Positions 1-64,000 of a DNA stretch of 64,000 nt are shown here, in pieces. The position numbers and the translations under genes were made by a program. The notes under the pieces are model-generated. The model saw only the letters and a program-made list of their open reading frames with translations, had not been told where the DNA came from and searched no databases. Source of the stretch: an uncultured Peptostreptococcaceae bacterium (lineage in GTDB: Bacteria > Bacillota > Clostridia > Peptostreptococcales > BM714); the NCBI GenBank assembly GCA_964484935.1, contig CAZAFW010000004.1:1911-65910 (forward strand), read 5' to 3'. Each line of letters starts with the position of its first letter. The stretch's first letter is position 1.

Positions 1-38
1 CCGGGTTTTGCCACTAACACTCTAATGGTTCTTTCCAT
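1..38 (-). CDS. Acyl-CoA mutase small (cobalamin-binding) subunit; only the first 12 codons are present because the gene runs off the window
   Basis: The reverse complement of 1..38 reads ATG GAA AGA ACC ATT AGA GTG TTA GTG GCA AAA CCC GG = MERTIRVLVAKPG. This is the typical start of the B12-binding domain (RVLVAKPGLDGHD type). GGAGG (plus-strand cctcc, 48..52) lies upstream. The start is 20 nt after the large-subunit stop. Confidence 0.6.
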   Translation of the reverse strand, partial: MERTIRVLVAKP

Positions 39-58
39 TTTAATCGTCCTCCCGTTTT

Positions 59-1759
59 CTATATTCGAACCGACTGTTGATATTCGCCGAAAACTTCTCT
101 CATTACTCCACAGATTTCTCCAAGCGTTGCATAAGACTTTACTGCTTCCAAAATGAAAGGCATTACATTGTCATCGCCTTCGCAGGCTTTTTTTAGAGCT
201 TTCAGATTGGCTTCAACCGCCTGACTGTCCCTCTCGGCTTTAAGCTCCTGCAGCTTTTTCTTTTGCCCCTCACCGACAGACATGTCGACTCTCAAAAGAT
301 CTTTTGGAGGCTCTTCTTCAACAGTGAATTTGTTGACTCCAACCACAACAGCTCTCTCTGTCTCTATGTCCTTTTGACATCTGTATGCGGCATCCATTAT
401 TTCCTGTTGTATATATCCGTTGTCAATTGCTTTCGGTGCTCCGCCAAGCTCATCTATTTTTTTGATGTATGCATAGGCCTGTTCCTCGATGTCCTTGGTC
501 TTGCTTTCAATAAAATATGAACCTGCAAGAGGATCGACTGTATTTGTCACGCCGCTTTCATGGGCAACTATCTGTTGGGTCCTAAGCGCTATCCTGACTG
601 AATCCTCGGTCGGAAGAGCAAGCGCCTCGTCTCTGGAATTGGTGTGCAGGGATTGTGTTCCTCCAAGAACCGCCGCCAGCGTCTGAATAGCAACTCGAAC
701 AATGTTGTTGTCCGGCTGCTGCGCAGTAAGTGTTGATCCTCCTGTTTGCGTATGGAACTTGAGCATCATTGATTTCGGATTCTTTGCATTGAACCTTTCC
801 TTCATTATTTTTGCCCAAAGCCTTCTTGCCGCTCTAAATTTGGATATTTCCTCAAGCAGATCGTTATGTGAATTGAAGAAAAATGAAAGTCTCGGGGCAA
901 ATGAATCAACATCCAGACCCGTGGCTATGGCAGCCTCGACATAGGCAATTCCATCGGCCAATGTGAATCCGACTTCCTGGGCCGCTGTCGATCCTGCCTC
1001 CCTTATATGGTATCCAGATATGCTTATGGTATTCCACTGAGGCACATTTTCCGAACAATATTCGAATATATTTGTTATAAGCCTCATTGAAGGCTCTGTG
1101 GGAAATATATATGTCCCTCTTGCAATATACTCCTTCAATATGTCATTCTGTATTGTTCCCCTCAGCTTTTCCATAGACACACCCTGCTTCTCGGCAACAG
1201 CTATGTACATAGCCAGCAGTACTGCCGCCGGGGCGTTTATTGTCATCGATGTGCTGACTTTGTCAAGAGGTATTCCTCCGAACAATATTTCCATGTCCTT
1301 GAGCGAATCTATCGCTACTCCGACTTTTCCGACTTCTCCTTCAGCGAGGGAATGGTCGGAGTCGTAGCCTATTTGGGTTGGAAGGTCGAATGCCACCGAA
1401 AGTCCGCTTCCTCCCTGAGCTAAAAGAAGTTTGTATCTCTCATTTGACGCTTCAGCTGTTGCAAATCCGGCATACATTCTCATTGTCCACAAACGGCCTC
1501 TGTACATCGTCGGTTGAACTCCCCTTGTGTACGGGTATTGTCCCGGAAAATTCAATTCTTCCATGTAGTCGATGTCTTCTACATCTACAGGAGAAAAAAC
1601 TCTTCCTACTTCATCCCCTGATGCAGACATGAAATTTTCTTTTCTCTCCGGGCGTTTCCTAATGGATTTTTGTGTCGATTCTTCGAACAATTCCGCCGCT
1701 TTTCTGATATCGTCAAGCTTATCCCTATCAAACATATTGTTCCTCCTTTGGACTTTCAA
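59..1759 (-). CDS. Methylmalonyl-CoA mutase-type acyl-CoA mutase, large catalytic subunit (split form without a fused B12 domain)
   Basis: 566-aa ORF with acyl-CoA mutase blocks [47 protein letters not shown] and SGYHIREAG. The Tyr in RMYAGF and the Arg in YIARGTY are the positions I associate with methylmalonyl-CoA specificity. Confidence 0.9.
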
Positions 1760-2183
1760 GCTATATATTTTGTTGCTGCAAAAACCTATGGGTATCGCCT
1801 ATAATATATCATAAATATAATTGTGTTTTTTCTCCTCAGATAAAAATATACTTGTATACATACTTATTTTGAAGGAAATTATTCAAATAGCGACACGTAT
1901 AATTTCACATTTGTATACGATTGCTCAAAAGCCTTGAAGTCCTTGCATCAACAGCAATTCTAAGTACGCTGGCATTATGTTTTGGCTTTCAAACCATTTT
2001 ACACAAGTATAACTTCTATATCGCTTACATGCAATAATCATCTCATCCTTTTTTTTTGCATGATTTGTTTCATTCTAAAGCTTTTACCGCAAAAATATAT
2101 AAAAATTTTTCAATATCCTTTTTTAAATAAGATTCCTCCGGTTGGCACTCAATTCATTTGTAGTGAAATTGCCGGATTTCTGC

Positions 2184-2226
2184 AAAAATAACAACCGGCA
2201 TATGAGCCTCAGCCCTAATGCCGGTT
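2184..2226 (-). terminator. Intrinsic terminator downstream of the thioesterase gene
   Basis: On the minus strand, AACCGGCAT (2226..2218) pairs with ATGCCGGTT (2201..2193) and is followed by GTTATTTTT. Confidence 0.65.
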
Positions 2227-2234
2227 TGAATTTT

Positions 2235-2636
2235 TTATTTTTTTGAAGCTTTTTCCCGAGTCATATTTAGGAATTTTTCCTTTTCTATTATGAACCTACT
2301 GTGTGTTCCTTCGCCTATCTTGTCTTTTTCATCGAAGGCCTCGACCTTGAAAACAAGCTTCTTCCTGTCTATTTCGATAAGCTCCGCAGTGGCAGTGACC
2401 TTCATTCCTACCGGTGTTGCCGCAAGATGCTTCACATCTAAATGCGTGCCTACCGTCGCGTACCCTTCGGGAAGAAAAGGATCCACAGCGTTAAGCGAAG
2501 TGTTTTCAATCAGTCCAATCATTGCCGGGGTAGCATACACACTTACCCCTCCGCTTCCGTAGCTTGCCGCAGTCTCTTTTTCATTTACAACTATTTCCAT
2601 TTTAGCATTCATTCCTATCTTAATATTGAAATGCAT
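2235..2636 (-). CDS. Hotdog-fold thioesterase family protein
   Basis: 133-aa ORF of typical size. Its sequence (YGSGGVSVYATPAMIGLIE...GTHLDVKHLAATPVG) resembles small acyl-CoA thioesterases. An AAGGAGG RBS lies upstream. Confidence 0.7.
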   Translation of the reverse strand: MHFNIKIGMNAKMEIVVNEKETAASYGSGGVSVYATPAMIGLIENTSLNAVDPFLPEGYATVGTHLDVKHLAATPVGMKVTATAELIEIDRKKLVFKVEAFDEKDKIGEGTHSRFIIEKEKFLNMTREKASKK

Positions 2637-2657
2637 GACAGCCTCCTTAAATATTCT

Positions 2658-2690
2658 TTAAAAACAACTCCGGCATAGAATACATGCCGG
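2658..2690 (-). terminator. Possible terminator or attenuating hairpin after ftsH
   Basis: On the minus strand, CCGGCAT (2690..2684) pairs with ATGCCGG (2676..2670) and is followed by AGTTGTTTTT. Confidence 0.45.
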
Positions 2691-2698
2691 AGACAAAT

Positions 2699-4795
2699 TT
2701 AATATTTTTCACCATCCGCTTCTTCGGCTTCCGGTATCGCTTCTTCATTCGAAGTTTCTTCATTCGAAGGTTCTTCTTTTGAAGGTTCTTCTTTTGAAGG
2801 TTCTTCTTTTGAAGGTTCTTCTTTAATCTTTTTCATGGCCTTCCTACTTGACTCGGGATTCCTGATTATTTCAGCAATTTTACCATTTTCGTTTTCTTCT
2901 CCAAACAATTCCTGAAACTCCCTGTTTCGTTCTTTTTCAATTTCCTTTGCCGCCTCTTCGGGATTGGCCATGAATGAATCATAGTCATTTCGGAAAATAT
3001 ACTCAAATTCCTCGGAATTAATGGTTTCCCTTTCAAGAAGCGCTTTTGCAATGTAGTGCAGCTTTTCAACATTCTCCTCCAGCAGCTTCATGGCCTGGTC
3101 ATATGATTCATCCATTATTCTTCGGATTTCCTTGTCTATCTCGTAAGCAACTTCCTCGGAATAGTTTTTCATTGTGGTCAAATCTCTGCCAAGGAACACT
3201 TCGTCCCCGTTTCCGTATGTCATTGTGCCAAGTTTTTCGCTCATTCCATAATGCGTAACCATTGCCCTTGAAATTTCAGTTGCGCGCTTGAGGTCATTCT
3301 GCGCGCCTGTGCTTATGTCATGCAGTATCAAGGCTTCCGCCACGCGTCCGCCAAGCAGTATTATCAGCCTTTTTTCCATTTCGGATTTTGTTGCATAGTA
3401 TTTGTCTTCTTTCGGCAGTTGCATCGTGAATCCGCCTGCCCGACCTCTTGGAATTATTGTAACCTGGTGGACAGTGTCCGTATCGGGCAAAAGCCTTGCC
3501 AAAACGGCATGTCCTCCTTCGTGATAAGCCGTGAGTCTTTTTTCCTTGTCGCTTATAACCCTGCTTCTTTTCTCCGGTCCAGCTATAACTTTGGTTATGG
3601 CTTCCTCTATTGTATCCATTTTTATTGTCTTGTTATTTACTCTTGCCGAAAGCAATGCTGCCTCGTTTAGGAGATTTTCCAAATCAGCCGGTGTGAATCC
3701 CGGTGTTCTTCTCGCAAGAACCTTCAAATTGACGTCCTCGTCAAGAGGCTTGTTCTTCGAGTGGATTTTGAGTATCGCCTCGCGACCCCTTATGTCGGGT
3801 ATTCCCACGCTTACCTGCCTGTCGAATCTTCCCGGTCTGAGAAGCGCCGGATCAAGGATGTCCGGTCTGTTGGTTGCGGCTATGATTATGATCCCCTCAT
3901 GGTCGCCAAATCCATCCATCTCAACGAGCAGCTGATTAAGGGTTTGTTCCCTCTCGTCATGCCCTCCACCAAGGCCTGCGCCTCTTTTTCTTCCCACAGC
4001 ATCTATTTCGTCTATGAAAACTATACATGGTGAACTCTTTTTGGCTTGCTCAAAAAGGTCTCTGACTCTTGAAGCTCCCACACCTACAAACATTTCAACA
4101 AAATCGGATCCACTTATGCTGAAAAAGGGCACTCCGGCTTCTCCTGCAACAGCTCTTGTCAAATATGTCTTTCCTGTTCCGGGAGGTCCAATCATCAATA
4201 CACCTTTGGGAATTCGCGCGCCCAATTCGACATATTTTCTTGGATTCCTTAAAAAGTCAACTATTTCCTTAAGCTCTTCTTTTTCTTCATCCAGGCCTGC
4301 AACATCGTCGAAGTCTATCTTTTTGCTTTCATCTTCCTTATGCAGTTTTGCCTTGCTTTTTCCGAAGGACATCACCTTTCCGCCCCCGCCTTGTGACTGG
4401 TTCATGAAAACAAACCAGAAAACAACAAAAATCAAAACCATGAAAACTGATGGAAGAATGTCTATAAACCATGGTGTCTGAACTGGAGGTTCCCCTGTCA
4501 ATTTTATCTGTCCGCTTTCCAATCCCGGAAGAATGTATCTTGCAACGAATGAATCCGTAGCAATCACTTTTGGAATATAGGCGGCAAAAGTCGAACCGTC
4601 GCTCTTAAGAACACCTATAATTTGATTTTCGTTAAAATTAATTTCCTGGACATTGTCATTTGTGAGTTCGCTTATAAGACCAGACATGTCCAAGGTCTTT
4701 TGCTCCTGAGGCGCTCTTCCGTAAAACTGGACAATCATTATTATTATGATGAATACTAGTATATAGAAGCTAGCACCTTTAAAATACTTTCTCAA
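2699..4795 (-). CDS. ftsH: ATP-dependent zinc metalloprotease FtsH
   Basis: 698 aa with an N-terminal TM segment, Walker A GPPGTGKT, an AAA second region of homology, and the zinc motif HEGGHA. The start is TTG, 6 nt after GGAGG. The C-terminus carries EEPSK repeats. Confidence 0.97.
2741..2815 (-). repeat. 15-bp tandem repeat (5 full units plus a partial one) encoding (E/T)EPS(K/N) pentapeptides in the FtsH C-terminal tail
   Basis: Plus-strand units are ttcttcattcgaagt, ttcttcattcgaagg, then ttcttcttttgaagg three times. The protein reads [28 protein letters not shown]. Confidence 0.95.
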
Positions 4796-4850
4796 AAGTA
4801 AACCTCCTTTCGCCTTCTTTAAAACTTGCGTCTTTTCATTCTAACACATT

Positions 4851-6263
4851 TCATTTTTCATAACAAGTTGGTAAAATCGTTATTTTAAGCACGTTTTCAG
4901 TGCTCGCATCCAACTTGTAAATATCGCTCATCCTGTGTCCCGCGACCCATGCAATTTCATCTCCATCACAAATGAGCAATACGGAATCCCTCTTTGTTTC
5001 TTCTATTTTCGAATCCATCATAAAGTCTTTTAATTTTTTAGTGCCATTCATTCCCAATGGGGAAAAACGGTCTCCATTCCGCCTGTTTCTGACTTTTAGA
5101 AATTTATTGGCTAACTTACCTTCGTCTATGAAAACCGTCCAAGTATTCGATCTTCCTTCAAAGCCTTCCGCGAACGGCATTTTTTCAATTTTTATCAAGT
5201 CTCCCGTCTCCTTCACATAGACGGGTTCACCCATTTCCAAAGCATATTCAAACTCGATCTTTTTAAAATCGGTTTTTCTTTTACAGACTGATATCTTTCC
5301 GCCGGCGATTGTGACATCGACAAAGCCCGGGAATTCAATCGTCTTTTTCCCTTTAGCCCTCTCTATTGAATGAAGTGCCGCAGAAACACGTTCTCCTGTC
5401 ACATCTGTAAGATTCCCTTTAACTTCTTCCACTGCCCGCCTCAAAATTCTGCTTCTCAATGCCTTGTGTATTCCATTGAAGTCATCGCGGCTTATAAAAA
5501 CCCCGCTTCCATCTCTGACTACTGCTATTTTTTCGAATTCCTTTTCAGCCGCATATTCAATGAAGTCGCTGTCTTCCCTGAGCATGTCTCCCATGCGGAA
5601 AAGGGCTTCGCTGATTTTTTCATTGAAATTGTTTTCGATGTATGGCAAAAGCTCAAGCCGTATTTTGTTCCTTGTGTAGACCGGCTCAAGGTTGGTCAAG
5701 TCGGTACGGGGATTCAAGCCGTTTTCTTTGCAGTAATTTTCGATTTCTTCGCGTTTGAAGATCAGTATCGGTCTTATGAAAATACCGTCTCTCATATGTT
5801 CTATGCCTGCAAGGCCTTTGAGTCCAGTCCCTCTCATTATGCGCATCAAAATGGTTTCGGCCTGGTCGTTCAAATTCTGCCCCAGGGCTATTCGCCCACA
5901 TCCAGTTTCCTTTGCAGCCGACTCGAATAGACCATATCTCACTTTGCGTCCCGCCTCTTCAAGCGACATTTTCCATTTTTCGGACATCCCCGAAATATCC
6001 ATTTCATATGTCATGCATTCCAGACCATTTTGCCTGCAGAACTCAGAAACAAAAAGAGCGTCTTTTTTAGAGTCTTCGCCCCGCAGCATGTGGTTGATGT
6101 GTACAGGGACAATCCTTAAGTCCCATTCATTCTTAAGCCTTAGGAAAAGGGAAAGCATGCAAATCGAATCCGGTCCGCCGGATATCCCCAATACAACTCC
6201 ATAGCCCTTTTCGAGCAATCCTTTTTCAATTATATTTTCCTTGAATCTATCATACATATCCAT
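4851..6263 (-). CDS. tilS: tRNA(Ile)-lysidine synthase
   Basis: 470 aa with the N-type ATP-PPase motif LGISGGPDS and the typical TilS C-terminal domain. It lies next to ftsH, as in other Firmicutes. It ends in TGA. Confidence 0.93.
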   Translation of the reverse strand: MDMYDRFKENIIEKGLLEKGYGVVLGISGGPDSICMLSLFLRLKNEWDLRIVPVHINHMLRGEDSKKDALFVSEFCRQNGLECMTYEMDISGMSEKWKMSLEEAGRKVRYGLFESAAKETGCGRIALGQNLNDQAETILMRIMRGTGLKGLAGIEHMRDGIFIRPILIFKREEIENYCKENGLNPRTDLTNLEPVYTRNKIRLELLPYIENNFNEKISEALFRMGDMLREDSDFIEYAAEKEFEKIAVVRDGSGVFISRDDFNGIHKALRSRILRRAVEEVKGNLTDVTGERVSAALHSIERAKGKKTIEFPGFVDVTIAGGKISVCKRKTDFKKIEFEYALEMGEPVYVKETGDLIKIEKMPFAEGFEGRSNTWTVFIDEGKLANKFLKVRNRRNGDRFSPLGMNGTKKLKDFMMDSKIEETKRDSVLLICDGDEIAWVAGHRMSDIYKLDASTENVLKITILPTCYEK

Positions 6264-6266
6264 TTG

Positions 6267-7616
6267 TCATTCTCCTGAAATATCGAGTTTCCCTATCAAA
6301 ATGCTAGGAGAACCCACATGTCCCGAACCGGGCATTATGAACTTGAGGTCGCTGCATATGCATTCAATGTCCATGAGCATATCGAAATAATTTCCCGCAA
6401 CAGTTATTTGATGGACCGCTTCCTCAATTTTGCCTCCACGAACTGCAAACCCCGAAGCAGAGAGCGAAAAATCGCCCGAAACAGAATTGAGTCCCGCATG
6501 TAGTCCTTGGACATCTGTAATATACATTCCCCCGCCCATATTCTCAACCGCTTCAGAGATTGAAAAGGTTCCCGGACTTATAAAGAAATTGGTCGGAGCT
6601 ATCGATACAGGCGATTTATAGGAACCTTTGAATGCATTTCCAGTTGAGGCAAGGCCTTCTTTTTTGCCTGTTTTTTTGTTGTGGAGGAAAGTCTTCAGTA
6701 TTCCATTTTCAATCACATTCTTCTTGAACGTGCATGTGCCTTCATCGTCAAAATTTCTCGAACCCGCCTTGTTTGGCAAAAGCGGATCGTCTATTATGGC
6801 AAGGTTCTCAGAACCCACTCTTTCACCTAGCCTTCCCTTGAGCAGAGAAAGATTGCGTTGAACATTTTCGGCCGAAAATGCCGAAGAAAAAGCCTGCAGC
6901 AAATCTGCCGAAACCTCGTTTGACAAAAGCGTCTTTCGGGAACCTGAAGCCATTGTTTTTGCTTCAAGCTGGTCAAGAGCCTTTCTTGCCGCCTCTTTCG
7001 CCAAAGCTTCGGCATCAAAATCCCCGAATTCATTCGACACGGTGTACGCGCTTCCTGTTTTTACTTTACCATCTTCCTTTGCCACAACTGAGATAAAAGC
7101 AAAGGCGATATTTTTTTCTTCTGAAAGGTCAAGTCCCTTTGAATTCATTATCATCCTGCCGCCCGAACTCTCTCCGTACAGGCAATAGTTGACAGCCTCT
7201 ATTCTTTCATCAATCGAGAACGCTTTCTTTTCCATGTCCAACGCAAATGCTATTTTTTCTTCTTCGGTGATTTTTTCAAGGTCAGTATTCTTCAGTTCCA
7301 TTTTGCCGCATTTTTCATTGTCGAAATGAATTTCTTCTTTTTCGGAAGCCTCCATTATGTCGGCATTTTCTTTTACGCCTGAAATCAATTCTTCCAGTCT
7401 TATGCCGTTGAGATTTTCCGTATAGATATAGCCCATCGAGTTCTCGCTTATTCCCCTTGCTGAAAGGCCCCTGTTTTCCTCCAAGGCAAAATGTTCCACC
7501 CTGGCGTCATATACTCTCACGTTGAACGATTTTGATTCTCCAACATAAATTTCGATTTCCTCGACTCCTTGTTTTTGCGCCAATTCAAAGAGGGCCTCAG
7601 TTTTGAATTTTTCCAT
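6267..7616 (-). CDS. pmbA: PmbA/TldE family metalloprotease subunit
   Basis: 449 aa. The C-terminal block GMYITDVQGLHAGLNSVSGDFSLSASGF is typical of PmbA. It is paired with tldD upstream. Confidence 0.85.
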   Translation of the reverse strand: MEKFKTEALFELAQKQGVEEIEIYVGESKSFNVRVYDARVEHFALEENRGLSARGISENSMGYIYTENLNGIRLEELISGVKENADIMEASEKEEIHFDNEKCGKMELKNTDLEKITEEEKIAFALDMEKKAFSIDERIEAVNYCLYGESSGGRMIMNSKGLDLSEEKNIAFAFISVVAKEDGKVKTGSAYTVSNEFGDFDAEALAKEAARKALDQLEAKTMASGSRKTLLSNEVSADLLQAFSSAFSAENVQRNLSLLKGRLGERVGSENLAIIDDPLLPNKAGSRNFDDEGTCTFKKNVIENGILKTFLHNKKTGKKEGLASTGNAFKGSYKSPVSIAPTNFFISPGTFSISEAVENMGGGMYITDVQGLHAGLNSVSGDFSLSASGFAVRGGKIEEAVHQITVAGNYFDMLMDIECICSDLKFIMPGSGHVGSPSILIGKLDISGE

Positions 7617-7619
7617 CTT

Positions 7620-9008
7620 CTACCGCTCCTTCCTGCCTCCTACTGTTATTGACTCGACACGCAAAGCCGGTTGCCCTACATTTACAGGTATGCTTCCGCT
7701 TACAGATCCACACATGCCTTGCCCAAATGACAAATTATCGGCAACCATATCTATTTTTTTTAAAATCGACAAGCCATTTCCTATAAGCGTTGCTCCCCTC
7801 ACAGGTTTCCCTATCTTGCCGTTTTCGATCAAATAACCTTCCATCACTGCAAAATTAAATTCACCGGTAGCCGGGTCAACCGACCCCCCGCCCATTTTTT
7901 TTGCGTAAAGCCCGTTTTCGGTGCTTGATATAAGATCCTCAAAACTGTTTTTTCCGGGAGCTATATATGTGTTGGTCATTCTCGATGTAGGCGGATATTT
8001 GTAGGATTGGCGCCTGCCAGATCCAGTTGGAGCCATTCCCATTTTCTTTCCGTTGAGCCTGTCGACCATGTAACCTTTCAATATGCCGTTTTCAATCAAA
8101 ATATTCTTGCGGGTTTTTAAGCCCTCGTCGTCAAATCCGGCAGAACCCCATTGGCCGGGGATGCTTCCATCATCGATTGCAGTCAAAACGCCGGAAGCAA
8201 TTTTTTCGCCCGTTTTCCCGGCGAAAACCGATGTGCCTTTGGCAACCGAAGTAGCCTCGAGTCCATGTCCGCAAGCTTCGTGGAAAATGACGCCTCCAAA
8301 ACCGTTTTCTATAACCACCTTCATTTTGCCGCTTGGAGCGAAGTCGGCATGAAGCATTGTTGCCGCCATTTCCGAAGCCTCCCTTGCGTATTTACCGAGG
8401 TCTATCGTTTCATAAAACTCAAATCCCATGGATGCTCCCGGGGCAAAGTGCCCGGTCTGCATTTCCCCTCCGGACTCGGCTACTGATTGTATGGAAGTCC
8501 TTGTCCTCACTCTTTCGTCCTCTACCCAAAGGCCCTCGGAGTTTGCAATCAAAACCTTTTGCACGATATCAAGATAATTTATTCTCACCTGGGTTATCTC
8601 GTCTGAAAAACCTGATGCGGATTCATGGGCTCTTTTCAGCAAAAGCACCTTTTCTTTTTTGCCTATGTCTCCGGGATATTTCAATATTTCGATTAGAGGA
8701 GTCCCGACATGTCTTCTGAAATCAAGCACCGTTGTTTTTTCTTTCCCCTCAAGAGCCAAAGCCGCCTTCTCCGCAACCATTTTAAGATGTTCGGCTGAAG
8801 TGTCGTTTGTGTACGCATAAACACTTTCTGTTCCCCTTATTATTCTGATGCCTACCCCGTAATCCTGACCTGAAACCGTGTTCTCCACAAGACCGCCTAC
8901 CAGCCCTATAGTTTGATTTCTTTTATTTTCAAAAAAAATTTCTGAAAAATCGGCTCCTTTCGACAAAGCCGCATCCAATGTTCCCCTTATAACGTTTGCT
9001 TTAAGCAT
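7620..9008 (-). CDS. tldD: TldD family metalloprotease subunit
   Basis: It contains the HEACGHGLEA metal motif. I place the start at the ATG at 9008 (MLKANVIRG...), preceded by GGAGGGAGG. The ORF-track start at 9059 has no RBS. Confidence 0.88.
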   Translation of the reverse strand: MLKANVIRGTLDAALSKGADFSEIFFENKRNQTIGLVGGLVENTVSGQDYGVGIRIIRGTESVYAYTNDTSAEHLKMVAEKAALALEGKEKTTVLDFRRHVGTPLIEILKYPGDIGKKEKVLLLKRAHESASGFSDEITQVRINYLDIVQKVLIANSEGLWVEDERVRTRTSIQSVAESGGEMQTGHFAPGASMGFEFYETIDLGKYAREASEMAATMLHADFAPSGKMKVVIENGFGGVIFHEACGHGLEATSVAKGTSVFAGKTGEKIASGVLTAIDDGSIPGQWGSAGFDDEGLKTRKNILIENGILKGYMVDRLNGKKMGMAPTGSGRRQSYKYPPTSRMTNTYIAPGKNSFEDLISSTENGLYAKKMGGGSVDPATGEFNFAVMEGYLIENGKIGKPVRGATLIGNGLSILKKIDMVADNLSFGQGMCGSVSGSIPVNVGQPALRVESITVGGRKER

Positions 9009-9100
9009 TTTGTTCCTCCCTCCTATAAATACTAAAAGCATGGTCAGAGCCATGCTCATAATGGGATTTTACCCCTGTCTTTATTTTACTCTCATATTCT

Positions 9101-10006
9101 TCACCTTGTCATTAAATAACCTTCTAGATTGTCATAGTCGCTTACGATTATGTCCTTGTAGCCGAAGATTTCCATAATCTCCTGCAATATTATGCTTCCG
9201 GCATATATTATATCGGCTCTTTCACTGTCAAGCCCTACTATTTTTTTTCGGCTGTCGAGCTTGGCTTTTCCAAACCCGCTTATCATTTCACGTATTTCTC
9301 CCAGCCCGATGCTTGCCAAATGAATCTTTTCCCGATTGTAATTTTCCATTTTAAGTTTTATTGCTCCCAAAGTTGTTATTGTTCCACCTATCCCCACAGC
9401 TATTCCTTTTTCAAATGGAAAAACGTCCGCAAGTCCGCTCTTTATAATGTTCCTGACGTGCCTTTCCAATTCACGCGATTCAACGGGGTCGACAGGATCT
9501 GATTTTATGAATTGCTCAGTCATCCTTACCGCACCAATGTCGAGGCTCTTCTTGTAAAAAATCTTTTCTTTGTTTCCCACTACAAATTCAGTGCTTCCGC
9601 CGCCTATGTCCACCATCATGATAATGCCTTTCGCGTCGAAGCTTGAAATAACGCCGAAATATCCCATTTCCGCCTCCTCGTCGCCCGACAGGATTTCAAC
9701 TTCAATCGGCAGAACAGATTGGATCTTTTGGACAATTTCATCCCTGTTTCCGGCATCCCTGACCGCGCTCGTGGCCAATGCCTTTATATCATGTGCTCCT
9801 TCATCCAATGCTATTTTAACAAATTCGTCCAAGGCATCCATGCATCTTTCAAGCGCATTTTCTCCAATCACTCTTGAATGGTCTACCATTTCGCCCAACC
9901 TGACCATACGCACATGCTTCTTGCCACTCACTATTTTTCCTTTTTCCATATCTGCAACAAGCATCCTTATTGAATTGGTTCCTATGTCTATTACCGCACG
10001 CTTCAT
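9101..10006 (-). CDS. Ppx/GppA family phosphatase (exopolyphosphatase-like)
   Basis: 301 aa with the ASKHA-fold motifs AVIDIGTNSIRMLV and DIGGGSTEF. Confidence 0.85.
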   Translation of the reverse strand: MKRAVIDIGTNSIRMLVADMEKGKIVSGKKHVRMVRLGEMVDHSRVIGENALERCMDALDEFVKIALDEGAHDIKALATSAVRDAGNRDEIVQKIQSVLPIEVEILSGDEEAEMGYFGVISSFDAKGIIMMVDIGGGSTEFVVGNKEKIFYKKSLDIGAVRMTEQFIKSDPVDPVESRELERHVRNIIKSGLADVFPFEKGIAVGIGGTITTLGAIKLKMENYNREKIHLASIGLGEIREMISGFGKAKLDSRKKIVGLDSERADIIYAGSIILQEIMEIFGYKDIIVSDYDNLEGYLMTR

Positions 10007-10031
10007 GACATCACTCCGTCTCTAGTCGTCA

Positions 10032-10364
10032 TCAGTCGTCTTCTTCGTCTTCTTCCTTGTTTTCCCTAAAACGATAAACAATGTCGTTTTCCTTGACCAA
10101 GTCCAGTTCCACTCTGGCAATCTCCTCGACATAAGCATCCGTACCCGCCTCTTCAATTTCCTTTTCGATTTCCGCCAATTCCTCTTCCTTTTCAGCAAGT
10201 TCGATCAAAACGCGGGCTTCCTCTGCTTTAAGTTGCCTGTACATCCTTTGTTGTTTTATAAGAACCGTTAAAAAATATGACCCCAAAACAAGAAGTATGG
10301 CAATTGCAATGAAATTTCTCTTTATGAAATTCCCTTTCCTTTTCCTTTTCCTTCCTGCAGCCAT
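10032..10364 (-). CDS. divIC: Septum formation initiator (FtsB/DivIC family)
   Basis: 110 aa with a single TM segment followed by a coiled coil (QQRMYRQLKAEEARVLIELAEKEEELAEIEKEIE). Its position matches the conserved yabO-divIC neighbourhood. Confidence 0.8.
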   Translation of the reverse strand: MAAGRKRKRKGNFIKRNFIAIAILLVLGSYFLTVLIKQQRMYRQLKAEEARVLIELAEKEEELAEIEKEIEEAGTDAYVEEIARVELDLVKENDIVYRFRENKEEDEEDD

Positions 10365-10391
10365 AGAAACACCTCTTATCCTTTGAATTCC

Positions 10392-10634
10392 TTATATTAT
10401 TTCCTCATACAAATCGGTGGCCTCTTCCTTCTTGACATGTTCCTTTATATCCTTGATTTTGAATCTCATCACACGATTTCCCATTTCAATTTCTACTATA
10501 TCCCCAATTGACACTTCCGCTCCGGGCTTTACTTCTTTTTCATTTATTTTAATTCGACCCTTCCCGCAAGCTTCCTTCGCTGCAGTCCTTCTCTTTATCA
10601 ATCTTGAAACCTTTAAAAATTTATCTATTCTCAA
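10392..10634 (-). CDS. yabO: S4-domain RNA-binding protein (YabO/Hsp15-like)
   Basis: It contains the S4 motif RIDKFLKVSRLIKRRTAAKEA. I place the start at the in-frame TTG at 10634, about 9 nt after GGAGGAG. The longer track ORF (to 10679) would run through the hup terminator hairpin. Confidence 0.8.
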   Translation of the reverse strand: MRIDKFLKVSRLIKRRTAAKEACGKGRIKINEKEVKPGAEVSIGDIVEIEMGNRVMRFKIKDIKEHVKKEEATDLYEEII

Positions 10635-10661
10635 AACCGTTCTCCTCCCAGTATTTTTCCT

Positions 10662-10690
10662 AATTAAAAAAGCAGCCATAGGCTGCTTTC
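10662..10690 (-). terminator. Intrinsic terminator downstream of hup
   Basis: The minus strand reads AAAGCAGCC-TAT-GGCTGCTTTTTT. Confidence 0.75.
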
Positions 10691-10855
10691 AGAATGACGA
10701 AAAATCAAATTTCCCCGCAACCTTTAAAAATGTTTCCCGGCGCATTACCATGCCCCGGAATAACAATTGAAAAGCTCATTGAAACACGAGATTTCACCAT
10801 TCTGTATTTTTGAGACTTTGACAACAACCTCAAAGCGGTCACAGCCAGCTTGTTT

Positions 10856-11134
10856 CTATTTGTTTACCAAATCTTTAAGTGCTTTTCCTGCTTTGAATAC
10901 CGGAGCCTTTGATGCAGGAATTTCAATTACTTGTTCGGGATTTCTAGGATTTCTTCCCTGTCTTGCTTTTCTTTCTTTAACATCAAATGTTCCAAATCCA
11001 ACGAGTTGAACTTTTTCCCCGGCCAGCAATGATTCCTCTATACTTGTAACAAAAGAGTTCAAGACCATCTCGGTATCTTTCTTGGTAAGCCCGGCTTTTT
11101 CGGCCATGCTCGCAATCAATTCAGCTTTATTCAT
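10856..11134 (-). CDS. hup: DNA-binding protein HU
   Basis: The sequence MNKAELIASMAEKAGLTKKD...GFGTF...RKARQGRNPRNPE is canonical HU. The start is the internal ATG at 11134, 8 nt after GGAGGG. Confidence 0.95.
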   Translation of the reverse strand: MNKAELIASMAEKAGLTKKDTEMVLNSFVTSIEESLLAGEKVQLVGFGTFDVKERKARQGRNPRNPEQVIEIPASKAPVFKAGKALKDLVNK

Positions 11135-11228
11135 AATTAATTCCCTCCTGTGATATAATTGTGATTCGTTTATTCTTATTCTATGCGAATGTTCCATTTC
11201 CTTTTTTTATTGCTCTTTTTTTTGAAAA

Positions 11229-12719
11229 TCAGCCGTTTTTTAATGTTTTCGCCTCTTCCCACAACAAATCCATCTCTTCAAGGCTCATTTTCTTCATATC
11301 CATTCCTTTTTCAATGGATTTGTTTTCGATGTGGCTGAATCGTTCGACGAACTTGTCGACGGTCGAATTCAATGCCTCTTCAGGATCGATCTTGAGGAAT
11401 CTTGCAACATTCACGACTGCAAAAATCAAGTCTCCTATTTCTTCCTTGGCGCGTCTTGCCGACAAAACCGGTTCGTTAAGAACTCCAATAAGCTCGTCCG
11501 TCTCTTCTCTTATTTTATCGAATGCAGGACCAACATCATCCCAATCGAAGCCCACCTTTGCGGCTTTCTTTTGTATCTTCACGCTTTTCATAAGAGCCGG
11601 CAATGATCCCGGAACTCTTTTCATTGATTCAGAATGGGTCTTTTCCGATTTTTCTTCCCTTTTGATTTCCTCCCACTTGTCTTTCACTTTGCTCGCTGTA
11701 TAAATTTCTTCATCGCCGAATACATGCGGATGGCGCCTAATCAGCTTTGTGCAGATCCCTTCTATGACATCGCCAACGTCGAAAATCCCTTTCTCTTCGG
11801 CCATTCTGCTGTGGAAAACAATCTGCAAAAGAACGTCTCCGAGCTCTTCGGTCATCAATGCGTAGTCGTTTTTATCAATCGCGTCCACCACTTCATATGC
11901 TTCTTCTATCATGCAGTTTCTAATGCTTTCATGTGTCTGCTTCCGGTCCCAGGGGCACCCGCCTTCTCCCCTCAATCGGACCATTATATCAAGCAAGTCG
12001 AAAAAATCATGTTTTCCTTTTTTTTCACTTGCAAGAGACGGCACATAGACACTTGTAAGGTGGTCGAGATAATCCAGATGGTCAAGTTCGTATACCGGTA
12101 TTTCTTCAATTCGCTCCATTTCGTCTATACCGGCTGCCCTTACAACCAGAATCAAATGTTCGTCGCCAAACAGCTCCGAAAGCGCAAGCTTGACCTCTGA
12201 GGCTGTATAACGATTGTAAACCTGGGTTATCAGAGTGTCAATCCTGGTGTCCGCAAGCTGGTCCCGTATTTGAAGGCCATCAACTATTCTAACTCCCATA
12301 ACCGGGTCTTTCCTTACCGCCGCAAGAACCGCGTCCACAAAACTTGCTGCCGGAATAAAATCCAAATCGAACAAGCCGCTCTTCGACTTTTCAATCAGGA
12401 TCTGCACAGTCTTTTCCGCAACAAAGGGACTCCCGGGGACTGCATAAACCAGATCCCCATTTTCTGACTCATTAATCAAATCATCCACTATATTCTCATA
12501 CACCGAATCAAATGTATCATGCCTTTCGTAATAGTCGTCAAACGTGTTGAAACTCAATCCTTTTTCTTTGAGCCAATCCACAGTGGGATGTTTTTCTGTT
12601 CTGAAGAAAAGCCTTTCCCTTGCGGTTTTATTGATTTTTTCATATGCATTGAAAGACAGATAATCCACGCTTCCCGGTCCAAGTCCAACAACTGCTATTT
12701 TATTCTTCATGAATGCCAC
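11229..12719 (-). CDS. mazG: YabN-type fusion of a tetrapyrrole-methylase-like domain and MazG NTP pyrophosphohydrolase
   Basis: 496 aa. The N-terminus (KIAVVGLGPG) matches the TP-methylase fold. The C-terminal half holds tandem MazG domains (EEAYEVVDAI, ELGDVLLQIV, EIGDLIFAVVN). Confidence 0.9.
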   Translation of the reverse strand: MAFMKNKIAVVGLGPGSVDYLSFNAYEKINKTARERLFFRTEKHPTVDWLKEKGLSFNTFDDYYERHDTFDSVYENIVDDLINESENGDLVYAVPGSPFVAEKTVQILIEKSKSGLFDLDFIPAASFVDAVLAAVRKDPVMGVRIVDGLQIRDQLADTRIDTLITQVYNRYTASEVKLALSELFGDEHLILVVRAAGIDEMERIEEIPVYELDHLDYLDHLTSVYVPSLASEKKGKHDFFDLLDIMVRLRGEGGCPWDRKQTHESIRNCMIEEAYEVVDAIDKNDYALMTEELGDVLLQIVFHSRMAEEKGIFDVGDVIEGICTKLIRRHPHVFGDEEIYTASKVKDKWEEIKREEKSEKTHSESMKRVPGSLPALMKSVKIQKKAAKVGFDWDDVGPAFDKIREETDELIGVLNEPVLSARRAKEEIGDLIFAVVNVARFLKIDPEEALNSTVDKFVERFSHIENKSIEKGMDMKKMSLEEMDLLWEEAKTLKNG

Positions 12720-14320
12720 TTCCCTATTTTCATTTTATTTAATATTTCATAAATTCTCTTGCCTTTGGGAACAAGCTCAAAGTCTTTCGATGTAACAGCT
12801 CCCGTATTAATAAGCATCCAACCGTAAACAAATACTCCGGCAGATATTGATGCCACCGTCGAAACCCCTCCTCCCAGCAAGGGAGTCAATGCCCCGTGTC
12901 CCCAAAACGCCACAGCCCCCATTACCGCAGCTGAAACAAGCGGCTTTACGGAAAGCTTAAAAACCTGAAGATCCATTTTGAGATTTCTTTTGATGTATAG
13001 GACGTTTAGAGTTGCGGCAAGTGCATATCCGAAAACGGTTCCAATTGCCGCGCCTCTTACATTCAAGACCGGAATTCCCACAAGTACATATGTCAAGACT
13101 ATTTTGAGCAGCGCCCCGGCAGCCAAATTCCATACCGGCACAATAGGCCTTCCCATGCCTTGGAGAATTCCTGTAAGAGTCTGAAACATGGATAGAAAAA
13201 TGATTCCAAATCCAAGCACCGAAAGAATTGCGCTTGCGCTTACGGCGCTCTCGATTTTAAAGGGATACAGGAGCCGCATTATCGGCTCTGCGAGCACCAC
13301 CAATCCAAACGCCGCCGGAAGGGCTATTATGAGCGTCGCCCTAGCACCGGATTTTACTGTTTCTCCCAACATACCGTAGTCTTTTTTTGCAATCATATGC
13401 GATACTGCCGGAACAAGGCTTATCTGTATCGCTGCCGTCACTATCTGCGGAAGATTCATGAGAGGTGTTGCCATACCGGCCAGCTGGCCGTATAGACCGT
13501 TCGCAGACGCCTCACTGTATCCTATTTCTTGCAATCTTCTTAGCACTATTCCTACATCTATTGAATTCATAACCGGCAACACCGATGCGCCAATGGTTAT
13601 CGGCACGGCTATCAAAAGGAGGGCTTTCACTATTTCATTGATTTTTTCAGGATTTTCGGGCCTTTTGATAGCCGTGCCGGCCTTGTGCCTGAAATAAATT
13701 GCAGCCATCGCCAATGCGCTTATAAGAGCCCCTGCTCCGGCGCCAAAAGTTGCTCCGGCAGCTGATATTTCAAGCCCTCTTCCAAGAAGGACATATGCAA
13801 GCGCCAGTCCTACTGCCACTCTTACCAATTGTTCTATTATCTGTGAAACAGCTGTTGGTCTCATATCCCTGAGTCCCTGAAAGTATCCTCTAAAGGATGA
13901 CATCAATGGCACAAAAAGTAGAGCCGGAGCTATTGCAATAATAGAATAATAAGCCTTTGGATTTTTAATCGCTTCCGAATAATATCTTGCTCCGAAAAAA
14001 AGAATCGACGATGTGAAAATTCCCAAGCCTGCGAGTATAAAAAAGGAAACCTTGAAAATACGATCCGCCCCGTAGAGATCACCTTTTGCCCTTCTTTCGG
14101 AAACCAATTTGGCTATCGCCGTAGGAAAACCTGCCGTCGAGGCAACAACAAGAATCAAGTATATGGGATAGGCGCTTTGATAATACCCCATGCCTTCATC
14201 CCCAATGATGTTGCCGAGCGGTATCCTGAAAAAAGCCCCTATTATTTTTATTAAGATTCCTGCGGCTCCAAGAATCGCCGCCCCTTTAAGGAACGAATTG
14301 TCTTTACCCTTTTCAGTCAT
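12707..14320 (-). CDS. MOP-superfamily polysaccharide/lipid II flippase (YabM/SpoVB/MurJ-like)
   Basis: 537 aa and polytopic (about 14 TM segments). It begins with the typical KGAAILGAAGILIKIIGAFFRIPL and sits in the conserved position upstream of yabN. Confidence 0.8.
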   Translation of the reverse strand: MTEKGKDNSFLKGAAILGAAGILIKIIGAFFRIPLGNIIGDEGMGYYQSAYPIYLILVVASTAGFPTAIAKLVSERRAKGDLYGADRIFKVSFFILAGLGIFTSSILFFGARYYSEAIKNPKAYYSIIAIAPALLFVPLMSSFRGYFQGLRDMRPTAVSQIIEQLVRVAVGLALAYVLLGRGLEISAAGATFGAGAGALISALAMAAIYFRHKAGTAIKRPENPEKINEIVKALLLIAVPITIGASVLPVMNSIDVGIVLRRLQEIGYSEASANGLYGQLAGMATPLMNLPQIVTAAIQISLVPAVSHMIAKKDYGMLGETVKSGARATLIIALPAAFGLVVLAEPIMRLLYPFKIESAVSASAILSVLGFGIIFLSMFQTLTGILQGMGRPIVPVWNLAAGALLKIVLTYVLVGIPVLNVRGAAIGTVFGYALAATLNVLYIKRNLKMDLQVFKLSVKPLVSAAVMGAVAFWGHGALTPLLGGGVSTVASISAGVFVYGWMLINTGAVTSKDFELVPKGKRIYEILNKMKIGKWHS

Positions 14321-14393
14321 GATTCCTCCAGTCGTTTAGCGAACAAAGCTTCGACAAATCCATTATACTCAAAACACTCAGTCCAATCAACAT

Positions 14394-14420
14394 TGCAAAA
14401 GGCCCGATAACGGGCCTTTG
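14394..14420 (-). terminator. Intrinsic terminator after the prsA-like gene
   Basis: The minus strand reads AAAGGCCCG-TTAT-CGGGCCTTTTG. Confidence 0.6.
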
Positions 14421-14467
14421 GGTCTGTATATGTTTTAATCTTTTTCAAGTATATAATCCTAATGACT

Positions 14468-15451
14468 CTACTCTATGTTTTCCGCATACCTCTTAATTTC
14501 CGCCGCTTCCACCAGAACGTCTATCTCTTCGACTATCTTGGTCTCCATGAGATTGTTCCTTATTGCCTCTTTCTCCATTTCGAGTTCTTCTTCGCTCATT
14601 TCGCTTTTAAGGTCTGAAAGAGTTTTTCTGTCCTCAACTTTTATTAGATGGTATCCGTAATCGGATTTTACGGGATCCCCTACAACTCCTAGCGGCAATG
14701 AAAAAGCGGCTTTCTCAAATTCAGGAACCATTGCCCCTCTCGCAAAATAGCCAAGGTCTCCTCCGTTTGCGGCTGAATAGGTGTCAATTGAATACTCCTT
14801 GGCCAGTTCTTCGAATTCGGATCCTTCGACCAATTTTGCCTGAACTTCCTCAAGTGCTTCTTCCGTTTCAACCAATATGTGGCTGGCTCTTACATTGACA
14901 ACGTATTCATCGTATATCTCTTCGAGCCGCATTTGATCAATCCCGAGTTTTTCCAGCGTCTGCTGCTTGAATATGGAAAGATATTCCTCCATCTCAAGCT
15001 GCTTCTTGATGAAATCTTCACCTATTTCATTTTCTTCATAAAAAGCCTTCATTTCCTCGCTGTTTTCAAGTTCTTTCTCAAACTCGCCGTATGTCTTGTC
15101 GATTCCATCGACATCGAGTTCTGTGTTCTGCTCGACCATATGCTGGCGAATCAGTTCCTCTGTGATCATTTTTTCCATTATCTGCTCTTTTGCTATTTGT
15201 GTTATGGTTTTACCCTGTATTTCCTGGGACCATATCTGTTCTCCGTAAAGCTGGGTATAGTTCTTTTCAAAAATAGTAAAATTCTTGTTGAATTCGTCAA
15301 GTGAAATCTCTTGTCCGTTAACCTCGGCTATCAATGAACTTTCAACCGTTTCTTCATCCTCGCTGCCGCAACCGGCAAATAACGCCGCAATTATAACAAT
15401 CATAAGGACCAATACTGCTACTGTTTTGTTTTTATTCATCAAAGTCTCCAT
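14468..15451 (-). CDS. prsA: Parvulin-type peptidyl-prolyl isomerase lipoprotein (PrsA/SurA-N-like)
   Basis: It has a lipobox LFAGC and the PPIC-type domain ASHILV...GGDLGYF...SDYGYHLIKV. Confidence 0.85.
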   Translation of the reverse strand: METLMNKNKTVAVLVLMIVIIAALFAGCGSEDEETVESSLIAEVNGQEISLDEFNKNFTIFEKNYTQLYGEQIWSQEIQGKTITQIAKEQIMEKMITEELIRQHMVEQNTELDVDGIDKTYGEFEKELENSEEMKAFYEENEIGEDFIKKQLEMEEYLSIFKQQTLEKLGIDQMRLEEIYDEYVVNVRASHILVETEEALEEVQAKLVEGSEFEELAKEYSIDTYSAANGGDLGYFARGAMVPEFEKAAFSLPLGVVGDPVKSDYGYHLIKVEDRKTLSDLKSEMSEEELEMEKEAIRNNLMETKIVEEIDVLVEAAEIKRYAENIE

Positions 15452-15482
15452 CTCCCTCTTGTAATCACATTTATAACTTACA

Positions 15483-18400
15483 TTATAGCTTAATCGACCG
15501 GTCTTTGAAACTGTTTATTTCTTCCATAAATAAAATTGCCTCCTTGAGTTTCTTCTCCGAACTCATTTTCACACCCTTGAATCTGTACATTATGCTAGGA
15601 GTCTCTCCCGCGTGAATATGCACATTAGATCTATATATGTCAAGTATTTTAGCTGCGGCTTCAGGACCGAAGGCTTTCCCCTTTTGCATTTCAAAACGAT
15701 AAAAATCACCGTACTCTCTTATTTCAGATATGCCGAACTTGCCCGATAGGGCCTTAAGGTAGGCAACATCTAGCAAATTGTATACCTCTTTTGGCGGAGT
15801 GCCGAACCGGTCTTCGATTTCTTCCTGTATTTCATGATAGTCTTTTTTATTTTCTATAGATGAAATGCGTTTGTATGCCTCTAGTTTCAATATTTCATTT
15901 TCTACATATTCATCAGGGATATATGCGCCTATTTTTATCTCTATAGACGTATCAACAGCGACTTCGTATTTGCCGCCTTTTATTTTAAGGACTGCTTCTT
16001 CCATCATCTTGACATATAAATCGTAGCCCACCGATTCCATTTGTCCATGCTGCTGCGGTCCAAGCAAATTCCCTGTGCCCCTTATTTCCAAATCCCTCAT
16101 AGCGATCTTGAATCCTGACCCGAGTTCAGTGAATTCCTTTATTGCTTTCAACCTTTCTTCCGCAACCGAGCTTACAATCTTGTTTTTTTCATACATCAGA
16201 TACGCTCTGGCGACACGGTTGCTTCTTCCAACCCTACCCCTGAGCTGATACAACTGCGACAGTCCCATATGGTCCGAATCATCTATCAGTATTGTGTTAA
16301 CATTGGGAATGTCGAGTCCCGTTTCAATTATTGTTGTGCAAACGAGCACGTCTATTTCGCCGTTGAGAAAGTCCACCATTATGTCCTCAAGCTTTCGCTC
16401 GTTCATTTGCCCATGGGCATATGCAACTTTTGCATATGGAGCAAGATTGGAAATCTTCTTTGCCACCCTGTCTATGTCTTTTATTCTGTTGTGCACAAAA
16501 TAGGCTTGCCCTCCGCGGGATATTTCCTTGAGCAGAGCTTCCCTTATTATTCCGTCGTCCCTTCCAACAACAAAAGTTTCGACCGGATATCTTTCATCGG
16601 GAGGGTCTTCAATAACACTTATGTCCCTTATTCCGACGAGCGACATATGAAGAGTCCTTGGAATCGGTGTTGCTGAAAGGGAAAGAACGTCTATTCCATT
16701 TCTCAGTTCCTTCAGTTTTTCCTTGTGCTTTACTCCAAAACGCTGTTCCTCGTCAATTATCAAAAGTCCCAGGTCCTTGAATTTTATGTCATTGGACAAA
16801 AGCCTGTGGGTTCCTATTATCAAATCCACTCCGCCTCTTCTAATGTCGTCGAGTATCCTTTTCTGCTTGGTCTTGCTTCTAAAGCGACTGAGCATTTCCA
16901 CGGAAACGGGAAAAGGATTCATTCTCTTTTGCGCAGTGTTGTAATGCTGCTGGGCCAAAATTGTTGTCGGAACAAGTATGGCAACCTGTTTTCCGTCGTT
17001 TATGGCCTTGAATGCCGCCCTGAGCGCAACCTCCGTCTTCCCGTATCCGACATCCCCGCACAAAAGCCTGTCCATTGGCTTGGGTCTTCCCATGTCTTTC
17101 TTTATTTCATCGATTACTTTTATCTGGTCCGGAGTTTCATCGTATTCAAACAAATCCTCGAATTCTCTTTGCCAGTTCGAATCCGGCATAAATGCATGTC
17201 CGGATGCCGTTTTCCTCTTCGCATAAAGATCCAGGAGTCCTTCTGTCAAATCTTCTATTGATTTTCTTGCACGCTGTTTTGTCTTTTGCCATTCCGTTCC
17301 ACCAAGACCGTTGAGTTTAGGATTTGCATTGTTTGACCCCAGATACTTTTGTATCAGGCCCATCTGGTTCACGGGAACATACAAAAAATCGCCTTTTTTA
17401 TATGCAAGCTGCAGATAGTCTTTCTTTATTTCTTCAACTTCCAGCTGTTTCATCGCTATGAATTGTCCTATGCCATGATTCTCATGCACGACATAGTCTC
17501 CGGGTTTCAAATCAGTAAAACTCGTTATTGCTCTTTTCTTTGATTTCGATGAAATCCTTTTGTGCTTTTTTTCAACTCCGAAGACATCCATTTCAGAAAG
17601 AACATTGATCTTTCCGTTTCCGTAAACAAAACCTTTTGAAAGATGTTTTTTTGAAACAGCGATTGTTGAAGATTCCAGAGTCATTATTTCATCTTCTGAT
17701 TCGCAGGCTTCCAGTCCCCTGTTGAACAGTTCCGAACGCAACCTTGCGGATTTGCCTTTGCCTCCGGCAAAAACAAGAGTTTTGTATCCCTTGGATTTTG
17801 CATCGGAGAGTTCAACAGTCACCGCGTCCAGCCGTCCCTTGAATCCCGTATGCGGTTTTACAGAAAACTCCATTGTTTCCGATATATCATTTCGGCTTGC
17901 TATTGCCTTGTCCATGTAAAGACATTTCCGCCTGAGACCTTTATGGTTGTAGTCTCTTACCAATGCATACTGTCCCGGCAATACGCTGGTTTTGTCAAGA
18001 TGCAATTTGAACCTTTCAAGAAAATCATTTTTATAGGTCTTGGCTCTTTGGCTTATTCTCTTTTCGTCCATCATGACAAAAGCCGATCCATCTTTAAAAT
18101 ATCCCTGCAAATCACTATTTGGCATATAACAGCTTAAATTGAAAATATCACCCGGAAATATTCCGTTTTTCAATCCCTCGATTATTTCTCCATACTTTTC
18201 GCGCAAGTCCTCAGAAGAATTTTCATCAAAAGAATCCATTTCTCTTTCAATTTTCGAAATGGCTTGATTTATGGATTCTTTGCCGCCTGCAAATTCCCGA
18301 GCCGGAAACAAAACCGCTTCCTTCTTCTTCTCGATTGAAACCTGTGACAAAACATCAAAAACGCGTATTGAGTCAACCTCTTCATCAAAAAATTCCAGTC

Positions 18401-18956
18401 TGTAGGGTTTCTCGTTTTGCGGGGAAAATATGTCCAGTATTCCCCCTCGTCTGCTGAACTGTCCCTTATTTCTTATCTGGTCTACAGATTCATAGCCTGA
18501 CTTTGTCAGAAACTCAGTCAGCTTGTCCATCGGATATCGCCCGCCCCATTCGATTGTCTTTATGCCGCTTGCATAATCCTTCGGTTCCCTGAAAGGAATA
18601 AGCAAATTGTCTACTGCGGATGTCACAAAAAGGGGCCTTCCGCTAACAACATGACCCAATACCCTTGCCCTTTCAGACTCGGCATCCCTACTGTGGGCAT
18701 AAGACTCGTAAAAGTTTATTTCCCTTCCGGGCAAAAAAAACACCGGCTTGCCGCTGAAAGCGCCTATGTCTTCAGCCATCTTCTTAGCCTGTGTTTCAGT
18801 TTCCGTTATGACAAGTATTTGCCTTTCACCTGAATTGGACAACAGAAAAGCCGCAAATGACTCTGTGATTCCTGTGCAGGCAAAATCTCCATTTCCCGTT
18901 TCAAACCATTCTTTGATTCTGTTTATCTTACTATCTCTGCCGGCTCTCGCTGCCAT
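15483..18956 (-). CDS. mfd: Transcription-repair coupling factor
   Basis: 1157 aa with the helicase motifs GDVGYGKTEVA and DEEQRFG, a TRG motif region, and a CarD-like domain (GDYVVHENHGIG). The ATG at 18956 lies 5 nt after GGAGGAG. Confidence 0.97.
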   Translation of the reverse strand: MAARAGRDSKINRIKEWFETGNGDFACTGITESFAAFLLSNSGERQILVITETETQAKKMAEDIGAFSGKPVFFLPGREINFYESYAHSRDAESERARVLGHVVSGRPLFVTSAVDNLLIPFREPKDYASGIKTIEWGGRYPMDKLTEFLTKSGYESVDQIRNKGQFSRRGGILDIFSPQNEKPYRLEFFDEEVDSIRVFDVLSQVSIEKKKEAVLFPAREFAGGKESINQAISKIEREMDSFDENSSEDLREKYGEIIEGLKNGIFPGDIFNLSCYMPNSDLQGYFKDGSAFVMMDEKRISQRAKTYKNDFLERFKLHLDKTSVLPGQYALVRDYNHKGLRRKCLYMDKAIASRNDISETMEFSVKPHTGFKGRLDAVTVELSDAKSKGYKTLVFAGGKGKSARLRSELFNRGLEACESEDEIMTLESSTIAVSKKHLSKGFVYGNGKINVLSEMDVFGVEKKHKRISSKSKKRAITSFTDLKPGDYVVHENHGIGQFIAMKQLEVEEIKKDYLQLAYKKGDFLYVPVNQMGLIQKYLGSNNANPKLNGLGGTEWQKTKQRARKSIEDLTEGLLDLYAKRKTASGHAFMPDSNWQREFEDLFEYDETPDQIKVIDEIKKDMGRPKPMDRLLCGDVGYGKTEVALRAAFKAINDGKQVAILVPTTILAQQHYNTAQKRMNPFPVSVEMLSRFRSKTKQKRILDDIRRGGVDLIIGTHRLLSNDIKFKDLGLLIIDEEQRFGVKHKEKLKELRNGIDVLSLSATPIPRTLHMSLVGIRDISVIEDPPDERYPVETFVVGRDDGIIREALLKEISRGGQAYFVHNRIKDIDRVAKKISNLAPYAKVAYAHGQMNERKLEDIMVDFLNGEIDVLVCTTIIETGLDIPNVNTILIDDSDHMGLSQLYQLRGRVGRSNRVARAYLMYEKNKIVSSVAEERLKAIKEFTELGSGFKIAMRDLEIRGTGNLLGPQQHGQMESVGYDLYVKMMEEAVLKIKGGKYEVAVDTSIEIKIGAYIPDEYVENEILKLEAYKRISSIENKKDYHEIQEEIEDRFGTPPKEVYNLLDVAYLKALSGKFGISEIREYGDFYRFEMQKGKAFGPEAAAKILDIYRSNVHIHAGETPSIMYRFKGVKMSSEKKLKEAILFMEEINSFKDRSIKL

Positions 18957-19536
18957 CTTCTCCTCCAGGTTCGCAACTCATAGCGTTGTACTTGTTCATT
19001 GCCTTGTCTATGCCTTCGGATACAATCGTTTCAAGCGCTTCCGAAGCCCATGACAAAGTCTTTTGTATTGATTCTATTTCATTTTCATCGAAACCGCCCA
19101 ATACATGTCCAATAAGATTCTTGTTCCCGGATGATCCTATCCCTATCCTTATTCTCGGAAATTCATCGGTCATCAGATTGTATATTATATCCTTCACACC
19201 GTTGTGGCTTCCCGCACTGCCTTTTTTTCTTATTCTTATCTTGCCCAAAGGCGTATCTATGTCGTCATAAACAACGATAAGCCTGTCAATTTCGATTTTA
19301 TAAAAGTCAGCTATTTCCCTGACGCTCCGGCCGCTCAGATTCATGAACGTCTGTGGTTTCAACAGAAGGACTTTTTCACCTTTCAGTTTTCCTTCTCCAA
19401 AAAGTCCCTTGAATTTTATTTTATTTATCTTGATTCCGTGTTTTTCGGCAAAATGGTCCAACACTTCGAATCCTGCATTATGCCTGGTTCCTGCATATTT
19501 CTTACCTGGATTCCCCAATCCTACGATTATGTGCAT
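18931..19536 (-). CDS. pth: Peptidyl-tRNA hydrolase
   Basis: MHIIVGLGNPGKKYAGTRHNAGF is canonical Pth. The 3' end overlaps the mfd start by 26 nt. Confidence 0.95.
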   Translation of the reverse strand: MHIIVGLGNPGKKYAGTRHNAGFEVLDHFAEKHGIKINKIKFKGLFGEGKLKGEKVLLLKPQTFMNLSGRSVREIADFYKIEIDRLIVVYDDIDTPLGKIRIRKKGSAGSHNGVKDIIYNLMTDEFPRIRIGIGSSGNKNLIGHVLGGFDENEIESIQKTLSWASEALETIVSEGIDKAMNKYNAMSCEPGGEDGSESRQR

Positions 19537-19581
19537 TTGAAAAGCACCCCTTTTATATATATGAATATTAAATGGTTTTGC

Positions 19582-19613
19582 AACAAAAGCTCCCTGCCTT
19601 GGGAGCTTTTGTT
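19582..19613 (-). terminator. Hairpin/terminator between prs and pth
   Basis: The minus strand reads AACAAAAGCTCCC-AAGGCA-GGGAGCTTTTGTT. Confidence 0.55.
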
Positions 19614-19620
19614 CTTTATC

Positions 19621-20571
19621 CTAAACGAAAAGTTTGCTTACCGATTCATTCTTGTATACGCGTTTCATTACCTCCGCAAAAAGAGGAGCCGCTGAAAGGA
19701 CAGTCATTTTGTCCAAAATTTTTTCTTCTTCCAAATGAATTGTGTCCAATACAACCAATTCCTTTATGACCGAATTCTCAAGCCTTTCCAAAGCGGGGCC
19801 TGAAAGAACAGGATGGGTGCAGCATGCGTAAACTTCCTTTGCCCCAAGGTCTTTTAGGGCTTTTGCTCCCTGTGTGATTGTCCCTGCCGTATCTATCATG
19901 TCGTCTATAAGGATTACATTCTTGCCGTCTATATCCCCTATTATGTTCATTATTTCCGAAACATTGGCCTTTGGACGTCTCTTGTCTATTATAGCAATGG
20001 AAGAGTCCAGGCGGTCCGCAAATTTCCTCGCTCTTGCAACACTTCCCAAGTCCGGAGATACCACGACCAAATCCTCAATTTTCTTGTTGTTGAAATACTC
20101 CGACAGAATAGGAATACCCATAAGATGATCCACCGGAATATTAAAATATCCCTGTATCTGTGCGGCATGCAAGTCCATCGACAAAACTCTGTCAGCTCCC
20201 GCTTTTTCAAGCAAATCCGCCACAAGCTTTGCCGAGATTGGATCTCTTGCTTTCGCCTTTCGGTCCTGCCGGGCGTAGCCGTAATAAGGAATTACAGCTG
20301 AAATGCTTTTTGCCGAGGCTCTCTTGCATGCATCGATCATTATCAAAAGTTCCATCAAATATCGATTCACCAAAGGAGGGCTGACTGACTGTATTAAGTA
20401 TACATCCTTGCCTCTTACTGACTCATTGAAATTCACAGTTATTTCTCCGTCGCTGAAAGATCCCACTTTGGCATCCCCCAATGGCATATTAAGCTCTTTG
20501 CAGATTTTTTCAGCCAACTTTCGATTTGAATTGCCCGAAAAAATCTTTACAGTGTTGCTTGCCTCTTGCAT
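19621..20571 (-). CDS. prs: Ribose-phosphate pyrophosphokinase
   Basis: 316 aa with the PRPP-binding loop [13 protein letters not shown] and the motif YARQDRK. Confidence 0.96.
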
Positions 20572-20598
20572 TTAAAGAAACCCTCCTCTAGATTGTGC

Positions 20599-21987
20599 TT
20601 ACTTTTGTTTGTCTGCATTATATTCAGCGGACCATTTTCGTTCCACCCAATTCGCTTTGTTTTCCTGCCTGCTTCTGCCTATGCACAGGGCTCCTTCCGG
20701 CACAGATTCCGTAACGGTAGTTCCGGCGGCCACATATGCCTTGTTGTTGACAACTACAGGTGCAACAAGATTTACATTGCATCCTATGAAAACATCGTCT
20801 CCAACCCTGGTTCTATGTTTGTTCTTACCGTCATAATTCACAAAAACGACTCCGCAGCTTATGTTTACCCGTTTTCCTATGTCGGCGTCCCCTATATATG
20901 CCAGGTGCGAGGCCTTGCTGCCTTCTCCTACCGTAGAATTCTTGACTTCTACAAAATCGCCCAATTTTACCTTGTTTTCAATTGTGCTTCCCGGACGAAG
21001 ATATGCATATGGTCCAATCTTGGCATCTTTTCCCACAGAGCTGTCCAAAACAGTAGACTGCCTGATTGTCGTGCCTGCTCCTACTTGGGCATTTTCCAGA
21101 ATCGCATATGGTCCTATTTCGCAGTCAGGCCCAATTGAAGTTGCACCTTTCAATTGGGATCCCGAAAAAACGACTGTATCGGGCTCGATTTCAACATCGA
21201 TTCCAATTGTCGTGTCAGCGGGATTCATTATGGTGACTCCCGCAAGCATATGCTTTGTGTTTATTCTTGATTTCATTGTTTGCTCGGCTGTAGAAAGCTG
21301 AACTCTGTTGTTTACGCCCAGAATCTCAAGAGGGTCGTCTATTTCATAAGTTCCGGCACGCTTGCCAAGACCCCGTAAAATACTTACCGTATCGGTCAAA
21401 TAGTATTCGCACTGGCTGTTTTCATTCTCAAGGCCTTTCAAGGACTCTTTGAGAGATGCAGCATCAAAGCAATAAATGCCGGAATTTATTTCCTTTATTG
21501 ACCTTTCATCTTCATCCGCGTCCTTTTCCTCAACAATTCCAAGCAGTTTTCCCTCGCAATCCTTGACGATTCTTCCATACCCGAAAGGATCGTCAAATGA
21601 CGCAGTAAGCACAGTTACCGAATTTTCCTCTTCTCTGTGGCATCTTGCTAAACCTTCGAGTGTTTCCCCTCTGACAAGAGGCGTGTCCCCGCACAAAACC
21701 AATACGGCTCCCTCATCGGGTATTTTTTCCACCGCCTGCATTGCCGCATGGCCAGTTCCAAGCATTTCAAGCTGGAGCGCGAATTTAAGATTTCTTCCAG
21801 AAAGCTTTTGTCGAACCTCTTCGGCCCGGTGTCCTATCACTACGACCGAATCGGATACTCCTGCCGATTCAGAAGCTCTGAGCACATGTTCAATCATTGG
21901 AATCCCGCAAACCTCGTGGAGCACCTTGGGTTTATTCGATTTCATTCTTGTCCCTGCACCGGCCGCAAGAATTATGGCATTCAACAT
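20599..21987 (-). CDS. glmU: Bifunctional UDP-N-acetylglucosamine pyrophosphorylase / GlcN-1-P acetyltransferase
   Basis: 462 aa. The N-terminus is LAAGAGTRMKS, and the C-terminal domain is a left-handed beta-helix of hexapeptide repeats. Confidence 0.96.
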   Translation of the reverse strand: MLNAIILAAGAGTRMKSNKPKVLHEVCGIPMIEHVLRASESAGVSDSVVVIGHRAEEVRQKLSGRNLKFALQLEMLGTGHAAMQAVEKIPDEGAVLVLCGDTPLVRGETLEGLARCHREEENSVTVLTASFDDPFGYGRIVKDCEGKLLGIVEEKDADEDERSIKEINSGIYCFDAASLKESLKGLENENSQCEYYLTDTVSILRGLGKRAGTYEIDDPLEILGVNNRVQLSTAEQTMKSRINTKHMLAGVTIMNPADTTIGIDVEIEPDTVVFSGSQLKGATSIGPDCEIGPYAILENAQVGAGTTIRQSTVLDSSVGKDAKIGPYAYLRPGSTIENKVKLGDFVEVKNSTVGEGSKASHLAYIGDADIGKRVNISCGVVFVNYDGKNKHRTRVGDDVFIGCNVNLVAPVVVNNKAYVAAGTTVTESVPEGALCIGRSRQENKANWVERKWSAEYNADKQK

Positions 21988-22066
21988 ATTTGCACCCCTA
22001 ACATATTAAGCCTCCCGTCTTCCGTCATAGATTATAACATGCAAATGGCATTATTTCCATGGCGAA

Positions 22067-22894
22067 TCAAATACAAACGTCTTCTTTCGGATGTATGATT
22101 ATTCCTTTGTCCCTTGTTATTCCCTCAATGGCAATAAGGGAAACATAATCATCAACCATCTTCTTCTCAGGCTCTTTCGTGGCAATCATGACTCCTATTC
22201 CGACAACATTGGCATCGAATTCAGTCATCAAGTCCACCAAACCTTTGGCGGTTCCCCCAGCTCTCATAAAATCGTCTATTATAAGCACATTGGATCCTGT
22301 TCTTACAGCGCGTTTTGATACATACATGGTGCTTATGCTTCCTGTCGAACCCGAAACATAGTTTATGCTTACCGTGGACCCTTCTGTAACCCTGTTGTCG
22401 TCACGCGCAATGACAAGCGGAACATTTAAAGTATTGGCAGTCATAATTGCTAGAGGTATTCCCTTTGTTTCAAGAGTGAGTATGTAGTCAATAGGCTTGT
22501 CGGCAAAAATTTTCCCAAAAATTTCGCCGATTTTTTTGACATAGTGCGGATTATAGATAATGTCGGCAGTGTAAATGAAACCACCCGAGATGATTCTGCT
22601 TTCGTCTCTCAGCGTTTCGCATATGTCTGACAAAACTTTTTCGGTCTCCCTTCTGTTGATTTTGGGAATATACCTTACACCGCCTGCGGCTCCCGAAATT
22701 GTCTCGACAATGCCGAGTTCCAAATCTTCCATTACTCTTTTGACTATTACAATATCTTCGCTGATTGTAGATTTCGCAGCATTGAACATTGCGGTAAAAT
22801 GGTTAAGCGTGTAAATCTTGTTTGGAGTGTCACAAAGAACCTTGACAATGCCTCCAATCCTCTCATTTCTTTTAAATTTGCCCAAAGTCATCAC
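22067..22894 (-). CDS. purR: Pur operon repressor
   Basis: 275 aa with an N-terminal PurR winged-helix domain and a PRT-fold domain (VLIIDDFMRAGGTAKG). Confidence 0.9.
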   Translation of the reverse strand: MMTLGKFKRNERIGGIVKVLCDTPNKIYTLNHFTAMFNAAKSTISEDIVIVKRVMEDLELGIVETISGAAGGVRYIPKINRRETEKVLSDICETLRDESRIISGGFIYTADIIYNPHYVKKIGEIFGKIFADKPIDYILTLETKGIPLAIMTANTLNVPLVIARDDNRVTEGSTVSINYVSGSTGSISTMYVSKRAVRTGSNVLIIDDFMRAGGTAKGLVDLMTEFDANVVGIGVMIATKEPEKKMVDDYVSLIAIEGITRDKGIIIHPKEDVCI

Positions 22895-23060
22895 CCATCC
22901 GAATTATATTTGTGTTTATTATTAATTTTATTCGTTTTTTCGCGAAAATTCAATAGACAAGACCGATTTTTTAAATTAATAAAAGAGCCAATCCCTCTTT
23001 AAAGTGTTTTGTGGTATAATTCATTAAGTATGAAGACTACAAGAAGAATGGAGAGATTAT

Positions 23061-24452
23061 ATGAAATATGCAAATCACGGGCCCGATTTAACCACTTACG
23101 ACAATATTTACATGATTGGAATAGGTGGAATAGGAATGAGCGCCATAGCCGAGCTGCTTCTGTCAAGCGGTAAAAAAATCTCCGGCTCGGATATCAATTC
23201 ATCCGAAATCACGAAGAAATTGATTAATAAAGGCATAGAAGTCTTTATAGGCCATTCAGCCGAACACATAAAGGATATGGATCTGGTCATATACACATCC
23301 GCCGTTCACGCCGACAACCCCGAGTTTGCAAAAGCTATGGAATCAAACATTCCTACAATGGACAGGGCGGAGGCTCTCGGATTGTTGATGAAAAACTACA
23401 AGGAAAGAATAGCCGTTTCAGGGGCACACGGAAAAACTACAGCAACATCCATGATTTCCATGATATTTGAAGATTCCGGGGTTGATCCCACAATTCTAGT
23501 AGGAGGAATGATAGAAGAAATTTCAGGCAATGTAAAAATCGGCAAAAACGATTACATGATAACCGAAGCATGCGAATACAAGGAGAATTTCCTCAAGTTC
23601 CACCCAACCCTGGAAATAATACTCAATGTCGATGAAGACCATTTGGACTATTTCAGGGATTTGAAACATATAATGGATGCCTTCGGAAAATTCATCGAAT
23701 GCCTCCCCCCCAAAGGAACAATAGTCGCCAATTTCGACGACTACAATGTACGTGTTGTATGCGCCGCTTCAGACAAAAAAACCATAAGCTACGGAATAAA
23801 CGGAGATGCCGACTATAAAGCGGTAAATATTGTCTACACGGACAAAGGAACCCCCAGCTTCGAAGTTTTGAAAGGCGGCGAATCTTATGGACGTTTCGAC
23901 CTTTCAGTGCCAGGCAAACACAACATATACAATGCTTTGGCTGCAATCGCCGCTAGCGATTCCTGTGGAATAGATGTTGGTATTGTTCAAAATCGCCTTA
24001 AATCATTCCACAGCCCCAAGAGACGTTTCGAAATCAAGCACAAGCTAAATGGGATCACAATAATAGACGACTATGCACACCACCCAAGCGAAATAAAGGC
24101 AACTCTCGAAGCCGCAGGAAGATATCCCCACAGAAAGATATGGAGCATATTCCAGCCTCATACTTTTTCAAGAACCAAGTCTCTGCTGTCGGATTTTTCT
24201 TCCTCTTTCGGAAAAGCCGACCGTGTTGTCATTACAGACATCTACGCCGCCAGGGAAGAGGATTTTGGCCAAGTGCACAGTCGCGAATTGGCAAACCTCA
24301 TTAAAGGAGAAGGTGTTGACGTAAAATATATAAGCAATTTCGAGGATGCGGCCCAACATGTTGCCGACCTCGCCGAACCGGGAGATTTAATCATTACAAT
24401 GGGAGCGGGAGACGTATACAGAATAGGCGACCTCATAGTAAAAAGACTTTAA
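23061..24452 (+). CDS. murC: UDP-N-acetylmuramate--L-alanine ligase
   Basis: 463 aa with IGIGGIGMSAIAELL and the Mur ligase P-loop VSGAHGKTTAT. Confidence 0.96.
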   Translation: MKYANHGPDLTTYDNIYMIGIGGIGMSAIAELLLSSGKKISGSDINSSEITKKLINKGIEVFIGHSAEHIKDMDLVIYTSAVHADNPEFAKAMESNIPTMDRAEALGLLMKNYKERIAVSGAHGKTTATSMISMIFEDSGVDPTILVGGMIEEISGNVKIGKNDYMITEACEYKENFLKFHPTLEIILNVDEDHLDYFRDLKHIMDAFGKFIECLPPKGTIVANFDDYNVRVVCAASDKKTISYGINGDADYKAVNIVYTDKGTPSFEVLKGGESYGRFDLSVPGKHNIYNALAAIAASDSCGIDVGIVQNRLKSFHSPKRRFEIKHKLNGITIIDDYAHHPSEIKATLEAAGRYPHRKIWSIFQPHTFSRTKSLLSDFSSSFGKADRVVITDIYAAREEDFGQVHSRELANLIKGEGVDVKYISNFEDAAQHVADLAEPGDLIITMGAGDVYRIGDLIVKRL

Positions 24453-24485
24453 ATCGAGAAATAATACGAAATTATTCGAACGGCA

Positions 24486-24521
24486 AAAGCCTCCTTTGGA
24501 CAGAAGTCCAAAGGGGGCTTT
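24486..24521. terminator. Bidirectional terminator between the convergent murC and ClC genes
   Basis: AAAGCCTCCTTTGGAC-agaa-GTCCAAAGGGGGCTTT, with T-rich sequence following. Confidence 0.75.
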
Positions 24522-24529
24522 CAACTTTT

Positions 24530-25837
24530 TTATTTTATATCAATAGAATTGTTCCCAAGGGGTTTTGTGTAAATGCTGTACTTGTGCATGATTTCAGTAG
24601 TAATGCTTCCCACTGCACAGGCTATAAGCGCCGGAAACAGTATTGCGTAGTTGTCTGTGAGCTCGACGACCATAAGAGACGCGGCTATTGGCGCTTCCGC
24701 AAAACTTGCGAACATGACGCCAACTCCTATTATTGAGTAAGTGTCTCCGCTGAATATTTGTTCAGGAAAGAACCTCTCAAGCAGATTTCCGTATATGGAT
24801 CCGAATGCCGCTCCTATGTAAAGTCCCGGAACAAAAACACCGCCTATGTTTCCGCTTCCGAGCGTCATGAATGTCGCGATGAATTTTGCCGCAAGAAGCA
24901 TGAGTAGCATCTTCATGCCGAACTCACCCTGCACTATTCGTGGTATTGTGTTGAATTCTATGTCATATATGAGCGGAAGGAAATATCCTATTATTCCGAC
25001 AACAGTTGCCCCGAACAAAGGCTTGGCGAATTTGGGCATCTCGGTCATTTCCCTAAATAATTTTTTCGTCTTTTCCAATCCGCAGATATACGCCAAAGAT
25101 ACAAAACTCGTCAAAACGCCAAGCAAAATATAAAATCCTATCTCTCCATAATTCTTTATTCCATAAACCCCTTCAATTACCAGAAACGGCGTATGTCCAA
25201 TTATGACCCTTCCAATAAACGCGGCTGTTATGGACGAAATAAATATGGGTGTAAAGTATTCAAAAAAATCCCTGTTCATCATGACCTCCAGTACGAAAAG
25301 GGTCGCAAAAACAGGGGTGTCGAAAACAGCGGCCACACTACCGGCAACACCGCATCCTATAAGTATCCTAATCTTTCTCCTCGAAAAACCAGCCCTGTAT
25401 CCTATGTTGGAACCAATGGCTCCTCCTAAGTGTACAATCGGGCCGTGCCTGCCGGCTGACAAACCTCCGGAAATCGTTATTATCGTAGCCAGCATCTTTA
25501 TAATCACGCTTTTGGGCTTCATTAGGAACCTGTTTATATGCTTTATTTCCTCTATGACTTCAGTCACTCCGCACCCGGATTCCTCATCCTCTATCAGGTA
25601 CCTGTTTATAAGGCCTACAGAAAGTCCCGCAAGCATCGGTATTACAATAAATCTATTCCTGCTCATTGACAGGAATACCGACACACCTCCATACAAAAGC
25701 CTGTGTATTTCATCAAGGGACCAGTTGAACAACATGCCTCCCAAACCAGTTACAATGCCCACTAAAACAGCCAAAAGCGAGACGCTCAGCCTGTCATATT
25801 TTCCGTTTCTGTTTTTTGTGAAGGTTTTTCCTTTCAT
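24530..25837 (-). CDS. ClC-family voltage-gated chloride channel / H+-Cl- antiporter
   Basis: 435 aa and polytopic, with the ClC selectivity motifs GRHGP (GLSAGRHGPIVHLG) and GIFVP-like GGVFVPGL. Confidence 0.88.
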   Translation of the reverse strand: MKGKTFTKNRNGKYDRLSVSLLAVLVGIVTGLGGMLFNWSLDEIHRLLYGGVSVFLSMSRNRFIVIPMLAGLSVGLINRYLIEDEESGCGVTEVIEEIKHINRFLMKPKSVIIKMLATIITISGGLSAGRHGPIVHLGGAIGSNIGYRAGFSRRKIRILIGCGVAGSVAAVFDTPVFATLFVLEVMMNRDFFEYFTPIFISSITAAFIGRVIIGHTPFLVIEGVYGIKNYGEIGFYILLGVLTSFVSLAYICGLEKTKKLFREMTEMPKFAKPLFGATVVGIIGYFLPLIYDIEFNTIPRIVQGEFGMKMLLMLLAAKFIATFMTLGSGNIGGVFVPGLYIGAAFGSIYGNLLERFFPEQIFSGDTYSIIGVGVMFASFAEAPIAASLMVVELTDNYAILFPALIACAVGSITTEIMHKYSIYTKPLGNNSIDIK

Positions 25838-25993
25838 AATTCTGTCATCTCTCTAAAAAATATTTTAAAAAAATGTTTATTTTCTTTAATTAGGGTTATA
25901 TATATAGTATCTTAATCCCTACTCCCCCTATAATAATAGGGGCGGAAACTTCCGCTCTTGTTATTCTTTTTTTTTTGGTAGTGTTTCTTTTAA

Positions 25994-26938
25994 TTATTCT
26001 TTAGTGTAAATGGATGTCATCAATTCTTCTGTTGCCATGGGGTCATGAAGGTAATATGAAAGCCCCATATTGGTAACCCTTCCCGGTATCCGGTAAGTGC
26101 TTATGTCGTTTCTGCTCATTCCTACAGCGCTCTTTGAGTAGTAAAGTATGTCCGGCAGGCTCATGTCTGTTTTTACATATTTGAACATAGTATTGACAAT
26201 TACAGGCAATTTGAAGCTCAGTATGTTTTTTGCGGCCGATTTAAGAAATGCCTGCTGCGCTTCTATCCTACCCAAATCGCCATTTTGATATCCGGTGCCG
26301 TCATTGTTCTTACGGAATCTTAGATACTCGATTGCATTTTCACCGCGTAAAGTTTGTACACCTTTTTCAAAATGTATGTGCAGTTCGGGCTCTGCGTAAA
26401 TATCGTCGTAGTCCATTTTTATCGGCACGTTGACTTCAACACCGCCTATTGAATCGACTATCCTCTCAATTCCGGAATAGGTGACTTTGACATATTCATG
26501 CACAGGGACATCAAGTATGTCTGAAACAACAGCCATCACCTGTTCGGCCCCGCCATGGGAATAAGCTGCATTTATTTTTTTCTGGTCCGCATCGTCAAAT
26601 CCTTTTCTGTAATAATAAGTGTCTCTTGGAACCGATACAATATCGAGTTTCCCACTGTCGGGATCGAAGCTGGCAAGCATTATTGTATCTGTTCTATAAC
26701 CTTCTAGGCCCAAAAGCAATACATTGACACGATTGCTGTCCTTTACCGCTTTTTCCAAGGGAGTCTCAACATCTATTTCTGTATCAGGCTGTTTTGGGAG
26801 AATGGTTTCTTCCGGGCTTTCTTCAGCTTCCGCATTGGATGTGGGATCGTAATACTTGAAGAAAGCAAATGTCCCTGATCCTATCAATATTGTAAAGCAG
26901 AGAAATGCCACCGCAAATACTTTAAAAAAGGTTTTCAT
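25994..26938 (-). CDS. LytR-CpsA-Psr (LCP) family cell-envelope phosphotransferase
   Basis: It has an N-terminal TM anchor and the LCP block RVNVLLLGLE...RTDTIMLASFD...SVPRDTY. I place the start at the ATG at 26938, 8 nt after GGAG. Confidence 0.85.
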   Translation of the reverse strand: MKTFFKVFAVAFLCFTILIGSGTFAFFKYYDPTSNAEAEESPEETILPKQPDTEIDVETPLEKAVKDSNRVNVLLLGLEGYRTDTIMLASFDPDSGKLDIVSVPRDTYYYRKGFDDADQKKINAAYSHGGAEQVMAVVSDILDVPVHEYVKVTYSGIERIVDSIGGVEVNVPIKMDYDDIYAEPELHIHFEKGVQTLRGENAIEYLRFRKNNDGTGYQNGDLGRIEAQQAFLKSAAKNILSFKLPVIVNTMFKYVKTDMSLPDILYYSKSAVGMSRNDISTYRIPGRVTNMGLSYYLHDPMATEELMTSIYTKE

Positions 26939-27186
26939 TAAAATCACTCCATAATCTAAATAAGCATTTTATCATTATTTGAAATTCGCACAAGTGCAAA
27001 TGCCGCCTTTCAATTCTAACACATATTGTAATTGTAATTGGCTAAAAATACTTTACAATTCTGTTACCCTTAAGCAATATGGAAGAAACCACAGCTTTTC
27101 ATTTTTATTCTACCACAAGCAAATTGATTTATGCACATAGATTTGCCCCGACACCTGCTGCGGCCGTCGGGGCAATCAATTCAATT

Positions 27187-28392
27187 TTATAAATCAAACA
27201 CTTTGGCTATCGCGTGAACCGCCTTTATCTTGTCTTTTGGATTTATCGTATAGGATATTCGAATTTCGGAAGTCGTGACCTGTTTGAATTCGATTTCGTT
27301 TTCAGCCAGTATTTTAAACATTTTTGCCGCCACGCCCGAATGCGACCTCATTCCGTTTCCAACCACCGAAAGTTTTGTGATTTCCTCATCAATTTCGGCT
27401 CTAACCCCTCCATTTTCTTTTTCGAAGTCAGTTATGACTTCCCTTATAGAGTTCAAATCGCCTTTGTCCGCTGTAAACGAAATATTGATAAAACCGTCAT
27501 TAGGTGCCGTCTGGCTTATCATGTCGATATTCACATGCCTTGCAGCAAGTCTCTCAAACAAACCCGAGACAACCTTTGTAGAGTAAGATATTCCGTTTAT
27601 TGTAATCATAATATCGTCATCGCTTACTGACAATCCCGTAATCACTCTTTCTTCCATTCTAGCATCATGCTCCTTTATATAGGTTCCCGGACGTTCCTCC
27701 GTGCTTAAGGCGACATAAATGGGGACACCAAATTTTTGTCCTATTTCAACAGAACGCGTTTGCATTACTCCTGCTCCCAAACTCGCCATTTCCATCATTT
27801 CCTCGTAGCTTATCGTCTCGAGCTTTTTAGCTTCCGTATACAATCTTGGGTCGACCGTGTATATTCCCTCCACGTCGGTATAGATTTCGCAGCTGCACGA
27901 AAGTTTCGCTGCAAGAGCTACAGCCGTGGTATCCGACCCACCGCGTCCAAGCGTTGTTATGTTTCCCTTTTCATTTACTCCCTGGAAACCGGCTACAACC
28001 ACTATCTTTCCTTTGTCCAGCTCCACTTTGACATTCGATATTTCGATATCTGTTATTCTTGCGTTTGTATGTCTTCCGCCTGTAAGTATCCCGGCTTGAA
28101 ATCCCGTCATGGATATGGAATCAAAACCAAGTTCTTTCAGTGCGATTGAGAGAAGTGAAATCGATATCTGCTCCCCTGTAGACATAAGCATGTCCATTTC
28201 TCTGGTTGGTGGATTTTCCGAAATCTCTTTTGCCATGTCAACAAGCATATTCGTTGTCTTTCCCATTGCTGAAACAACCACCACCACCTTGTCTCCAGCT
28301 TCACGCCTTTTAGCTACACGTCTTGCCACATTCTTTATTTTACCTATTGTTCCTACGGAACTTCCTCCGTATTTTTGCACTACAATCGCCAT
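27187..28392 (-). CDS. lysC: Aspartate kinase
   Basis: 401 aa beginning MAIVVQKYGGSSV, with C-terminal ACT domains. It starts 18 nt downstream of lysA in the same operon. Confidence 0.95.
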   Translation of the reverse strand: MAIVVQKYGGSSVGTIGKIKNVARRVAKRREAGDKVVVVVSAMGKTTNMLVDMAKEISENPPTREMDMLMSTGEQISISLLSIALKELGFDSISMTGFQAGILTGGRHTNARITDIEISNVKVELDKGKIVVVAGFQGVNEKGNITTLGRGGSDTTAVALAAKLSCSCEIYTDVEGIYTVDPRLYTEAKKLETISYEEMMEMASLGAGVMQTRSVEIGQKFGVPIYVALSTEERPGTYIKEHDARMEERVITGLSVSDDDIMITINGISYSTKVVSGLFERLAARHVNIDMISQTAPNDGFINISFTADKGDLNSIREVITDFEKENGGVRAEIDEEITKLSVVGNGMRSHSGVAAKMFKILAENEIEFKQVTTSEIRISYTINPKDKIKAVHAIAKVFDL

Positions 28393-28410
28393 ATCAAGAT
28401 GCCTCCTTTC

Positions 28411-29724
28411 CTATATTATGTCGTTTCTTATCAAGTCGTCCAAAGTCTCTCTCCTAACCGTAACTCTCGATTTCCCGCCGGATGCAAACACTACCGCAGG
28501 TCTGGCAAGCCTATTGTAATTGCTTGACATTGAATAGTTGTAAGCTCCGGTCGTAAAAACAACGATAAGATCTCCTTTTCTTACTTCCGGCAACTCTATG
28601 TCGCGAATTATAATGTCTCCAGACTCGCAGCACTTGCCTGCTATTGCATACCTTTCATTCGCGCTTTCGTCAATCCTGTTTGCTATGGCCGCCTCGTAAC
28701 AGGCATCGTAAAGAGCCGTTCTAGGATTATCGGCCATTCCTCCATCTACAAAAATATAGTTCTTGCCTCCATAGGTTTCCTTTATTCCTCCAACTCTGTA
28801 CAAAGTTATTCCGGCATTTCCCACTATCGCCCTGCCAGGTTCTATAATGACCTTTTTTACAGACAGTTCGTTGCGTTCTATTTTATCCTCAATATGCCCG
28901 ACAAATCGCCCCATGAAATCGGAAAGCTTGATGGGGCTGTCTTCTCCTGAATAATAAACCCCGAACCCGCCTCCGAGATTAAGCTCCCGGGCCTTGAATC
29001 CGGTTCGTTCCTCCACGACCTTTATGAAATCCGCCATTACCGACAAAGACTCGAAGAAAGGATCCTCGTCATTGATTTGAGACCCTATATGGCAATGGAA
29101 TCCATGAAGGTTTATTCCCGGACTTTCCAATATTTTATTTATCACTTCAAAGATTTTTCTTCCGTAAATCGATTCGCCAAATTTTGAATCATGCTTGGAA
29201 GTCTGAATATACTGATGCGTATGGGCAGTCACTCCCGGGTTCAATCTGACCAAGACGTCCGCTGCAAGCTTCTTTTCTTCTGTCATGCGCCCCAAAGCTT
29301 TCACTTCATCCAGATTGTCTACAACAATCCTTCCCACACCTTCCGAAACGGCCATTTCAAGTTCTTGTCCGGTTTTATTGTTTCCATGCATATATATGTT
29401 TTCTTTCGGAAACTCCGACCTTAATGCCGTATGGAGTTCTCCTGCGGAAACAGCATCGATTCCAAGGCCTTCCTCCATCGCGATCCTGCATATGGCCATA
29501 TTTAGGAAGGCTTTCGATGCATACACTACTCTGCAGTCGAGTTTTTCAGAAACAAAGTGCCTTTTGAAAAGCTTCATATTCTCCCTTATAAGCGTCTCAT
29601 CCATAACATATAAGGGGGTTCCATGCTCTTTTGCAAGTTCAACCACATCACAGCCGCCAATTTCCAAATGGTTCAGTTCATTTGTTTTCATTGTTCCAAA
29701 TAATTTCAAAGCAAAGCCCTCCAT
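28411..29724 (-). CDS. lysA: Diaminopimelate decarboxylase
   Basis: It has the PLP-fold motifs YASKAF, HCHIGSQ and GGGFGV, and CESGD. The start is uncertain: ATG at 29724 (MEGFALKLFGT) or TTG at 29709 (8 nt after GGAGG). The track start at 29796 lies inside the riboswitch terminator. Confidence 0.9.
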   Translation of the reverse strand: MEGFALKLFGTMKTNELNHLEIGGCDVVELAKEHGTPLYVMDETLIRENMKLFKRHFVSEKLDCRVVYASKAFLNMAICRIAMEEGLGIDAVSAGELHTALRSEFPKENIYMHGNNKTGQELEMAVSEGVGRIVVDNLDEVKALGRMTEEKKLAADVLVRLNPGVTAHTHQYIQTSKHDSKFGESIYGRKIFEVINKILESPGINLHGFHCHIGSQINDEDPFFESLSVMADFIKVVEERTGFKARELNLGGGFGVYYSGEDSPIKLSDFMGRFVGHIEDKIERNELSVKKVIIEPGRAIVGNAGITLYRVGGIKETYGGKNYIFVDGGMADNPRTALYDACYEAAIANRIDESANERYAIAGKCCESGDIIIRDIELPEVRKGDLIVVFTTGAYNYSMSSNYNRLARPAVVFASGGKSRVTVRRETLDDLIRNDII

Positions 29725-29758
29725 ATCCAGATGATTTTCATGCATTGCCTGAATGCAC

Positions 29759-29789
29759 AAAAAATGCCATGAGCAAGGCTGCATGACAT
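29759..29789 (-). terminator. Expression-platform terminator of the lysA-lysC lysine riboswitch
   Basis: On the minus strand, ATGUCAUG-(10 nt)-CAUGGCAU forms 8 bp including one G-U pair, followed by UUUUUU. Confidence 0.7.
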
Positions 29790-29829
29790 CCATCATTTTT
29801 AACCCTGCAAATCAGCGCCTCATCAACGT

Positions 29830-29985
29830 CAATACCTCGATGACAGTGACATTCCTGTTCGACATGCCCCCAACATGCGGAATGCTTCAGGCAGCTTCCC
29901 CACATTTCGGCGATTGCACCTTTCATGCCGCCATGCCTGAAAAACAGCGTCCATTACTTATTGCACCCGCACCTCCAACTTACAA
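29830..29985 (-). promoter_or_regulatory. Lysine riboswitch (L-box) aptamer controlling lysA-lysC
   Basis: The minus strand reads GGAGGTGCG..AATAAGTAATGG..GAAAGGTGCAATCGCCGAAAT..TTGGGGGCATGTCGAACAGGAATGTCACTGTCATCGAGG. This matches the conserved blocks I recall from the B. subtilis lysC leader (AGAGGTGCG, GAGTA, GAAAGGGGAGCGTCGCCGAAG, CTGTCA). Confidence 0.85.
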
Positions 29986-30167
29986 TAGAAGTTATTCAAT
30001 TCATTTATTCGTATAGTCTACAATACGCTTTGCCTGTTGTCAACTCACAAACGATTGTTTAATTGTTCAAACAATCCGTTTTCATTTGACAAACACTACA
30101 CGCTATTATATCATATATGTATAAATATACCTTTTATGTGTATTAATAATTTAATCGTTTCGATTTG

Positions 30168-30325
30168 TGCGAAAGAGGAGCATTTACAATAATTAGACCG
30201 GCATACAACGGGAAATGGTGCCGATTGAAAGGTGTATTTGCCGAAAACAATGTTTATGCCCGAAACAATACATTGTTTGGGACCATGTCCGAACAGGCTT
30301 GGTACTGTCATTCCCATTCAACAAT
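30168..30325 (+). promoter_or_regulatory. Second lysine riboswitch (L-box) aptamer, controlling the NhaC-family transporter operon
   Basis: The plus strand reads GAAAGAGGAGC..TAATTAGACC..GAAAGGTGTATTTGCCGAAAAC..TTTGGGACCATGTCCGAACAGGCTTGGTACTGTCATTCCC. It shares the same core blocks as the divergent copy. Confidence 0.8.
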
Positions 30326-30379
30326 TGGTAATGAAGAGCTTTTTGCACAGATGAAAGATTACTGTGTAGCTGTCTATGG

Positions 30380-30416
30380 CAGTCATAGGTGCTTTTATCT
30401 GTGACTGTTTTTTATT
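30380..30416 (+). terminator. Expression-platform terminator of the second L-box
   Basis: CAGTCATAG-(10 nt)-CTGTGACTG forms 9 bp including one G-U pair, followed by TTTTTTATTT. It lies 27 nt before the transporter ATG. Confidence 0.8.
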
Positions 30417-30442
30417 TACAAAAATTTTGAAAGGAGATCATT

Positions 30443-32125
30443 ATGAGTTTTAAGAAAGCTTTGATTTTTTCATTGGCAATCATTCTCTTATTCAGTCTTG
30501 CTTTGCCTGTTTTTGCCGAAGGAGGTGACGATGCGGCCACCTTCGGTTTCTGGTCATTGATGCCTCCGCTTATAGCGATAATTTTGGCATTTGTAACAAA
30601 ACAAGTAATCCTGTCACTCTTCCTTGGAATATTTGTTGGAGCTACAATGATGAATGGGGGGAATATTTTCTTCGGCTTCCTAAGAACCCTAGACGGTTAC
30701 ATACTGGGTTCGGCTGCCGACAGCTGGAACGCGGCAATTTTGATTTTCACCCTTACAATAGGTGGAATGATCGGTGTCATCTCCAAAATGGGAGGCACAC
30801 ATGCAATAGCCGAAGCTTTGGCAAAGAAAGCCAAAAACGCCAGAAGCGCTCAGCTTGTAACATGGGCCATGGGTTGCCTCGTATTTTTCGACGACTACGC
30901 CAACACACTGATAGTCGGACCCACAATGAGACCGCTCGCTGACAAAATGAATATTTCCAGAGAAAAACTGTCCTATATCGTAGACTCCACAGCGGCTCCT
31001 GTAGCCGGAATGGCAGTTATTTCGACATGGGTCGGATATGAGCTTGGGCTAATAAACGATGCAATGACTTCACTTGGAATCGAAGCAAACGCTTACGGAA
31101 TATTCCTACGATCGATACCTTACCGCTTTTACGACATATTCGCAATAGTCATGGTTTTCCTCGTAGCATACATGCTCAGGGATTTCGGACCAATGTATGT
31201 TGCCGAAAAACGTGCGCGCCTCACAGGAAAAGTTTTGGCCGACGGAGCCAACCCCATGGCTTCAACCGACATGGAACGCGAAATTCCCGAAGGTACGGCT
31301 CTTAGGGTTTCAAATGCTGTAATTCCGATTTTGACACTTGTGCTCGTATCGTTCGTAGGCCTTTGGTATTCCGGAGGAGGAACCGAGCTTCCCGGAACAA
31401 TGGAAGGAATCCGTACGGCTTTCGGCGATGCTGACGCTTCTGTAGCACTTATTTGGGGATCTGCAACAGCCAGTATCGTAGCAATAATACTTTCAATATC
31501 ACAAAAGATAATGAGCATCGGAGAAGCCTTCGACGCTTGGGTCGATGGGGCAAAATCACTTGTAATCACAGCCATCATACTCATTTTGGCCTGGTCGATA
31601 GGATCTGTCGCAGGCGATGTGGGAACAGCAAGCTACCTCATAGGCGTAGTAACAGAAACTCTGCCTCCGTTCATGCTTCCGCTTCTCGTATTCGCAATTT
31701 CATGCGTAGTAGCATTTGCTACTGGAACCTCATGGGGAACAATGGCGATAATGATGCCACTCGCAATTCCTTTGGCTGCCGCCTTCAATGGCAATGTGGT
31801 TGACTCGCTCATGCTTTCCACACTTTCAGCAGTCCTTACAGGATCCATTTTCGGAGATCACTGCTCTCCGATTTCCGATACAACAATAATGTCCTCAATG
31901 GCATCGGCAGCAGACCACATAGACCACGTAAAAACACAGTTTCCTTATGCTATTTTCGTAGCCTTCGTAGCAATCGCTGTCGGTTATTTGCCAGCAGGCA
32001 TGGGAATGAATCCGTTCATCTCGTTGGTTGCCGGTGTAGCATTGATTTGGATCGTTTTGAAATTCTTCGGAAAGAGCACCAAGGAAGAAGACCTCAAAGC
32101 ACTTGAAGAAAGTAAAACTGCCTGA
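30443..32125 (+). CDS. Na+/H+ antiporter NhaC-family transporter (candidate lysine-linked transporter)
   Basis: 560 aa and polytopic, with a signal-like N-terminus. The NhaC-family look (FWSLMPPLIAIILAF...) is my judgement. An AAAGGAG RBS lies upstream, and the gene sits directly behind an L-box. Confidence 0.75.
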   Translation: MSFKKALIFSLAIILLFSLALPVFAEGGDDAATFGFWSLMPPLIAIILAFVTKQVILSLFLGIFVGATMMNGGNIFFGFLRTLDGYILGSAADSWNAAILIFTLTIGGMIGVISKMGGTHAIAEALAKKAKNARSAQLVTWAMGCLVFFDDYANTLIVGPTMRPLADKMNISREKLSYIVDSTAAPVAGMAVISTWVGYELGLINDAMTSLGIEANAYGIFLRSIPYRFYDIFAIVMVFLVAYMLRDFGPMYVAEKRARLTGKVLADGANPMASTDMEREIPEGTALRVSNAVIPILTLVLVSFVGLWYSGGGTELPGTMEGIRTAFGDADASVALIWGSATASIVAIILSISQKIMSIGEAFDAWVDGAKSLVITAIILILAWSIGSVAGDVGTASYLIGVVTETLPPFMLPLLVFAISCVVAFATGTSWGTMAIMMPLAIPLAAAFNGNVVDSLMLSTLSAVLTGSIFGDHCSPISDTTIMSSMASAADHIDHVKTQFPYAIFVAFVAIAVGYLPAGMGMNPFISLVAGVALIWIVLKFFGKSTKEEDLKALEESKTA

Positions 32126-32505
32126 TGATCCGGGCATATCCACTAAAGAAAAGCAGAAAATGGCAAAGCCTTTTTCTGCTTTTTCTTGGTTTGTACATTG
32201 TTTTAACAGCCGACCTGTCGGATTCCAGATATCTTATAGGCGCAATAGTGTTTTTTACAATAGGTACATGGCAAGAAAAAATTTTTATCAACAAGGATGG
32301 AATACTCTATCAATCGCGACTTTTGCTTGTTTTTAAAATGAACACAGTCTGCAGCTTTTCGGATTCGGACAAGCTTGAACTTCTGCCTTTCAATGATGAA
32401 TACATGATGCTTCAAAATCTAAAAGGGCGGAAACTGAAAAGGGTTCTGATAGAGCCAAAGGACGAGGCTTCAGTCAAAAATTTCATTGAGCCTCATCAAA
32501 AATAA
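32125..32505 (+). CDS. Small membrane protein of unknown function (two TM segments plus a soluble domain of about 70 aa; possibly bacterial-PH-domain-like)
   Basis: 126-aa ORF whose ATG overlaps the transporter stop (TGATG), implying translational coupling. It has hydrophobic segments at about residues 15-30 and 37-50. I recognised no diagnostic motif. Confidence 0.5.
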   Translation: MIRAYPLKKSRKWQSLFLLFLGLYIVLTADLSDSRYLIGAIVFFTIGTWQEKIFINKDGILYQSRLLLVFKMNTVCSFSDSDKLELLPFNDEYMMLQNLKGRKLKRVLIEPKDEASVKNFIEPHQK

Positions 32506-32529
32506 ACCCGATGCCATAACATAAAATAA

Positions 32530-32578
32530 AATAATGATGAAGCAATGGTTGTCGCCATTGCTTCATCATTATTTTTTC
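32530..32578 (+). terminator. Intrinsic terminator of the transporter operon
   Basis: AATAATGATGAAGCAATGG-ttgtcg-CCATTGCTTCATCATTATT forms a 19-bp perfect stem, followed by TTTTT. Confidence 0.9.
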
Positions 32579-32651
32579 TTTGCTTTTTTGTTTATTATAA
32601 ACAAGATTCAATCTTTTGCTATATAATGAATATTGGAAAGGATGTGATGAA

Positions 32652-33329
32652 ATGAGACTTCATTATTTCGGACACTCGGCATTCCAGTTGAAAGGCAAAA
32701 ATTTAAATATTCTGATTGATCCCTTCCTACGGGAAAACCCTCTTTGCGAAACAGATCCGTCAGATCTTTCCGGCGTGACCCATATACTTGTTACACACGG
32801 GCATGGAGACCATATTGGAGACGCCGTGGAAATCGCCAAATCAAATGACTCTGTGATTATCTGCAACTTCGAATTGGCTTCCTTCTTTTCCTTAATGAAT
32901 GTAAAAACTCACGCAATGCACCTCGGCGGCGCACATGAGTTTTCATTCGGAAAGACAAAGATGACACTTGCCGCCCACGGTTCAGGAATAAAGACCGACA
33001 AGGGAATCGTTTGCGGCGGAAACCCGTGCGGATTCCTTGTTGAGACATGCGGCCTTAAAATATACCACGCGGGAGACACCGGACTGATTTGGGACATGAA
33101 ACTGCTTGCAGAAGAAAATATAGATTATGCGCTGCTCCCCATAGGCGGTAATTTCACAATGGATGTATCTGATGCAGTTCGAGCAGTCGATTTCATAGAG
33201 CCAAAAATATCGATACCTATGCATTACAATACGTTTTCCCTCATAGAAGCCTCTCCTGAAATTTTCAAGAAATTAGTCAAAAAAGGACAAGCAGTTATAA
33301 TGAAACCAAATACCGCAATTGATATTTAG
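32652..33329 (+). CDS. UPF0173-type metallo-beta-lactamase-fold hydrolase
   Basis: MRLHYFGHSAFQL...VTHGHGDHIGD is the HxHxDH motif. The start is the ATG at 32652, after GGAAAGGA. Confidence 0.8.
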   Translation: MRLHYFGHSAFQLKGKNLNILIDPFLRENPLCETDPSDLSGVTHILVTHGHGDHIGDAVEIAKSNDSVIICNFELASFFSLMNVKTHAMHLGGAHEFSFGKTKMTLAAHGSGIKTDKGIVCGGNPCGFLVETCGLKIYHAGDTGLIWDMKLLAEENIDYALLPIGGNFTMDVSDAVRAVDFIEPKISIPMHYNTFSLIEASPEIFKKLVKKGQAVIMKPNTAIDI

Positions 33330-33341
33330 ACAGGAGTTTAC

Positions 33342-34232
33342 ATGGACAATGAACGCAAAGGAATCTTTTGGGTCCTACTTTCAACATTTTTCTTCGCACT
33401 TATGGGGATTGTTGTCAAGTGGACTCCCGAAATTCCCGTATTCGAAAAAGTTCTTGCGCGAAATCTGACAGGCGCAATAATAATGTTCTACATAATAAAA
33501 AAAGAAAATATTCCTTTAAGGCTCAACCATGCTCCTCTTATGCTTTACAGGTCCGTAAACGGAACTCTTGGAATCCTGACCCAGTTTTGGGCCATTTCAC
33601 TTCTTCCACTTGCGAACGCAGTCATACTCAACAGCCTTTCGCCCTTTTTTGTTCTGTTTTTGGCATATGTCTTTCTCGGCGAAAAGATACGGTCAAAATC
33701 TATATTGGCGATATTTATTGCCTTGTCCGGTTCGCTTCTTGTAGTAAAGCCCGCATCGGGAATTGACTTGTTCCCATCTTTGGTGGGAGTTTCTTCAGCC
33801 TTCTTCGCGGCAAGCACATTCGTGCTTCTCCGAAAACTGAAAAAATACAACCCGCCGGAAATAAACGTGTTCTATTTTTTGATTTTCTCCGTAATCCTTA
33901 TTTCACCAATGGCGGCTATGAATTTTGTTGTGCCAAGTGCCTCGCAGGCTGCCAAACTCTTTGTCATAGGCATATTCGGAACAGCAGCTCAAATAACCAT
34001 GACGGTAGCATACAAGTACGCTGAGGCTTCAAAACTGGCAATATACATTTATCTCAACATCGTCATGTCGTCTATTTTTGCCGTATTTATGTTCGGTGAA
34101 ATCCCCGATTTCTTGAGCGTTTTCGGAGGTTTTCTGATAATAATCGGCGGATATGTTAACTACAGGGCGGCTTTAAAATCAAAACAAACAAATATCAAGG
34201 AGGACATTGCATGTCAGAAATCTCATTTGTAA
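33342..34232 (+). CDS. DMT-superfamily (EamA-like) transporter
   Basis: 296 aa with 10 predicted TM segments arranged as two EamA-like halves. Confidence 0.8.
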   Translation: MDNERKGIFWVLLSTFFFALMGIVVKWTPEIPVFEKVLARNLTGAIIMFYIIKKENIPLRLNHAPLMLYRSVNGTLGILTQFWAISLLPLANAVILNSLSPFFVLFLAYVFLGEKIRSKSILAIFIALSGSLLVVKPASGIDLFPSLVGVSSAFFAASTFVLLRKLKKYNPPEINVFYFLIFSVILISPMAAMNFVVPSASQAAKLFVIGIFGTAAQITMTVAYKYAEASKLAIYIYLNIVMSSIFAVFMFGEIPDFLSVFGGFLIIIGGYVNYRAALKSKQTNIKEDIACQKSHL

Positions 34233-35461
34233 CCCCAAAATGCCGATATCCCGGAGGAGACGACAAGATATTCGGAGCCAACGCAAGGGCCAATAAAAAG
34301 GCAGGAGAAATCGGTTTTGAAAATGTAATCAACGCAACAGTCGGAGCCTTGCTAAACGATGACGGAAGCCTTTCAGTGATGAAGTCCGTGATGAACCATT
34401 TCCGTAGCCTTCCGGATGCTGAAATTTCAGCTTACGCACCGATTGCAGGCCTTCCCGAATTCCGAACAGCAGCCATAGAGGCGTGCTTCGGCGATTATCG
34501 GCCTGACGGCCATATTGAGGCAGTAGCAACTCCCGGCGGTTCCGGAGCAATAAGAAACACAATATGGAACTACTCGGATCCGGGAGATGCAATCCTTACC
34601 TCGGACTGGTATTGGGGTCCATACGACACCCAGGCCACGGTAAACGGACGCAGGCTTGAAACCTACAAGCTCTTCACCGAATCAAACGAATTCAATATAG
34701 ACGCCTTCCGCAGGAAGACAGAAAAACTTGTCAAGGCACAAGACCGTCTGGTAATACTTCTCAACTCTCCCGCTCACAATCCCACCGGTTACAGCCTGAC
34801 AGACAAGGAATGGGATTTTGTAATGGGTACAATATGCAAGCAGGCTGAAAATCCCGACAAAAGAATAGTTCTTTTTGCGGACATAGCATATATAGATTTT
34901 GCGGGCGATGGCTCATCGAGAGCATTCATGAAATCTTTCGGCAACCTGCCTGAGAACGTTCTGGTCATAGTCGCATACTCCATGTCAAAAGCCTTCACGC
35001 TCTACGGACTCAGAAGCGGAGCCATGATTTGCGTTTCGTCAAACGAATACGCAACAAAGGAATTCTTCAATTCCTGCCAGGTCGCCAACCGCGGCACATG
35101 GTCAAATGGAACAAGGGGCGCCCAGAAACTTTTGGCCGATGTCTACGCAGATGAAAATCTGAAGAAGGAAATAGAGTGGGAAAGGGCCTACTACAAAACA
35201 CTTCTTAAAGAGAGGGCAAAGTCCTTCCAAAAGGCCTCCGAAGAGGCCGGTCTAAAGATATGCCCATACAAGCATGGATTCTTCGTTACCGTCCCATGCG
35301 GCAATCCAAACCAAGTAGCGGAAGAATTGGAGAAAAGAAACATCTATGCCGTAGCGCTCCAAAAAGGCCTTAGATTCGCTGTTTGCTCCGTTTCCAGGGA
35401 TAAATGCGCAAAGGCTCCAAAGATAATAAAAGAAGTAATAGATAAAACAAGTGGAAAGTAG
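34211..35461 (+). CDS. Class I/II PLP-dependent aminotransferase (aspartate/aromatic type)
   Basis: 416 aa with the PLP-lysine block YSMSKAFTLYGLRSG and the NSPAHNPTG motif. It overlaps the preceding gene by 22 nt. Confidence 0.85.
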   Translation: MSEISFVTPKCRYPGGDDKIFGANARANKKAGEIGFENVINATVGALLNDDGSLSVMKSVMNHFRSLPDAEISAYAPIAGLPEFRTAAIEACFGDYRPDGHIEAVATPGGSGAIRNTIWNYSDPGDAILTSDWYWGPYDTQATVNGRRLETYKLFTESNEFNIDAFRRKTEKLVKAQDRLVILLNSPAHNPTGYSLTDKEWDFVMGTICKQAENPDKRIVLFADIAYIDFAGDGSSRAFMKSFGNLPENVLVIVAYSMSKAFTLYGLRSGAMICVSSNEYATKEFFNSCQVANRGTWSNGTRGAQKLLADVYADENLKKEIEWERAYYKTLLKERAKSFQKASEEAGLKICPYKHGFFVTVPCGNPNQVAEELEKRNIYAVALQKGLRFAVCSVSRDKCAKAPKIIKEVIDKTSGK

Positions 35462-35480
35462 CAAGAAAAAGATTAAAGAA

Positions 35481-35574
35481 CAGATGCCAGATATCAGATG
35501 TCAGATATCAGATGTCAGGTATCAGATGTCAGATGTCAGGTATCAGATGTCAGGTATCAGATGTCAGGTATCAG
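35481..35574 (+). repeat. Tandem array of 13 heptamers CAG(A/G)T(A/G)(T/C), flanked by a 14-bp direct repeat
   Basis: Read directly: cagatgc cagatat cagatgt cagatat cagatgt caggtat cagatgt cagatgt caggtat cagatgt caggtat cagatgt caggtat cag. The sequence AGAAAAAGATTAAA occurs at 35464..35477 and again at 35573..35586. Confidence 0.95.
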
Positions 35575-35784
35575 AAAAAGATTAAAAAAACAACTTGTAG
35601 CGTGAAGTGGACAGTTTGCAGTGGGCAGTTTGCAGTAAACGATAAAAGACAGCACGTGGCATGCAGGAAGAACAGTGGAAAGGAAAAGCTGTAAAAGGCA
35701 GTAGAAGGTAAAATCCAAGATTGGCAACACGCTTGGCAAACAAGTACTTTCACCGTCAGCAAAATTCAAGATTATGCAAAAAGT

Positions 35785-35849
35785 AAAAAAGACAAGGCCA
35801 CAACCCGATTAATCATGTGTTTGGGTTGATTTGGCTCTTGTCTTTTTTT
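35785..35849. terminator. Long bidirectional terminator-like hairpin between the aminotransferase and lspA
   Basis: AAAAAAGACAAG-GCCA-c-AACCC...GGGTT-gat-TGGC-TCTTGTCTTTTTTT, with an A-run before it and a T-run after it. Confidence 0.7.
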
Positions 35850-35944
35850 ACTTGGTTTTTCCTGCCTACTGCCCGCTGCAAAATGTATTTCCAATACGTG
35901 ACCTAGCGATTTTTCTAAGTCACCGCTGAAATTCGGCTTTCTCG

Positions 35945-36394
35945 TCAAGCTGAGGCTTTGTCGAAGATTATAATGTACCCCAGCAAAACAGCCCCCACCA
36001 CAATGAAGCTGTCAGCAACATTGAAAATCGCAAAGTCGATCAGCCTGAAATCTATAAAGTCTATCACATAGTCGAACATTATGCGGTCCATCCAGTTTCC
36101 TGTTGCGCCGCCTATTACCATTGACATGGCAATGTTTGCCAATGCACTCATATGCTTTCGCTCTCTCCAAAAATAATAGCACATGACGATTATGACCATT
36201 CCGGTAATTATTATGAGAAGACTCTGCCTTCCCTTAAGAATGCTGAACGCCGCCCCGGTGTTTTCAGCATATGTCAAATGAATAACGCCTTGAGCAATTG
36301 GAATCGTGTCTATTTTCTGCAGATGCATAGCTGCCATGTATTTTGTGATTCGGTCCAAAATCAAAATTGCAAAGATCATCATAAGATTGTACAT
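35945..36394 (-). CDS. lspA: Lipoprotein signal peptidase II
   Basis: 149 aa with four TM segments and the motifs NTGAAFS and FNVADSFIVVG. Confidence 0.93.
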   Translation of the reverse strand: MYNLMMIFAILILDRITKYMAAMHLQKIDTIPIAQGVIHLTYAENTGAAFSILKGRQSLLIIITGMVIIVMCYYFWRERKHMSALANIAMSMVIGGATGNWMDRIMFDYVIDFIDFRLIDFAIFNVADSFIVVGAVLLGYIIIFDKASA

Positions 36395-36416
36395 GGTCCA
36401 CCCCCTCAGGCGTCGT

Positions 36417-37811
36417 CTAGAATTCCGAATTTTTAGGCGTCCTAGGGAAAGGAAGCACGTCCCTAATATTGCTCATCCCAGTTATATACATAATTACACG
36501 CTCTAGCCCCAGTCCGTATCCAGCATGCTTTGCTCCTCCGTACTTCCTCAGTTCCTTGTACCACCAGTAGTCGTCCTGGTTGAGGTTCATTTCATCTATT
36601 CTTCTTTCGAGAACATCATAGCGCTCTTCCCTTTGGCTTCCACCGATTATCTCGCCGACACCCGGAACAAGAAGGTCCATTGCCGCAACAGTATTTTCAT
36701 CATCGTTTAGGCGCATGTAAAAGGCCTTTATATCCTTTGGGTAATCAGTAACAAAGATGGGTTTTTTGAATATTTTTTCTGTCAGGTATCTTTCGTGCTC
36801 GGTCTGAAGGTCGCAGCCCCATTCTACGGGATACTGAAAATCAACCCCTGATTCTTTTAGCAGCTCTATCGCCTTTGTATATGTTATTCTTCCAAAATCA
36901 GAATTCACAACATTCTCGAGCCTGCCTCCCAGACCCTTGTCGATGAATTTGTTGAAGAAATCCATTTCATCGGGAGCCTTTTCCATTACATAATTTATCA
37001 CATACTTGATCATGTCCTCGGCTAGAGCCATATTGTCATCGAGATCGGCAAAAGCTATTTCCGGCTCTATCATCCAAAACTCGGATGCATGCCTTGCCGT
37101 GTTTGAGTTTTCAGCCCGAAATGTCGGCCCGAATGTGTACACGTTTCTGAATGCAAGCGCAAATATTTCAGCCTCAAGCTGTCCGCTGACCGTAAGATTG
37201 GACTCTTTTCCAAAGAAATCGCTCTCATAGTCAATTTTCCCCTCCTCGTCCTTTGGAACATCATTGAGATCGAGGGTGGTCACCCTGAACATTTCCCCTG
37301 CGCCTTCGCAGTCGCTACCTGTAATGATTGGGGTATGAACATATACAAAGCCCCGGTCCTGAAAGAATTTGTGAAGCGCATAGCTAACGAGCGACCTGAC
37401 TCTGAATACGGCCGAAAAAGTGTTGCTCCTGGGCCTAAGGTGGGCTATTGTCCTGAGGTATTCAAATGTATGCCTCTTCTTTTGTAGCGGATATGTTTTT
37501 TCTGATTGACCCTGCACTTCTATGGAATCGGCCTTTATTTCAAATGCCTGCTTTGCATCCGGAGTCAGCACCAGTTTTCCCTCTACCGAAACGGACGCGC
37601 TTATGCCCAGCTTTTTTATCTCTTCAAAATTCTCAAGATTCTCCTCGAATACAATCTGTATATTCTTGAAAAAAGTCCCGTCGTTCAACTCTATGAAACC
37701 AAAAGCCTTTGAAGACCTTATAGTTCGTATCCAGCCTGCAACAGATACAGTTTTGCCGGCAAATGCATCCGGATTTTTATAGATGTCCCTTACCAATTCA
37801 AATTTTTTCAT
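36417..37811 (-). CDS. asnS: Asparagine--tRNA ligase
   Basis: It has the class IIb motifs ([26 protein letters not shown]). The start is the ATG at 37811 (MKKFELVRD) after GAGGGGAG. The 36 upstream codons in the ORF track are T-box leader RNA. Confidence 0.95.
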
Positions 37812-37844
37812 TCCATGTTCTCCCCTCGCAATATATTTTCGCAT

Positions 37845-38090
37845 ATTAAAAGCCTTCCATCCCGCGTAAGGAACGAAAGGCTTTTCCGCGGTGCCACCCG
37901 ATTGACAGTCTCTGCCCATCTCATTATCGATATAACGGTCGATTCCGTCTGCGCCTACTAATTTCTCTTTTCGGGCAGAAGCTCGGAAGGGTTCTTAGTC
38001 AAATGCTCCACACCGGACTCACACCATCTCCGGTTCGCTATAGGCTTCTGCGCAAGACTACTCTCTTCCTCATCGCTTAATATTTCATTA
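37845..38090 (-). promoter_or_regulatory. T-box leader (tRNA-sensing riboswitch) of asnS
   Basis: On the minus strand there is an AGAGAGTA GA-motif and a stem I helix GCAGAAGC...GCTTCTGC. An AAC (Asn) triplet at 37993..37991 is the candidate specifier. The T-box sequence AATCGGGTGGCACCGCGG lies at 37886..37903. A terminator AAAGCCTTTC...GGAAGGCTTTTAAT lies at 37848..37885. Confidence 0.85.
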
Positions 38091-38095
38091 TCGCC

Positions 38096-38124
38096 ATTAT
38101 ATTATAGCCATGTCATGTTGTCAA
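38096..38124 (-). promoter_or_regulatory. Sigma-A-type promoter of the asnS T-box leader
   Basis: On the minus strand, TTGACA (38124..38119) is followed by 17 nt and then TATAAT (38101..38096). Confidence 0.7.
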
Positions 38125-38138
38125 AGCATTCAAAACCG

Positions 38139-39695
38139 TTAAAGGAGAGGCGATAGAAGCCTTCCGTAGGATTCCAGGAATTTGACTCCCAATCCTCTTT
38201 TTCTATGTTCTTCAAGCTGAATCTCCCTGCTTTCGCTTATATCGCCCAAAAAATCCCTTTCCAGTTTTTTAACTGTTTTTCGGTCGTATATGAATGCATT
38301 CACCTCAAAATTTATTTCAAGACTTCTTATGTCAAGATTTGCAGTACCCACCGATGCGACAGTATCATCGACGATAAACACTTTGCTGTGCATAAATCCC
38401 TTTTCATATGTATATATTTTGACTCCGGCTTCGAGCAAATCCTCGACATTGCCGCGGGAGGCCCAATAAACAGTGAAATGGTCGGGCTTGCTCGGCATTA
38501 TTATCCTTACGTCCAAACCGCTTAGCGCAGCCGTTTTTAGAGCCACACTGAGGCTCTTGTCCGGCACAAGGTAAGGGGTCATTATCCAAATCCTCGACTT
38601 GGCTGCGGTAATCATAGTGAAATACGCCTGCTGAATCGATTCCCAATCTGAATCCGGCCCGCTTGAGCTTATCTGCAGAAGCTCGTCGCCTCTGTAGTCA
38701 ATCTTCGGATAATAATTTATGCCTTCAAGGTATTCTCCCGAAACAAACTCCCAATCCTTGAGAAAAATATTCTGCAGTATGTAAACTCCTTCACCTTCCA
38801 TTCGCATATGCGTGTCTCTCCAGTATCCCAAACGGGAATCGTTTCCAAGATATTCGTCCCCTATGTTCATTCCTCCGACAAATCCAACCTTGCCGTCTAC
38901 AACTACAATCTTTCTGTGGTTCCTGTAATTAAGCTCCCTGCTCAAGACAGGAAATATGACAGGAAAAAACTCCCTGACCTCCACGCCGCTTCTCCTAAGC
39001 GATTCGATATAATTCTTCGACAACCCCCAGCATCCTACGCTGTCATATATCAAACGGACTTCGACTCCCTCAGCCGCTTTTTTAATAAGTGTTTCACGTA
39101 TTATGTTTCCAATTTCATCGTCCTTTATTATGAAATATTCCAGATGTATCTGTTCTTTTGCATTGCGAAGCGCCCTTATGATTGCGCTATAGGTTTCCCT
39201 TCCGTTCGAATATATCTCAGTGGAATTGTTTACTGTGAAAACAGCATTTGAATTGTTGAGCAGAAGCCTTGCCAATTTTTTATTTACGGGGGAATCAAGT
39301 TCTCCCGTCATCGGATAATCCGCCATCATTTCCTTCTGCAGGTTCACGGTATTTTCAAGGTGTTTCGAACCTATGCGTTTCTTTTTCGAAAATATCCTTT
39401 TACGTCTGTAGCTTTGGCCAAACATTATGTAAAAAACAAACCCTACGAACGGAAGCACAACAAGCACCAGAAGCCACGCCATTGTTTTAGCGGGGTCCTT
39501 GCTTTCAAAAAAAATAACGACACCGACAAGGGCTGTATAAGCTGTAAAAACTGTAATCAGCACGCCTTTTGCCTTGGATAAAAAATATCCGAATATTCCT
39601 ATCGACATGAATTCATAACTCAATAAAAAAATTGCCACAATTATTATTATAATAATTACAATTGTCGCAATGCTTCTTTTCGACATTTTTTTCAT
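38139..39695 (-). CDS. cls: Cardiolipin synthase
   Basis: 518 aa with N-terminal TM segments and two PLD HKD motifs (NHRKIVVVDG and MHSKVFIVDD). Confidence 0.93.
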   Translation of the reverse strand: MKKMSKRSIATIVIIIIIIVAIFLLSYEFMSIGIFGYFLSKAKGVLITVFTAYTALVGVVIFFESKDPAKTMAWLLVLVVLPFVGFVFYIMFGQSYRRKRIFSKKKRIGSKHLENTVNLQKEMMADYPMTGELDSPVNKKLARLLLNNSNAVFTVNNSTEIYSNGRETYSAIIRALRNAKEQIHLEYFIIKDDEIGNIIRETLIKKAAEGVEVRLIYDSVGCWGLSKNYIESLRRSGVEVREFFPVIFPVLSRELNYRNHRKIVVVDGKVGFVGGMNIGDEYLGNDSRLGYWRDTHMRMEGEGVYILQNIFLKDWEFVSGEYLEGINYYPKIDYRGDELLQISSSGPDSDWESIQQAYFTMITAAKSRIWIMTPYLVPDKSLSVALKTAALSGLDVRIIMPSKPDHFTVYWASRGNVEDLLEAGVKIYTYEKGFMHSKVFIVDDTVASVGTANLDIRSLEINFEVNAFIYDRKTVKKLERDFLGDISESREIQLEEHRKRGLGVKFLESYGRLLSPLL

Positions 39696-39780
39696 TTTTA
39701 CCCCCGCAAAAAATAATCCTGCTTTATATCATTATACCCTTTAATCCAGGCCTGTGTTAAGTACAATATCCATAATCTTC

Positions 39781-39808
39781 TTGAGAAAAACATCCTTTTC
39801 GCTATAAT
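39781..39808 (+). promoter_or_regulatory. Candidate promoter of pyrR
   Basis: TTGAGA (39781..39786) is followed by 16 nt and then TATAAT (39803..39808). Confidence 0.5.
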
Positions 39809-39813
39809 GATAG

Positions 39814-40380
<567 letters not shown>

Positions 40381-40472
40381 CATACCAAAAATCATTTGTG
40401 GCGTAATTGACCGAAGCCGCTTGACTGACTATTTTTTTGATGTTATGATATTTAAAGAATTAAATATGGACG

Positions 40473-40596
40473 CCTTTAATTTGACCCCGTGAGGTTAAGA
40501 AGGAACAAACAAGTGCAAGATACTTGTATGGTTTTCATGACTGTAAAGGAATGAAACAAGCCTTTCTGCTTCGCGAGCAGAAAGGCTTTATTTATT
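40473..40596 (+). promoter_or_regulatory. PyrR-dependent transcription attenuator upstream of pyrP
   Basis: CCTTTAATTTGACCCCGTGAGGTTAAGAAGG (40473..40503) resembles the PyrR binding loop as I recall it (UUUAA..CCAGAGAGGYU..AGAAGG). An intrinsic terminator follows: AAGCCTTTCTGC-ttcgcga-GCAGAAAGGCTT plus TATTTATT (40558..40596). Confidence 0.65.
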
Positions 40597-40656
40597 ATAC
40601 GGTTGTGGGGCGTCTTGTTTTATTGACACTTAATAAAATGAGAGAGGAGATTATTT

Positions 40657-41886
40657 ATGGACAATCTTGCACGAAAACAAAATGAATCAAATTTTTCGGC
40701 CGAGCCCGAAATATCTTTGAACAAAAAGGTTATCCTGGGGATGCAGCATACCTTCACAATGTTTGGGGCAACTGTATTGGTCCCCATCATAACCGGCTTT
40801 GACATTTCTGTAGCGCTCTTCATGGCTGGCATCGGAACCCTTCTGTTCCACTTGATCACGAAAGGCAAAGTGCCTGCATTTCTCGGTTCTTCATTCGCAT
40901 TCATAGCACCTGTTATGGCGGCAATGGAAGCTTCCAACCTTCAATACGCACAAGGGGGGCTCGTTGTTGCAGGTCTTGTCTACCTTCTAATGGCCGGTTT
41001 GATAAGCATTTTCGGAACCGAAAAAATAATCAGTTTTTTCCCTCCAATTATAACAGGTCCGATAATAATTGTAATAGGCCTCAAGCTTGCTCCTACTGCT
41101 ATAGGCATGGCGAGCGGGAACTGGCTGCTTGCTATAGTAAGTTTTGCGATAGTAACGGTAGTAAGCATCTATGGAAAAGGCTTCTTGAAGGTTCTTCCAG
41201 TCCTTGTTGGACTGATAGGCGGATATGTATTCTCATTCGCAACAGGCAACGTTGATTTCAGCGGTGTAATTGCAGCCAATTGGTTTGGTGTTCCCAACTT
41301 CACGATGGCCAAATTCAGCCTGGGCACAGTAATGATGGTTGCTCCGGTAGCCATAGCAACGATGGTTGAGCATATAGGCGACGTAATCGCTATAGGAGCG
41401 ACTACAAACAACGACTTCATGAAAGACCCAGGTCTCAAGAGAACACTTCTTGGAGATGGAATAGCCACTTCTCTTTCCGCAATGTTCGGCGGTCCCGCAA
41501 ACACTACCTACTCTGAAAACATCGGGGTTCTTGCACTGACAAAGGTGCACAATCCCGCTATCATGAGAATAGCCGCAGGATTTGCGATTCTTCTTGGAAT
41601 AATGCCCAAGCTCGGCGCAATTATAAGTTCAATACCTACAGCCGTAGTCGGAGGCATCTCCATAATACTCTTCGGCATGATCGCTTCCATAGGAGCCAGA
41701 ACACTGGTTGACAACAAGATAGACTTCAACAAATCCAGAAACCTTCTGATTTCGGCAGTAATACTAGTACTCGGACTTGGCGGAGCCTCGCTTCCTATAA
41801 ATTTCGCAGGAGCAAACTTTGCGGTTGAAGGCATGGCCCTCGCCGCAATCGTAGGAATAATACTCAACAAAATTTTGCCTCAATAA
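40657..41886 (+). CDS. pyrP: Uracil permease (NCS2 family)
   Basis: 409 aa and polytopic, with the NCS2 blocks GMQHTFTMFGATVLVP and TTYSENIGVLALT. It lies downstream of pyrR and the attenuator. Confidence 0.92.
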   Translation: MDNLARKQNESNFSAEPEISLNKKVILGMQHTFTMFGATVLVPIITGFDISVALFMAGIGTLLFHLITKGKVPAFLGSSFAFIAPVMAAMEASNLQYAQGGLVVAGLVYLLMAGLISIFGTEKIISFFPPIITGPIIIVIGLKLAPTAIGMASGNWLLAIVSFAIVTVVSIYGKGFLKVLPVLVGLIGGYVFSFATGNVDFSGVIAANWFGVPNFTMAKFSLGTVMMVAPVAIATMVEHIGDVIAIGATTNNDFMKDPGLKRTLLGDGIATSLSAMFGGPANTTYSENIGVLALTKVHNPAIMRIAAGFAILLGIMPKLGAIISSIPTAVVGGISIILFGMIASIGARTLVDNKIDFNKSRNLLISAVILVLGLGGASLPINFAGANFAVEGMALAAIVGIILNKILPQ

Positions 41887-41904
41887 GATATTCCAAAAAA
41901 TCGG

Positions 41905-43803
41905 GTAGGAGGTAGATAATTAGTTTATCTACCGACCTCCCACAGCACCGTACGTACGGATCCGTATACGGCGCTTCTCTAGTTTTCACATATTTTCAGA
42001 TAGTAGTCAGTCATGGATATATATCCGCGTCTGGCTATTTCTTTGTTTGTAAGTACACTATTGAGCATTATTGCTGACCGCCATATTCCTTTGCGACAAT
42101 TCGCTAATTCGTGTACTTTCCATTCAGGCAAACCGAATTTCTGAACCATTCGGTATCTCGTCTTGATTCTCTTCCATTGTTTCCAATACACCGCCCTGAT
42201 TTTACGACGCAACCATTCATCCGTATTCTTTAGCAATTTCTTCATGTTCGCAAGCGAAAAATAATTTACCCACCCTCTTATGAATTGCGTTAATTTATAT
42301 GCTCTGTATTCATTACCCCATCCGTTATTTCTAGATGTGAGTTCACTGAACTTTGCTTTCATCTTCGCCACTGATTTCGGATGTACTCTCAACCTACATT
42401 TTCCTTTGTATCTGTAGAAACTGTAGCCAAGATATTTCACTTTGCTTACATGTGCCACTTTGGTTTTCTCTCGGTTCACTTTCAGAAAAAGCTTCCTTTC
42501 GATAAACCACGTGATACTTTCAAGGGTCCTCTCTGCACTCTTTCTGCTTTTACAGAAAATCATGCTGTCGTCCGCATAGCGCACGAATACGTGCCCTCTG
42601 CGCTTAAGTTCCTTATCCAGTTCATTCAGCATGATATTGCTAAGTAGTGGGTTCAGTGGTCCGCCTTGAGGCATTCCAACATCTGTCTTTTCAAATATCC
42701 CATTTCGAATAACTCCTGCATTGAGATACTTGTGGATTAGCGATATTACTCTGCCATCCTTGATGGTTCGCGATAATACTTCTATGAGTTTACTTTGACA
42801 TACTGTATCAAAAAATTTCTCCAAGTCCATATCTACCACGTATACATAACCATCATTAACATTCTGCTGACATTGTTTCAGTGCATTGTGTGCTCCTCGC
42901 TTTGGCCTGAAACCATAACTATTCTCCGAAAACTGTTCCTCATAGATTGGGGAAAGTACTTGCGTAATAGCCTGTTGAAATACTCGGTCAACTACTGTTG
43001 GTACTCCCAATTTTCGGACTTCGCCTTTTGTTTCTTTGGGTATTTCTACCCTTCGGACTGGGGTGGGTTTGTATTTCCCATCCTTTAACTTTTGGATAAG
43101 TTGCTTTTTGTTGTCTTTGAGAAAGGTTAGAAGTTCATCCACACTCATCCCATCGACTCCGCCTGCTCCTTTGTTTGATTTCACTTTCTTATATGCCTTG
43201 TTCAAGTTCCCAGGCTGTAAAATCCGTTCCAACAGTTCGTCCATCTGAAAATCTGTGATGATGTGGTTGTTTTCAGTAATCCTCGAATGAGCGGACACTT
43301 CTGCATACTCTTTCTGTTCCGCAGATACCCTTTGCAGATAGTCCTCTTTATGAAGTTGTCTGTCCTTAATTTCATTCTTGGTTTCATTCATTTACTCACA
43401 TCTCCTAAAGTTCAGTCCTTCCCAACACTTTTGCAAACGCATTGGTACTATAACCTCTGCTGACTTCTCATGATTAATCTTATTTCAACCATAACCGCAA
43501 ATGTTTTATTGCACCCGTTATGTCCATGAGATCTCCCCGGGTAAGAACGCAATCTTTCCTTCCACCTATCCGCCACATTTACACCGCTTGCTCCGAACAG
43601 TTTAGGACTTTGGTTTGTAAGGCAACCTTATCCAGCAAGCGTATGCCTTGTATGTGATTTCTGTTCGTCGGACCGGAAGTTTGCCGCCGGCTTCCTTCAG
43701 ATTCCTCGTCGCCGAGGACACCCTTGCCTTAGACTATGTGCTTGGCACTGTTAACCCGCACTAGGGACTTTCACCCATTAGATTGCGCCCATGCCGGGCG
43801 CAC
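41905..43803 (-). mobile_element. Group II intron, bacterial class-C-like, apparently intact (1899 bp)
   Basis: The minus-strand 5' end is GTGCGCCCGG at 43803, 4 nt after the terminator T-run (TTTTGAGG). Domain V is at 41975..41944 (AGCGCCGUAUACGGAUCCGUACGUACGGUGCU: AGC triad, 2-nt bulge, 32 nt). A domain VI hairpin follows, and the 3' end is ...CCTCCTAC at 41905. The RT/maturase ORF sits inside, where domain IV would be. Confidence 0.85.
41979..43391 (-). CDS. Group II intron-encoded reverse transcriptase/maturase (no endonuclease domain evident)
   Basis: 470 aa with RT blocks including VRYADDSMIF (YADD) and a maturase/X domain (GWVNYFSLANMKK). The protein ends shortly afterwards, with no HNH cysteine motifs. 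Confidence 0.93.
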   Translation of the reverse strand: MNETKNEIKDRQLHKEDYLQRVSAEQKEYAEVSAHSRITENNHIITDFQMDELLERILQPGNLNKAYKKVKSNKGAGGVDGMSVDELLTFLKDNKKQLIQKLKDGKYKPTPVRRVEIPKETKGEVRKLGVPTVVDRVFQQAITQVLSPIYEEQFSENSYGFRPKRGAHNALKQCQQNVNDGYVYVVDMDLEKFFDTVCQSKLIEVLSRTIKDGRVISLIHKYLNAGVIRNGIFEKTDVGMPQGGPLNPLLSNIMLNELDKELKRRGHVFVRYADDSMIFCKSRKSAERTLESITWFIERKLFLKVNREKTKVAHVSKVKYLGYSFYRYKGKCRLRVHPKSVAKMKAKFSELTSRNNGWGNEYRAYKLTQFIRGWVNYFSLANMKKLLKNTDEWLRRKIRAVYWKQWKRIKTRYRMVQKFGLPEWKVHELANCRKGIWRSAIMLNSVLTNKEIARRGYISMTDYYLKICEN

Positions 43804-43806
43804 CCT

Positions 43807-43847
43807 CAAAAGAGCCCAAACGGAAATATTCCCGTTGGGCTCTTTTT
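43807..43847. terminator. Intrinsic terminator of the 505-aa hydrolase gene; it is also the intron homing site
   Basis: The minus strand reads AAAAAGAGCCCAACGGG-aatatt-TCCGTTTGGGCTCTTTT, and the intron 5' end follows 4 nt later. A/T runs on both sides suggest it was originally bidirectional and shared with pyrP. Confidence 0.85.
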
Positions 43848-43992
43848 ATTTGCAAAACCTCTTTGTCTCTTTATGCAACAACACCATCTCTTTTATTTTA
43901 TACCCGAAGGACACAGGCAACGCCGAAATTGGTGTTTCTCAAAATACGGATTGACGAGAATCTTCAAGTTCAAGGCGCTTGTAAAAATCAGT

Positions 43993-45510
43993 CTATTCTT
44001 TTTCAACTCCGCCTTCATCATAATTGTTGGAAGGATTCCAAAGCATGAAGCCTTCTACGCCATTGTCGTTCAAGCCCTTTATCTGGGCCCTTATCTGCTC
44101 GGCTCCATAACGAATGTGCCCGTCGACATATGTCGCAGTGAAATCCTGTATCCACGGCCTTACGATTGCCGGCGTTTCTATGTTCATGTTTTTCATTACA
44201 GAGTCCTTTGTGCATCTGTATATTGTTTCGTAGGGAAACGCATCAGGTACGCTGAGCCCGTAGACTCCCGGTCCGTAATGGCTGGGGTACATCATCGGGG
44301 AAATATAGTCAACAACATTGCTTATTGCCTCCCAATACTGTCCTATTCCCATGTCGTCGCCAACCGAGCCCACCAATCCAAACACATCAGCCGAAATATA
44401 CACTTCGTACGGATCGAGTTCTTCCCTTGCGTATTTCAGGAAATTTTGTACGGCCAATGGTTTTGATTCACCAAGCTCATTTCTGTAATCCAAGTATGCG
44501 TCCTTCTTCCCTCCGTTTGAAGTCGGGAATCTGACATAGTCGAATTGTATCTCATTGAAACCGGCTTCTGCGGCCTCTTTTGCCACGCCTACTACATATC
44601 TCCACAATTCACGATTATAAGCACTGCTCCACTGAACATTTTCCTTGAAATAGAAAGGCGCTCCGCTGTCCTTGTATATTACCCCTGCTTCAGGATGGTC
44701 CTTGACATACTTCGGGTCGACAAAACAAACGATTCTGGCAATTGTGTATATGTCATGATCCTTGAGTTTTTTCATCACAGAATCTATGTCCTTTACCGGC
44801 ACACTCACATTGGCCCCGGGGCTCATTTCCGCCGCGATATCAGTTTTAAAAAGCATTGTTCCATTGTCGTCTTTCATATTTATTACAAAAGCATTTATCT
44901 TGGTTCTGTCGGCAAGGTCGATCATTTTATCAAGTTTTGCGCTTCCGGCGCTGTAGCCCGTCAGGTATATTCCATTAACCGTCACTCTCGGGTTGTTCTC
45001 ATAATTTTCCGGTTTTTCCTGTGGAGAGAAATCTATATCGGCGTATCCCGGTCCCAAAAACTCCATCTTGTCTTTGACCGTATAGTCTGCCGAAACCCAT
45101 CCGTAATCACCATCCTCATGCTCGTATGAAATCTTATGCCAGATTGGCGATCCGTCTTCGTCAAACACGGTTTCGATTACCGAAACCTGCGATCCCTTGA
45201 TTATCTTCCCGACTATCGATCCGGTTGTCCCCGCGTCGCTTCGGACATTCAAAACGCTGGCGCTTATAAAGAGTTTTTCATCTTCGTTTTCAGCTTGGTC
45301 CGGTTTTTCACCGTCCGGGTTTTCTTGGTCATCCTGTTCCATGACTACTTCCTCAACTTCCTCAAACCCCGAGGAAATCACTTCGTCTCCCGGCTCTTTT
45401 TCAGCATTTTCAGCATCAGAATCCAAACTTCCTTTATCCGAGCAGCCTGTAAAAACCAATAAAACCGCCAATAGGAACAATGCCGCCATGATTTCTTTTT
45501 TTCGCTTCAT
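43993..45510 (-). CDS. Lipoprotein with an SH3b-like domain and a putative glycoside-hydrolase (DUF4015-like TIM-barrel) domain
   Basis: It has a lipobox VFTGC, an acidic linker and an SH3b-like segment (LNVRSDAGTTGSIVGKI). The blocks INAFVINMKDDNG, YTIARIVCFVD, GFNEIQFDYVRFP and PWIQDF are ones I associate with the DUF4015 family. Confidence 0.65.
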   Translation of the reverse strand: MKRKKEIMAALFLLAVLLVFTGCSDKGSLDSDAENAEKEPGDEVISSGFEEVEEVVMEQDDQENPDGEKPDQAENEDEKLFISASVLNVRSDAGTTGSIVGKIIKGSQVSVIETVFDEDGSPIWHKISYEHEDGDYGWVSADYTVKDKMEFLGPGYADIDFSPQEKPENYENNPRVTVNGIYLTGYSAGSAKLDKMIDLADRTKINAFVINMKDDNGTMLFKTDIAAEMSPGANVSVPVKDIDSVMKKLKDHDIYTIARIVCFVDPKYVKDHPEAGVIYKDSGAPFYFKENVQWSSAYNRELWRYVVGVAKEAAEAGFNEIQFDYVRFPTSNGGKKDAYLDYRNELGESKPLAVQNFLKYAREELDPYEVYISADVFGLVGSVGDDMGIGQYWEAISNVVDYISPMMYPSHYGPGVYGLSVPDAFPYETIYRCTKDSVMKNMNIETPAIVRPWIQDFTATYVDGHIRYGAEQIRAQIKGLNDNGVEGFMLWNPSNNYDEGGVEKE

Positions 45511-45654
45511 CCCGCACCTCTTTCTGTTTATATGTTCTACTTCCCATTATAATGGGAAACACTCCCCTTTTCATCAAAAATTTATAACAATGCTGTAATA
45601 TTTTAAAAAGCGCGCATACTTTACATATGCACGCTTTTACAAGACATCGGTTTC

Positions 45655-47091
45655 CTATTCAATTACTATGACTGCCCCCTTGCCTATTTCTATCCAGTCA
45701 TACAGGAATTTGGCATGGCTTGTATAGTTCCTCACACACTTGTGTGAACGGGGGACAGTTCCTATTGTAAAAAGATATTCCTTCATGCCCGGATCTACTA
45801 TAGCCCCGTTAACAATCGAATAATTGACCGGCACACCATGGATGTAGGCCCCTGCATTGAATCTTATTGTGTAGGGGGCATACCCCGCAACTTCTTTTGT
45901 TATGTCGTCGAGATATATGAATTGAGGTCGTGTAACTATAGCCATCCAATATCCAAGCGATGTGGGCATTTTGTACTTGGCTTCCTCACCGGTTGTTGCA
46001 AATATATAGGAAATCAAACTCCACTTTCCATCAACAAATTCAAAAACTCCTTCGTTTTGGTTCTTGCGGTCGACCACCACAACCTGTGTCAATTCTTCTA
46101 TTGAGTTCCTGAAAGAAACATATTTCTTGGGAACCCAAAATTCAAGTTTTTCTTCAATTGTCCTGACATTATAGTGGGTTTTTGAATCATTTTCGCCAAA
46201 TACCGTAAGCAGCGTTCCGTCTTCAAGGTACCTGAACTCGCTTTTACCATCCAGGTCATAATAGGCGGGTGCTGACTGGGACCTTGTTGTTCCGAATTCA
46301 TCCTCCACATTTCCATTGTATAGAGGCGCCCTTCCATTGATGTTCTTGTAATTGGATATATAGGCACTTGTGTTCGCGTCTAATTCCTCTTTGAGCAATT
46401 TTACTTTTTCATACATTTTGTCGAACTGATAGGTCCTGGCTTCCGCCAATGCTGAAAAAACGAAGCCTTCCCTTATATCGTCTCCATCTTTCAATAAAAT
46501 CCTATACCACAAATCGGTATCGTATTTCTCCACATACTGGCCTTTTACAATCGCATCAAGATTGACTTTTTCAAAATAGTAAACCTTGTTTATGATATTG
46601 TCTTCAATAAGCGGCTCCGACCTGACGTTCAGAGTGTTTGTCATTATCAGCACATAATTGTAACCCGAAGGATATTCATCGTACTTTAGGTCTATAGTCA
46701 AGTCATCTGGTATTTCCGCTTCAAAAACTTCCACTTCAACTATTTCTTCGGGTTTTTCTTCTTGCGCAACAATTGCAGGCTCGGTTTCAAGAGCCTCTTC
46801 ATAATCCATTGCCCGCTCGAATTCCTCCTGCGAAACCATTACCTGCTGCTCTGTGATTGACTTTTGTATTGCTCTTTCAGTAATGTCCATGCTCTCTTCT
46901 ATTTCTTCAACAGTTTTTTCTTCTACTGTGTCTGCTCCGGATTGGCCGCTGTCGCAATCGTTTTCTTCGATGGGGAATCGTTCATCACTCAAATCTTCCG
47001 CCTCACCGGACCCGCAACCCGTCAATATTGCCGCCAGAAAAAGAATGCTCAGCAGAAGCCCTGCAGATTTCAATAATTTTTTGCTTGTCAT
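45655..47091 (-). CDS. Lipoprotein with an SH3b-like domain and a divergent L,D-transpeptidase (YkuD-like) catalytic domain
   Basis: It has a lipobox LTGC, and the C-terminus reads ...AYIHGVP...PRSHKCVRN. This resembles the YkuD His...SHGC(V)R(N/L) motif, but with Lys in place of Gly and a long His-Cys spacer. Confidence 0.6.
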   Translation of the reverse strand: MTSKKLLKSAGLLLSILFLAAILTGCGSGEAEDLSDERFPIEENDCDSGQSGADTVEEKTVEEIEESMDITERAIQKSITEQQVMVSQEEFERAMDYEEALETEPAIVAQEEKPEEIVEVEVFEAEIPDDLTIDLKYDEYPSGYNYVLIMTNTLNVRSEPLIEDNIINKVYYFEKVNLDAIVKGQYVEKYDTDLWYRILLKDGDDIREGFVFSALAEARTYQFDKMYEKVKLLKEELDANTSAYISNYKNINGRAPLYNGNVEDEFGTTRSQSAPAYYDLDGKSEFRYLEDGTLLTVFGENDSKTHYNVRTIEEKLEFWVPKKYVSFRNSIEELTQVVVVDRKNQNEGVFEFVDGKWSLISYIFATTGEEAKYKMPTSLGYWMAIVTRPQFIYLDDITKEVAGYAPYTIRFNAGAYIHGVPVNYSIVNGAIVDPGMKEYLFTIGTVPRSHKCVRNYTSHAKFLYDWIEIGKGAVIVIE

Positions 47092-47097
47092 AAAAAC

Positions 47098-47994
47098 CTA
47101 ACTCTCAAAATAGCCGACGACATAATATTCGTCCGGCAATTTATAATCATTGTTTTCCCCATTGAAAGTCCAGCTTCCCGACATTCCTTTTTCTGCCATT
47201 GCCAATTCCAGATACAGCATGGCTATCCCAGCCTCAATCTTCTCAATTTTTTCACTTATGCCTTCAGTTCCGCTTTGCATAAGAAGAGCAATCCGGGTCC
47301 CGTCGAGTATGAATCTCCAAGGCTGTCTGTTTCCCCAGGAAGGCGCCAAACGCATGTAATAGAAGACTTCATCAACCCCGAGCTTTTGCAATTCCTCCAT
47401 TTCCACTTTTGCGCCCCATTGCCCTGTGAATACAATTTCATTCACAGCAAGTCTGGAGCTTACAGGTTCTTTCGAGTATTCAGGCTCAATTTCAGGATAT
47501 CCAAGCTCTGTCAGCGGTGACAGACTACCCTTGAGCATTGTGTCGTAGATGTTCGATACTTTTCTTTCCTTTTTCGGATAACCCAGCGTCAAAAGCACCA
47601 TCAAGTCCATTTCGCTGCCTATTCCCAGAGTTTCTTTTATTGCAGCTGTGTCCTCAGGCACTTCGATTGTGCATGTTCCAAGCCCGATATCTGTTGCAAG
47701 CAAATTGAATCGCTCCACCATGTATCCGGCATTCATCAATGAGCCTTTTTTATTTGCCGACAATACGGCAATATAATGTGGAGCTTCAATCAATTTTCCA
47801 TAATATCCCACTTGTCCATCTAGCATGTTGTGGATTTTTGCGCCTTCCTTCAAGAAGACAAATTCCATCTCTATATCCTCAACCAGGCCAGGTTTCATTT
47901 TGATTGTCTCCATCAAGCCATCTATAAGACTCTGATCAACCACTCTCGCTTTGTATTCTCTTACCGACCTTCTTTTTTCAAATAATCTATGCAT
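47098..47994 (-). CDS. Nitroreductase-family flavoprotein (two-lobed form)
   Basis: The N-terminus LFEKRRSVREYK is typical of nitroreductases. The start is the ATG at 47994 after AAGGGGGG; the ORF-track extension lacks an RBS. Confidence 0.75.
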   Translation of the reverse strand: MHRLFEKRRSVREYKARVVDQSLIDGLMETIKMKPGLVEDIEMEFVFLKEGAKIHNMLDGQVGYYGKLIEAPHYIAVLSANKKGSLMNAGYMVERFNLLATDIGLGTCTIEVPEDTAAIKETLGIGSEMDLMVLLTLGYPKKERKVSNIYDTMLKGSLSPLTELGYPEIEPEYSKEPVSSRLAVNEIVFTGQWGAKVEMEELQKLGVDEVFYYMRLAPSWGNRQPWRFILDGTRIALLMQSGTEGISEKIEKIEAGIAMLYLELAMAEKGMSGSWTFNGENNDYKLPDEYYVVGYFES

Positions 47995-48146
47995 ATTAGG
48001 CCCCCCTTGTTTTATTATTTGATTTATACTCATAAACGGGCGGCTGTAAACCAAAAATGCAAATCTTTCCAAACAAGCTTGCCAACAACCGTTTTTTGAA
48101 ACATAATGAATATATCAAACAATATAAAATGAATGGAGTGATTAAT

Positions 48147-49805
48147 TTGAATATCAGCTTTCTAGGAGCCTCAGGAACAGTCACCGGATCAAACTATCTT
48201 ATAACAACAGAAAATTACAAATTCATATTGGACTGCGGTCAATTTCAGGGCGGCAAAAAAACCGAAGCCATGAACTTTACCGATTTCGCATACAACCCCG
48301 CAGAAATAGATTTCATGATTCTGAGCCATGCTCATATAGACCACAGCGGCAGAATTCCCAAGCTCGTCAAGGAAGGTTTCAAGGGCCGCATTTATTGCAC
48401 GCGTGGAACCTCGGACCTCTCTGACATACTCTTGAAGGACAGCGGATATATACACGAGAAAGAAACTGAATGGGAAAACCGAAAAAGGGCTCGGGCAGGA
48501 CTGCCTGAAGTCAAACCTCTCTATACGGTTGCGGACGCAGAAGTTGCAGTAAGATACCTCTATCCCGTACTTTACAACCAGACCATCCTGATAAACGACG
48601 AAGTAACGGTCAGGTTCAAGGACGCAGGACACATACTGGGTTCGTCAATAGTCGAAATATGGGTAAAAGAAAACAGCCATGAAAAGAAATTGGTGTTCTC
48701 GGGAGATATTGGAATGATGAACAAGCCCCTTCTTAGGGACCCCGAATTCATCGACGAGGCGGATTACCTTCTTATTGAATCCACATACGGAAACAGATTC
48801 CACGAAAATCCCGAACAAAGGATAGACAAGCTGATAAAAATAATATTGGAAACAACTGACCGTGGCGGAACAGTTGTAATTCCTTCATTCGCAGTCGGCA
48901 GGACTCAGGAGATCATCTACGAACTGAACAAATACTACGACAACAGGGAAGAAGGCAAGCGTTTCAACAAGATACCCGTATACATCGACAGTCCTTTGGC
49001 AACAAGAGCAACTGAAATTTTCCGCAAGAATGCAGAAGTATTCGACGAAGAGACTCGCGAATTCATAATGAGCGGCGACAATCCACTCGACTTCAAAAAT
49101 CTGCATTTCACAAAAACAGTCGAGGAGTCTATAGCGCTAAATAAAAGCGAAGCTCCAAAAATTGTAATTTCCGCGAGCGGAATGGCAAATGCGGGACGAA
49201 TCAAGCATCATCTCAAACACAACCTTTGGCGGCCGGAATCCAGCGTCATTTTCGTAGGATACCAAGCCGAGGGAACTCTTGGAAGAAGAATTAGAGATGG
49301 CGAAAAAACCGTGCGTATTTTCGGAGAACAGATACAGGTCAATGCTGAAGTTCATTCAATCGAAGGTTTTTCGGGCCATGCAGACCAAAACGGACTTCTC
49401 AATTGGCTTAAGGGCTTCAAAAATTTCCCCGAGAAAATATTCATTGTACATGGAGAAGACGATTCAAGAGAAGGTTTCAAGGATGTAATTGAGTCAACCT
49501 TTGATGTAAAACCCATAATTCCAAAGTTAAACGAAGTTTTCAACTGTCGTATGGAAACAGATGAGCCTGTGGAAACCGTAGAGGAAGTACTTCTGGCCGA
49601 CAATGAGGATATAAAAGAGCTTATGTCCGATTTGAAACATCTGCAGGAAATCTATGAATCGACACTTGAAAAAACCGGCGATGTGTTGTCTAAAAAAGTA
49701 AAGGAAGACGAATTTCATCTGATAAAGAACAAGCTAATAGAATTGGAAAGGAACATAATCAATCTTGGAATGCTTTTGGGTGACCGTTACGAAGAGGAGG
49801 CATAA
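48147..49805 (+). CDS. MBL-fold beta-CASP family hydrolase (RNA-metabolising type) with a coiled-coil C-terminal tail
   Basis: It contains ISFLGASGTVTGS and HAHIDHSG (HxHxDH), plus beta-CASP and RMMBL regions (ESTYG, GFSGHAD). I prefer the TTG start at 48147 (GGAG 10 nt upstream). The ATG at 48129 is an alternative. Confidence 0.8.
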   Translation: MNISFLGASGTVTGSNYLITTENYKFILDCGQFQGGKKTEAMNFTDFAYNPAEIDFMILSHAHIDHSGRIPKLVKEGFKGRIYCTRGTSDLSDILLKDSGYIHEKETEWENRKRARAGLPEVKPLYTVADAEVAVRYLYPVLYNQTILINDEVTVRFKDAGHILGSSIVEIWVKENSHEKKLVFSGDIGMMNKPLLRDPEFIDEADYLLIESTYGNRFHENPEQRIDKLIKIILETTDRGGTVVIPSFAVGRTQEIIYELNKYYDNREEGKRFNKIPVYIDSPLATRATEIFRKNAEVFDEETREFIMSGDNPLDFKNLHFTKTVEESIALNKSEAPKIVISASGMANAGRIKHHLKHNLWRPESSVIFVGYQAEGTLGRRIRDGEKTVRIFGEQIQVNAEVHSIEGFSGHADQNGLLNWLKGFKNFPEKIFIVHGEDDSREGFKDVIESTFDVKPIIPKLNEVFNCRMETDEPVETVEEVLLADNEDIKELMSDLKHLQEIYESTLEKTGDVLSKKVKEDEFHLIKNKLIELERNIINLGMLLGDRYEEEA

Positions 49806-49818
49806 AGGAGGGATTGTC

Positions 49819-50415
49819 ATGGAACTTACGCAACCTGATGCCAGTAAAATATTAATTCGAAAAGCCAAACCCAAGGATCTTGAAGGAATTTTTCAAATCG
49901 CCAAGGAAGTCGGATCATCAAGAAAAAACATGAACACCGGCTTTCTTATTGACGATTATTCCGTTTCGCCCGAGAAATATAAAAAAAACTTCAAGGAAAA
50001 AATAGTCTCAGGAAAGTATTTTTATGTAGCTGTCGAAAAAAGAAAGCCGGTAGCATTTCTGATGGCCAACACTGTAGACGAATGGGAGTCAAGCTGCCCC
50101 AACTGGAAGCAAATGGTCCGGTGGAGGCCTGATTTCTATTGGACTGGTATAAAAACTTTCATATATTCGGAAAAATTGGCAGTCGACACAAACTATGCCG
50201 GAAAGGGGATTGCGAGCCTTCTATACGACAGCATGATGAGCGACATGCTTGCAAGCAACATACACGACATTTTTTCTGAAACAGTCATAAGTCCGATTCC
50301 AAACATGGCTTCTCTGGGTTTCCGAAGAAAACAGGGGTTCACTCTTGCGGGAGTAAGATATGAGGAATTCCAAAACAATATTGTTACAAATCTTGTTTTT
50401 CACAAAAAAGTATAG
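49819..50415 (+). CDS. GNAT-family N-acetyltransferase
   Basis: The ATG at 49819 lies 6 nt after AAAGGAGGG. The acetyl-CoA-binding region is LAVDTNYAGKGIASLLY. Confidence 0.7.
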   Translation: MELTQPDASKILIRKAKPKDLEGIFQIAKEVGSSRKNMNTGFLIDDYSVSPEKYKKNFKEKIVSGKYFYVAVEKRKPVAFLMANTVDEWESSCPNWKQMVRWRPDFYWTGIKTFIYSEKLAVDTNYAGKGIASLLYDSMMSDMLASNIHDIFSETVISPIPNMASLGFRRKQGFTLAGVRYEEFQNNIVTNLVFHKKV

Positions 50416-50436
50416 ACCCGAAGGGTAATTTTTCTG

Positions 50437-51006
50437 TTAGCAATTCAAAATGCCCGTCTTTTTCATCAGCCGCATAATGTGCGAAGAAGTTGCCGCTACA
50501 ACCGCAAGCTTTATAATGTCCGGAATTATGAACGGAGTCAGGCCCGCCGCCAAAACTCCCGCAATTCCTATGTCCTTGCCGAGCACAAATTTCACAATCA
50601 AGTAGAGATAAGGCAAGCCCGCCAAATAAATCAAACACGTTCCAATAAAAAGGATTCCGCAAGCCTTGACACTTGTAAGAACTTTGACTTTTTCTCCAAG
50701 CCTTCCTATAACATATGCCGCAAGCATGAATCCAAGCAAATATCCGAACGAAGGACTCAAAATGTATCCAGGGCCGCTCGCTCCATTGGCAAATACAGGA
50801 GCCCCCATGAGGCCCAGCATTATGTATACAATCTGCGAAGCAAGAGCTCTTCTGCCGCCTAGAAGCAAACCCGAATACATTACAAAAAAAGTCTGCAGTG
50901 TAAATGCCACAGGCTGCATTGGTATTCTGATGAAAGTTCCAACAGCCGTAAGAGCGGCAAACAACGAAACAAGAATCATATCCTTTGTGCTCCATTTCAT
51001 AAACAA
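50437..51006 (-). CDS. bioY: Biotin transporter S-component
   Basis: 189 aa with 6 TM segments. TLQTFFVMYSGLLLG and SFGYLLGF are typical of BioY. Confidence 0.88.
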   Translation of the reverse strand: MFMKWSTKDMILVSLFAALTAVGTFIRIPMQPVAFTLQTFFVMYSGLLLGGRRALASQIVYIMLGLMGAPVFANGASGPGYILSPSFGYLLGFMLAAYVIGRLGEKVKVLTSVKACGILFIGTCLIYLAGLPYLYLIVKFVLGKDIGIAGVLAAGLTPFIIPDIIKLAVVAATSSHIMRLMKKTGILNC

Positions 51007-51109
51007 ACCCTCTTTTCATTTGATAAAACCATAATAAATTAAAAGAGGGCCTATTGTCAACCATTTTTATGTTTTTGTTGACAATTATATTTTTACATTA
51101 TTTTTCGTT

Positions 51110-52111
51110 TCAAAATTCTTTGCCGCCTTCTCCTCTTTTTCCCGAAAGATTGAACGCCGTTTTTTTCAACAAAGCTTCATTGAAAGGACACTCCGCCATA
51201 CAGATGCTGCAATCGGTACCCATTCTGCTCCAAACCATGTAGCACCTCTCCGGGATTATGGCAGGCCATTCCATCTTTCCGTCCACCAATACCCTGCCGC
51301 CTTCCGGTATGGCTTTCGAAGGGCATTTTTCCACGCAACGCATGCATTTCATACAAAATTTCTCAACGTCCATATCGTCTTTTTCGTCAGTAAGCAATTG
51401 CAAATTTGTCGTTACTGCGCCCAGCCTGATTCTTGGGCCGAATTTTCTGGTCAGCACGAGTCCGGACTTTCCTATTTGACCCAAACCCGCATCAACCGCC
51501 ATCTTTTGCACCATTGCAAGATAGTTTCCGTCCATATGGGTCCTTGCCTCATAACCAAAACTTCTAATATAATAAGAAATCCACAAACCTATCATTGCAA
51601 CGTTTACATAACTCTTTACACCTTCTATGCCTGATTCGACTCTCGGTGCTGTATTTATCATATCCTCGTCCATTTCAACGGCAAAGACAATGGCATGTGT
51701 TGCATTTTCGTCGACAACTTGCCCCCATGCGTCCTGGGGACGGCCCCGGTAGGTATAAAGATGTTCCGGCTTGACCTCGGTAATCCCAACCATGTCCGCG
51801 CCGAAATAAAAAATCGCTTTTTTAATCTCTTCGGTCATCTTTTCCTTGTCCACTTTCATGGGCGCCGCATCGGGTTTTTTTTCAGCCAAATGCTTTATGT
51901 CGGACAAAAATTCGAAGCCCGCATTGCCGATTGGGCTTTTCATCTCGTCGAACTCCACGGTTCCCGGTTCCCCGTAACCCGGTCTGGACCTGAGCATGTC
52001 GTCAATACCTTTTTTTTCAGGATGCTTTCTGTAATATTCCTCGTAAATCTTCGAGCCCTTTTCATATCCCAATCTTGCAAACATGATGTCCCTTTCATCT
52101 ACATGTTTCAC
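51110..52111 (-). CDS. Reductive-dehalogenase-like / QueG-like Fe-S protein with no signal peptide
   Basis: 333 aa. The C-terminus has two ferredoxin-type motifs, CMKCMRCVEKCP and CSICMAECPFN. There is no twin-arginine or other signal sequence. Confidence 0.6.
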   Translation of the reverse strand: MKHVDERDIMFARLGYEKGSKIYEEYYRKHPEKKGIDDMLRSRPGYGEPGTVEFDEMKSPIGNAGFEFLSDIKHLAEKKPDAAPMKVDKEKMTEEIKKAIFYFGADMVGITEVKPEHLYTYRGRPQDAWGQVVDENATHAIVFAVEMDEDMINTAPRVESGIEGVKSYVNVAMIGLWISYYIRSFGYEARTHMDGNYLAMVQKMAVDAGLGQIGKSGLVLTRKFGPRIRLGAVTTNLQLLTDEKDDMDVEKFCMKCMRCVEKCPSKAIPEGGRVLVDGKMEWPAIIPERCYMVWSRMGTDCSICMAECPFNEALLKKTAFNLSGKRGEGGKEF

Positions 52112-52184
52112 GAGAAAACCCCTTTCATGCCTTAATACTTAAATTATACAGCATTTTCTCTTCGATTGGGCATATAAAATCACT

Positions 52185-52388
52185 CTAACTTATTTTCACC
52201 GCTCCCATTGGACACACCTTCAGGCAAATTCCACAACCCGTGCATATTTCATGGTCCACAGTCGGTACTTCAGCTTTAAAAAACCCTGTCTTCTTTTGAG
52301 CGACAGCATTCACCGGGCAAACCCTTTTCACCGGACAAAAAGGTGACTGATCACATTTCTTTGAATTTATAACTGCTTTTTTCGACAT
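52185..52388 (-). CDS. Small 4Fe-4S ferredoxin-domain protein
   Basis: 67 aa with CDQSPFCPVKRVCP and CTGCGICLKVCP. Confidence 0.8.
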   Translation of the reverse strand: MSKKAVINSKKCDQSPFCPVKRVCPVNAVAQKKTGFFKAEVPTVDHEICTGCGICLKVCPMGAVKIS

Positions 52389-52504
52389 CTTATCCCTCCA
52401 TATTCTATATATCTAAAATCCTAAAAATATAACCTAGTTGGGTATATTTTAACATGCATTCCAATGCTGCGAAAGTCCGTACATCCTGGTTGATATATGC
52501 TTGT

Positions 52505-52714
52505 CTATTCCATTGAAATCACTTCATACCCTGCATCTTCAATGGCAAAACGAAATTCCGAATCCCCAACTTCCCTCGATATTCTAAGCCTTGCGCTTCC
52601 TTCTTCAATATCCACTATGACATTTTCAACGCCTTCGATTTCATTTAAAGCATGCTCCACTCTCTTTTGGCAATGCTGGCATGACATTCCTTTAATCATT
52701 ATTATCTTGTTCAT
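52505..52714 (-). CDS. copZ: Copper chaperone (heavy-metal-associated domain)
   Basis: 69 aa with a GMSCQHC metal site in a beta-alpha-beta-beta-alpha-beta sized domain. A GGAGG RBS lies upstream. Confidence 0.9.
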   Translation of the reverse strand: MNKIIMIKGMSCQHCQKRVEHALNEIEGVENVIVDIEEGSARLRISREVGDSEFRFAIEDAGYEVISME

Positions 52715-52736
52715 TTTTTCCTCCTATCAATAGATT

Positions 52737-52761
52737 TCAGTTTTCAGTTATCAGTTGTCAG
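52737..52761. repeat. Short heptamer array TCAGTT(T/A/G) x3 plus TCAG, ending in an A8 run, 23 nt upstream of the copZ start
   Basis: Read directly: tcagttt tcagtta tcagttg tcag aaaaaaaa. The CAGNNNN register is the same as in the 35481 array, and both arrays end in TCAGAAAAA. Confidence 0.85.
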
Positions 52762-53050
52762 AAAAAAAACAAGAACAACTGCAAAAGCAAATACATATTT
52801 AATTCTTTTGCCCGAAACAAATACCGTTTATAACCCCACTCAGAATGCGACTCATCCCAAACTTCTATACACTTCATTCTTCTTTATATGAATTATCGGC
52901 TCAAGACCTGCTTGATCACTACGCCCTTCTGCCGCTTTCGCGTGCCCTGTGGGTATCATAACGCTTTGTCTTTTTTCAAAATCTACAAATTTCTTTTGGG
53001 ATTTTTGCAGTCAAGGCTAAAAAAATCTCTCTTTCCAAACATCCCATCAG

Positions 53051-53239
53051 AGCGATGAGAATGTTGCGGATTCAAGGCGACAATAAAACCCATGAGTGGA
53101 GCGTATTCTTAATCCATAGACTGGCGAGAATGCCTTAGTCCAAGGCGTTGATACAACTCTGCGAGTTGAGCGTATTTATAATACGTGATTGAGCGAGTTG
53201 TAGATTACAACGAAGAAATCAGGAATTCTCGCTAGTCTG
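53051..53239. repeat. Degenerate tandem repeat of about 69 bp (2 copies plus a partial third) in the copA-copZ spacer
   Basis: GAGAATG occurs at 53057 and 53126. CAAGGCG occurs at 53073 and 53141. GAGTGGAGCGTATT at 53094 matches GAGTTGAGCGTATT at 53163. A third copy starts with GAGCGAGTTG at 53191. AGACTGGCGAGAAT (53118..53131) is the inverted complement, at 13 of 14 positions, of ATTCTCGCTAGTCT (53225..53238). Confidence 0.75.
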
Positions 53240-53240
53240 A

Positions 53241-55700
53241 TTATGGGGTAAACTTTCGAAGGCGCAAAGCATTGCCCACAACCGAAACACTGCTCATGGA
53301 CATAGCGGCAGCAGCTATCATCGGACTGAGAAGCGGTCCCCCGAACAGATGGAGAAGTCCCGCGGCTATCGGTATTCCAGCCGTATTGTAGGCAAAGGCC
53401 CAAAAAAGATTCTGCTTTATGTTCCTGATTGTGCTCTTGCTGAGTTTAACGGCTGTTGCAACATCTCCAATTCCACTGTGCATAAGCACTATGTCAGCCG
53501 ACTCCATTGCAACATCGGTTCCGCTTCCAACCGCTATCCCTATGTCGGCCTGGGCCAGCGCAGGCGCGTCATTGATTCCGTCTCCAACCATTGCGACTGT
53601 CTTTCCTTCTCCCTGGAGCTTTTTGACCTCCGCGGCCTTTTCCCCTGGCAAGACTTCGGCTAGTACAGATTTTATTCCGACCTTTTCCGCTATTGCCACG
53701 GCAGTTTGCCTGTTGTCGCCTGTGATCATATACACTTCTATGCCCAAATCAAGAAGCCTCGCTACAGCTTTGGCGCTGTCTTCCTTTATTACATCCGCTA
53801 TTCCGAATACGGCATTGACCGAACCGTCAATGGCGCATATTACAGGAGTCTTCCCTTCCAGCGAAAACTCTTCAAGAATCTTTTCCACTTCACCACTTGG
53901 ACTTAGGTCCCTTTCATCGAAGAGTTTCCTGTTCCCTATCAAAACTGTCTTGCCTTCCGTTTCCGCCTCTACGCCTTTTCCAGTGAAGGATTGGAAAGCC
54001 TCGGGTCTTCTTAGCTCCAAGCCCCGTTCTTCAGCTTTTTTCACTATTGCTTCTCCGAGAGGGTGCTCGGACACTTTTTCCGCAGATGCTGAAATCCTTA
54101 GGATATCATCTTCGTCCATTCCATTGAAAATAGCTATGTCGGTCACTTCCGGCTCGCCTTTTGTTATTGTTCCGGTTTTATCAAATACTATGGCATTAAC
54201 CTTGTGGGCGGTTTCGAGCGCTCCGCCGCTTTTTATCAAAACACCATATTCCGCCCCCTTTCCCGTCCCGACCATTATAGCTGTCGGTGTAGCCAGTCCG
54301 AGAGCGCAGGGGCAGGCTATGACCAGTACGGAAATGAAGATGGTCAAAGAGAACACTGCCCCTTCTCCGGCAACATACCATGCCAACCCCGCCAAAAGGG
54401 CGACAGCCATGACAAATGGCACGAAATATCCAGAGATAACATCGGCAAGTCTCGCTATAGGCGCTTTGCTGCCCTGAGCTTCCTCAACAAGCTTTATTAT
54501 TTGGGACAGGACAGTGTCCTTGCCGACTTTCTCTGCAGAAAATACCAAGCTGCCGTTCTTGTTTATGCTTGCGCCGACCACATCGTCTCCAATATTTTTT
54601 TCAACCGGGATGCTTTCACCTGTCAGCATGGATTCGTCTACTGATGAATGCCCCTTTACTACCTTTCCATCAACTGGTATTCTTTCACCCGGTTTCACCA
54701 CTATAAGGTCACCGCATTCAACTTCGCTTATCGGTATTTCTATCTCCGTATCACCATCAAGAACGGTTGCCTGCTTGGGTTGAAGACCAGCCAGTCTTTT
54801 TATCGCTTCCGACGCCTTGCCCTTTGAACGCGTTTCCAAAAATTTCCCGAAAAGAATCAGTGTTATTATTGTCGCGGCTGTTTCAAAATACAGCTTCGAT
54901 GCGTATGATGGATCTCCCATCGATATACGCGCAAGCGCATATATTCCGTACAAAAACGCTGCGCTTGTTCCAACCGCTATAAGTGAATCCATGTTTGGGC
55001 TTCCCTTAAACAATGTTTTGAATCCGACAATATAAAATTTGTACCCCGCAGCCATAACCGGAATTACCAGCAAGAGTTGCACAAGTGCAAAATTCATAGG
55101 ATTGACCATGGGATCAAGCACCATTGGAAGGGGCAAACCGACCATATGGCCCATTGCGATGTAAAGGAGCGGCGCAGAAAAAATAGCGGCAAGCCAAAGT
55201 TTTGATTTCATCATTTTGATTTCTTTGGCCTTTCTGTCCGCATCGGCGTCATGATTCATAGATTCCGTTTCCACCTCAAGCGGAATATAGCCGGCCTTCC
55301 TGATTGCCGCCTTTATTTCAGAAAGCCTGACTTTGTTGGCGTCATAGGATACCGTCAACTTCTCTAGTGCAAGACTTACATCTGCGGAGTCTATACCCGA
55401 AAGCTTGTTGACCGCCCGGTCAACTGCAGCTACGCAGGATGCTCATGTCATTCCTTCAACCGGAATAACGGCTTTCCTTGTCTCTTTGTCCTCGAAAGCA
55501 CTGTAGCCTGCTTTTTCCACCGCTTCGTATATCTCTTCATTCCCCATAAGATTTTCATCGTATTCTACAGTCAACTTTTCCGTCGCGAGATTCACTTCCG
55601 ACTTAGCGACGCCTTCAAGCTTGCCTGTCGCCCTTTCAACTGCCGCCGAGCAAGCCGAGCATGTCATTCCCTCTATCCTGAATTTTTTTTTCATTTCCAC
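53241..55700 (-). CDS. copA: Copper-translocating P1B-type ATPase with two N-terminal HMA domains. The reading frame is continuous except for one in-frame TGA (55445..55443) at the first Cys position of the second CxxC site.
   Basis: The track ORFs 55443..55700 and 53241..55358 are in the same frame (55445-55358=87), with no other stop between them. The junction translates as ...[45 protein letters not shown]. The downstream part has TGES, CPC, DKTGTIT, SEHPL and GDGINDAP. Confidence 0.9.
55402..55431 (-). promoter_or_regulatory. Candidate bacterial SECIS-like hairpin downstream of the copA in-frame UGA
   Basis: The mRNA reads UGA-(11 nt)-AGCU-gca-GUUGACC-GGGC-GGUCAAC-a-AGCU. The upper stem is 7 perfect bp, the apical loop GGGC sits 26-29 nt after the UGA, and the lower stem is 4 bp. 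Confidence 0.45.
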
Positions 55701-55822
55701 ACCTCACTTTAACATTTATTGTTATTTACCCCCTGCGATTGTCAATATTCAAATTTGTCAACTCTACTGCATAAAAAGGTTCATTATGAAAAATCTCAGC
55801 AAATACATTCTTGCCGAGATAA

Positions 55823-56689
55823 TCACTTCCCTATGTTGTTTTGTCTAGCGTAGTGGAAAAGGTACTGCTGAGCAAAACCCTTTAGTTCTCCGAAATAATC
55901 TTCTGCAAAAGCGCTTATTTCTTCGGGGCTGCTTTTTTTGTGGAGATAAAAATATTCCATGGTCCTTCTCACCCATACGTCTATAGGAAAGGTATCCATT
56001 TTTTTCATCGAAAAAAGGAGTATGCAATCTGAAACCTTGGGTCCTATCCCGCTCAAACAGACAAGCTCTTTCTTCGCGTCAGTCGTATCCATTTGGCATA
56101 CCAAATCAAGCCATTCGGATTTTTTCGAAACGGCCCTTGCCGCCCTCAGAATGTACTCGTCCCGGTATCCGGCTCCGCATGCCCTTATGTCGGAAGCGCT
56201 TAGAGACGCAAGTCTCCCTGCCTCAGGAAAGGAGTACCGCCTCTTTCCTCCATACTCTCCGAGCTCGGCTCCGTAGTTTTCGCTGAGCTTTTCTACTATT
56301 CCCTTTATCCTAGCCATTCCATTGTTTGCAGATATTATAAATGAAATCAGAGTTTCCCAGGGGTCTTGGTTAAGTATCCTCATTCCATGGCCGAATGATA
56401 CGGCGTTTTCCATTGTTTCATCAAGCTCGGAAAGTTTTTTTTCAATCTCCGAGTATTTTCTGTTCAAATCGAAGTAATTCGACCAGATATTTTCAAAATC
56501 CCCTTCTTCAATATTGTCAAAAACGATTTCATCACCGTCCTTTAGTACATTCAGCACTTTCCCGTGAGCCACACCTGTGTAGCTTCCGTCGGCCTCCCTG
56601 TTCCACCTGAAGCATTGTCCGCACTCGAATATGTGTCTGGGTTCGAAATCCGGTATTGTCATTTTCAATTTATTTTTGTCAGACTTCAT
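55823..56689 (-). CDS. ogg: 8-oxoguanine DNA glycosylase / HhH-GPD family DNA glycosylase-lyase
   Basis: It has an Ogg-like N-terminal block (IFECGQCFRW) and an HhH-GPD region (LSGIGPKVSDCILLF...D). I place the start at the ATG at 56689. Confidence 0.8.
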   Translation of the reverse strand: MKSDKNKLKMTIPDFEPRHIFECGQCFRWNREADGSYTGVAHGKVLNVLKDGDEIVFDNIEEGDFENIWSNYFDLNRKYSEIEKKLSELDETMENAVSFGHGMRILNQDPWETLISFIISANNGMARIKGIVEKLSENYGAELGEYGGKRRYSFPEAGRLASLSASDIRACGAGYRDEYILRAARAVSKKSEWLDLVCQMDTTDAKKELVCLSGIGPKVSDCILLFSMKKMDTFPIDVWVRRTMEYFYLHKKSSPEEISAFAEDYFGELKGFAQQYLFHYARQNNIGK

Positions 56690-56739
56690 GCATTCAAATC
56701 CTTTCTTAAACTTTTTCCCAACGGGAATCAAAAGATTCC

Positions 56740-56925
56740 TCAGCCTCCCGATGAAGCGTTGCATGCTCCCTTTGATGTGTTCTTTGACATGAATCCCGAA
56801 ACAAGTTTTACTGAATCAGTTTTGCCGCAATATGGACAGGTTTTATTGCCGTCCTTGTCGGAAATGGATGAGAGCTTGTCGAAAGTCTGACCGCAAGCTT
56901 TGCATCTGTATTCGTAGACAGGCAT
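56740..56925 (-). CDS. FmdB-family zinc-ribbon protein
   Basis: MPVYEYRCKACGQTFD...CPYCG is the CxxC...CxxC ribbon signature. The ATG at 56925 follows AAGGAG. Confidence 0.8.
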   Translation of the reverse strand: MPVYEYRCKACGQTFDKLSSISDKDGNKTCPYCGKTDSVKLVSGFMSKNTSKGACNASSGG

Positions 56926-57049
56926 TTTTAACAACTCCTTTCATTATTTTATTTTATACCCCCTTGGCGTATATTTCAAGCATACTTATTGTCACAATCA
57001 AAAGCCGACCACTTTTTAAATGGCCGGCTCTGTATTCAAATTATTTTTT

Positions 57050-58234
57050 TTAAGCGTCTTTAAGCAGCTTCAAGCTGAACGCTACAAGAAGAAATGCAGG
57101 CAACAGCAATATCTGCGTGGCTGCAGCCAATCCATAGAAATCCGAAATTCTTCCAATCAAAAGAAGTCCCATTGCGCCTATGCCTCCAGCAAAACCCATG
57201 ACCCAGCCATAACTCGTGCTTGTATTGTCCGGCATTATGTCATGTGAAATGATTACAATCGGTGTATTGCTTGCGCTCAGCATTGTTCCAACGAACACAA
57301 AGGATGCGGCAGCCAAAAGACCTTCCCCAAATACAATCCCCAACATCATTATGAACGCAAGGGCGTTGAATGTCATCAGGCTTGCCCTGCTTCCATAGAG
57401 GTCGTTCATGACCCCTCCAAGCATTGTTCCCACAGGAACCATGAAAAGGTTTAGGGAAAGAAGCAGTCCCGCCATCTTCAAATCCAGTCCCTTCATTATC
57501 AAAATCTGTATCCCAAATGCCGTGAGACCCCTTCTTATAAAATTTTTATTCACGGACACGAGGCAAAGCACAAACAAATTCTTGATGCCGGACAATATTG
57601 TTACTTTGACCTTTTGAGTTTTCTTGGATAATTCGGGTTTCAATTCAACTTCCCCAACCCCCGACCAATACATCAGTCCTGCGACAATCATCCCGGGTAT
57701 AACCAACAGCGCCAGGCTTTTAAGCCCGAAACCGTGCACAAGAGGCAGCGCCACAGCAGGCGCCACAGCTGCCGAAAGTCCTCCAACGGTCATGAATACG
57801 GAAAGTATCTTCCCTTTCGATTCCCTCCCAAGCTTTACAACTGTCGATGTCCCCAATGGATGGAAAAGAGCCGATGCAAGCGCTCCAAGAGCAACAACCC
57901 CAAGCAGTATATAGTAGTTGCTTACCAATCCTGCGAAACTCATCCAAAAGGAAATCCATATTACCGACCATATGAGCAAGTATGATTTGCCGTGCCTGTC
58001 AACAAAACTGCCGACAAATGGCTGCGCAAAAGACCCGAAACTTGTTATTACAAAAGCCAGCATTCCCTGCTGAGTCATGCTAAGACCCAAATTCTGGGCA
58101 AAAATAAATGAAATCGGGGGAATTAGTCCGACATAAAAATCATTCATGAAGTGTCCGGCTGATATTGACGCCAACTTTTCAAATCTTTTTTTATACGGTT
58201 CTAAAACTTTTTTCTCGCTTAATGCAATATTCAT
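57050..58234 (-). CDS. MFS transporter
   Basis: 394 aa with 12 TM segments and an MFS loop motif (FVDRHGK). Confidence 0.8.
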   Translation of the reverse strand: MNIALSEKKVLEPYKKRFEKLASISAGHFMNDFYVGLIPPISFIFAQNLGLSMTQQGMLAFVITSFGSFAQPFVGSFVDRHGKSYLLIWSVIWISFWMSFAGLVSNYYILLGVVALGALASALFHPLGTSTVVKLGRESKGKILSVFMTVGGLSAAVAPAVALPLVHGFGLKSLALLVIPGMIVAGLMYWSGVGEVELKPELSKKTQKVKVTILSGIKNLFVLCLVSVNKNFIRRGLTAFGIQILIMKGLDLKMAGLLLSLNLFMVPVGTMLGGVMNDLYGSRASLMTFNALAFIMMLGIVFGEGLLAAASFVFVGTMLSASNTPIVIISHDIMPDNTSTSYGWVMGFAGGIGAMGLLLIGRISDFYGLAAATQILLLPAFLLVAFSLKLLKDA

Positions 58235-58357
58235 GTACCCTTCCTTTCAAAAATCCTCTGTGCATATTCTACCACAAAACGCTTTCAATTTAGGGATTCT
58301 TTATAAAACAACATAATCTGCTGATATAATGGAAGAAAAATGATGGGAGTGATTTAT

Positions 58358-59266
58358 ATGCACAATGACAAAAGCCTCTGGGCCGGGCTAAATAAACCTG
58401 ACCTCGACATAGCAGAAGCGGATGTTGCCGTATTCGGCATACCTTTCGACGGCAGCGTGAGTTTCCGGGCTGGGGCTGCAGGCGGTCCCGATAAGCTCCG
58501 CGGCATAACACGCACAATAACACCCACAACCGAGCATCTTGAAAACTTTGAAAATCTGAAAGTAAAGGATATGGGAAATTTCGATACCGGCACAAGAGAA
58601 GAAATTTTCGAAAAAGTAGAGCTTGCGACCGAAAAACTCGTGAAGGCAGGAACATTCTTCACCATGATAGGAGGGGACCATTCAGTTACTATCCCGGTTT
58701 TGAGAGGTATAGACAAGGCTCTCGACGAGCCTTTCGGAATAATACATCTCGATGCCCATTTCGATATATGCGACGAGCTTGGCGGCGACAAGCTTTCACA
58801 CGGATGCACCGAAAGACGGGCCCTTGAACTTGAAAACATAACCGGTCCCGAAAACTTCTTCTTTATCGGTGTCCGCTCGATAGAAATGGACGAATTTCAT
58901 TTTATAAAAGGAAAGGACTTTTCAATAATAAGCGCGCACGATTTCAACAAGCTCGGCGTTTCCGCAGTTGTGGATAAGGTGAAGCAAGGCATGCGGCATT
59001 TCAACAAAATCTACCTGACTGTGGATATCGACTGCCTTGACCCTGCATTCGCTGCGGGAACCGGAACTCCCCAATTCGGCGGAATGACTTCACGCGAGCT
59101 TCTGGATCTTCTTATTGGCCTATTCGACCTTCCCATAATAGGATTCGATGTGGTTGAAGTCGCCCCTTCGCTGGATCCTTCATTGACCTCTGTTTTCGCC
59201 GCGCGCAAAATAGTGACGGAATGCTGGGGGCACCATTGGCGAAAAAACAAGCTCGGAGCCTTATAG
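58358..59266 (+). CDS. speB: Arginase/agmatinase/formiminoglutamase-family ureohydrolase (agmatinase-like)
   Basis: It has the Mn-binding motifs GGDHSVT, HLDAHFD and TVDIDCLDP. I prefer the start at the ATG at 58358, 8 nt after GGGAG. Confidence 0.8.
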   Translation: MHNDKSLWAGLNKPDLDIAEADVAVFGIPFDGSVSFRAGAAGGPDKLRGITRTITPTTEHLENFENLKVKDMGNFDTGTREEIFEKVELATEKLVKAGTFFTMIGGDHSVTIPVLRGIDKALDEPFGIIHLDAHFDICDELGGDKLSHGCTERRALELENITGPENFFFIGVRSIEMDEFHFIKGKDFSIISAHDFNKLGVSAVVDKVKQGMRHFNKIYLTVDIDCLDPAFAAGTGTPQFGGMTSRELLDLLIGLFDLPIIGFDVVEVAPSLDPSLTSVFAARKIVTECWGHHWRKNKLGAL

Positions 59267-59284
59267 CTCCGAGCTTGTTTTGCT
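59246..59284 (+). terminator. Terminator overlapping the last codons of the ureohydrolase gene
   Basis: AACAAGCTCGGAGC-cttat-GCTCCGAGCTTGTT, followed by TTGC. Confidence 0.7.
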
Positions 59285-59348
59285 ATAATTGCAAACCATA
59301 CATGTCCTCAAGTTTCTCGCTTATGTACAAATTGGCGTCTTCAAGCCC

Positions 59349-59513
59349 CTAGTTGTAAATGTCAGGAGCAATCTTTTCAATAAAAAAATCCAAAATCAGC
59401 TGCGCTCCCAAGTCGCCCAAATCCTCACCTCGCTCTTGCATAAAAAATTTCTTGATTTGGCTTATAATTGCTTTTTTCCTGTCGTCCTTTATTGCAATTC
59501 TCTTTTGAGTCAT
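59349..59513 (-). CDS. DUF2164-like small protein
   Basis: The sequence is MTQKRIAIKDDRKKAIISQIKKFFMQERGEDLGDLGAQLILDFFIEKIAPDIYN. The start is at 59513 after AAAGGGG. The family assignment comes from memory of the pattern. Confidence 0.55.
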   Translation of the reverse strand: MTQKRIAIKDDRKKAIISQIKKFFMQERGEDLGDLGAQLILDFFIEKIAPDIYN

Positions 59514-59639
59514 TACAAACACCCCTTTATTGAAACACTCCGCACTATAAACAATGGAATTTTCAATCATAATCGAAAATAAAAGCCTCCCTTCTTTGTC
59601 TTCATTCTACAACATCGAAGCGAGGCATTTCAATTAATG

Positions 59640-60062
59640 TCATTTCAGAATTTCCACGTATTTGTGGGCGTAACTGAGGTCGCTGAATCCAAGCTTCTTG
59701 TAAAAAGGCTTGGCATTCGTGGTTTTGAGGCGCCACTGCGGTATGTCGGCCAAATCGGGATGATCCAGAATGCTCTCTATAATCCAGCTTCCAAAACCCT
59801 TTCCCTGGAAATTTTCGTCAATCACCACATCGCTAATATATGCAAAAGTCGCATAATCTGTTATAACCCTGGCAAATCCAATTTGCCAGCCATCGCTCAG
59901 AATTCCAAAGCACATGGAATTCTTTATTGATTTTTCTATTGTTTCCTTTGGCCTGTCGCAGGCCCAGTGTGTCGACCATAGAAGCCCGCAAATATGCTCT
60001 ATGTTCATTTCTTTTTTATCGGTTGTAACTTTATATTCCGGTTCAATTTTAAGAGCAAGCAT
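59640..60062 (-). CDS. GNAT-family N-acetyltransferase
   Basis: 140 aa with the acetyl-CoA-binding motif VVIDENFQGKGFGSWIIE. Confidence 0.8.
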   Translation of the reverse strand: MLALKIEPEYKVTTDKKEMNIEHICGLLWSTHWACDRPKETIEKSIKNSMCFGILSDGWQIGFARVITDYATFAYISDVVIDENFQGKGFGSWIIESILDHPDLADIPQWRLKTTNAKPFYKKLGFSDLSYAHKYVEILK

Positions 60063-60275
60063 AAAAATACCTCCGTATTCAAAATTCTATTTCGTATTAT
60101 TATATATTGTATTGCATATTTATGCAAGGATTAATTGAACTTATTTTGTTGGCTTGCATTTTTTTTGAATGCATTCACAAAAATGAGTATTCCATAATTT
60201 TGTGGGTATCGTGTTAATGGACGCATATAAATAATGCTGTCCAGACCTTCGAAGAGGGTTATTGGGAATGGTTCT

Positions 60276-60325
60276 ACAAACAAAACAGACAAGCGCCTGC
60301 AAAGGCGCTTGTCTGTTTTGTTTGT
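60276..60325. terminator. Long perfect hairpin (22-bp stem), bidirectional terminator-like
   Basis: ACAAACAAAACAGACAAGCGCC-tgcaaa-GGCGCTTGTCTGTTTTGTTTGT, 14 nt from the SOUL-family gene stop. Confidence 0.75.
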
Positions 60326-60338
60326 GCAATACGAATAT

Positions 60339-60857
60339 TTACTTTTCTATTTTTCGCACTTCGTAGAGTATCTCGTTTCTCCTTAGAAAAGGAGGGGTGA
60401 ATGGCGGATTGTATCTTGCAACTATGGCATTTGAAACAATTTCATAGCCTTTTGATTCCAGCCAAAGTCTGAGATGCCCACCCATATTCAAGAATTTTTC
60501 CTGTTTCCATGAGCCGGTGAAACGTATTGCCCCGTAAGTTCCTTTGGGCACACGCCTTATTTGCACAGCCTTGTCGATTGGTTGAGGCAATTCCTCAAAA
60601 TTATGCTCTTTGGGCATGACAAAAGATGTCTTTACAAAATTGTCTTCCATTTCACTCAAGACGGGGGAAGTCATGGATATTTTTTCAGACGACTCGTTTC
60701 CACCGCTTATATAGCGGAATATATCGTTGAACCCGCTGTCCATAACATTTTTCCCCTCTTTTTTTATTTCAGCAACATTGAAACCTTCATATCGCCGGAT
60801 TTCCATTGCTTCTTCTTTTAAAAGAATATCATAATCAATCTGCTCGACAAGCGGCAT
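60339..60857 (-). CDS. SOUL heme-binding family protein
   Basis: It is about 172 aa. The family look (YEIRRYEG..., FRYISGGN, ARYNPPFTPPFLRRNEI) is my judgement. The ATG at 60857 lies 9 nt after GGAG. Confidence 0.7.
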   Translation of the reverse strand: MPLVEQIDYDILLKEEAMEIRRYEGFNVAEIKKEGKNVMDSGFNDIFRYISGGNESSEKISMTSPVLSEMEDNFVKTSFVMPKEHNFEELPQPIDKAVQIRRVPKGTYGAIRFTGSWKQEKFLNMGGHLRLWLESKGYEIVSNAIVARYNPPFTPPFLRRNEILYEVRKIEK

Positions 60858-60930
60858 TATAATCATCTCCTTTAATTGATTGATACCCTTTTGAACTCAA
60901 ATTTCCCACCGGCAGCAAAAAAACAGCCGT

Positions 60931-61647
60931 CTATAAACCGGCTGTTTCCCTAAGCTTTTTTTGATAATATTCAACTTTTTCAGCATTCATGGGAAGAAGG
61001 CCTTGCAGGCGGTAAGCAATTCCCATCGATTGGTATTTTGAAACGCCCAAATTGTGGTATGGGAGCAGTTCAATCTTTTCGACTCTGTCGAATTTCCGGA
61101 TCATTCCCCCAAGCTTTTTCATGTGTTCGTTTCCGTCGGTCATTCCCGGCACAACGACATGCCTGATCCAAACCTTCTTGCCGGATTCGTTAACAGCATG
61201 GGCAAACTTATAGAATTCGCCTATGTCTCCCCCTGCAAGCTGTCTGTAGCCTGCGCGGTCAACATGTTTTATGTCCAGTATGACGAGATCCGTATACTTG
61301 AGTATTTCCTCATACCGTCCAATGCCGAAACCTGCTGTGTCGAGAGCTGTATGAATTCCTGCTCTCTTGCATTTCTTTAGGAAGTCAATCAAAAAGTCGG
61401 GCTGCATGAGAGGCTCGCCTCCTGAACAAGTGACTCCTCCTCCCGAACGGTCGAAGTAGTGCTTGAATCTCAGAGCTTTTTGCAAAATCTCTTCCGATTC
61501 CATTTCCATGCCGCCGCCAAGCTTCCATGTGTCGGGATTGTGGCAATAAGCGCATCTCAGTCTGCATCCCTGAAAAAATGACACGAATCTTATTCCCGGT
61601 CCGTCATTTAGCCCCAATGTTTCTATTGAATGGATTTTCCCCTTCAT
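60931..61647 (-). CDS. pflA: Pyruvate formate-lyase activating enzyme (radical SAM)
   Basis: It has the CxxxCxxC motif (CRLRCAYCHNPD) and the N-terminus GKIHSIETLGLNDGPGIR. Confidence 0.95.
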   Translation of the reverse strand: MKGKIHSIETLGLNDGPGIRFVSFFQGCRLRCAYCHNPDTWKLGGGMEMESEEILQKALRFKHYFDRSGGGVTCSGGEPLMQPDFLIDFLKKCKRAGIHTALDTAGFGIGRYEEILKYTDLVILDIKHVDRAGYRQLAGGDIGEFYKFAHAVNESGKKVWIRHVVVPGMTDGNEHMKKLGGMIRKFDRVEKIELLPYHNLGVSKYQSMGIAYRLQGLLPMNAEKVEYYQKKLRETAGL

Positions 61648-61662
61648 GGCAAACTCCTTTCT

Positions 61663-63891
61663 TTAAAGACTTTCGTGGAATGTTCTTTGAATTACTTCCA
61701 TTTGCTGCTTTCTGGTCAACCTGTTGAAATGCACAGCATATCCGGAAACCCTTATCGTCAGGGACGGATATTTTTCGGGATGGTCCATCGCTTCCAGCAA
61801 TATCTCCCTGTTCATTACATTCACATTCAAATGGTGAGCCCCCTGGCTGAAATACCCGTCAAGGATCCATGCCAGGTTGCGCTTTCTGTCTTTTGAATCT
61901 TTGCCGAGTGCCGCAGGAACTATTGAAAAGGTGTTGGATATGCCGTCTTCACAAACATTTCTGTATGGAATCTTGGCCACCGAATTCAGGGAAGCGAGAC
62001 TCCCGCTTTTGTCCCTTCCGTGCATCGGATTGGCCCCGGGAGCGAAAGCCTCTCCCATCTTCCTTCCATCCGGTGTGGATCCCGTTTTTTCTCCGTATAC
62101 TACATTCGATGTTATTGTCAGAACAGAAAGCGTATGCTTTGCATTCCTGTAAGTCTTATGCTTTTTCAATTCATCCGAAAACTTCTTCAGTATTTCCACT
62201 GCAATATCGTCAACGCTGTCGTCGTCATTTCCGTATGCCGGATAATCTCCATCTATTTCAAAATCGACAGCTATTCCGTCCTCCCTGATTGGTCTGACTG
62301 AGGCGTATTTGATGGCGCTGAGCGAATCGGCTGCAACCGAAAGGCCTGCCACCCCGAATGCCATAAGCCTTTCGACCCTTGTATCGTGGAGCGCCATCTG
62401 TCCGGCTTCATATGCGTATTTGTCATGCATGTAGTGTATTATGTTCATTGTATTGACATATAGCTCGGCAATCTTTTCAAGCACCTTGAAGTAATTTTCC
62501 TTAACCGTTTCAAAATCAAGCAATTCCTCTTCTATGGGTTCTATGCCTTGGATTATTTGCACTCTCTTCTTCTCATCAACGCCTCCGTTGATTGCGTATA
62601 GAAGCGATTTGGCAAGATTGCATCTGGCCCCGAAAAACTGCATCTGCTTCCCTATGGACATTGCCGAAACGCAACAAGCTATTCCGTAGTCGTCTCCGTA
62701 GACCGGTCTCATCAGCTCGTCGCTCTCATATTGAAGCGCAGCGCTCTTTATTGACATTTCCGTGCAATATGTCTTGAAAGCCTCCGGAAGCCTCTCGGAC
62801 CAAAGTACGGTCATATTGGGTTCGGGAGCCGGGCCGAGATTGTCAAGAGTATGAAGGAACCTGTAGGACGTCTTTGTGACAAGAGTCCTTCCGTCTATTC
62901 CCATTCCTCCAATCGACTCCGTGATCCAGTTTGGGTCGCCGGCAAACAATTCGTTGTATTCCGGAGTCCTAAGGTGCCTGGCCAAACGCAATTTTATTAC
63001 AAATTGGTCAATAAGCTCCTGCGCCTGACTCTCTGAAATAAGCTTTCTTTCCTTGTCTCTCTCTATATATATGTCCAGGAATGTGCCGGTTCGTCCCAAA
63101 GACATCGCCGCTCCGTTGTTTTCCTTTATACCTGCCAAATAGCCAAAATACAGGTACTGAACTGCTTCAGCCGCATTTGTTGCAGGCTTGGATATGTCGA
63201 AGCCATAAGAATCGGCCATCGCCTTCATGGCTTTCAGGGCCCGCAACTGATCGGACACCTCTTCCCTGAGCCTTATGGAATCCTCTGTCATGGCATTTTT
63301 CATTTCACCAATGTCGCACTTTTTTCTTTCAACAAGAAAATCGATTCCATAAAGCGGAATCCTCCTGTAATCGCCGATTATCCTTCCCCTTCCGTAGGCA
63401 TCGGGAAGGCCCGTCAGAAGCCCGGCACTTCTCGCTTTTCTCATTTCAGGCGTGTAGACGTCGAAAACCCCGTCGTTATGAGTTTTTCTGACACTCTTTA
63501 AAACCGAAAGCGTTTCTTCATCGAAAGCATATCCATAGTCCGCAAGCGCCTCGTCCGCCATCCGCAAGCCTCCGTAAAAATTGACCATTCGCTTTAGCGG
63601 CGCGTCGGTCTGAAGGCCTACAATAGTCTCGTTCTCCCTGTCTATGTAGCCGGGTTTGAAATTGTCGATTCCTGAAAAATGCTCTGTATCGATATCCAAA
63701 ACGCCCTTCTTTTGCTCCAATACAAGCAAATCCTCGCATTTGCCCCAAAGATTTTTTGTCTTTTCCGTCGCTTCCGCGAGAAAGCTTTCATTTCCCTCAT
63801 AAGGGATATAGTTTTTTTGTATGAAGTCCCTGACATCCACTTCCTCTGTCCAGACTCCCTCTATGAAACCTTCCCATTCTTTTTTTTCCAT
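61663..63891 (-). CDS. pflB: Formate C-acetyltransferase (pyruvate formate-lyase)
   Basis: 742 aa with the glycyl-radical motif TIRVSGYAV near the C-terminus and the active-site CC (GIACCVSA). Confidence 0.97.
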
Positions 63892-63936
63892 AAAAAAATC
63901 CCCCTCGACAATTACTCATCAAGCCCGGGGTTCTTC

Positions 63937-63984
63937 AAAAACAAAGACCGCCCGGACTTATCGCCCAGGCGGTCGGCTTTGTTT
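63937..63984 (-). terminator. Terminator of an off-window upstream gene on the minus strand
   Basis: The minus strand reads AAACAAAGCCGACCGCC...GGCGGTCTTTGTTTTT, an imperfect stem with a 3-nt bulge. Confidence 0.5.
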
Positions 63985-64000
63985 AAATCACACTCCATGT

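Follow-up and report, generated by a model that had tools for sequence, protein, structure and literature searches.

A probable selenocysteine codon in the copper-exporting ATPase gene of an uncultured Peptostreptococcaceae bacterium

The copA locus and its in-frame TGA

The window examined in the current study (the whole stretch of 64,000 nucleotides) contains a gene for a Cu(I)-exporting P1B-type ATPase, copA, whose reading frame is complete except for one TGA, and a gene for a small copper chaperone downstream of it. The features discussed below are listed with their coordinates in the window and their strand:

53241..55694, minus strand: copA, a complete gene of 817 codons and a TAA stop for a Cu(I)-exporting P1B-type ATPase, with one UGA proposed to be read through (Sec84)
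55497..55688, minus strand: HMA domain 1 (HMA1), residues about 3-66, with the ordinary Cys form of the metal-binding motif, GMTCSAC, at 55650..55670
55281..55472, minus strand: HMA domain 2 (HMA2), the membrane-proximal metal-binding domain, residues about 75-138, with the proposed U84-x-x-C87
55443..55445, minus strand: proposed Sec codon UGA 84, at the first ligand position of the HMA2 CxxC Cu(I) site (GMT-U-ASC, motif at 55434..55454)
55407..55424, minus strand: candidate bSECIS upper stem-loop, GUUGACC-GGGC-GGUCAAC, 7 bp with a 4-nt G-rich apical loop, -9.0 kcal/mol, the loop beginning 25 nt past the UGA
55402..55431, minus strand: extended hairpin with a flanking 4-bp lower stem (AGCU/AGCU), from the minimum-free-energy fold
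53289..54623, minus strand: ATPase core, catalytic and Cu(I)-specificity motifs all intact, as judged from motif coordinates and family scores
54612..54623, minus strand: ATPase core motif TGES
54285..54314, minus strand: ATPase core motif of 10 residues
54168..54182, minus strand: ATPase core motif DKTGT
53562..53585, minus strand: ATPase core motif GDGINDAP
53385..53399, minus strand: ATPase core motif AFAYN
53289..53303, minus strand: ATPase core motif MSMSS
52505..52714, minus strand: copZ-like gene for a 69-aa copper chaperone, Cys form (GMSCQHC), separated from copA by a 526-nt gap

The copA frame runs from the ATG at 55694 to the TAA at 53241, and its sole internal stop is the TGA at 55445..55443 (residue 84). 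The original prediction, that the gene is split by this TGA alone, therefore held: both parts lie in one frame, with no other interruption across 817 codons. Comparison of the junction (GMT-TGA-ASC) with the GMTCSAC of HMA1 likewise placed the TGA exactly at the first Cys ligand, as had been claimed. When read through the TGA, the protein scores 660 bits on TIGR01525 (cut-off 346.25) and 633.4 bits on TIGR01511 Cu (cut-off 397), and it combines two N-terminal HMA domains with CPC (TM4), YN (TM5) and MxxSS (TM6), the Cu(I) signature of the P1B-1 subgroup of P1B ATPases. TGA is an ordinary stop elsewhere in the window, as predicted, terminating 13 of the 46 long open frames, and the genetic code is therefore considered standard; a scan of the window for other TGA-interrupted genes returned copA only. 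The best NCBIfam match of the copZ-like protein is CopZ (62.9 bits, below the 91-bit cut-off), with 60.2 against a cut-off of 62 on TIGR00003 and an assignment to PF00403 HMA, while the gap between copA and copZ contained neither an open reading frame nor an Rfam match.

Recurrence of the TGA and selection downstream

The exact 83-aa N-terminal product, with the 705-aa remainder after it, was present on at least 20 contigs, and ten independent assemblies (JGI, ENA, Logan), which showed 0-3 differences in 2,454 nt, all carried the TGA and an identical hairpin. Among the matches listed from species-representative genomes, 78 of 81 genome-derived copA loci had TGY (Cys) at the same codon, and a Tepidibacter MAG (L001) and a Lutispora MAG (L003) had TGA. 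A scan of metagenomes with no constraint on the downstream region identified about 37 copA/HMA loci with an in-frame TGA at this codon, corresponding to 32 distinct downstream sequences in at least six sequence groups, and the complete genes among them had intact ORFs of 790-870 aa with CPC. Two of the groups (D and E) have the UGA at codon 15-23, and one relative (L120) has an extra disruption 56 codons downstream. The question raised by the original prediction, whether the TGA recurs in orthologues, is thus answered: several lineages together supplied about 32 distinct copA sequences that carry it at the same codon. Sec forms were scattered among Cys forms in a neighbour-joining tree, which supports this scatter only, because it has no support values.

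The codons after the TGA are under strong purifying selection, with dN/dS of 0.09-0.20 across the 66 codons that make up the rest of HMA2 (compared with 10 orthologues). Restart in frame after the TGA would be possible only at a TTG, whose Shine-Dalgarno sequence is poor. In the 29 codons from the TGA up to this TTG, pN is 0.09-0.31 versus pS of 0.48-0.75, and these codons encode the remainder of a normal HMA fold.

The downstream hairpin

The mRNA fold proposed in the original prediction (AGCU-gca-GUUGACC-GGGC-GGUCAAC-a-AGCU) was reproduced at 55431..55402. The upper stem starts after an 18-nt spacer from the UGA, so that the hairpin occupies nt 19-36 downstream, with its apical loop at +26..+29 as originally placed. 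The lower AGCU/AGCU stem may be non-functional, since it is not conserved across the group A alignment. The paralogous stretch of HMA1 (GTTGAAAGGGCGACAGGC), which had been put forward as an internal control, pairs at just 3 of the 7 stem positions and forms no hairpin, in agreement with that proposal.

In the consensus model of Zhang and Gladyshev, given in PMC13188914, a bSECIS is a loop of 3-9 nt on a stem of 4-16 bp, with G within the first two positions of the loop (usually G[G/U]), a UGA-to-loop spacing of 16-37 nt and an energy of -7.5 kcal/mol or below. The copA hairpin agrees with the model on all four points, bearing out its description as SECIS-like: a 4-nt GGGC loop sits on a 7-bp stem, the loop begins with GG (GGGC, GGUC or AGGC in relatives), the spacing is 25 nt, and the upper hairpin alone folds at -9.0 kcal/mol (the 64-nt region at -20.3). 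The same strict test was also passed by 7 of 111 Cys controls (6%) and, with the energy cut-off applied to the upper hairpin alone, by 8 of 32 Sec forms; the strict single-hairpin energy criterion under-calls AU-rich Sec forms. Folding of the region, which had been suggested as a check, recovered the 7-bp stem and GGGC loop with an energy that was by itself unremarkable (z = -1.72 versus shuffles for the 64-nt region), and the copA hairpin ranked 9th of 204 HMA control sites; as a sole discriminator, fold energy was rejected as too weak. No SECIS-type match was found in Rfam, either in the whole window at gathering thresholds or in 55300..55520 at permissive E-values, a result that is uninformative because no bacterial SECIS family was among the hits.

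The presence of the hairpin followed the TGA closely. Its exact motif occurred 25 times in the 3.2 Mb examined, every time 18 nt past an in-frame TGA, and pairing at all seven stem positions was seen at none of 128 Cys-form sites, which settles in favour of the original prediction whether the hairpin goes with TGA or with TGY. At equal GC content, Sec forms had a best stem of 6.06 bp (4.18 bp in Cys forms) and a minimum free energy of -10.0 kcal/mol (-6.8 in Cys forms). Within group A (12 sequences), 83 of 84 cells of the core stem were paired and two stem pairs were altered on both sides; the observed score was reached by none of 500 shuffles, a statistic obtained on sequences that are related to one another, and since five of the seven pairs are invariant the covariation depends on these two. 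Two stem pairs also showed compensatory changes in group B. Cys forms write V-E-R-A-I-N as GUUGAAAGGGCUAUCAAC, which already gives six of the seven pairs, and Sec forms have Asp (GAY) where Cys forms have Glu, a substitution that completes the stem. The hairpin therefore appears to have been built out of ordinary HMA coding sequence. The literature found on this selenoprotein family did not describe the SECIS covariation, the Glu-to-Asp codon adaptation or the number of hairpin designs.

Like bacterial SECIS elements of the E. coli fdhF type, the copA candidate lies within the coding sequence right after the UGA and presents a small G-rich loop on a 7-bp stem; unlike them, it has no bulged U in the upper stem, and the primary sequence of this predicted element is dictated by the HMA coding of V-D-R-A-V-N. 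The apical loop of the fdhF element is GGUC, and two of the copA relatives (L109 and L205) have a GGUC apical loop.

Probable selenocysteine use by the organism

A contig that matches the window with 1 mismatch in 12,338 nt also carries a prxU gene, 6.36 kb outside the window. Its sequence reads FYPGDFTFV-TGA-ATE, with the TGA at the catalytic Cys, and this TGA was found in two assemblies. The read-through PrxU scores 418.6 bits on NF040737 peroxi_PrxU (cut-off 270), and downstream of the TGA lies a hairpin of 7 bp whose loop is at +18. The arrangement resembles that of the PrxU of Eubacterium acidaminophilum, a selenocysteine peroxiredoxin reportedly described by Sohling et al. in 2001, in having a TGA at the reactive Cys and then a 7-bp hairpin. 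PrxU belongs to an unrelated family that uses Sec as a redox catalyst, whereas the Sec of CopA would be a metal ligand. Prx is an experimentally verified selenoprotein family according to a selenoprotein review, and the prxU with TGA at its catalytic Cys indirectly supports the use of Sec by this organism.

The window, its 10-kb flanks and the collected loci yielded no selA, selB, selD or tRNA-Sec. ARAGORN detected no tRNAs at all, whether in the window, in 40 Sec-form loci or in the flanking loci; NCBIfam annotation of about 40 window genes gave only Clostridia-type housekeeping functions and no sel genes; and a motif scan for signatures of SelD, SelA and SelB had no match in 1.7 Mb, which is a weak negative. 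Because of these results we infer, rather than observe, the Sec machinery, and the organism presumably has selA, selB, selC and selD.

Interpretation and alternative explanations

Several lines of evidence, namely the recurrence of the TGA, purifying selection, the fit to the bSECIS model, covariation and prxU, support the original proposal of a Sec-containing (UxxC) copper ATPase. Judged from sequence, copA is very probably a selenoprotein gene, which would encode a full-length 817-residue Cu(I) pump with U84-A-S-C87 in HMA2. When a ribosome reached UGA84, the coding sequence 19-36 nt downstream would be folded as a SECIS hairpin, and SelB loaded with Sec-tRNA(Sec) would bind the GGGC loop and, competing with release factor 2, bring Sec into the A site; the remainder of HMA2 and the ATPase core would then be translated. 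Both the binding of SelB to this hairpin and the insertion of Sec rather than another amino acid at UGA84 are presumed in this mechanism. The resulting selenolate-thiolate site may alter Cu(I) binding, Cu(I) transfer or the oxidation resistance of the regulatory domain.

There are several other potential explanations for an in-frame TGA at this position. A nonsense mutation, a decaying pseudogene or a sequencing or assembly error, which the original prediction had listed as the alternative, would need a single base substitution in TGC or TGT; errors do occur in MAG and metagenome assemblies, and L120 carries the additional disruption noted above. However, the TGA is identical in the 10 independent assemblies, the 32 distinct sequences share the codon position at near-saturated synonymous divergence, the 817 codons contain no other lesion and retain all catalytic motifs, and dN/dS downstream of the TGA is 0.1-0.2. 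Because the TGA is reproduced, recurrent and in a frame under purifying selection, we regard this group of explanations as effectively excluded. It is also conceivable that UGA is read as Cys or Trp by near-cognate decoding, which the hairpin would stimulate and which would need no Sec machinery. Read-through stimulated by a downstream structure is known elsewhere, and the failure to find sel genes or tRNA-Sec in the window, flanks and collected loci is in keeping with it, but Trp as a Cu(I) ligand would destroy the site, and the loops (GGGC, GGUC and others containing GU) and the 17-25-nt spacing fit a SelB-type bSECIS and not a generic read-through context. Considering in addition the prxU gene on the same contig, whose TGA falls on the peroxidatic residue in a family with experimentally shown Sec insertion, read-through of this kind is highly improbable.

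Another explanation is a functional split gene, in which UGA84 is a true stop, the 83-residue HMA1 acts as a CopZ-like chaperone and a shortened ATPase is re-initiated downstream, with the hairpin being incidental or aiding termination or re-initiation. Transport by P1B ATPases does not require their N-terminal metal-binding domains, which are regulatory, and gene callers and GenBank divide the locus accordingly, into 83 aa plus 705 aa or a 'partial' protein that begins within HMA2. A precedent exists in E. coli copA, which gives two products, one of them a separate first-domain chaperone, by programmed frameshifting (Meydan 2017 and Drees 2017, as cited in PMC7558416). As in E. coli CopA(Z), recoding among the N-terminal metal-binding domains could give a short first-domain protein and a full pump, but the recoding signal here would be a UGA with a SECIS candidate, and any function of the 83-residue product is speculative; no CCCAAAG slippery heptamer and no in-frame X_XXY_YYZ was found in copA codons 60-100. 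A split gene is very unlikely given the strong purifying selection on the 29 codons up to the TTG restart, the position of the stop always exactly on the ligand Cys codon, the useless peptide that a UGA at codon 15-23 would leave in groups D and E and the separate copZ already present. The selenoprotein reading could itself include a second product. Failure of Sec insertion is common in bacteria, and UGA84 might act as a selenium-dependent switch that yields the full pump with Sec and otherwise the 83-residue HMA1 as an extra CopZ-like chaperone, although such an arrangement is unlikely. Because some relatives have the UGA at codon 15-23, such a switch would not be general and could apply at most to two-domain forms with Sec in HMA2; if true, it would correspond to the E. 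coli CopA/CopA(Z) frameshift, with selenium as the gate.

Relation to known selenoproteins and significance

The original prediction had pointed to rare Sec-containing HMA-domain or cation-ATPase families listed in selenoproteome surveys, and the listing of such a family was confirmed. [quoted passage not shown] This family (UxxC, TIGR01525/COG2217) was also counted in a marine worm symbiont metagenome. [quoted passage not shown] Unlike the catalogued members, it comes from an uncultured Clostridiales-type bacterium and is unannotated as a selenoprotein. Sec in place of a Cys ligand of an HMA-fold site is also a property of the NF041115 UxxU metal-binding selenoprotein and the NF045683 MerT/CopZ fusion selenoprotein, and CopA HMA2 scores 97.5 bits on NF041115 (cut-off 95). 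Those proteins are small and stand-alone or fused to MerT, some with two Sec (UxxU), whereas CopA would have a single Sec in the regulatory domain of a full ATPase.

Because such pumps have been in the surveys since at least 2007, copA adds a sound example to a known kind rather than constituting a discovery, and reading it as a selenoprotein gene does not overturn current understanding. The Sec variants show how a SECIS may evolve in constrained coding sequence, where a Glu-to-Asp change completes a near-palindrome already present. Roughly 30 natural Sec variants, with matched Cys relatives and several hairpin designs, would additionally form a panel for the effects of selenolate on Cu(I) binding and transfer. 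The main practical point concerns annotation: a protein-database search gave short fragments for the most part and no relative annotated with U, GenBank records copA and its relatives as a small HMA protein plus a shortened or 'partial' ATPase, and this two-gene mis-annotation would hide a selenoprotein and distort counts of copper-resistance genes.

The copA gene and its neighbours

Window coordinates of the copper genes are as follows.
55694 (ATG) to 53241 (TAA), minus strand: copA, 817 sense positions in one frame
52505 to 52714, after copA: copZ-like gene, Cys type

The sole break in the copA frame is the TGA at 55445..55443 (UGA84), and because of this single in-frame codon ORF finders split the gene into a piece of 83 or 85 aa and a piece of 705 aa. 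The junction reads V-E-G-M-T-TGA-A-S-C, while the first N-terminal metal-binding domain (HMA1) reads E-G-M-T-C-S-A-C; by this comparison the TGA replaces the codon of the first Cys ligand in the second CxxC site for copper, as the original prediction had claimed; this site belongs to the membrane-proximal domain (HMA2). Its other sequence-level statements, on the gene, frame, and fold, were also correct, as was the claim that TGA is a normal stop elsewhere: 13 of the 46 long open frames in the window end in TGA, indicating that the genetic code is standard. The gene is intact: the read-through CopA clears the cut-offs of both the heavy-metal P-type ATPase model TIGR01525 (660 bits against 346) and the copper subfamily model TIGR01511 (633 bits against 397), and it contains MSMSS and other motifs that in P1B-1 pumps are the signatures of catalysis and of Cu(I) specificity.

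The copA leader (window 55695-55760, minus strand) contains GCAGGGGGTAAATAAC, which adjoins a TTGACA-like box; its G-rich run resembles CsoR-type operators. Neither csoR nor copY was seen in the vicinity of copA. The 526-nt gap between copA and copZ (52715-53240) contains a promoter-like TTGACT...TAGATT and a GC-richer stretch, with no coding-strand ORF of at least 40 aa and no Rfam match. Directly downstream of copZ, on the strand of the cop genes (51110-52388, minus), are genes for a 333-aa reductive-dehalogenase/QueG-like Fe-S protein, which scored under the family cut-offs, and a 67-aa 2x[4Fe-4S] ferredoxin.

Recurrence of the TGA and selection downstream

The TGA and an identical hairpin were present in 10 of 10 assemblies (JGI, ENA, and Logan), with 0-3 differences over 2,454 nt, and at least 20 contigs encode exactly the 83-aa product with the 705-aa remainder behind it. 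Among the best 80 copA loci listed from species-representative genomes, two, both from MAGs (Tepidibacter, L001; Lutispora, L003), had TGA at exactly this codon, the other 78 had TGC or TGT, and no other metal-site codon was TGA. A metagenome scan with the degenerate pattern P-[IV]-x-G-M-[TS]-TGA-A-x-C, leaving the downstream sequence unconstrained, matched 115 stretches, approximately 37 of which were true copA/HMA contexts with frames open on both sides. Pooled with the genome loci and the window, these contexts yielded 32 downstream sequences that differ from one another and fall into at least six groups. All complete genes with TGA at the ligand codon (Sec forms, as opposed to Cys forms with TGC or TGT) were intact 790-870-aa ORFs with a CPC motif. 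The predicted Sec position was usually in HMA2, sometimes in HMA1 (L092, L143), and in both domains in L201; in a rough neighbor-joining tree, which carried no support values, Sec forms were scattered among Cys forms.

L201, a metagenomic copA on the minus strand, has tandem HMA domains, each with a TGA at its first Cys (GMT-U-ASC twice; 7231 and 7486 in reverse-complement coordinates), and its product would be a predicted two-selenocysteine copper pump. Another Sec-form copA (L120, plus strand, TGA at 1444), from the window's own sequence group (group A), has the canonical hairpin and an additional stop 56 codons past the UGA, with a long ATPase ORF going on in another frame, which points to either a frameshift in a pseudogene or a fault in the assembly.

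Selection was examined by comparing the window with ten group-A orthologues. The one in-frame codon at which translation might restart is a TTG preceded by a poor Shine-Dalgarno sequence; over the 29 codons that separate it from the TGA, pN was 0.09-0.31 versus a pS of 0.48-0.75, and dN/dS was 0.09-0.20 over the remaining 66 HMA2 codons. These values indicate that the region past the TGA is translated, and synonymous divergence near saturation shows that the TGA has long been retained. The alternative raised originally, a nonsense mutation, pseudogene, or sequencing error, is excluded for copA by the ten assemblies, the recurrence, the intact gene, and the downstream selection.

The SECIS-like hairpin

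In the copA mRNA, 55431..55402 forms the structure AGCU-gca-GUUGACC-GGGC-GGUCAAC-a-AGCU, whose loop occupies +26..+29; in the homologous stretch of HMA1 only 3 of 7 stem positions pair, in line with the original prediction. The bacterial SECIS model (PMC13188914) specifies a 3-9-nt apical loop beginning with G, usually G[G/U], a 4-16-bp stem, a UGA-loop spacing of 16-37 nt, and an energy of -7.5 kcal/mol or lower. The window hairpin agrees on all four counts (GGGC loop, 7 bp, 25 nt, -9.0 kcal/mol), as do 7 of 111 Cys-form control sites, making the criteria only moderately specific alone. When the energy limit is set on the upper hairpin by itself, no more than 8 of 32 Sec forms pass, because many stems are AU-rich, and the fold energy of the window's hairpin region is unremarkable (z = -1.72; rank 9 of 204).

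The comparative evidence is stronger. At equal GC and with the same protein signature, stems averaged 6.06 bp in Sec forms versus 4.18 bp in Cys forms and reached at least 6 bp in 23 of 32 versus 20 of 111, with lower local MFE in Sec forms; the sequences are non-independent, so p-values are indicative only. In the 12 distinct sequences of group A, all encoding A-V-D-R-A-x-N-K-L, 83 of 84 cells of the 7-bp core are paired, two pairs are altered on both sides (C-G to U-A and C-G to A-U), the covariation score was reached by none of 500 shuffles, and all slid controls were at most 53% paired. A second sequence group has a different hairpin, UCGAC-AGUUA-GUCGA, with its loop at +18 and two compensatory pairs. 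The hairpin also tracks the TGA: the 3.2 Mb of sequence examined contain 25 sense-strand copies of the exact group-A motif, every one of them 18 nt after an in-frame TGA, and none of 128 Cys-form sites showed full 7/7 pairing. In L006, the nearest Cys form, V-E-R-A-I-N is encoded by GUUGAAAGGGCUAUCAAC, which misses the full stem by a single A·A mismatch, and Sec forms have Asp (GAY) where Cys forms have the usual Glu; the hairpin thus seems to have arisen within ordinary HMA coding sequence by completion of a near-palindrome that was already there.

A second predicted selenoprotein gene

No selA, selB, selD, or tRNA-Sec gene was found in the window or its flanks; the evidence that this organism uses selenocysteine is indirect. 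A contig matching the window (1 mismatch in 12,338 nt) reaches 10 kb past its right end and carries another gene interrupted by TGA.
L206:3283-4005, plus strand, approximately 6.4 kb (6.36) beyond window position 64000: prxU-type peroxiredoxin gene, also on L207

This gene is annotated as AhpC-TSA fragments of 82 and 123 aa in one frame with a TGA between them, which was seen in two independent assemblies. The read-through, FYPGDFTFV-TGA-ATE, places the TGA at the peroxidatic Cys and matches the NCBIfam equivalog model NF040737 (peroxi_PrxU) at 418.6 bits, against a cut-off of 270; downstream, where a SECIS is expected, is a 7-bp hairpin (UUUCGGC-AGUU-GCCGAAA). Peroxiredoxin is listed in a review as an experimentally verified selenoprotein family (Sohling et al. 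2001). In both predicted selenoprotein genes of this genome, TGA stands in place of a reactive Cys codon and a SECIS-like hairpin comes after it; this makes Sec decoding by far the simplest explanation, and the selenocysteine reading of the original prediction is supported by recurrence, selection, covariation, and prxU.

Potential mechanism and alternative explanations

At UGA84, the hairpin 19-36 nt downstream would recruit SelB with Sec-tRNA(Sec), and Sec would be inserted in competition with termination, allowing translation to go on. The resulting copper pump would have a selenolate and a thiolate as the Cu(I) ligands of its membrane-proximal regulatory domain. Selenolate is softer and has a lower pKa, which suggests that such a site may provide higher Cu(I) affinity, faster CopZ exchange, or easier re-reduction after oxidation.

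There are other potential explanations. Annotation pipelines call two genes, and a functional split into an HMA1 chaperone and a re-initiated pump would echo E. coli CopA(Z). Evidence against such a split comes from the purifying selection acting on the codons between the two ORFs, the absence of any credible restart site, the placement of the TGA exactly on a Cys codon, and its occurrence at codon 15-23 in some relatives. Read-through of UGA84 with an amino acid other than Sec is unlikely given prxU on the same genome and the SelB-type loop and spacing of the hairpin. It is possible that Sec insertion yields the pump while failed insertion yields a useful, putative 83-residue chaperone.

Other features of the window

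41900-43718, minus strand: group II intron (Rfam domains D1-D4 and D5/6)
41979..43391, within the intron: intron-encoded reverse transcriptase/maturase ORF
29805-29985 (minus) and 30165-30349 (plus): back-to-back lysine riboswitches
37866-38082, minus strand: T-box leader upstream of asnS
40469-40595, plus strand: PyrR binding site upstream of the uracil permease gene
48057-49805, plus strand: beta-CASP metallo-beta-lactamase protein, 582 aa

The intron sits between the uracil permease gene and a 505-aa gene without an assigned family, and the riboswitch targets are a lysA-aspartate kinase operon and a 560-aa Na+/H+ antiporter-family transporter. Among NCBIfam models, the beta-CASP protein best matches the one for type VII CRISPR-associated Cas14, although its 450 bits fall short of the 800-bit cut-off; no CRISPR context was seen around it, and it is probably an RNase J/aCPSF1-like nuclease.

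Relation to known selenoproteins

The Sec-containing heavy-metal P-type ATPase family is already known: it was treated as such in 2007, when a worm-symbiont metagenome was credited with 7 of its genes; in 2016, a survey covering over 5,200 genomes put the number at 32 genes from 25 organisms; and the family appears in a 2022 review and is described as "predicted with high confidence" in a 2026 review. NCBIfam models NF041115 and NF045683 represent other Sec-containing HMA-type proteins. The window copA, as a predicted selenoprotein, shows every testable defining feature of the Sec-containing ATPase family.

Sec-form copA genes appear to be routinely mis-annotated. GenBank protein P0009, from a Clostridia MAG and matching the orthologue L162, is annotated as 'heavy metal translocating P-type ATPase, partial' and begins at an artificial Met inside HMA2 (MNKLSGIESVD...). 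The original observation holds, and the selenocysteine interpretation of the copA TGA is supported; the case is useful for annotation and provides experimental material for a predicted, unverified selenoprotein family.
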